A stretch of DNA of 32,073 nucleotides from Candidatus Heimdallarchaeota archaeon (GTDB lineage Archaea; Asgardarchaeota; Heimdallarchaeia; JABLTI01), in the NCBI GenBank assembly GCA_019056785.1, contig DXJV01000036.1, positions 1-32,073 on the forward strand, written 5' to 3'. Below, one piece after another: positions 1 to 32,073 of the stretch. Each line of letters opens with the position of its first letter. Within the stretch, counting starts at the first letter, position 1. The translations under genes and the position numbers were made by a program. The notes under the pieces were generated by a model. That model was not told the DNA's origin and did no database searches. It saw only the letters and a program-made list of their open reading frames with translations.

Positions 1-3
1 AAG

Positions 4-150
4 ATGAAGAAAATTTCCCCGAAAATCGTTGCCCTTGCAATGTTAATACTGTCCTTTGTTGGTGCCAGCGCCTTTGGCATCAAAACCGCAGTCGCAGGCC
101 GAAACTCCGGCGGCTTCGATAACGAATATGGTGACGGCTCAGGGGGATAA
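4..150 (+). CDS. Small secreted peptide precursor (48 aa; Sec-type signal peptide + short Gly/acidic mature peptide)
   Basis: Manual translation: MKKISPKIVALAMLILSFVGASAFGIKTAVAGRNSGGFDNEYGDGSGG*. Basic n-region, hydrophobic h-region, A-x-A sites (ASA 21-23, AVA 29-31); followed by a hairpin and T-run. Too short for the ORF track. The frame is also open at bases 1-3, so an upstream extension cannot be excluded. Confidence 0.7.
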   Translation: MKKISPKIVALAMLILSFVGASAFGIKTAVAGRNSGGFDNEYGDGSGG

Positions 151-182
151 ACCCCCAGCCAACTCACATTCTCTTTTTTTTT
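136..182 (+). terminator. Hairpin plus oligo-T terminator after the small peptide gene
   Basis: GGCT(CA)GGGGG-ATAAA-CCCCC-AGCC at 136-160, then ttctctttttttttt ending near 182. Confidence 0.55.
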
Positions 183-1033
183 CAATTTATTATCTTAAAA
201 AACTCTATGAAATCCAGCCAATCATTAGATTCTGTTACGTTAAAAGCCCAACCTTGATTTAGAAGGATTTTAGTGATATTTTGTTTGAACTCTTGAATGG
301 TTACTGGTTGAACTTTTGAAGGAGAATCTTCTTTTTCTGAAAGTCGAAGTAGTGAGATTAGAGTGTAGAATTTCTTTTGTAGATGGATGAGTTTTTCTTT
401 GCTTTCGGTTTCAAAAATAACAAGGATTGCCATTGCATGCCCATCTTTTTGACCGTTCCCATTTTTTCTGTTATAGACATCAATAATTATTCGACCAGAA
501 TGGAAAAGAGAGAAAAAATCTTTTAAAAGAGCTGAAAAATCTTTTCGCTCATTATTTAACCTAAAATTTAATTTAATTATTGTTAAAAAAGTTGTTTTGG
601 CTTTTCCTTGAATTTGGAAAAATCCTGGTGAGAGAAAGGAGATTGTTTGAGGGGGATTTGCTTTAAGTTTATCGAGAATTTGACGGGAGTCTTGGATGAT
701 AAGCTCTATACCCAAACCTTTGAAAAATGTCTGGAGAGAGGACAGTGCTTGTTTTGCTTTTATTACAAGAGTATGGGGGGTTGTTCCTTGTAAAAATAAA
801 TTTAACTGTAGAGAAGATTGGTTGTTTTTTTTGTGAGAGAAAATTAAAGAGTAGCGAACAAAATGATGTTCAAGCTGGTTTTGGATTTGTTGATTTGTTA
901 TTAAAGGAGAAAAGCTTTTCTGGATCTTTGTTTGTGGATATTTCTTTAGGGAAACAGCAATAACAAAAACATACGCACCTTGTTTTTCAAATAATAGACC
1001 AGTTCTAAATGCGCGAATGCTATTTAAAGGCAA
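182..1033 (-). CDS. Hypothetical protein (283 aa), last gene of the nadK-nob1 operon; possible internal duplication
   Basis: Long ORF; its TTG start directly follows the nob1 TAA. No confident family match. Confidence 0.7.
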   Translation of the reverse strand: MPLNSIRAFRTGLLFEKQGAYVFVIAVSLKKYPQTKIQKSFSPLITNQQIQNQLEHHFVRYSLIFSHKKNNQSSLQLNLFLQGTTPHTLVIKAKQALSSLQTFFKGLGIELIIQDSRQILDKLKANPPQTISFLSPGFFQIQGKAKTTFLTIIKLNFRLNNERKDFSALLKDFFSLFHSGRIIIDVYNRKNGNGQKDGHAMAILVIFETESKEKLIHLQKKFYTLISLLRLSEKEDSPSKVQPVTIQEFKQNITKILLNQGWAFNVTESNDWLDFIEFFKIIN

Positions 1034-1588
1034 TTAGCCATTTCTCCTTATTTTCTGTCTTTGAAATGTACGTGTCATTTCAGTACCACATTCCGGGCAA
1101 TTTTTTAATTTTACTTTTGACTCAAAACCGCAGCCGGAGCAGACCCATTTATAAATTCGTTTGTGAGAGATGCCTTTCCAATGAACTCCACGATAGGGGA
1201 TTCCCAGATGTTTTGCCAAATTTTGAATGTCATAATCATCAGTGATAATTACAACTTTTTTTACTTGGTGCAGTAGCTGAAGAGCGAGACTTAAGACTGC
1301 AATATCACAGTCAGACAATTCTTGAACATCACCTGTCTCTTTTGCAGCGCCTTTTACTTTTGCCAAGAATTTTTCTTCCGGCATAGATATTTTCAATTCA
1401 TCATATAATAAGGCCTCTTCAACAAAAGCTTCTCCCAGAAACATTCCTCGGACTTCCCCCAGTACACACTCAGGGACAAATTTTAAACCCTCCACATTAA
1501 AGGTATGTATACCATTGTAGACAGCAGAAGCATCAAGCACAAACACCTTGTCAGTCTTTTGCTGATGGGCTTTTTCTCGGGAAGGCAA
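1034..1588 (-). CDS. nob1: Nob1-family endonuclease (PIN domain + C-terminal zinc ribbon), SSU rRNA maturation
   Basis: VLDASA, ETGD..LSDCD, ITDDYDIQNLA and CSGC...CPECG motifs. Start placed at TTG 1588, 7 nt after a GGTGA SD-like motif; the track start (1675) overlaps nadK. Confidence 0.9.
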   Translation of the reverse strand: MPSREKAHQQKTDKVFVLDASAVYNGIHTFNVEGLKFVPECVLGEVRGMFLGEAFVEEALLYDELKISMPEEKFLAKVKGAAKETGDVQELSDCDIAVLSLALQLLHQVKKVVIITDDYDIQNLAKHLGIPYRGVHWKGISHKRIYKWVCSGCGFESKVKLKNCPECGTEMTRTFQRQKIRRNG

Positions 1589-1604
1589 AGGTACGTCACC
1601 ACAG

Positions 1605-2444
1605 CTAAAAAGTGAGTTTGTCTTGGAGACGATTAAAGAAACCATACTCGGGGAATCGTACAAAAACAGTCTCAATTTCAGCTCTTGTTAATTCCAATCG
1701 AGTGTCACTTTCAAATTTTGCTTCTAAAATACCATCACTTAAAATGATTATCTCATCAGTAAATGAACTGGGAACAGTAATTGTTATTTTGAAATCTCCG
1801 GGGACCACAAAGGGTCGAATTCTTCTGGAGACACTATTAACAGGCACTATTTGCATGGCTTTCAGACTGTATTCAATAATTGCTCCACCTGCAGAGAGAG
1901 CATAAGCTGTTGAACCTACGGGGGTGGAAATGAGGATACCATCGAGAAGATGTTTTCCGAGATTAAAATTATTCACAAAAAGATTTAATTCACAAATATG
2001 TGCACTTAATCTGTTGGTAATATAAAATTCATTTAGTGCAGTAGTTAATGGTCTACCATTTACCGTTGCTTGTATCCGCATACAATGTTCTTTGATGAAC
2101 GCACCGGACATAATTTTGTCAATAGAGGGCAAAGCATTTTCGAGAGTACTTGTAGTGAGAAAACCCAAACGACCAGCATTAATGCCAAATAAGGGAACAT
2201 CTTGGGAATAACGTGCAGTCCATAAAATAGTGCCATCGCCACCCAAGGCGATAATTAAATCAAAATCTTTTAACTGCTCCATTTTAATGGTTTTTGTATG
2301 CGTTAATTTTTTCCCAAAAGATTCGTTCAAATAAACATCTAAATGATGTTTTTCAATTAGATATTTAACAATACGGTCACTTTCTTTGAAAAAGATTGTT
2401 TTTGGCAACCGAGAAACAACAGCTACCTTATTAATTTCAGACAT
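1605..2444 (-). CDS. nadK: NAD(+) kinase
   Basis: LGGDGT, GINAGRLGFL, ALNE and DGILISTPVGSTAYALSAGG signature motifs. Confidence 0.95.
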   Translation of the reverse strand: MSEINKVAVVSRLPKTIFFKESDRIVKYLIEKHHLDVYLNESFGKKLTHTKTIKMEQLKDFDLIIALGGDGTILWTARYSQDVPLFGINAGRLGFLTTSTLENALPSIDKIMSGAFIKEHCMRIQATVNGRPLTTALNEFYITNRLSAHICELNLFVNNFNLGKHLLDGILISTPVGSTAYALSAGGAIIEYSLKAMQIVPVNSVSRRIRPFVVPGDFKITITVPSSFTDEIIILSDGILEAKFESDTRLELTRAEIETVFVRFPEYGFFNRLQDKLTF

Positions 2445-2545
2445 TTAATGATTCAACTCGCATTCTTAATATTAAGAAAGAAAAAGGATACTAATAAGCT
2501 TTTGTTACTGAAGATGAAAAAATAAATGCTATTAATGGAAATACT

Positions 2546-2555
2546 TTTTTAAATA
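2546..2555 (+). promoter_or_regulatory. Archaeal TATA box for tRNA-Pro
   Basis: TTTAAATA at 2548-2555, ending 21 nt upstream of the mature tRNA 5' end. Confidence 0.55.
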
Positions 2556-2576
2556 AAAGCGCGAACAAACAGTCAA

Positions 2577-2683
2577 GGGCAGGTAGTCTAGTTTGGTATG
2601 ATTCCTGGTTCGGGATTAAAAAAAGGAAAGCTTTTTAACGGAAAACCAGGCGGTCGAGAGTTCAAATCTCTCCCTGCCCACCA
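2577..2683 (+). tRNA. tRNA-Pro(CGG) with canonical 37/38 BHB intron (2615..2644) and encoded CCA
   Basis: Acceptor stem GGGCAGG/CCTGCCC + ACCA; anticodon arm CCTGG-TT-CGG-G|intron|A-CCAGG; T arm GAGAG-TTCAAAT-CTCTC. BHB: TTCG/CGGA helix flanked by GGA and AAA bulges; intron stem TTAAAAA/TTTTTAA. Confidence 0.95.
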
Positions 2684-2696
2684 TTAGAAGACTTTT

Positions 2697-3509
2697 TTAA
2701 CTGAGAAGCTTTTCAATTTTCGTGATCGTTTGCTTTATCAATGGAAGAAGTGGATCATTGTAAGCTTGTAAGATAACAACTGCTTTCTTTAAATAATTTA
2801 GAGAGTTTTGGAGATCTCCTTCATCGTATTTTTGAAGTCCGAGGTTAAGGAGAAGGGTGCCAAAATCCTTATCGTCTTCCTGTGTTAGTGGAATGGCATA
2901 TTTTTTACTGAAACGCCGAGCAACAATAAAACTTTTCATGGCAGAACTAAAATCACCTTTTTTGCTGGCGATTTTAGAATGATTTAACGCAATGCTTACT
3001 ACTAAACGAGGGTCTTTGCTTTTTTGGGCAAGAGAAAGAGCCTCTTCTAATAAGGGAAGGGCTTTGTCCGCGGAGCCATTTTTTTTGTAAGTAATAACAG
3101 CTAAATTTTTCAAAGCCCGAGCTTGCCCCTTCTTATCAGGAGTGTCATTTCTAATTTTAAGCGCCCGCAATTGATAGTCTTCAGCGTGTTTTAACTCGTC
3201 TTGAAGTAAAAAACTCAAAGCAATCTGGTCATAACAATCTGCCATGCCGATTTTGTTGCCATATGTTTTGAAAGAGAAATAAGCTTTTTTGTAAAAGTTC
3301 CGTGATTCAATATAATTGCCTTTATTAAAGAAAAGCTCTCCAAGAAGCCGGCAAATATCAGCATAGATGGCGTACTCATTCGATTGTTTAAAAAATTGTT
3401 GAGCAAAAAGCAACGGTTTAAGGGCACTATCAAAATCACCTACATCTATAAAGCGTTTTCCCTTTTGGTATTGTAACAAAGCATCTTCTTTTGCTTTTTT
3501 CTTGCTCAT
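2697..3509 (-). CDS. Tetratricopeptide-repeat protein (270 aa, all-helical, no effector domain)
   Basis: Repeated TPR patterns: LGELFFNKGNYIESRNFYKKA, ALKNLAVITY..ALPLLEEAL, LLNLGLQKYDEGDLQNSLNYLKKA. Confidence 0.85.
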   Translation of the reverse strand: MSKKKAKEDALLQYQKGKRFIDVGDFDSALKPLLFAQQFFKQSNEYAIYADICRLLGELFFNKGNYIESRNFYKKAYFSFKTYGNKIGMADCYDQIALSFLLQDELKHAEDYQLRALKIRNDTPDKKGQARALKNLAVITYKKNGSADKALPLLEEALSLAQKSKDPRLVVSIALNHSKIASKKGDFSSAMKSFIVARRFSKKYAIPLTQEDDKDFGTLLLNLGLQKYDEGDLQNSLNYLKKAVVILQAYNDPLLPLIKQTITKIEKLLS

Positions 3510-3627
3510 GGTGCCTCAAGTAAGTTAAGTGAAACTTATTTCTTAAATAATTGCAATTATTACGAAAAATCATCGACTATTAATAGATTTATAAAATGGA
3601 GATGGGATGTTAAATAGAGGAAAGCAG

Positions 3628-4737
3628 ATGGCAATACCAACAAAACTCCTAACCCGTCCCCCCTTACATCAAGACTATTTTCTTGATGATAAAAATCGCA
3701 TTGGGCATGTTTTAGGATGGCTCCAGCCAAAGGAAAAGCTAATTTGTATTATAAAATATGTTCCGGGCGAAGGATTTTGGATTGCACGCGAATCGAGCGT
3801 ACAATACCAGCGCGTACTAAAAAGTTATAGCTTGGATGGGCAGCAAGACAACTTGAAATTTATTGCTAATCTCGAAAAAAAACTTGTCTACCATAGCAAA
3901 GTTTTTGGGGCAGATTTTTTAGCAGTACCAATTTCAAGAATTAAAAGATATTTTTATCCGGAAAAGCGTTTACAGGAAATTCTTAACAAAACGAAATTGA
4001 AAAATGAACTCGAGATAAAAGTTAAAGCTTTGGCAAAATTACTGAAAGAGCACCTGAACATTCCGCTGGAAAATATAGGCATAACAGGCTCTATTCTTTG
4101 GAAAGGACAAACAACAAAGTCTGATATTGATATGATTATTTATGGTAATAGTTTTGCAAAAAAATTCAATGACGATTTCCCAGCAATTTACGAAATTTCA
4201 CCAGAAATAAAACCAATGCCAACCTCCAAGGCTTTTCGCTATGCAAGAAGCATGGCACGAAAATCTGGCCTGCCAATTAACCTGACAAAGAAATACATTG
4301 CCAGAAAAAGGTGGCTCTCAGTATTTGGGAAAACAAATCTATCCTTTGTTTTCAGCCCTACAAAAGAAGAGCTCCCAACGAATTATGGTGCCGAATTATT
4401 TCACGCTCTCACGCCAATTGAACTTGAATGTACAATTGCTGATGCGACTTTTGGTTATGGTTATCCTTCTCTCTATCAAATTACCAATTGTACCATATTA
4501 AAAGGGAAAGATTACGACCTTCCCATCACGCGAATTTTTTCGTTCGAAGGTGCTTTAACGGGCTTTTTTGAAACGAGCGACCGAGTAGTGGTTCGAGGAT
4601 TGCTTGAAAAAGTTCTTCCACAGAAAGAGGGAAAAGAATCATTTGCTCAGATAATGCTGGGATCAAAAGAATGTGCTGGAGATGAATTTATTATTTTTGC
4701 AGATGATTATGAAGAGATCGTTGCTAAAAGAAAATAG
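3628..4737 (+). CDS. Pol-beta superfamily nucleotidyltransferase, COG1665-like
   Basis: GITGS-x9-SDIDMIIYG catalytic motif; C-terminal OB-like part (VVVRGLLEKV). Start at 3607 or 3628. Confidence 0.8.
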   Translation: MAIPTKLLTRPPLHQDYFLDDKNRIGHVLGWLQPKEKLICIIKYVPGEGFWIARESSVQYQRVLKSYSLDGQQDNLKFIANLEKKLVYHSKVFGADFLAVPISRIKRYFYPEKRLQEILNKTKLKNELEIKVKALAKLLKEHLNIPLENIGITGSILWKGQTTKSDIDMIIYGNSFAKKFNDDFPAIYEISPEIKPMPTSKAFRYARSMARKSGLPINLTKKYIARKRWLSVFGKTNLSFVFSPTKEELPTNYGAELFHALTPIELECTIADATFGYGYPSLYQITNCTILKGKDYDLPITRIFSFEGALTGFFETSDRVVVRGLLEKVLPQKEGKESFAQIMLGSKECAGDEFIIFADDYEEIVAKRK

Positions 4738-4812
4738 AATTGATGTCATAAAAGAAAACTTCTTATGTTTTAAAGAGATTTTTATTTCGGAATTGTTTGG
4801 AGATAAAAACAA

Positions 4813-5175
4813 ATGTCTGAAAAATTAGTGAAAGCGGCAACAGAATTCCGAAACAATATCCCTGAGCTAGAAGGATTGTTAATTGGAAAAGCTGATGGAA
4901 CCGAACTTTGGTCGGATAGTTTGCGAGATTTAAATCACGAATTCATTCTCTCGAGTGCTTCGGTCGTAGCACGGGCAACAAAAAAACTGAGCGAAGCAAT
5001 TGAAAAAAAGGAAATTGAAAGTATAGACATTGAAATGAAGGGTGGTTACGCATCCATAATCATCTCAAAGAAAGGACTCGTAGTTGGCTTCTATGGAGAA
5101 GATGCACGAGCACAACATGCAATTATTAAGAAAAATCTTCGGACATTTGCGAAAAGCATCGAGAAGTTTTTCTAA
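4813..5175 (+). CDS. Roadblock/LC7 (LAMTOR2/MglB-like) domain protein
   Basis: 120 aa; helix, LEGLLIGKADG strand-turn, long helix, IDIEMKGGYASII hairpin and C-terminal helix match the Roadblock pattern. Confidence 0.8.
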   Translation: MSEKLVKAATEFRNNIPELEGLLIGKADGTELWSDSLRDLNHEFILSSASVVARATKKLSEAIEKKEIESIDIEMKGGYASIIISKKGLVVGFYGEDARAQHAIIKKNLRTFAKSIEKFF

Positions 5176-5232
5176 GCTACCTTCTCTTTTTCGCAAGAGA
5201 GAAATGAAATAAAAAAAACAATAAAGAGAGAA
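5176..5232. terminator. Bidirectional termination region
   Basis: T-rich ttctcttttt on + right after the Roadblock stop, then an A-rich tract (U-rich on -) at about 5202-5232. Confidence 0.45.
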
Positions 5233-5241
5233 TCGTCCCAA

Positions 5242-5393
5242 GGACAGCATCCCTTCTTAAGGGCTTGTTCATTCCTTCCTTCCGCTTTTAACAAGGCCCA
5301 TATGATACTCAGACCCCTTAAACAGAGAAAATTTTCGTAGAAAAAAATATGCGCATATTACAACACCTTTTTGATAAGAAGGGAGACTAGTCC
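5242..5393 (-). ncRNA. Candidate structured non-coding RNA (~150 nt), family unknown
   Basis: Terminal pairing of 5242-5259 with 5375-5393 (perfect 10-bp TCCCTTCTTA/TAAGAAGGGA plus GGAC/GTCC); internal hairpin 5261-5299; 14-nt palindrome 5346-5359; TTTAAA 22 nt upstream on -; U-tract downstream. Confidence 0.5.
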
Positions 5394-5506
5394 ATACTAT
5401 TGAATTAACATACCATTTAAATAACATTATTAAAGAGAAAATAAATTGGAATAATGTCGGATATTGAACCTTTGGTCTCGGATGGACAGTTTGCAGGTGA
5501 ACAGAA

Positions 5507-8500
5507 CTGGTACATATTACAAAATTGATTCTTGAAAATTTCAAGAGTTATGGAAAACGCAAGGTCACCTTAAATTTAACAAAAGGATTAACAGTTATTA
5601 GTGGGCCAAATGGTTGTGGAAAATCCAATATTTCTGACGCAATACAATTCGTAATTGGGCAATTACGAGGGAAAGTTATCCGGAGTGAAAAACTCTCGGG
5701 GGTGATCTTTTCCGGCACTAAAGAAGGACAAAAAACGGCCCAACACGCAAAAGTAACGCTTGTTTTAGATAATTCTAATGAACCGAAAGAAATCCCAGTT
5801 GCAACTGATGAAGTCCACATTAGCCGGAAGGTCTATCTGGATGGCCGGAGCGAATATTACTTAAACGGCTCACGGATTACCAGAAATGAAATCATCGATA
5901 CGATGTCTATTTGTGGAATATCAATCGATGGTTTTAATGTTATTCGCCAAGGTGAAATTGCGAATTTCGCCAGTATGTCCCCCATTCAAGTTAGAGGTCT
6001 ATTTGAAGAAATTGCAGGTATTGCTGCTTATGATGAGAAGAAAGAGCGGGCCCAAAAAAATCTAGAAGACGCAAGGACCAAGTTGAAAATCGCCTCTGTT
6101 CGCCTTGATGAGTCAATGAAAAACCTCGAACGATTAGCAAAAGAAAAAGAGGATGCATTAAGATATCAAGAACTTAAACAGCGAATTAAAAACACAGAAG
6201 CAAAATTAATTCATGCAAGAATTCGCCATTTCAAAAATAGAATTAATGAGATAGATGAAGAGATAAAGACAACCAACCAAATGCAAGTTGAAACGGGAAA
6301 CAACATTAAGGAAATGGAAAAAACAATTGAACTGTATGATGAAAAACTTACTGAAGCAAAAAGAAAAGTGATGGATGCAACGACACAATCATTCAATTCT
6401 CTTAGTGCTGAAATCGAAGAATTAACTATCAAGCTTTCCGAAGAAACAGCTAAGAAAGCGCAGATTGTTGCAGACTTAGGACAATTAAAGGAAAAGAAAA
6501 AAGAATTGCAACAGCAACGAGACGAAATTTTGAGTGAGAATCAAGAGCTGGAACAATTTACAAGCGAAACTAAAGAACAACTTACAGGTGTAGATGATAC
6601 TTTAAAGAAAATACAAGAAGAATTAGACATTAAACGGAAAATGTTAGAATCATCTCGTAGCAACGAGATAATGGATCAACTTGAGGAAATTCGGGCGAAT
6701 GTTACAGAATTAAACAAACGAAAAGCAGAATATGAGTCCCAATTAGCAATTTATAATAATAATCTTAATATTAACAACGCAAAGGTGGATGAACGGGAGA
6801 AAAGAGTTGTTGAAGTTGCAGGCATTTTAGCTACGTTCTTAAGCCGGAAAGCAAAATATCTCGAGGAACTAGGAAAAGCGGAAAAGGAGATAAAAGAATT
6901 ACAAATAAAAGTGGATGACACCAAAAATGAACTTGAAACCGTTGAAAAAGAATTAATCGAAAACGAAACGAACTTGCGAGAAACAGCACTCACTATTAAG
7001 CGGATCCAAACTGAAATTGAAACAACTAAAAAAATAATCGAAGAAGTGACCAGAAAAGATCGGGGGATAAAACTCGTTTTAGAAGCAAGAGAGAAAGGGA
7101 CAATTAAAGGGATTTATGGCACAGTTGGAGAATTGTGTAAGACACACCCAAAGTATTCTATTGCATTAAGTGTCACAGCCGGAAATAGAACAAATTATAT
7201 TGTTGTCGAATCAGATGAAGTTGCGGCACAATGTATGCTTCTTGTTAAAAAAGCGAAAGCAGGGCGCGTGACCTTTTTACCATTAAATAAACTGAAACCA
7301 CTGGTTATAAATGTAGAACTTAAAGATAGAGGCATCATTGGGAGAGCAATTGATTTAGTGGAGTTTAATAAGAAATACCAAAAAGCCATTGAATTTGTTT
7401 TTGGGCAGACAGTGATTGTCAAGAATCTCGAAGCCGCAAGAAGAGTGGGGTTCACCTACCGGGCAGTCACCCTAGAAGGGGATGTAGTTAATCCTTCAGG
7501 AATGATGACAGGAGGGTATTATAGCGGGCGAGACAAAACAAAAATTTCCTTAATTGTTGAGGAAGAAGAACGATTACCTACACTCGAGCAAACTTTTCAA
7601 GAACTCCAAGCAGAACGGGAAAGATTACTCGAGTATCGAACTGAAATTCTAAAAGAATTGAATGAAGAATTTATTCCCCACCTAAATGAATTAAAACGGG
7701 CATTTGAATTGCGAGGGCGGGAGTTAAAATTTACAGAAGAAGAAATTGCTATCCGAAGCAAAGAAAATTTGAAGATCCAGGAAGAACTGGAAGAGTTAAC
7801 AAAAGAACATGAAGAACTTGAGGATAAAATACAAGACTTAATGCAAGGGCGAAAGAATACTACGAGAACTTTAGAAACACTGCAAGAAGCTGAAATGCGA
7901 CTAAAAGGCGAATTGGCATCAACAGGGATTCATGATATACTCGAAGAGATAAAAATCAAGGAATCCAAACAAAAAGAAATCGCAGAAACTTTAAACAAAC
8001 TTCGAATGGAACAATTTAAAATCAGCAACAATCTCGAGAAAAACATCGAGCAAGTGAAGAAATTACAGGAAGAGATAGAAAAACTCGAGAAACAAATGCC
8101 CCAAAAAAAGGAGGAGGTCTCACGCCGGCAAGCGATAATTGACAACCTTCAAGCAGAGTTAGAAACAAAAAAAGCAGCGAGAGATGAGCTCTTTAAAGTC
8201 ATAAAAGAAAGCCAAGATGAACAAGAAAGGTTAGAACGGGAACAAAAAGAACTGCGAAAACAACTCGAGAAAGAACGGGAGAACCAAACGCAAATATTGC
8301 TTAAAATCGATAGACTCATTAATGAACGAAGCAGCCTTGAAGGACAAATTAGCGAACTAGAAAACTTGGCTGTAGAAAGAGATCTTCCCTACATTTTTGC
8401 AGAGGATGAAATAATTGACTTAGAAATACTAAAAGAAATTATGAATGGCTTAAAAGCAGAGTTTGAAGCCCTCCCTGAAATAAACATGAAGGCTGTAAGT

Positions 8501-9124
8501 CAATACGAAGAGGAATTAAAATTAAACAAAGAATTACTCGAGAAGAAAAAGCATGTAGAAAAAGACTATGATGCTATCAACAAGGCTATTAACGAAATTG
8601 AAAGTGAGAAACGCGATAAATTCATGGAAGTGTTTAATAGTATCTCAAAAGACTTTAACAGAATTTTTGGCATTCTTTCACCTGACGGAAGGGCACGATT
8701 AGAACTCGAGATTCCTGATGACCCATTTGCCGGAGGAGTAAATATTTTAGCAAATCCGGGTGGGAAGAAAATCACCAGTATGCTATCCTTGTCTGGGGGT
8801 GAAAAATCATTAACAGCCCTAGCGATGATTTTTGCTATTCAAAGATATAAACCAGCACCATTCTATGTTTTTGATGAAATCGATGCTTTTCTCGATATTA
8901 ATAATGTTAATAAGGTCGCGACTCTCGTACGGGAGATGAGTAGAAACACACAAATTATCATCATCAGTCTCAGAGCACCAATGATTGCTGCCGCAGAGAA
9001 GATTTTCGGAGTCACTGCAGGAGAGGATCGTATCTCCCAAATAGTTTCCGTCTCACTTGATGAGATTATGAAGATTGTTGAAAGTGCAGAAATACCAACA
9101 GAAGCAGAAGTTTATGATTATTAG
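5507..9124 (+). CDS. smc: Chromosome segregation protein SMC
   Basis: Walker A GPNGCGKSN, Q-loop VIRQG, coiled coils, hinge (GIYGTVGEL; VTLEGDVVNPSGMMTGG), signature LSGGE, Walker B/D-loop FYVFDEIDAFLD. Start proposed at CTG 5507 (track uses TTG 5525). Confidence 0.97.
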   Translation: MVHITKLILENFKSYGKRKVTLNLTKGLTVISGPNGCGKSNISDAIQFVIGQLRGKVIRSEKLSGVIFSGTKEGQKTAQHAKVTLVLDNSNEPKEIPVATDEVHISRKVYLDGRSEYYLNGSRITRNEIIDTMSICGISIDGFNVIRQGEIANFASMSPIQVRGLFEEIAGIAAYDEKKERAQKNLEDARTKLKIASVRLDESMKNLERLAKEKEDALRYQELKQRIKNTEAKLIHARIRHFKNRINEIDEEIKTTNQMQVETGNNIKEMEKTIELYDEKLTEAKRKVMDATTQSFNSLSAEIEELTIKLSEETAKKAQIVADLGQLKEKKKELQQQRDEILSENQELEQFTSETKEQLTGVDDTLKKIQEELDIKRKMLESSRSNEIMDQLEEIRANVTELNKRKAEYESQLAIYNNNLNINNAKVDEREKRVVEVAGILATFLSRKAKYLEELGKAEKEIKELQIKVDDTKNELETVEKELIENETNLRETALTIKRIQTEIETTKKIIEEVTRKDRGIKLVLEAREKGTIKGIYGTVGELCKTHPKYSIALSVTAGNRTNYIVVESDEVAAQCMLLVKKAKAGRVTFLPLNKLKPLVINVELKDRGIIGRAIDLVEFNKKYQKAIEFVFGQTVIVKNLEAARRVGFTYRAVTLEGDVVNPSGMMTGGYYSGRDKTKISLIVEEEERLPTLEQTFQELQAERERLLEYRTEILKELNEEFIPHLNELKRAFELRGRELKFTEEEIAIRSKENLKIQEELEELTKEHEELEDKIQDLMQGRKNTTRTLETLQEAEMRLKGELASTGIHDILEEIKIKESKQKEIAETLNKLRMEQFKISNNLEKNIEQVKKLQEEIEKLEKQMPQKKEEVSRRQAIIDNLQAELETKKAARDELFKVIKESQDEQERLEREQKELRKQLEKERENQTQILLKIDRLINERSSLEGQISELENLAVERDLPYIFAEDEIIDLEILKEIMNGLKAEFEALPEINMKAVSQYEEELKLNKELLEKKKHVEKDYDAINKAINEIESEKRDKFMEVFNSISKDFNRIFGILSPDGRARLELEIPDDPFAGGVNILANPGGKKITSMLSLSGGEKSLTALAMIFAIQRYKPAPFYVFDEIDAFLDINNVNKVATLVREMSRNTQIIIISLRAPMIAAAEKIFGVTAGEDRISQIVSVSLDEIMKIVESAEIPTEAEVYDY

Positions 9125-9171
9125 TACTTTAAATGAGAAAAATACAGAATAAAAAACAGAAGTGAAGTAAA

Positions 9172-10080
9172 ATGGCGCACCAAAACCCAAATGTCAATCC
9201 AGAAACACAGGCTGAAGCCATAGATGATTATCCTTTCTGGTTGAGAGCGCCATTTAGATTGTTAACTGATATAACACAATTTAGAAAGGTAGACCCTTGG
9301 GACCTTGAAGTAGCGGATCTAATAACTAAATTCGTAGAAAAAATGAAAGAAAATAAAGACATCAATTTCCCTGTTCTGGGAAGAGCTATTCTTTCTGCGG
9401 CAATTTTATACCGCTCAAAGGTTACCGACCTGATAAAAATAATCGAAGCGACTGATGAGGATATTGACGATCTAGAAATGTTGGGTTTCGACATCCCAGA
9501 AATTAGCCCGTCTTATCATATCTCACAAAGACCAGTGACCTTTAATGAATTAATCTATGCATTTGAGGGATTGCTCAAGCAGGAAAGTAGGTATAAACAG
9601 AGGTTAGCATTAACTAAACGAAAAGCACTACTTCAACCTTTGGCACTCCCCCCAAAACCTGTAAAAGTGATTGAAGAAGAATCAACTAAAATTGCCAAAC
9701 TGAAGAAGGAGATCTACCGGCGACTAGTGAAATTATATGATGAAAATAAACGTCCAATTACTTTTGAAGAATTGATTCTCCCGAACACACCCCGCATTTC
9801 TGTTATCCGCTCCTTTCTTTGTATTCTATTTTTAGGGTTCGAACTGAAAGCAAAACTCTTCCAACAAGAAGATCTTGGAACGATCACATTAATTCCCTTA
9901 CGAGACAAAGAGGAGGAGTTTCTTGGGGGATTTGAGAAAATCATTGAAGACAAACTCAAAGAAGGACCACCAACAGAGGGAGACGTTTCCATCGCAGAAT
10001 TACCAGAAGAGTGGGTCATAGAAGAAAGTGATGAACTTTTTCCAGAGGAGGAAGATGTCTTTCAAGACAAAAAAGACTAA
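9172..10080 (+). CDS. scpA: Kleisin ScpA (segregation and condensation protein A)
   Basis: Directly after smc; VDPWDLEVADLITKFVE, GRAILSAAILYRSK, RPVTFNELI and C-terminal winged helix (SFLCILFL..LFQQEDLGTITL); acidic tail. Confidence 0.9.
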   Translation: MAHQNPNVNPETQAEAIDDYPFWLRAPFRLLTDITQFRKVDPWDLEVADLITKFVEKMKENKDINFPVLGRAILSAAILYRSKVTDLIKIIEATDEDIDDLEMLGFDIPEISPSYHISQRPVTFNELIYAFEGLLKQESRYKQRLALTKRKALLQPLALPPKPVKVIEEESTKIAKLKKEIYRRLVKLYDENKRPITFEELILPNTPRISVIRSFLCILFLGFELKAKLFQQEDLGTITLIPLRDKEEEFLGGFEKIIEDKLKEGPPTEGDVSIAELPEEWVIEESDELFPEEEDVFQDKKD

Positions 10081-10123
10081 CTCTTTCTCAAATAAGGAAA
10101 AGAGGGGAAAAGGACAAAGGGCT

Positions 10124-10315
10124 TTAAGTTGTGAATAGTTTAATAAGTGGAGGGCCCGCCAGAACCACAATAATTAGGATTGCTGCAAAAATCATTACAG
10201 CATAAGGGCCAATTTTAATGCCGGGGGTATCTTCTTCGAAGAAACGGATAAGACCTGCACCTGTAGCAGGCATTGCTCCACCTGAATCCTTTGACTTTCT
10301 TGAACGACGGCTCAT
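10124..10315 (-). CDS. secG: Preprotein translocase subunit Sec61beta
   Basis: MPATGAGLIRFFEEDTPGIKIGP motif plus a single C-terminal TM helix. Confidence 0.93.
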   Translation of the reverse strand: MSRRSRKSKDSGGAMPATGAGLIRFFEEDTPGIKIGPYAVMIFAAILIIVVLAGPPLIKLFTT

Positions 10316-10489
10316 AAAGATCACTTTGTATGATGAATTTTAAAGATGTATATTTTTCACTCTGAAAGCTCTTTAAAGTTTTCTGATATCATTGGTAATA
10401 CTCGTAAAAAAAAACAAACTTAAAAGAAGAGCAGAACATTCTATAGCAAAGAGTAACAGCATTGTTGCTTTCTTAGGGGTTAAATTTAA

Positions 10490-11440
10490 TTGAAAATAAC
10501 AAAAGCATCTTCTATCTGCAAGCAAATTTTGGCAGAAGTTTCCAAGGTTATTGTTGGGAAAGAGACCGTTTTAGAACAAGTACTTATTGGCCTTTTAGCA
10601 AAAGGGAATCTTTTGTTAGAGGATGTTCCAGGCTTAGCGAAAACTATGATGATAAAGGCGTTTGCTCAAGTTATGGATTGTGATTTCCGGCGGATACAAT
10701 GTACACCGGACCTCCTCCCAGCTGACGTCACTGGTTCAACAATTTTCAATCAGAAGACACAAGAATTCATTTTTCGGAAAGGACCGGTATTTACTAACCT
10801 CCTCTTAGTTGATGAGATCAATCGTGCTTCACCAAAAACCCAATCATCCTTGTTAGAGGCGATGCAAGAACAACATGTTACCGTGGATGGGGTTACTTAT
10901 ACTCTACCAACACCTTTTCACGTTCTTGCTACACAAAACCCCATTGAATTTGAAGGCACTTTTCCATTACCAGAAGCACAACTGGATAGGTTCTTGATGC
11001 GACTTAGTGTCGGTTATCCTGCAAGAGAAGAGGAGATAGAAATTCTAAATCGGCGCATTAAACGAAAACAAGAGGAGTTCTCACTTGAGAAAATCACTTC
11101 TGCAAATGAAATTTTGGAAATACAAAAGACCGTCGAAGAGATTCATATCGACGATCGAATCAAAGAATATATTGTAGAAATTGTCCGAAGAACCAGAGAG
11201 AACGAAAGAATTGAAGTGGGAGCAAGCCCACGTGGGAGTTTGGCACTCTTACATTTATCACGAGCAAGCGCGATTATTGACGGACGTGACTTCGTTAATC
11301 CAGATGATGTCAAGAAGATTGTTGTCCCGGCCCTCAGCCATCGAATTATTCTTAGCACCGGCAGTTGGCTAACTGGAATTAAACCTGAAGACATCATCGC
11401 CAGAGAATTAGCAAAAATAAAAGCCCCTCGTTTAGACTGA
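10490..11440 (+). CDS. moxR: MoxR-family AAA+ ATPase
   Basis: LLEDVPGLAKT, RIQCTPDLLPADVTG, LLVDEINRASPKTQSSLLEAMQE, ATQNPIEFEGTFPLPEAQLDRF, GASPR. Confidence 0.95.
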   Translation: MKITKASSICKQILAEVSKVIVGKETVLEQVLIGLLAKGNLLLEDVPGLAKTMMIKAFAQVMDCDFRRIQCTPDLLPADVTGSTIFNQKTQEFIFRKGPVFTNLLLVDEINRASPKTQSSLLEAMQEQHVTVDGVTYTLPTPFHVLATQNPIEFEGTFPLPEAQLDRFLMRLSVGYPAREEEIEILNRRIKRKQEEFSLEKITSANEILEIQKTVEEIHIDDRIKEYIVEIVRRTRENERIEVGASPRGSLALLHLSRASAIIDGRDFVNPDDVKKIVVPALSHRIILSTGSWLTGIKPEDIIARELAKIKAPRLD

Positions 11441-11471
11441 AAAAGGCAAACCGTTGAAGGAGCAAAAATAA

Positions 11472-12797
11472 TTGTTCAACCGGAAAATTCGCAGGATCGT
11501 TTCCATCTTCTTTATAATCCTTTTACTGGGGATTGGCTTCCAGGAAGAATTTTATCAGCTACATTCAGCGAGTATGCAAAAGGGAGTCACATTGTTAGGT
11601 TTAATTCCAATAAGTGTTGCCCTAATTGCTTACTACTTTACAAAAACAGCCGATAAAGTGGAAGTTCTTGTTTCTCGAAAGCTGGATCGCATGCGACTCC
11701 AAGAGAATGAACATTTAGAAGTAATAATTAAAATCAAGAATTTGGGAAAAAAACCAATCCCTATTTTGGAAGTGAGGGACAAACTTCCGGCACAAGTGAG
11801 TTTGAAAGCAGGGAGTAATCATATCATTTCTTCTTTGAAAATTGGCGAAGAAACCCAGTTTCGCTACAAAGTTAGTTGTGACTATCGTGGTCGCTGGGAG
11901 CTTGGGCCAACATATGTACGCGTGAGAAATTTTCTAGATTCTTCCTTTTCTGAAAGATGCTATAATGAAACAAAAACAAAAATAGTGGTCGTTCCTTTTT
12001 TTGAGAGAATACGAGATATGCCTTTTCGTACAAAATATCCAAAAATTTCTGACGGGCCGTTTCACTCTAAATTTAAGGGAGAAGGTCTGGACTTTGCAGG
12101 TGTACGAGAATACACCAGCACAGACTCACTCGAACGAATTAATTGGCCGGCAACAGCAAAATATAACAAGCTCTTCACAAATGAATATGAACTTTTTAGA
12201 ACGGCTGATTTACTTTTAGTTTTGGATGCAACTGCAAAAACGACATCCATTCTTGATGATGAGATAAAAGCAGTGCTTTCGATCAGCGAGTATTTTCTAA
12301 AATATAAATGTCGTGTGGGGTTAGTAGTAATTCAAGATGCTGTGGATCATTTCCCCCTTTCTTCATCGAGGCAACAACTGCTAAAATTTACAAATAAGTT
12401 AGTGGATGTTCAAGCTACCACTGTTGGGAGCTATAGTATATTACAAAAGCGAGTCAGAAATAAAATTGATCTTTACTTCCCTATGAATTGCCTTACAATC
12501 TTTATTTCGCCTTTAGTGGATAGACAAATGAATATTATTTTTAAAGACATTGCCCTTAGAAGAAGAAATAGTTTATTTCTTGTCCCATCAATTATTGCAT
12601 CGGAATGGTGCTATGTGACTGAGAAAGATGATGCCATCAACTTAATGATTCATCAAGAATTGCTCCTTGAAAGAGAAATTGAGTTAACAAAAATGACTCA
12701 TTATGGGTTAGTCCTTTTTGAGTGGGATGTAAGCACACCCTTCAGTATTTTTATGAATAAATTAAAGCATGTCATAGTTCAAAGGGGGACAAAATAA
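11472..12797 (+). CDS. DUF58 domain membrane protein (MoxR partner, vWA-like)
   Basis: N-terminal TM helices, Ig-like region (RGRWELGP), GEGLDFAGVREYTSTDSLERINWPATAK motif, LLLVLD strand. Confidence 0.9.
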   Translation: MFNRKIRRIVSIFFIILLLGIGFQEEFYQLHSASMQKGVTLLGLIPISVALIAYYFTKTADKVEVLVSRKLDRMRLQENEHLEVIIKIKNLGKKPIPILEVRDKLPAQVSLKAGSNHIISSLKIGEETQFRYKVSCDYRGRWELGPTYVRVRNFLDSSFSERCYNETKTKIVVVPFFERIRDMPFRTKYPKISDGPFHSKFKGEGLDFAGVREYTSTDSLERINWPATAKYNKLFTNEYELFRTADLLLVLDATAKTTSILDDEIKAVLSISEYFLKYKCRVGLVVIQDAVDHFPLSSSRQQLLKFTNKLVDVQATTVGSYSILQKRVRNKIDLYFPMNCLTIFISPLVDRQMNIIFKDIALRRRNSLFLVPSIIASEWCYVTEKDDAINLMIHQELLLEREIELTKMTHYGLVLFEWDVSTPFSIFMNKLKHVIVQRGTK

Positions 12798-13574
12798 GTG
12801 GCTGTAATAATAAAGAGGAAAAAACAAAAAAAGGAGAAAGAAAAGCCAATCGAAGTAGAATATCAAACCCGCGGGAGAAGAAAGAAGATACAACTTCTTA
12901 AACTGGCGTTCGAGGAAGAATATATTAGAAAAATGCAAACGTTACAACTTATTGCCGTAATTTGTGTTATGATCATTATTGCCATATTTCCATTACAGTT
13001 TGCCTATTATGCAATAAAGCCATCCAACGAAATATTTTCAATTTCAATTGGTTTTATCGTTGCTGGGGTTGTTCCGTCAATAATAGCAATTTTTGGAATA
13101 GTCCGCGGGAGAAAATTAGCACTGAATGGTTCTCTCCTTATTTTCGGAGTCTGGATTTTAATCCAAAGTATTTATTTTTGGGAGGTCATCATTTTCATTT
13201 CAGTGCTTATTATTTACTACGAAATTACCCAAAAAATTATCACAGTCACAGCAATGTTTGGGGAGATTAAGGCAACCGGAGAAGAAGGCGCTTATTATCA
13301 CGCGTCAATCTTTTTACAGGAATATTTGCGATTTATTGCGAAATTTTCAGGGTTATTAATTGGAATATCGCTCATTATAGGCATCATTGGTCAATACCTT
13401 TTCACGAGAATCCAAGGGGATATTTTATTTGCGGTTTTTATGATTGTTACTTTAGTACTCATCGTAATAATTACGAGAGAAACCATAACAGCTGATTTGA
13501 AAGCAATTCTTTTGAGAGAGGAAAAAGAGAGAAGAGAAGAATTGTTAGTAAAAACACATTCGAAATATTCTTAA
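12798..13574 (+). CDS. Multi-pass membrane protein of the MoxR/DUF58 operon
   Basis: About 6 hydrophobic segments; basic N-terminus; GTG start abuts the DUF58 stop. Confidence 0.75.
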   Translation: MAVIIKRKKQKKEKEKPIEVEYQTRGRRKKIQLLKLAFEEEYIRKMQTLQLIAVICVMIIIAIFPLQFAYYAIKPSNEIFSISIGFIVAGVVPSIIAIFGIVRGRKLALNGSLLIFGVWILIQSIYFWEVIIFISVLIIYYEITQKIITVTAMFGEIKATGEEGAYYHASIFLQEYLRFIAKFSGLLIGISLIIGIIGQYLFTRIQGDILFAVFMIVTLVLIVIITRETITADLKAILLREEKERREELLVKTHSKYS

Positions 13575-14105
13575 TCAATGCTCAAGGGCCTTCCGAAACG
13601 AACGAATAACAAAAGCAATTTCCAAATAGAATTGGTTGGCTTCTTTTTGTTGCCGGGAAAATAAGTTACAAAAAGCACGGAAGATTCTATCCAGAACAGA
13701 AATCTGGGGGGAGATTAGCGCATACCATTCAGCGTAATTCGTTAAAAAGGCAATGACTTTTTCATCCGGAATCAAGTTTTGTAGTTGTTTTTTATTGCCA
13801 ACAAGAGTTTTGACTTCCTCATTTGTGAGTCCTTTTTTAAATTGCAGATAATTAATCATCTCTTGCCGCACCTTAGTGTAAAGGTTCCGATTATTTAGAG
13901 AAATTAACTCTCCCCTGCGAGTAAAATGTTGAAAAGCAAGCATAATTTTAGGAACGACTTTTTGATAGGAAGCTCGGCGCCACGTTTTCAAAACACGCGT
14001 ATATTTACCAAGATCTCGATAAATAAGAAGGAAAATAAAAACAATACTTACAAGAAAGATAAAGATCCAGCTTCCTTCAAGAAATTGCTCAAAAGCACTA
14101 ACCAT
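13575..14105 (-). CDS. Hypothetical single-pass membrane protein
   Basis: N-terminal TM helix then helical soluble domain; ATG 14105 is preceded by GGTGA (track start 14117). Confidence 0.7.
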   Translation of the reverse strand: MVSAFEQFLEGSWIFIFLVSIVFIFLLIYRDLGKYTRVLKTWRRASYQKVVPKIMLAFQHFTRRGELISLNNRNLYTKVRQEMINYLQFKKGLTNEEVKTLVGNKKQLQNLIPDEKVIAFLTNYAEWYALISPQISVLDRIFRAFCNLFSRQQKEANQFYLEIAFVIRSFRKALEH

Positions 14106-14126
14106 CGCACAACTCACCTACCTTAC

Positions 14127-15605
14127 TCATTCTGATTCTTTCTCCTTTTTATGAAGATTCTTAGCTATTTTTGTGTAGAAGTATTCCGCTTGTTCTGACA
14201 TCTCTTCTGTAATCTGGTGATCACTGAATCGTGCTTCCTCATACAAGTCCGTCAAATGGAACAGTGCCTTCTTGGGGAGAGCAAACTGTTTGTCTGCTGA
14301 GAGGGCAAATTCGCCAGGAGTCATGCTTCGTTTGGACTTTGCTCCAGAGTCGATTAGATCATAGGATGATTTATGATAAGCTTTTATGACTCTTTTTCGA
14401 TAATCTGTCTCTTTTGCTCTGGGAATCCATCGATGCTCTTTTCGAGAGCTCCTTTCACGAAATTCAATATCTCGCTTTTTAAAGAAGTCAATACCGATAA
14501 TTATCATTGCGCTAATAATAAAAACACTTGATACACCCAATAGAATGTAAGAAATGGCATTGGAGAAATTTCCTTGTCCATCATTATTACCTGAAGGGTT
14601 TGGGGAAGGCGCGGGGGGGGAAGGACTGTCTGTTGGAATAGTGGGGAACGTAGGTGCAGTATCATTACCTGTGGGTTCAGTAGTAAAGGGGGTTTCCGAT
14701 GTAGGTTGAAAGGGCTCTAAGTCCGGGATTGCTTTTAGGAATCGTTCAGTTAGATAACCATAACCAATACCAATAATTATTGCCAGAATAAGAGGAAGGA
14801 CAAATTGACTCCAATTGCCCTTTCCTAAAAAAGCTCTAAGAAAGAAGTATAAAACCACACTCGCAATAGAAACAAAAGGTAAATAAAGCGAAACTTTCGT
14901 GAAAAAATTCCCACCTAGAGCAGAAGGGATGTTGCTAAAACTATCACTCCAGCTATTTGTACCGATGGAATCTGTAACGATGATCCAAGCAAGTTGTTGC
15001 TGGCGGTACCAATCTAACTCGAGAACTTCAGAAGTTGTATAGGTGTCGTCTTCAGCCTTAAATTGAAAAACATCATCAATATAAATGACGAAAGTGTTGT
15101 TTTCAAAACGTCGAATGGTGATCTTATACTCAGACCCCTCTTCAATTGGTTTTGGAGTGAAATATTTTGAGCCAATTGCTATTGATTCATTTAAAGCATC
15201 TATTCGAAGAAGCTCAAGAGGTTTTCCCACTTCGAAATGAAGTTTATACCCTTGAGTAGCGATATGGTAGGTCGATTCTGGTGCTAAACCAATGAAAATT
15301 ATAGAAGCAGAACCGGCACCGTAATAGAGGAGAGACCATTCCCAAGAGCCGTAAGCAACAGAACTATTATGATAAGCAAAATTATTTTGGGGGGTGCCTC
15401 CTTTCAAAAGACCATCCGATTGCTCAAATGAGCCAATGGAAACTTCCCAGCCATGTAAAGTATTATCAAATACGTATTGAGCGGCAAAACTAATGGAAAT
15501 AATTGAAAGGACAAACACAAGAGCAATTACAACAAATTTTGGGTTGTCCTTGAATAAAAGAAAACGCTTTTTTACTTTTGTTGCTGCTCCTTCCTTTTTT
15601 TCCAT
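14127..15605 (-). CDS. DUF4129 domain membrane protein with extracellular beta-sandwich and Pro/Thr-rich linker
   Basis: C-terminal VIKAY..SMTPGEF..LTDLYEEARFSDHQIT (DUF4129); 4 TM helices; PTSETPFTTEPT..PSPPAPSPNPS linker. Start probably ATG 15605. Confidence 0.85.
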   Translation of the reverse strand: MEKKEGAATKVKKRFLLFKDNPKFVVIALVFVLSIISISFAAQYVFDNTLHGWEVSIGSFEQSDGLLKGGTPQNNFAYHNSSVAYGSWEWSLLYYGAGSASIIFIGLAPESTYHIATQGYKLHFEVGKPLELLRIDALNESIAIGSKYFTPKPIEEGSEYKITIRRFENNTFVIYIDDVFQFKAEDDTYTTSEVLELDWYRQQQLAWIIVTDSIGTNSWSDSFSNIPSALGGNFFTKVSLYLPFVSIASVVLYFFLRAFLGKGNWSQFVLPLILAIIIGIGYGYLTERFLKAIPDLEPFQPTSETPFTTEPTGNDTAPTFPTIPTDSPSPPAPSPNPSGNNDGQGNFSNAISYILLGVSSVFIISAMIIIGIDFFKKRDIEFRERSSRKEHRWIPRAKETDYRKRVIKAYHKSSYDLIDSGAKSKRSMTPGEFALSADKQFALPKKALFHLTDLYEEARFSDHQITEEMSEQAEYFYTKIAKNLHKKEKESE

Positions 15606-15682
15606 CCAGCACACCAAAGAGTCTCTGATTAAGTAATACAACAAAAGAGCTTATTATTCTTTGTAAAAGTAACAGAAAATTG

Positions 15683-16123
15683 TTAAAAAAGAAAAGGAAA
15701 AACAGCAGCGATAATGTGAGTGTCTGACAGGGGAGGGGGAGTGGTAAACTCCAAAATGAAGGACTGATCGAGTTGAGAGAGAGAAGCAATTTTTCTCTTT
15801 TGAATATAAAAAGAGACAATAGCACCTTTTTTTCGACATTGTATAATTAAAGGTTTAACAGACTCTCCTCTTAGTCTATAAGTAAGTTGCTTTGCAGGCG
15901 ATTCCCATAACGAACTTTCCAAAATCAATTGTTCATCGACGATTATTGTACGAATCAATTTTGAGACTTTTTTAGTTTGAAGAGAAAGTTTGCTCGAATT
16001 GGCAGTTAAAAGAGTTTGTTTTTCACTTATCATGCGAAAGGAGCCAAACACTTCAAACCCATTCTGGCTTTTTTTTGAAACACGCCAAAAAGAAGAAGAA
16101 AAAGGCGTGATTTTCACCTTCAT
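15683..16123 (-). CDS. Hypothetical protein (146 aa), possibly Tubby-C/LURP-one-like beta-barrel
   Basis: Series of short beta strands ending in a hydrophobic helix (DTHIIAAVFPFLF); 12 nt downstream of the DUF4139 gene. The fold guess is weak. Confidence 0.6.
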   Translation of the reverse strand: MKVKITPFSSSFWRVSKKSQNGFEVFGSFRMISEKQTLLTANSSKLSLQTKKVSKLIRTIIVDEQLILESSLWESPAKQLTYRLRGESVKPLIIQCRKKGAIVSFYIQKRKIASLSQLDQSFILEFTTPPPLSDTHIIAAVFPFLF

Positions 16124-16135
16124 GAAATCACAACC

Positions 16136-17755
16136 TCAGGGAAGTGGTGGGGTAATTTCATAATCTTTTTCCCATTCAACTTCAAATTTATAAGGGATTT
16201 TTACTTCTTCATCTGGTTGTACAGTAAGTTTCCAAGTTATAATGCCTAAATTGCTCTTTTTTGGTTCAATGCCTGCATTGAAGTCTTTAACTTTAATTCG
16301 TTCGGACCGAGAATAAGGAATAACATCTTTGATGGTAATCTTGGAAGGTTCTTTACGGAAATTTTTAATGATAAGCTCATACTCATACATTATTGCACGT
16401 TTGCCTTTTGTTAGGCCAGATTTCACTCGCTCTCGTTTCAAGAGCTTTTTCTCCACCTTCATCTTGAACTCTTCGCGTGCACCAAGAGTGAATTCTTCAC
16501 GAGGAGCAACTTTCTTGAGGATCGTTTCGCCAATAAACTCTCCTTTTGAGTAGACCTTTGCCTTTCCACCCAAAATAACCGCATCACCATTTGTTATCTT
16601 GTCTTGCGCGATCACGCCAAGCCCATCTGTTGATGACCAATAAAACTCTTTTTTAGTCTTTAATTCATAAGTTGTTAGAGTCACAGGATGCTTGTTTCCA
16701 TCTGATGGGATAGACCACTTTCCGGAGAGCTCGAAGCTTTGTACCCCTGTTGCACTTTCCTTCAATTCGACTTTTGCTGTTTCTAATAAGGCATCTATGC
16801 TTTCTTCTTCTGCTTCTCTTGCCATGTCTGGCTTTCGCCTTGCTTCTTTACTATAAGCTTTCTTTACGGCACTTTTTGGGGCCAAGGCCATAGGCGAAGG
16901 TGGTGGGCGAGCATAGGGAACAAAAATATCTATATAGAAGGGAGTTGGTTCAACAACGCGCAGCGGTTTGAAAACTGCTGTTGAAATCTCTAAAGAGACA
17001 TCCTTCCAATTTTCCAATGTTTGATTGATAATTTGAGCTTGTCCTTTAATAATTGCTTTTTCTTTTTGTAGATCAATGTCATATGAGGGCTTCCAACTTA
17101 CTCGTTTCGTTTGATAATTAACTTCAAAACTAAAAGGACCGGCCTGAGCAGCATCTATGGAAATTGAAATCGTGTAGGTCCGTTCTTGGTGCGGGGAAAT
17201 GTGAAAGTCATCAATCTTTGCTTGTAGGGTATTAAGCTGCTTTTCAAGCTGTTCTATTTTATCGTTTGTTTTCTGGATTGTTTTTAGGAATTCTGTATTC
17301 TTTTTAGATTCAAAGTCAATAAAACTGGAAAGGTTTGTTAAGTCAGTTTCCCCAGCAGCAAACCATTGAGGGAATTCTTGAGCAAATTTTTCACTCAGGA
17401 TTTTCATCCGTTCGCTCTGTCTTTGAGTAAAGGCCAGCTGTTCCTGAAACGCATCAAGTTCTTTCTCAAGGGCTTCCTTTTCTTTTATGAGTTTCTGGAG
17501 AGCTTCATGTGAGACTTCTTCTGTGTAAACAGTTTCAATATCTATTGCACCTAAAGAACCTTTACCTTTGCCAGAAACTCGGACACTGTCTTCCAACAAA
17601 TGCTTTGTAAGCCCTTCGATTTTAACTATTTGAAAACCTTTTTTTAAATCGGTTTTTCCACTTCGGTACACTCGGGCACCATCTAAATACACAACAACTT
17701 TATCAATAGTCGTTGCTAATTTCACAAAATTAGAGTCTGTCAATAGCATTACCAA
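16136..17755 (-). CDS. DUF4140/DUF4139 (MuiA-like) protein
   Basis: IDKVVVYLDGARVYR, DSVRVSG, coiled coil, SWKPSYDI, AQIINQTLENWKDVSLEIST, SIPSDG, YELIIKNFR..ITIKDVIP, GIITWKL. Confidence 0.9.
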   Translation of the reverse strand: MVMLLTDSNFVKLATTIDKVVVYLDGARVYRSGKTDLKKGFQIVKIEGLTKHLLEDSVRVSGKGKGSLGAIDIETVYTEEVSHEALQKLIKEKEALEKELDAFQEQLAFTQRQSERMKILSEKFAQEFPQWFAAGETDLTNLSSFIDFESKKNTEFLKTIQKTNDKIEQLEKQLNTLQAKIDDFHISPHQERTYTISISIDAAQAGPFSFEVNYQTKRVSWKPSYDIDLQKEKAIIKGQAQIINQTLENWKDVSLEISTAVFKPLRVVEPTPFYIDIFVPYARPPPSPMALAPKSAVKKAYSKEARRKPDMAREAEEESIDALLETAKVELKESATGVQSFELSGKWSIPSDGNKHPVTLTTYELKTKKEFYWSSTDGLGVIAQDKITNGDAVILGGKAKVYSKGEFIGETILKKVAPREEFTLGAREEFKMKVEKKLLKRERVKSGLTKGKRAIMYEYELIIKNFRKEPSKITIKDVIPYSRSERIKVKDFNAGIEPKKSNLGIITWKLTVQPDEEVKIPYKFEVEWEKDYEITPPLP

Positions 17756-17907
17756 CGAGATATTTTTTCAATAAACAACTTCTTATAAAACCCCACATTT
17801 AAATCCTTTTATTTAACATTTTTATTACTAAAAAGGAAGAATTTAATAGGATAATATCACCTATTAATGATCACCTCTAAAAGTATTTACTGGGGCAGAA
17901 ATAAAAC

Positions 17908-18360
17908 ATGAAAGAAAGGAAGATGAAGCTAATAACAGTTGCAGGAGTAATGCTAATAGCAACAGTTATTATAGGTGGCCTCATCTTCGGGCCGTTCAAC
18001 AAACTGCTTCCGGAAAGTTTGAGAAGAAAATTAGGATATGACACAACAACTACGGGAGTTATCACGGCCCGTCTAATTGTAGATTTCAATGGCGCGCGAG
18101 TGAATGTTAATACCACCATTACTTTCCAAGAGAACGAAACTGCAACGGCTTACAGCATTTTGATCAAAGCAAATCTCACATTGAAAATAAAAGAATATCA
18201 ACAAGGTATCTATATTGAAGGAATTGAAGGAGTTACACAGAATGCCACACATTTCTGGTGGTATCAAATAAATGGAAAAGATGGAACGGTTGCAGCCAAT
18301 CGTTTAGACCTGAGAAGTTATTCTGCTTGGCTGGTAAGCTGGATATTTAGACGGTATTAG
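17908..18360 (+). CDS. DUF4430 (transcobalamin C-terminal-like beta-grasp) membrane-anchored protein
   Basis: N-terminal TM; TAYSIL..GIYIEGIEGV..FWWYQING..VAANRLDL pattern. Confidence 0.8.
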   Translation: MKERKMKLITVAGVMLIATVIIGGLIFGPFNKLLPESLRRKLGYDTTTTGVITARLIVDFNGARVNVNTTITFQENETATAYSILIKANLTLKIKEYQQGIYIEGIEGVTQNATHFWWYQINGKDGTVAANRLDLRSYSAWLVSWIFRRY

Positions 18361-18375
18361 GATGTGAAATAAATT

Positions 18376-19095
18376 ATGACTAGAAATCGAACGCAAAAAA
18401 GCAATATAATTGTATTATTACTTCTTCTAATAGTTGGATTGAGTAACATAAAAACGCAAGCCAGTATTGTAATTGACTTTTACTATGGAGAATCGTTCGC
18501 TTGGGAAATTGATGACATTTCCTCGAGTAACAATTCGTGGTATAATATTTCGACGTTTGCTTTTGTCACAAATTGGCATGCAAATAAAAGTGACCTCATA
18601 TCGTTTTCAGTTCTTAACTCGAAAACTATTAATGAAAAGCAATTTCTCTTCGGCAATCTTTCAATAGGAAATATTAGTCTGCTGGCAGATAACAAGGATA
18701 TCGGTTTTAATTTAGGGCTTTCTGTTAATCCTTGGTATGGTGGACTTGTGGCTTTGGAAGACAATTGGAAAACACTAATTCTAAGCCACCCTTTCAACAC
18801 AACAAATGCACAGATTATTGAAGAAAAAACAATTAATTGGTCAGGGCAAGATGTGGCTGTTATAGAAATAAACTACGATGATGGCTTCCAAAAGTCAACA
18901 TTGCAATACGAAAAGCTAACCGGAATTTTAATGACTGCTAATACCTCTGTAGGGAGTTTTTGGTTGAAGATGCATTTAACTTCCTCCACGATTCCAATTC
19001 CTTCCCCAACAAAAACGATTGTAATTAGTGAAGCGTTCGTTCTCGTAGGTTTAGCAGCGATTGTTCTTCTAAGAAGGATGCACTCGAGAAGATAA
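18376..19095 (+). CDS. Secreted/surface protein with signal peptide and C-terminal TM + basic tail
   Basis: Signal peptide ending TQA; YEKLTGILM motif; PIPSPT linker; C-terminal FVLVGLAAIVLLRRMHSRR; about eight N-x-S/T sequons. Confidence 0.8.
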   Translation: MTRNRTQKSNIIVLLLLLIVGLSNIKTQASIVIDFYYGESFAWEIDDISSSNNSWYNISTFAFVTNWHANKSDLISFSVLNSKTINEKQFLFGNLSIGNISLLADNKDIGFNLGLSVNPWYGGLVALEDNWKTLILSHPFNTTNAQIIEEKTINWSGQDVAVIEINYDDGFQKSTLQYEKLTGILMTANTSVGSFWLKMHLTSSTIPIPSPTKTIVISEAFVLVGLAAIVLLRRMHSRR

Positions 19096-19120
19096 AAAAA
19101 TGGAAGGTTCGTGAAAATTT

Positions 19121-19771
19121 GTGGATGAAAGTAACGAAACATTAACCAATAAAAATTCAGAATTGCTATCAAGAACACTAAAAGAAGAAAGTAAAAATTC
19201 AACTGTTCTTGTTGACGTTACTCAGTCTACACAGCAAGCCAATCACACCATAAAAATTGCTATGGTTGCCATTCTAGGAGCATTAAGTGCCGCCTTATCA
19301 ACAGCATTCATTTTTTTCCCCTATATCGAATTAATGACAATAACACTTTTCTTGGGAGGGATCATTTTAGGGCCAATTTATGCCTGTGCACTGGCAATAA
19401 TTTCAGCCTCGCTTTATGAGATCATCTCTACGGTAATAATTGGACCGGGATTTATTATTTTCCCCTTTAAATTGGTCGCTTTTCTTCTCATAGCGCTTTC
19501 TGGTGCGTTTTGTAAACAATTAATAGAGAAAGATACGACTGTATTATTACGATTATTTTTCGCAACAATTGGGGGGCTCTTAACCATCGCCTTTGATCTC
19601 ATTACAAATGTCGGTTGGATAATTTTAGCTCAAAATTTCAATTTCATAGGTTATTTTACAGCCTTGTTAATTGGGCTTCCTGTAACAGCATCCAAAGTTG
19701 TTGTGAATGGAGTCTTGTTCTTTTTTATCCCCGATGTCTATAAAAGAGCAATAAAATCGTTACCAAGATAG
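19121..19771 (+). CDS. ECF transporter S component (CbrT-like, possibly corrinoid)
   Basis: KIAMVAILGALS, PYIELMTITLFLGGIILGPIYA, FDLITN; 5-6 TM helices. Confidence 0.78.
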   Translation: MDESNETLTNKNSELLSRTLKEESKNSTVLVDVTQSTQQANHTIKIAMVAILGALSAALSTAFIFFPYIELMTITLFLGGIILGPIYACALAIISASLYEIISTVIIGPGFIIFPFKLVAFLLIALSGAFCKQLIEKDTTVLLRLFFATIGGLLTIAFDLITNVGWIILAQNFNFIGYFTALLIGLPVTASKVVVNGVLFFFIPDVYKRAIKSLPR

Positions 19772-20002
19772 AAAAAAAAAGAATAGATGCTATTGGGGAA
19801 AGAAACCAGTCAGGAAATGGGCTTAAAAAAGGTTTGAACAAAACAAACGTATGATTTTTAAAGATTATAAGTGTATAAGAGACTACAATAAAATAAAATT
19901 GTCTTTCGATTTATTAACAACAATGAAAAATTAATTAAATCGATTAAAAACAGTATGTAAAAGATACAAACTACTGGCGGAATTTGTTTCGGAGATGGAA
20001 AA

Positions 20003-21145
20003 ATGAGCGAACCAACCTTTGAAGAAGAGTTACGCCCACCTTATGAAGAAGGCGTTTTACTAGATGTTCGAGGAATAAGAACCTATTTCTTTACAGAAGA
20101 AGGAATTGTAAGAGCTCTTGAAAATGTGAGCTATAAAGTATATGAAGCTAAAACGCTTGGTATTGTGGGCGAATCTGGTTGTGGAAAATCAGTCAGTGCG
20201 CTCTCAGTTATGGGCATTGTCCCAGATCCCCCAGGCAAAATTATTGAAGGCGAAGTCTGGTATCGAGGCGAAGACCTACGGAAGAAATCAGATGCAGAAA
20301 TGCGAACCATTCGAGGAAACAAAATGGCAATGATCTTCCAAGATCCTATGACCTCTCTAAACCCTGTTTTAACAGTTGGCGACCAAATCATGGAAGCCAT
20401 TCGACTGCATCAGGAAGTTGATTTACAGACTGCAAGAGAAAATGCCATTAAAATTATGGACCTTGTAGGGATTCCAAGCGCAGTGGATCGAGTTGACGAT
20501 TATCCCTTCATGTTTTCAGGGGGTATGAGACAACGAGTAATGATTGCAATGTCACTCTCATGCAACCCTGAGTTATTAATTGCCGATGAGCCAACAACTG
20601 CTTTGGATGTCACTATTCAAGCCCAGATCTTAAACATCCTAAAAGCGATTCGTAACGAGTTTAATATGTCTATTATGCTCATCACTCACGACCTTGGAGT
20701 TATTGCAGAACTGACAGATTATGTAACAGTTATGTATGCAGGCTACATTGTTGAATATGCTTCAACAATTGAATTATTTAAGAATCCAATGCATCCCTAT
20801 AGTATTGCCTTATTAGGGGCAATTCCCAAGCCAGACACGCGAAAAGATGATGACCTAACAATCATTCCGGGAGCAATTCCAAACCTCATCACGCCCCCAC
20901 CCGGTTGCCGGTTCCACCCGCGTTGCTCTCACACAATGGATATCTGCAAGAAAGAAATTACAAAATTGCGACAAGTTGCCCCACAACACACAGTCCGATG
21001 TCACTTGTTCAACAAATATCCCGTAGCAGAAGTGGAAGAATACACTGAAAAAATGCGTGAACGTTATCAACGAGAACAACTTGAAGAGATCCAAACGAAG
21101 AAATTCAAACGCCGGCTTAAAAAATTCATTAAAGGACGAGAATAA
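20003..21145 (+). CDS. oppD: Oligopeptide/dipeptide ABC transporter ATP-binding subunit (OppD/DppD type)
   Basis: [60 protein letters not shown]. Confidence 0.93.
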
Positions 21146-21263
21146 GAAATAAAACTGTCCTCTTTTCCTTCTCCTCTTTTCCGCCAAACCTTTTTATTTT
21201 CAACGAAACTAAAATAAAGGATATGGGATTATTTTTGTAAAAAAAAGGAGAATGTAGTTTAAA

Positions 21264-21488
21264 ATGGCAAAGAAAGAACCTCGTGTCAATAAGCATGAAT
21301 GTTGTGGTTGTGCTTTATGTACCTATGCTTTACCCGAGGTTTTTAGGCTAACACCTGAGGGAGTCGCCGAAGTGTATGCACCTAATAGCGCTGAACGACA
21401 AAGAATTCAAAAAGTTATGGACGATTGCCCGATGGGCTGTGTCCATTGGTTTGAGAAAATACGCCAAGGCAAAGAGAAAAATGCTTAA
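21264..21488 (+). CDS. Monocluster ferredoxin
   Basis: CCGCALC...PEVF...CPMGCV motif. Confidence 0.9.
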   Translation: MAKKEPRVNKHECCGCALCTYALPEVFRLTPEGVAEVYAPNSAERQRIQKVMDDCPMGCVHWFEKIRQGKEKNA

Positions 21489-21497
21489 GTTAACCTC

Positions 21498-21797
21498 TTA
21501 ACCTGTTCGAAGAATGATATGATAGCCAAATTTAGTTTTAACAATGCCCGACAAGTCGCCAGCTTGAAGAGCGAAAGCAGCTTTTTCAAATTCCTTAACC
21601 ATTTGACCACGTCCGAAGAAACCCAGATCGCCGCCACGTTTTTTTGAGGGGCAGGTGGAATTTTCACTTGCAAGTTTTTTGAACACTGTTGGGAGTTGCT
21701 TCGGATTAATAGATTTTAATTGATTCAAAAGTACTTCTGCTTGAGAATATTTTGGAACCAAAATGTGAGAGACTCTGATTTTACTCATTTTAAACAT
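21498..21797 (-). CDS. ppiC: Parvulin-type peptidyl-prolyl cis-trans isomerase
   Basis: [52 protein letters not shown]. Confidence 0.95.
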
Positions 21798-22032
21798 ACC
21801 CTAGATTTGTGTGAGAAGGGCTTGAAATAAAAAACAAGCCAATAACAAACATGAAGCTCTTTATAACTTTTAAAAAAATTACTATTGCGTATTAATATTT
21901 TCCCCCTTACTTCTCTTTAGGCTTGCCAGTGTTCCAATTTCTCGCTTTAAGGGGATACCTTAATAGAAGGAGTTACAACAAAACTCAAAAATTGGATGAG
22001 CCTCAGTCAGTAATGCTTAAGATAATGCCAAG

Positions 22033-23067
22033 ATGATAAGAATGAAACAAGAATTTATTGATCTAGCCCATGGTGCCGGTGGAACTAAAATGGATGAACT
22101 TTTAGAGCTCATCATGAAAAATATCAAGTATCGAAAAGTGGGCGAAGGCATTGGACTCGATGAAAAAGATGATGGAGCAACGATCCCAATTGGAAACAAA
22201 AGGATTGTGACATCAATAGATGGCCATACTGTTCATCCTATTTTCTTTCCAGGGGGGGATTTGGGGAAATTAGCCATCACCGGAACGATAAACGACATTT
22301 GTGTTATGGGTGCAAAACCGCTGGCAATTCTTTCAAGTATAATCATAGAAGAAGGATTTCCAGTTAAAAAATTGCAAGCAATTATTGATTCATTGGCAAA
22401 AACAGCAGAAGAAAATCAAGTTGCAATTATTGCCGGCGATACAAAGGTAATGCCCAGAGGAACAATTGATGAGATGGTCATTACAACCGCAGGAATCGGT
22501 TTTATAGAAGATGAACAATTGGATATACAAGACTCCAACCTCCAGCCAGGCGATAAATTGATAATTTCTGGAACGGTGGGCGATCATGGCATCGCCTTAA
22601 TGGCAGGAAGAGAAGGAATTTCTTTTGAAACTGAACTTGTGTCTGATGTTGCATCTGTTCGAGAAATAGTTGAAGCAGCTTTGAAAGTTGGGGGGGTAGT
22701 GGCAATGAAGGACCCCACTCGTGGTGGGTTAGCATCGGCATTAAATGAATTTGCTGAAAAATCAAATGTAAGCCTTTGGCTTGAAGATGAAAAAATTCCA
22801 ATTGCACCGGCGGTTTATGCAGCAAGTGAGATGTTGGGTTTAGAACCGTTGGGCGTCACTTGTGAAGGCAGAGTATTACTGGCTGTTAAGGCAGAAAAAG
22901 CCACCGAAGTTTTAAAAGCAATTAAAGAACTCCCCTTGGGAAAGAATGCCGCCATAATTGGAGAAGTTCGTGCTGAACGACCAAGATATGTGCTCTCAAA
23001 GACAGTAGTCGGCGGGCACAGAATCATTGAAAAACCCATTGGAGAACAAATACCTCGAGTTTGTTGA
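22033..23067 (+). CDS. hypE: Hydrogenase maturation carbamoyl dehydratase HypE
   Basis: LAHGAGG, PIFFPGGDLGKLA, GDTKV, GDHG, MKDPTRGG, CEG and terminal PRVC. Start 22033 or 22042. Confidence 0.96.
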   Translation: MIRMKQEFIDLAHGAGGTKMDELLELIMKNIKYRKVGEGIGLDEKDDGATIPIGNKRIVTSIDGHTVHPIFFPGGDLGKLAITGTINDICVMGAKPLAILSSIIIEEGFPVKKLQAIIDSLAKTAEENQVAIIAGDTKVMPRGTIDEMVITTAGIGFIEDEQLDIQDSNLQPGDKLIISGTVGDHGIALMAGREGISFETELVSDVASVREIVEAALKVGGVVAMKDPTRGGLASALNEFAEKSNVSLWLEDEKIPIAPAVYAASEMLGLEPLGVTCEGRVLLAVKAEKATEVLKAIKELPLGKNAAIIGEVRAERPRYVLSKTVVGGHRIIEKPIGEQIPRVC

Positions 23068-23230
23068 AGAACAACGTAGTTCTTAGTAAAGAGGCAAAAT
23101 AATTAAATGGTTAAAGGGAAAATAATATGTAAAATTCGATTATGAAAGTCTTTTTAAAGCCTAAAGAATATCACTAAAGTAAAAATTACTTGGCTCCTAA
23201 TTATGAAAACCCTTCGGAGGAAGAACGAAA

Positions 23231-24067
23231 ATGAAAGTTGCAGAGATAATGACCACTGACCCCATTTGTGCGGTGGTTCCCGGCACACGAGATGAGCTCT
23301 TTGAGTTAATTAAAAAAACAAATCTTACTAGCTTTCCAGTCATAAAAGAAGATACAAAAGAACTTGTAGGGATAGTTACAGAAACAGACATTGTAAATAA
23401 ACCCACTGAAACACAATTAGCTCTTTTAATGACAAAGGAACCACAAACTACCACCCCAAAAGAAAATGTTGAAAACATCATTAATACCCTCTATAAAAAT
23501 GGTTTTAGACAGCTTCCTGTCGTAGAAAAAAACAAGTTAGTGGGGATGATTACTATTGGGGACATTATTTCGAAAGTAATTTCCATCGCCTCTTCAGAAA
23601 AAACAATTAATGAGTATATGACTAAATCGATTTTAGGGGTCTGGCAGGAAACACCATTACCAATCTGCCAAAAGATCATGGACTTTGCCAAATCAGAATC
23701 AGCGATCATTTTTGATGATGAGGTAAGAATGGTAGGAATTGTGACAATGATTGATTTTGTCAAGCTCTTTGAAGCAATTCGAAGCGAAAAAATTGATGAA
23801 ATGATCTCCGGTGAAGGAAAAGAAGGCAGCTGGGATTCTGTGTCAACAATTATCGTCCATACAAAAGATCTAACATTACCAAACATTCCGGTTAAAGAAA
23901 TAATGACGAAGGATGTAATCACCACTTTTAGCAAAGCAACAATTAGCGAAGTAGCAAAGAAGATGAGCCGGATGGAACTCTATCAAATCCCTGTTGTAAA
24001 CGCAAAGGGTGATGTCGTCGGGATTATTCGAGACTTCGACCTGCTTAAAGCCTATTCTTCCGACTAA
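23231..24067 (+). CDS. CBS-domain protein (four CBS repeats)
   Basis: KVAEIMTTDP, LVGIVTETDI, LVGMITIGDI, VKEIMTKDV, VVGIIRDFDL. Confidence 0.9.
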   Translation: MKVAEIMTTDPICAVVPGTRDELFELIKKTNLTSFPVIKEDTKELVGIVTETDIVNKPTETQLALLMTKEPQTTTPKENVENIINTLYKNGFRQLPVVEKNKLVGMITIGDIISKVISIASSEKTINEYMTKSILGVWQETPLPICQKIMDFAKSESAIIFDDEVRMVGIVTMIDFVKLFEAIRSEKIDEMISGEGKEGSWDSVSTIIVHTKDLTLPNIPVKEIMTKDVITTFSKATISEVAKKMSRMELYQIPVVNAKGDVVGIIRDFDLLKAYSSD

Positions 24068-24204
24068 TTTCTAGTACAATAGAAGCCTTTTAACGCTAAA
24101 AAGGTGTTTTTTTCACCTTTTGAAACGAAAGATTAAAAAAATAACTTGTGCTTTTCAAGGTTACTCATATCAAAGATTTACAACTGTAACGGAGATCTTA
24201 CACC

Positions 24205-24495
24205 ATGTCCAAAAAAAACGAATCCAACGTAGTCTTCATTGGATCAAAAGGCGTAATGACATATGTCTTGTCATGCATAACACAATTAAATGAAGGCGAT
24301 CAAGAATTAGTTCTTAAAGCTAGAGGACGAGCAATTAGCCGTGCCGTGGACACCGCTGAGATTATTCGCAACCGATTCATTACGGATGCGGTAATCAAGG
24401 ATATCAAAATCTCAACAGAAACTATTGAGAGATCTGAAGGTGGTACTGCAAACGTTTCTGCAATAGAGATTACTATAGCAAAAGGCAAAAAGTAA
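24205..24495 (+). CDS. albA: DNA/RNA-binding protein Alba
   Basis: [41 protein letters not shown]. Confidence 0.96.
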
Positions 24496-24582
24496 TCTTT
24501 GCAGAACAATTCCATTTTTTTCTCTATCTGTTTTCTTTCCTTTTTTGTTTCTTCTTTTAGTAAAAGTATAAATATTCCAGTT

Positions 24583-25851
24583 TCATAGGTTAAAGAAGTC
24601 AGAGAGTCGAGCAATAAGTAAGGGCACTAACAATTCTCCTTTGCTAAGAGACCCATGAGTGGCATTTAAGCCGAGATTGTACATAGGATCAAATTTACCG
24701 CTATGTCCAAAATAAAGGCTGGCATTTTTCCCCAGTAAAATTTGTACTTCACCCATCCGTTCTATAACCTTGTTAGCCGTCGCGCCTTCTCCTAGTAAGA
24801 GGGGATATTTCTCTGGTGTGAAAACAAGCGCTAACTCACCCAGCTCTTCTTCACACCAGGTGAGCACACCCTCAAGTTTCCCGGGTTTAGGGTAAAGATG
24901 CACCACACGACCACTCCGTCCTCGATAATTTATAAGAGTGTTTAAACGCGCTTCAGCATCATTTGTTATTGTAATTGCTTTTTCTTCTAAGAGATCTTCT
25001 TGCCCGTGGTCTGATGTTAAAAAGACAACGGTTTTGTCTAAGATCGATTTATCAAGAGTTTGTAATGTTTTTAGGAATATTTCTTCAATATATTCAAGCA
25101 AAGTTTGATATTCAAAACTTTTTGTTGTATAGCGATGGGAGATAGCGTCAATTGAACCCAGATAAATATTTATAAGTCGTTGTTTGTCGGACGGCGTTTC
25201 GAGGACACGTTTTAAACTTGCAAAACAATCCACTAAGCTATAATAGCCAATGGTATAAGCATTATTTGTCAGAAAATTCGACAAACCACTATTAGCTATG
25301 TGATTTTCAATCAAATCAATTTGTTCAATGCCTGAATTTTTTGCAATAGGGAAATCACACCACAACCAATTTGTAACGCTTACACCTGCTTGAGCCAAAC
25401 TAGCGGTACTATCTTTCGCTTCAAGTGTAAGAGTATCAACAATATTCCCAACCTCAGAAAAATAGATTTTATGTCCCAAAATCCCATGAGCAACTGGCAT
25501 TTTTCCTAATCGCAAAGAAGGGATACAAGTACTGGTGATAGTCGGAAAAACCGAGGATAATGCCAAACCATTAGCTTTGAAAATCCTTTGAAATAAAGAG
25601 GAATAGGATAGAAATTGTTCCAAGCCCAGGGCGTCAATAATTAAAAAAACGATATTTGAGACGTCTTTTTCTTGAATGTTTCTCCAAAAAGATCTTTCTT
25701 TTAAAGAAGGTTCTAATGTTTCTTCTTGAGGGGGAGAATAACCAAACAAGGTTAAAGCTGTAGGGAGAACCTTTGAAATGTTTTGTTCCAAATCTGGTAA
25801 AAAGAGGTCCTTTCGAGAACCAAGTGGTTTTAAGGATAGAGGGTCGGGCAA
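24583..25851 (-). CDS. Alkaline-phosphatase superfamily nucleotide pyrophosphatase/phosphodiesterase
   Basis: IIDALG, SVFPTITST (Thr nucleophile), HGILG, DAISH, TSDHG, THGSLS. Confidence 0.88.
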   Translation of the reverse strand: MPDPLSLKPLGSRKDLFLPDLEQNISKVLPTALTLFGYSPPQEETLEPSLKERSFWRNIQEKDVSNIVFLIIDALGLEQFLSYSSLFQRIFKANGLALSSVFPTITSTCIPSLRLGKMPVAHGILGHKIYFSEVGNIVDTLTLEAKDSTASLAQAGVSVTNWLWCDFPIAKNSGIEQIDLIENHIANSGLSNFLTNNAYTIGYYSLVDCFASLKRVLETPSDKQRLINIYLGSIDAISHRYTTKSFEYQTLLEYIEEIFLKTLQTLDKSILDKTVVFLTSDHGQEDLLEEKAITITNDAEARLNTLINYRGRSGRVVHLYPKPGKLEGVLTWCEEELGELALVFTPEKYPLLLGEGATANKVIERMGEVQILLGKNASLYFGHSGKFDPMYNLGLNATHGSLSKGELLVPLLIARLSDFFNL

Positions 25852-25993
25852 TTTTTAAGTCAACTCAATGAAGATAGTGATTTTTATACATATTGAAAAA
25901 GCTTTATGAAATAAAGGTGTTTTTCTATTTGTGAAGAAGAAAGTAATTTCTGCTTAAAAGAATTTTTAAGAAAAGAAAAGGCATTATTAATGC

Positions 25994-28123
25994 ATGTTCA
26001 ATCAAGTTTTAGAAAGAATTTCAGAGGAGTTTTCAGGCGCAAATGCTAAAGGGCTCATTAGTGGCATTGCACATTTCCACCGCATTCAATCTTCGCCCGG
26101 ATTCCGGGCAGCGGCTAAGTTTTGTTATAACAAGCTCGTTGACTTTGGAATTCCTAAAGTCGAACTTCTTACTTTTCCAGCAAAAGGTAAGAACACCTAT
26201 TGGGGGGTCCCTGTCCCTAAAGAATGGGTAATTAAACGTGCCTCATTGGACCTAATCGAACCAAAAGAAAAAGCAAAAAACCTTTGTAGATTTCTTGATG
26301 ACCCGTGCTCAATTATTCAAAGATCAAAAGGCACACCAAAAGAAGGGATTACTGGGGAAGTAGTGATTTTGGAAAGAGGGTTAAAGGAAGAAGAAATTGA
26401 GAAACTAGACTTGAAAGGGAAATTTATCCTCACAGATGACCCTGATTTAAGAAAATTACGAGAAATTGCAGTGAAAAAAGCACAAGCAGCAGGGATAATT
26501 TATGATTTGGTGTCTGAATTTAAGCCTTTGCGAACGAGAGCAAACTTTCCTACCGCAAGAAGGTATACTTCATTCTGGTATGATGTACACGATTCCGAGG
26601 GGGACGCGCTTGGGTTTGTCTTATCAGCAGAATTAGGGGATGAACTCAGAGCATTAATAAAACAACAAGAAGAGAGAAGAAGAAAGGATAAGAAAGACAA
26701 AGAAGAATGCGCAGTTAAGGTTCATGCAGAAATAGACGCATATTTCATCGATGGGGCAATGGAAGTTGTAGAATTTTTCATCCCGGGGACAACAGATGAG
26801 GAAGAAGTATTAGCAGTAGCACACTTGTGCCATCCCAAACCAGGGGCAATAGATAATGCAAGTGGGTGTGGTACCTTAATGGAGGTTGCTCGAACATTAC
26901 AAACATTAATTTCCACGAAAAAACTTCCACGACCAAAACGGGGAATGCGCTTTTTATTGATGGCAGAATTTACAGGCACGGTATGCTATTTAGCCACACA
27001 TGAAAAAATTATCGAAAAATTTGTGGCGGGAATAAATGCTGACATGGTAGGGGCGGATCAGAGCATTGGAGGAGGGCGAACTTTGGTAATGGAGCGCACA
27101 CATGATTCTTGTCCTTCTTTTGTGAATGATGTCCTAAGTGCCATACTCCACGAGAGAAGTAAAGAAGTGAAAAATTTCACCGGGACTGGGGCGTTTGCGA
27201 CATTTAAATATGCAAACGACCAGCCTTTCTCAGGGGGTTCTGACCATTTCATTCTGGGATTTCCGGACATTGGGATTGGCACACCTATGCTCATTCAATG
27301 GCCCGACAGGTTTTATCACACAGGAGAAGATACCATAGAAAAAGTCTCTGAAGAAATGCTGGCTATTGTTGGCTCCCTTATTGGAACATATTGTTATTTT
27401 ATTGCAAATGCAGGATATCCTGAAGTTCTCTGGTTGATACAAGAAGTCGGAAGTAAAGCAAGAGAACGGATAATACAGTTTGCTCGAGAATATGCCAATA
27501 GTATAGTAAAGAAGATGACTACAGAAGAGAAGCAAGAAGAGAAAGAAAAGCAAGCATATATGCTCATAAAGAATGTTGAAAAAAGAATAACCTTCCGAAA
27601 AGAGCGCGAAATTTTAACTCTCCGCTCTACAAAAAAACTCCTTTCGAAAGAACAGATGGAAAAAGAAGAAATTAAGAAACTATTGCACAATGAAGAAAAA
27701 CTCATTATAGAGACGGCCAACAAAGAACTTGCACGATTGAAAAAAGAATTGATTGGACTTTTTGAATCTTTAAAATTAACACCGAAAGAACCGAATGGCG
27801 AAAAAGAATCACTCAGTAAAGAAGATCGAGAACTTATCCCTGTAAAGCAGTTCAGAGGACCGATAACCGGTTTGCACAGACTAACAATACCTTATGAAGA
27901 ACTCCACAATTATGAAAAATTAATTGAAGAACACAAAGAGCTGACTAATACAATTGACGCCGCAATCTTTTGGATAAATGGAAAACGGACTTTTTCGGAG
28001 ATTTGTGCTCTTGTTGAAGCTGAGCTAGGCAAGGTAGATGAAAAATTCTTGTTTAAAATATTAAGCTTCTATGAAAAACACCGACTAATAAAATTGAAAA
28101 GGAAAGAAAAAAAGGAGGACTAA
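25994..28123 (+). CDS. M28-family metallopeptidase-like protein (DUF4910 type) with PA domain and C-terminal winged helix
   Basis: HRIQSSPG, AHLCHP, DNASG, AEFTG, NADMVG, GSDH, YHTGEDT; terminal INGKRTFSEI. Confidence 0.85.
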   Translation: MFNQVLERISEEFSGANAKGLISGIAHFHRIQSSPGFRAAAKFCYNKLVDFGIPKVELLTFPAKGKNTYWGVPVPKEWVIKRASLDLIEPKEKAKNLCRFLDDPCSIIQRSKGTPKEGITGEVVILERGLKEEEIEKLDLKGKFILTDDPDLRKLREIAVKKAQAAGIIYDLVSEFKPLRTRANFPTARRYTSFWYDVHDSEGDALGFVLSAELGDELRALIKQQEERRRKDKKDKEECAVKVHAEIDAYFIDGAMEVVEFFIPGTTDEEEVLAVAHLCHPKPGAIDNASGCGTLMEVARTLQTLISTKKLPRPKRGMRFLLMAEFTGTVCYLATHEKIIEKFVAGINADMVGADQSIGGGRTLVMERTHDSCPSFVNDVLSAILHERSKEVKNFTGTGAFATFKYANDQPFSGGSDHFILGFPDIGIGTPMLIQWPDRFYHTGEDTIEKVSEEMLAIVGSLIGTYCYFIANAGYPEVLWLIQEVGSKARERIIQFAREYANSIVKKMTTEEKQEEKEKQAYMLIKNVEKRITFRKEREILTLRSTKKLLSKEQMEKEEIKKLLHNEEKLIIETANKELARLKKELIGLFESLKLTPKEPNGEKESLSKEDRELIPVKQFRGPITGLHRLTIPYEELHNYEKLIEEHKELTNTIDAAIFWINGKRTFSEICALVEAELGKVDEKFLFKILSFYEKHRLIKLKRKEKKED

Positions 28124-29097
28124 TGGAGTTTTAAGCCACAATTGTTACAGAATTTATCATCGGGGCTAACGACTTCTCCACAACCGGGGCAACGATCCGC
28201 ACTGGGAGCAGGTGCTACTTCTTGCGTTGTTGCTTCAATTGCAGGTGGGGGTGCATAGCGACTTCCTTTTTGAGCCTTGATCTTTTTGGTAATACAGTCC
28301 AATCGGACATGCTTTGTTTCTTTTCCTTTGTAAATCATCTCTGCCCAATACACAGGGAAGAAGAGAATTTTCTTGTCAGTAATAATTAACTTTTCAAATA
28401 GAACGCGTTGCACACTTTCGGGTTTTGTAGTATATTCTTTAATAACTTCTGCCAGTAATTTATCAATGTCATAATACTTTGAGGGGACCATCTTTGCTTC
28501 GGTGGTTAGGAATTGCTTTGTAATTGGTTTTAAATCAGCGGAAGGAAGAGATTCGGGGTTAACTTCTTGTCCTTTGTAATTTCGAGCTTCCATGATTTTC
28601 TTAACCACATGGACATGTTCTATTCCTTTTAATTGAATTTCAGGCTTACCTTTTTTGATAGCAGCTTCTCCTTTGGAAAACAAGCCATTGAAAAACCCTT
28701 TCTTTTTAGGCGTTTTAATTTCCACTTCCGTTTCTTCTTCTGAAGGTTTCTCCGGAACGATGAGTTCCTCACCTAAGATGAAAACAGAAATAGTGTCATC
28801 TAAAAGATCGATATCATAAGTCCGCTCGGTAAGATAACGAAGTTCGTATTCGCCACCGATTATCACATAAGGTTCAAAACTCTTCTTGATTTCTTTAACT
28901 ACAACTTCCTCAGGCTTGGGTCGTTTAAAGAACCCCTTGAAAATGGCGGCCTTCTCTTTCGTGAAAAGCTGTTCCGCATCTGTTTGAGAAATGGAAGATT
29001 CAGCTACAAAATATTTCGTTTCTGGAATTTCTTCAATGCGTTCTGCATTCGGTCCATCTAGACGATAATCATACTCATCAGTCATTTTTACATACAA
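28120..29097 (-). CDS. Hypothetical protein with C-terminal zinc ribbon
   Basis: CPGCGEVVSPDDKFCNNCG at the C-terminus after a Pro/Ala linker; likely start ATG 29085. Confidence 0.8.
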   Translation of the reverse strand: MYVKMTDEYDYRLDGPNAERIEEIPETKYFVAESSISQTDAEQLFTKEKAAIFKGFFKRPKPEEVVVKEIKKSFEPYVIIGGEYELRYLTERTYDIDLLDDTISVFILGEELIVPEKPSEEETEVEIKTPKKKGFFNGLFSKGEAAIKKGKPEIQLKGIEHVHVVKKIMEARNYKGQEVNPESLPSADLKPITKQFLTTEAKMVPSKYYDIDKLLAEVIKEYTTKPESVQRVLFEKLIITDKKILFFPVYWAEMIYKGKETKHVRLDCITKKIKAQKGSRYAPPPAIEATTQEVAPAPSADRCPGCGEVVSPDDKFCNNCGLKLH

Positions 29098-29175
29098 CCA
29101 GTAATTCTTTATGAACTAAAATATTACGAACTTATTGAAAAAGATAACTGATTCCAGCTTTAGAAAAGTGACTGA

Positions 29176-30093
29176 TTAAGATGTTGGCGGGTGTTTTTGT
29201 GTGGCAAGGAACGTTTGAACTTTTGTAAGAATATCATCTCGAATGTATGTGGGAAAGGGACCTGCTGTAGCAATTTTATAGGATGCTGCAGATGCAGCAA
29301 CAAGTCCTGAATAATAAGCATCCACTGTTGCAAGATATGTTAAAAGGAAAGCAACAATAAAGGTATCACCAGCACCCGTTTCATCAACAATCGTTGTTGG
29401 GAAGGCCGGAATATCGATCCTCTGGTTATGATGAAAAATTATTGCACCTTTATGAGCGCGGGTAATAATAAGAAAATCCAAGTTAAAAGCCAAAACAGTG
29501 GCAATAGCGTCAGCAAGCTTTGTTGAGGATGTAAGACATTTAATTTCATTATCATCAACTTTTAAAATGTCTATATACGGGAGGATTTCTTGCAAATCCA
29601 CCTGTGACTTTAAGACAATGTGACCTTTTTTCTTATCTACACTCCGAGTAAAACCTTGAGCATCCAGAGAAACCAATTTATAATGTTTCCGAACTTGAGA
29701 AATCAATTCAATGGGGATTTCGTTAAAAACAGGCCCGAGATGGACACATGAAATTGACAGGTAGGCAGTTGGAATTTCTGAAAAAGTTATTTTTTCTGAC
29801 GTTGCAAGAAGTCTTTGAACTCTCCGGCCTTTTGGGGTATAACGATTTTCAAAAACCATGGATGATTCGCCTGAAATTTTGAACCCCCGGAGATCAGGCC
29901 CTAAAGAATGCAAAGTCTTTAAATTATTTAGGTGAAAATCAGTACCAACTTTAGAGACAATTCCTATTGATTCTTCTAAAGCTTTTGCTATTGCTGCAGC
30001 ATAGACAGGAACACCGCCAATATAGCGACTCTCTTTTTTAGATGGTGAAATGATGATGTCTTCTGTGATACTGCCAATAACTACTAACTTCAT
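29176..30093 (-). CDS. PfkB-family carbohydrate kinase
   Basis: VVIGSITED, GGVPVYAA, SLDAQG, DETGAGDTF; start moved to ATG 30093 (MKLVVIG). Confidence 0.9.
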   Translation of the reverse strand: MKLVVIGSITEDIIISPSKKESRYIGGVPVYAAAIAKALEESIGIVSKVGTDFHLNNLKTLHSLGPDLRGFKISGESSMVFENRYTPKGRRVQRLLATSEKITFSEIPTAYLSISCVHLGPVFNEIPIELISQVRKHYKLVSLDAQGFTRSVDKKKGHIVLKSQVDLQEILPYIDILKVDDNEIKCLTSSTKLADAIATVLAFNLDFLIITRAHKGAIIFHHNQRIDIPAFPTTIVDETGAGDTFIVAFLLTYLATVDAYYSGLVAASAASYKIATAGPFPTYIRDDILTKVQTFLATQKHPPTS

Positions 30094-30212
30094 CCCAGAT
30101 ATGGAAAGATTTAACCATTCAAAAACTATTCGAAGAGAAAGAGAGGTTTCAAAACACAATGCTTTAGTAAGAAAAGGAGTCTATTGTTTATTTATTAAGA
30201 TAACAAAAAAAC

Positions 30213-31391
30213 GTGATGAATGTGTTCATTCCAAAACACATTTTAAAAGAAAAAGAGCCATTGCATCCTCTGCCACCAAAAATAGAAAATCTCGAAGCGG
30301 TTGCAGCACAAAATGAACTTAATGCTCTTTTAAAGAGAGAAGACATTAGTGCTAATGCTCTGCCTTCGGAAGAAAAGAAACCGATTGTTCTTCTTTTACA
30401 TGGCTATGGGTCATCAAAATGGCTCTACATTGAACCGTATTTTGGTACCTTTGGATGGTTGCGAGATTATCACTTTCGGCCAAAGCCCAAAAGTTTTGGG
30501 TGGCATTCAAAACCACCACCCAGTCACATGTATCTTCCCTTTGCCTATAGTATTTCACCAATATTAAAGGTTGAAGGACTATTCGTTAGACTCATGAGAA
30601 AGAGAATTGATGTTATAACCTATAGTCAAAAAGAACCTTTTGGGGACATTAACCTTTCAGCAAATGAATTAAAGGAAATCTTAGATGGGATAAAACGAGT
30701 TTATGGTGAAAGAAGGATACTTGTAGTGGGGCACTCGAGAGGGGGGATTTGTATTCGCAAGTATTTGGAACAGAATAAAAACGAACTCATTGAAAAGGCA
30801 ATTTTTTTAGGAACGCCACATAGGGGAACTAATCTTACCAATCTCTTCTTCCTTAAACAACCACTTATTAAGTTGCTAAATGAATCAAATTTGAAACGTT
30901 TTTGGGACATTACAGGAAGACGGAGAGTTACATCTTTAAAACCAGAACAACTCTCAACAAATAGTAAATTCTTATTAGATCTAAAAGATCGAGAACAAAC
31001 GCCAAATGTGAAGTATATTTTTATCGCAGGAAACTGTGCAACTTATGCACACATTTATTCTTGGAAGATTGAGCAAACAGTTACGAAAAGAACAATTAAA
31101 CACATCTTTTCTACAAAGGAAGGTGACGCAGTCAACATAAAAAACAATGAAGGGAAGAAAAAGGAGAAGGTTTATCACTGGCTTGCCAAGCCAAAAAAAA
31201 TCTTGACAATTTTCGAGGGGGTACTTCTGCCGGAGTTTGCTCAAGGAGATGGAATGGTCTCATTAAAAAGTGCCCTTTATGGCGAAGCGGATGAGAAAAT
31301 CATTTTTAATGTCAACCATGAAGAGTTAGCCGTGTGTGAGCCTTTAGAAAGAAAAATCTTGAAGGAACTAACAAACTTTAACCCTAAATAG
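30213..31391 (+). CDS. Alpha/beta hydrolase (PGAP1/lipase-like)
   Basis: LLHGYG, GHSRGG nucleophile elbow, GTPHRGT, GDGMV, C-terminal His. Confidence 0.88.
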   Translation: MMNVFIPKHILKEKEPLHPLPPKIENLEAVAAQNELNALLKREDISANALPSEEKKPIVLLLHGYGSSKWLYIEPYFGTFGWLRDYHFRPKPKSFGWHSKPPPSHMYLPFAYSISPILKVEGLFVRLMRKRIDVITYSQKEPFGDINLSANELKEILDGIKRVYGERRILVVGHSRGGICIRKYLEQNKNELIEKAIFLGTPHRGTNLTNLFFLKQPLIKLLNESNLKRFWDITGRRRVTSLKPEQLSTNSKFLLDLKDREQTPNVKYIFIAGNCATYAHIYSWKIEQTVTKRTIKHIFSTKEGDAVNIKNNEGKKKEKVYHWLAKPKKILTIFEGVLLPEFAQGDGMVSLKSALYGEADEKIIFNVNHEELAVCEPLERKILKELTNFNPK

Positions 31392-32073
31392 GGTCCAGTT
31401 TTCTCCCACAATTAGGGCAAACAGTATCAGTCGGATAAACAATATGCCCACATCGTTTGCAGCGACTAATCCTTTGACTTGGTTCTAAAGGTGTTGTTGT
31501 AACCGGCGCCAGTGGTTTCCCGCAGTTTGGGCAAACAGTTTGATGTGGGTAGACAATCGCATTACAACGCCCACAACGAGCTGTTCCGGGGGGAGAGCGT
31601 CCTGCGGGGGATGGTTTCCCTTTTGATTTTCTTGTTGGTGGTGCTAGAATCCGTCCACAATTACTGCAGCGGGTTTCATAATCATAAACAATTGCACCAC
31701 AACGAGCACATTTAGCAACATTAGCTTTAGAGACAGGAGCAGAGGGGGACTTTGTTTGTGGGGGCGGAGAAGGCACTTTTCTTGGGGGGGGAGCAACGGG
31801 CTTCCGAGGGGTAAAAGGAGGAGGGGGTTGATAGGGAGCAGAGGGGGTTGAGGAAGAAGCGGGGGAAGTTTGATATGGTTTCCCGCAACCAGGGCATTGT
31901 GTTTCATCAGGACGTAGGACAGTACCACATCGTTCACAAACTCTCTTTTGGGTTCGAGGAGCATAGGCTGGAGAATAGGGAGCATAAGATTGGTTGTTAT
32001 CTGGGGGGGGAGGAGGGGCGTCCCTTCTTGGTGGAGGGGGAGGGGGGTAACTTTCAACAATTCCAAAATCACC
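31384..32073 (-). CDS. Proline-rich protein with four zinc-ribbon repeats (5' end outside window)
   Basis: The frame of the 31384..31776 ORF stays open to the window edge: GDFGIVESYPPPPPPRRDAPPPPPDNNQSYAPYSPAYAPRTQKRVCERCGTVLRPDETQCPGCGKPY..., then three more CxxC-x10-CxxCG repeats. Confidence 0.88.
   Translation of the reverse strand, partial: GDFGIVESYPPPPPPRRDAPPPPPDNNQSYAPYSPAYAPRTQKRVCERCGTVLRPDETQCPGCGKPYQTSPASSSTPSAPYQPPPPFTPRKPVAPPPRKVPSPPPQTKSPSAPVSKANVAKCARCGAIVYDYETRCSNCGRILAPPTRKSKGKPSPAGRSPPGTARCGRCNAIVYPHQTVCPNCGKPLAPVTTTPLEPSQRISRCKRCGHIVYPTDTVCPNCGRKLDPI

Follow-up and report, generated by a model that had tools for sequence, protein, structure and literature searches.

At the extreme left of a 32,073-nucleotide stretch of Asgard archaeal DNA (the window), an open reading frame of only 48 codons raises the question of whether so short a frame is a gene and what its product might do. 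The initial annotation had read it as an unannotated gene for a signal peptide followed by a tiny mature peptide, arranged like the precursors of bacterial peptide pheromones, and had predicted a cognate receptor or modifying enzyme immediately upstream. We hold with high confidence that the frame is a genuine gene, that it belongs to a family of small proteins paired with a large partner protein of distinctive architecture, and that the window contains a recent duplicate without this partner. Whether the pair constitutes a peptide signalling system is a much more tentative matter.

The small gene and its locus

The gene lies on the plus strand, with an ATG at position 4 and a TAA at 148-150, and encodes the 48-amino-acid protein originally quoted, with a basic and hydrophobic N-terminus and a glycine-rich acidic tail. 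The open frame, a family alignment of 25 members and purifying selection all point to coding across positions 4-150. Residues 1-23 (positions 4-72) comprise the n-region MKKISPK, the core IVALAMLILSFVG and the triplet A-S-A, as delimited by the family alignment. The putative exported part follows at residues 24-48 (FGIKTAVAGRNSGGFDNEYGDGSGG, positions 73-147), where a short amphipathic stretch leads into a glycine-rich linker and an acidic, aromatic tail with a terminal GG; here the evidence is the alignment and the pN/pS of the tail. The hairpin and T-run noticed in the initial annotation are both real features of the plus strand. A stem-loop at 131-167 covers the last codons and the stop codon (minimum free energy -19.2 kcal/mol, z = -3.52 against shuffled sequences), and nine consecutive T at 174-182 likely form an archaeal oligo-T terminator, in line with T-rich runs found 3' of the stop codon in nearly all family members. 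A scan for bacterial-type terminators did not call the hairpin and T-run of the window. The T-run touches the stop codon (182-184) of a convergent gene encoding 283 amino acids (185-1033, minus strand), which is conserved and single-copy in all 11 genomes of the genus.

The frame seems open at its left end because the window begins at the first base of a contig (C66) in an assembly of 102 contigs, 2.87 Mb in size and 82.5% complete. The DNA upstream is contig C10 in reverse complement. Synteny confirms this, as does a bridging contig from an independent sample (X3) that spans the 608 nt before window base 1 and the window as far as base 506, with zero differences. Shared gene order on the minus strand of the window and the plus strand of C10 fixes this join. 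The first 141 bases of the window recur as exact repeats at the ends of C5 and C10, and C76 begins within the repeat; the assembly graph thus broke at a two-copy repeat. On C10, an in-frame TAA is located 11 codons upstream of the ATG, giving an open frame of 56 amino acids and ruling out the concern, raised by the initial annotation itself, that the small ORF is the C-terminus of a longer protein. An extra in-frame ATG six codons upstream is present in the window copy only and falls within a conserved AATGGAGA ribosome-binding motif; the frame at this position is not kept in the other family copies compared. A gene on the opposite strand (an antisense frame of about 200 amino acids across C10 2-427 and window 3-185) was rejected, with one to three stops interrupting it at every other copy. 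ATG4-TAA150 is a genuine protein-coding gene, and a CDS call is warranted for window bases 4-150.

Where a receptor or maturase had been expected, the upstream neighbour is the divergently transcribed rpl1-rpl10(P0) operon. The genes on this part of C10 are rpl1, rpl10/P0, a 99-amino-acid ORF, a DUF4015-like gene, a PCC-domain gene, OapC and L10e, with no TPR or HTH regulator, kinase or maturase on C10 upstream of the small gene. A profile HMM of the partner family described below had no match in the window or on C10. Two genes inside the window were considered and rejected. The TPR protein at 2700-3509 (minus strand) is no candidate receptor: it carries ordinary TPR_12 repeats and no HTH, its RNPP_C hit (E 0.013) scored 15.5 bits where 26.5 are required, and it is separated from the small gene by 2.5 kb and three unrelated genes and is near no other family copy. 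The 283-amino-acid ORF is not a decayed partner either, having only a tblastn hit at E 0.026 and no match to the family HMM.

The site itself is informative about the origin of the gene. Relatives share the order NAD kinase, PIN/Zn-ribbon protein, a 285-amino-acid gene, a gap of 168 nt, rpl1 and rpl10, all co-directional, and in seven of them the orthologous site between the 285-amino-acid gene and rpl1 contains no small ORF of the family type. The gap between the 283-amino-acid gene and rpl1 in the source genome measures about 468 nt, and a unit of ~300 nt with a TATA-like box, GGAG, coding sequence, hairpin and T-run is inserted antisense to its neighbours. By synteny, positions 1-181 of the window (plus strand) represent the right-hand part of this lineage-specific insertion, which spans promoter, ribosome-binding site, coding sequence and terminator. 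The coding sequence is identical at 147 of 147 positions to a partnered copy that joins contigs C5 and C76, and the short homologous untranslated regions of the two copies differ at several positions, a combination that suggests gene conversion or very recent copying. A third copy, 83% identical, lies within C10 (6358-6534, minus strand) and has lost one C from a CCCC run, producing a 1-nt frameshift; the frameshift is genuine because the deletion recurs in a contig from an independent sample. Judged from these comparisons, the window copy is evidently a recent partner-less duplicate of the whole small transcription unit. Such copies show that the mini-gene spreads as a self-contained transcription unit of about 300 nt.

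The small-protein family

The placement of the gene in an Asgard archaeon, proposed at the outset, is borne out by its relatives. A word-based search recovered four homologues of 36-53 amino acids, one of which lies, together with actin, Sld5 and MCM genes, on a contig of 402 kb from a MAG labelled Heimdallarchaeota; related contigs carry actin, GINS and MCM genes, and the relatives have Heimdallarchaeota labels. A six-frame search of 40 relatives detected the small ORF in each of the 11 genomes of one family (f1), which have 2-5 copies apiece, every copy being an open frame of 44-80 codons, and the same query found none in 29 genomes from other families of the class. At least 24 homologous small ORFs were identified in relatives, and five family members are encoded in the source genome. 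The small ORFs anticipated in related genomes thus exist as a family, but not at the orthologous position of the window copy. Pfam, NCBIfam, PADLOC and PHROGs gave no match for the small protein, and the best score of an ESM Atlas feature search was 0.78, under the threshold for a lead. Longer or fused forms were not found among the homologues, which is weak evidence. No annotation beyond "hypothetical protein" was found for either the small protein or its partner. The members define a new small-protein family, mostly missed by gene callers.

Family proteins are 43-50 amino acids in size, and 25 members align over their full length. They begin with MKK-x-x-P-K and about 13 hydrophobic residues, continue with a small-x-small triplet (ASA, AGG, SGG and similar) and Phi-x-x-K-x-x-I-A-P, and close with a glycine-rich linker and an acidic tail, usually with P-x-GG at its end. 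A second tail subtype ends in ...DTGLW, ...EDTGI or ...EDTAF. Lysines K2, K3 and K7 are at least 90% conserved among the 25 aligned members, and P6 occurs in most. The precursor layout that had been read from a single copy is therefore kept across the family, with its basic n-region, 13-residue core, small-x-small triplet and short tail.

Features of signal peptides are recognizable throughout. The n-region is positively charged (MKKISPK), and the 13-residue h-region, IVALAMLILSFVG in the window copy, varies in sequence and is hydrophobic throughout the family. In the A-S-A / x-G-G column, position -1 is A, G or S in 25 of 25 members, position -3 is A, S, T, V or G in 24 of 25, and position +1 is F, I, V or L and never proline. 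Cleavage at this conserved site would leave about 22-27 amino acids. The alternative A-V-A site, which the initial annotation had also entertained for release of 17 residues, is an unlikely mode for the family because most members carry proline at +1 (A-I-A-P). Residues 1-23 would be either a Sec-type signal peptide or an N-in signal anchor. Residues 8-31 are nearly unbroken in their hydrophobic or small character, and the hydrophobic stretch could equally serve as a permanent membrane anchor. Other export routes were rejected: a class III (prepilin) signal by reading, given that no G or A precedes the hydrophobic stretch, a lipoprotein or lanthipeptide-type precursor by the lack of cysteine in the family, and a Tat signal by the lack of RR.

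Purifying selection acts along the entire protein. Close pairs show dN/dS values of 0.02-0.3, with for example 12 synonymous changes against one non-synonymous change. Nine independent pairs taken together give a pN/pS of 0.15 in the N-terminus, 0.16 in the hydrophobic core, 0.25 in the middle part and 0.28 in the tail, which is the least constrained region yet not neutral. All four amino-acid differences between the window protein and its 92%-identical orthologue P0001 fall at residues 38-42. The expectation of a conserved signal with a variable tail is thus met in relative terms, but the tail is under purifying selection, and diversifying selection on it was not seen in close pairs.

Transcription signals are shared as well. 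In nearly every copy, a TTTTAATA box lies about 50-57 nt upstream of the ATG, family copies have a TTGATA or TTGAATA element at about -30, and the AATGGAGA motif is located 8-10 nt before the ATG in almost every copy. The window copy keeps a TATA-like box (TATTTAAAAA), AATGGAGATCAA, the hairpin and the T-run, and has no TTGATA element; its promoter and GGAG are located outside the window, on C10.

The family resembles bacterial type I toxin peptides and small single-pass membrane proteins in being below 50 amino acids, with a basic N-terminus and one hydrophobic helix, and in being multi-copy and absent from gene calls. It differs from them in the selected, glycine-rich acidic tail, in the small-x-small and A-P motifs after the helix, and in having a protein partner rather than an antisense RNA.

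The partner protein

Clustering of ORFs around family members produced one dominant neighbour family of ~580-588 amino acids, with 26 instances. A small ORF of the family lies within about 450 nt at 26 of 30 partner loci, and the remaining four have weaker or truncated small-ORF candidates. The small gene may be convergent and downstream of the partner, co-directional and upstream, or divergent and upstream, the last arrangement being associated with the second tail subtype. Four partners have near-identical small-gene copies on either side. In the source genome, C5 joins C76 by synteny with the 402-kb contig, and the small gene at this junction is convergent with a 580-amino-acid gene, the stop codons being about 36 nt apart. 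The family HMM detected three intact partners in this genome (C5, C76 and C98), each adjoining a family small ORF. Canonical copies thus adjoin an HTH-containing protein of ligand-binding type, which the orphan copy in the window does not.

The distribution of the partner matches that of the small protein. A partner profile search of the class was positive in 11 of 11 f1 genomes, in 1 of 31 genomes of a second family (f2) and in 0 of 40 genomes of the other families searched, and it recovered the same phyletic pattern as the small protein. Genomes carry 2-6 partner copies, and the partnered cassettes are located in conserved chromosomal synteny, not in islands. A remote partner in another assembly (L049) is paired with a small ORF, and the three most distant homologues (P0085, P0067 and P0053) have no small ORF of the family type in their flanks. 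About 45 natural pairs of small protein and partner are available. Among 1.84 billion representatives, an exhaustive profile search recovered no more than 111 partner clusters.

The partner matched nothing in Pfam, NCBIfam, PADLOC or PHROGs, save for a single chance-level hit in Pfam at E <= 1, and inspection of the sequence found no signal peptide or transmembrane segment. An AF2 model (pLDDT 82) places two units, each of a wHTH and a RAM fold (beta-alpha-beta-beta-alpha-beta), at residues ~215-565. Foldseek matched residues ~215-580 best to the siroheme decarboxylase NirDL (4ch7, E 4.5e-6, 374 columns), itself two Lrp/AsnC-like units fused together, and further to dozens of archaeal Lrp/AsnC structures with a probability of 1.0. 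The C-terminal ~370 residues thus resemble NirDL/AhbAB and Lrp/AsnC proteins in joining two wHTH and RAM units, here within one chain. Unlike those proteins, the partner has an additional N-terminal domain of ~210 residues and an obligate small-ORF neighbour. The Lrp/AsnC models of Pfam and NCBIfam did not match the partner, which, going by the structural model, is Lrp/AsnC-like by fold only. The Lrp-like fold of NirDL illustrates that such a protein may be an enzyme and not a DNA binder.

The N-terminal 212 residues are modelled with a pLDDT of 92. Foldseek retrieved nothing at E <= 1e-3 for this domain. VIA-align returned 5zum_B (Z 7.6, rmsd 4.5, 179 aligned), 5fwq_A (Z 7.1, rmsd 4.7, 187 aligned) and the thermolysin 5a3y_A (Z 7.0, rmsd 4.6, 184 aligned), although a Z under 8 may reflect merely a common arrangement. 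Nearly all of the top 30 neighbours in VIA-align are zincins, and Atlas matches were YgjP/SprT/M48-like clusters with TM values of 0.31-0.35. These middling scores make the fold assignment probable rather than proven. The domain would share with zincins (thermolysin, M1 and DPP III, and the minimal YgjP/SprT/M48-like forms) a helix, a three-strand sheet, a long helix and a helical bundle. The only conserved positions are E87 (Glu in 55 of 60 full-length members), the Arg or Lys that precedes it (60 of 60) and N111 (Asn 24 residues later, in 49 of 60), and the Glu and Asn would occupy the places of the gluzincin HExxH...NE signature, as judged from spacing and not from superposition. Unlike zincins, the partner has HExxH in 0 of 60 members and no conserved His, Asp or Cys in the N-domain, so this domain is not a metallopeptidase. 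If the domain is a zincin, it is catalytically dead; such domains would be expected to keep a peptide-binding groove, and the N-domain might at most be a peptide-binding pseudo-enzyme. As modelled, the combination of a putative pseudo-zincin with a fused double Lrp/AsnC module defines a new domain architecture.

Possible modes of action

The pheromone idea is somewhat encouraged by the family context. Like the RRNPP cassettes of Bacillota and their phages (Rgg/SHP, PlcR/PapR, NprR/NprX, Rap/Phr and AimR/AimP), the Asgard cassettes place a tiny ORF with an export-type N-terminus beside a cytoplasmic, HTH-containing, ligand-binding protein, with several paralogous cassettes per genome in convergent, divergent and co-directional layouts. 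The same layouts occur among shp/rgg groups, and streptococcal SHPs begin with MKK and end in GG. The adjacency of propeptide and receptor that characterizes RRNPP systems is lacking at the window copy and present at 26 of 30 partner loci. Propeptide genes have also been found duplicated within the RRNPP family (PMC11343458, PMC7425212). The Asgard cassettes differ from RRNPP systems in that the partner has neither a TPR domain nor a Pfam match and combines a zincin-like domain with two Lrp/AsnC modules, its HTH units being central and C-terminal rather than N-terminal and XRE-type. The host is an Asgard archaeon, and the tail after the hydrophobic part comprises 22-27 acidic, glycine-rich residues. 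The TPR (RRNPP) receptor proposed in the initial annotation does not apply to the family, and with the TPR domain tested and absent, the cassette is not an RRNPP member and at most an analogue.

We tentatively favour a mechanism in which an exported peptide is sensed by the adjacent regulator, a reading that as a whole falls well short of being established as probable. The small protein would be inserted N-in via the Sec pathway, and cleavage after the small-x-small motif (A-S-A in the window copy) would free an acidic peptide of ~25 amino acids. The adjacent regulator might bind this peptide, or a trimmed form taken up again, with the substrate groove of its dead peptidase-like domain and the RAM interface as the most plausible sites. 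The two wHTH modules of the regulator might then alter transcription, including at the TATA/TTGATA promoter of the peptide gene itself. Paralogous cassettes with different tails would act as separate channels, and the orphan copy in the window would provide extra dosage of the peptide of the C5/C76 cassette. Sensing would require an importer, since the partner is cytoplasmic; no importer was found linked to the cassette.

Direct contact between the two proteins was assessed by co-folding. With alignments for both proteins, the co-fold scored 0.52 against 0.02 for the best of three controls, which is weak support; 0.52 lies where the tool rates passes as more often wrong than right. Of 80 solved complexes, 58 reached the co-fold mark, as did 2 of 110 mismatched pairs, and passes at 0.60 or under include only 7 of the 80 solved complexes and both of the passing mismatches. 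The runs agree in at least 30% of contacts, the partner has a pLDDT of at least 38 and the small protein one of 38-44, and no interface was reported. Slight by itself, the co-fold result taken together with the obligate adjacency leaves a direct interaction possible.

Nearly as likely as the sensed peptide is a simple pair of regulator and target. An Lrp/AsnC-type factor might sense metabolic amino acids or small peptides and control the adjacent small gene without the two proteins ever touching, and the small protein might be an anchored or exported effector with a surface, stress, metal-binding or antimicrobial role; both parts are possible rather than probable. Control of neighbouring genes and binding of small ligands by the RAM domains are classical traits of Lrp/AsnC regulators. 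The fold match of the partner agrees with this reading, as do the conserved TTTTAATA and TTGATA elements upstream of partnered copies and the merely weak co-fold. At the level of ORFs, C17 of the source genome furthermore encodes another exported protein translationally coupled to a tandem-Lrp protein. However, a regulator with a target would leave unexplained why the regulator carries a dead peptidase-like domain with a peptide groove, why each of the 2-6 paralogues per genome keeps a private small gene, in three different orientations, and why the orphan coding sequence matches a partnered copy exactly. Weak as it is, the co-fold score also exceeds every control by 0.50.

A further alternative concerns the window copy only, which might be a non-functional, decaying duplicate left by local duplication or gene conversion. 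The HMM search found no partner for it in the window or on C10, the orthologous site of seven relatives is without a small ORF, the TTGATA element is missing and the sister orphan on C10 carries a genuine frameshift, and for these reasons the copy may be decaying. We consider this unlikely. The coding sequence is intact and identical to that of the partnered copy despite diverged untranslated regions, TATTTAAAAA, AATGGAGATCAA, the hairpin and the T-run are all kept, and the arrangement is unchanged in contigs of independent samples. The intact, identical coding sequence and the retained signals argue that the window copy still contributes product.

Least convincing is a membrane-active small toxin whose precursor is bound in the cytoplasm, or whose gene is repressed, by the partner as part of a toxin-antitoxin or addiction module, a reading that suits a small, basic-then-hydrophobic protein of a lineage-restricted, multi-copy family duplicating into unrelated intergenic sites, with one copy frameshifted also in an independent sample and weak co-fold support for contact, but that we judge improbable given that no PADLOC or PHROG model matched, that the cassettes lie in conserved synteny, that a selected glycine-rich acidic tail with a P-x-GG end is unlike pore-forming type I toxins, that a 580-amino-acid antitoxin of three domains would be unusual and that a partner-less toxin gene retaining an intact promoter should harm its host.

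Gram-positive bacteria and their phages are known to use peptide pheromone circuits. To our knowledge, no peptide-based cell-cell signalling system is known in archaea, and a literature search returned no report of a peptide pheromone circuit in archaea. It is possible, though less likely than not, that the family and its partner form a peptide-based system for cell-cell or self-sensing signalling in Asgard archaea, with several private channels per genome distinguished by their tails. If so, the receptor architecture would have no known counterpart in bacteria, linking a dead zincin-like peptide-binding domain to a single-chain tandem Lrp/AsnC DNA-binding unit. Compact, conserved and multi-copy, the two-gene cassette belongs to the archaeal lineage that is closest to eukaryotes. 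Experimental handles include the natural pairs, a defined promoter motif and a soluble protein of 580 amino acids that is modelled confidently. Even if the partner is a regulator with a private exported target, the cassettes would comprise a new small-protein family, a new domain architecture and a mini-gene that spreads as a unit of about 300 nt.

Contig ends and a frameshifted third copy

Four contigs of the assembly terminate in one repeat, which occupies positions 1-141 of the window (contig C66), 21768-21908 of C5, 1-141 of C10 and 1-148 of C76. The ends overlap exactly over 141 nt (105 nt for C76); by synteny, C5 connects to C76 and reverse-complemented C10 to C66. On its minus strand, C10 also carries a third small-gene copy (C10:6358-6534, the same DNA as L007:6358-6534), flanked by an L10e gene and OapC. 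This copy is 83% identical to the small gene at the DNA level and is accompanied by no partner gene. A 1-nt deletion has shortened its CCCC run, and a 36-aa ORF starting from Met12 (P0003) is its sole remnant. The frameshift is genuine because an independent hydrothermal-vent sample yielded a contig with the same deletion.

Neighboring genes within the window

The 283-aa protein encoded at 185-1033 (minus strand, TTG start) has no match in Pfam or NCBIfam. Its gene is conserved: each of the genus's 11 genomes has exactly one copy, always with a PIN/Zn-ribbon (Nob1-like) gene on one side and rpl1 on the other. At 2697-3509, also on the minus strand, a gene encodes a 270-aa TPR_12 protein with a sub-threshold match to RNPP_C (E 0.013; 15.5 bits for a cut-off of 26.5). 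The protein contains no HTH, and its gene is linked to none of the other small-gene copies.

Related loci and a second type of pair

Beyond family f1, which includes this assembly, one genome of family f2 (G044) contains two complete cassettes of partner and small ORF (L055:2484-2624 and L069:948-1079). The 30 other f2 genomes show none, and the G044 cassettes could reflect horizontal transfer or a binning contaminant. Two homologues among the most distant from the partner (L047:693-2738 and L048:1462-2751, both minus strand) have a divergently oriented Peptidase_C13 (legumain-like) gene as neighbor instead, and a family-type small ORF is absent at both loci.

Contig C17 of the window's own assembly carries two genes with an 8-nt overlap (16737-18381, minus strand). 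The first encodes a 160-aa protein bearing a DFDNDG motif and, at its N-terminus, a hydrophobic signal or anchor; it runs into the start of the second, which encodes a 389-aa tandem Lrp/AsnC-like protein. The partner HMM matches the 389-aa protein weakly (E 6e-6). A predicted exported protein beside a single-chain double Lrp is thus a recurring pairing in this genome.
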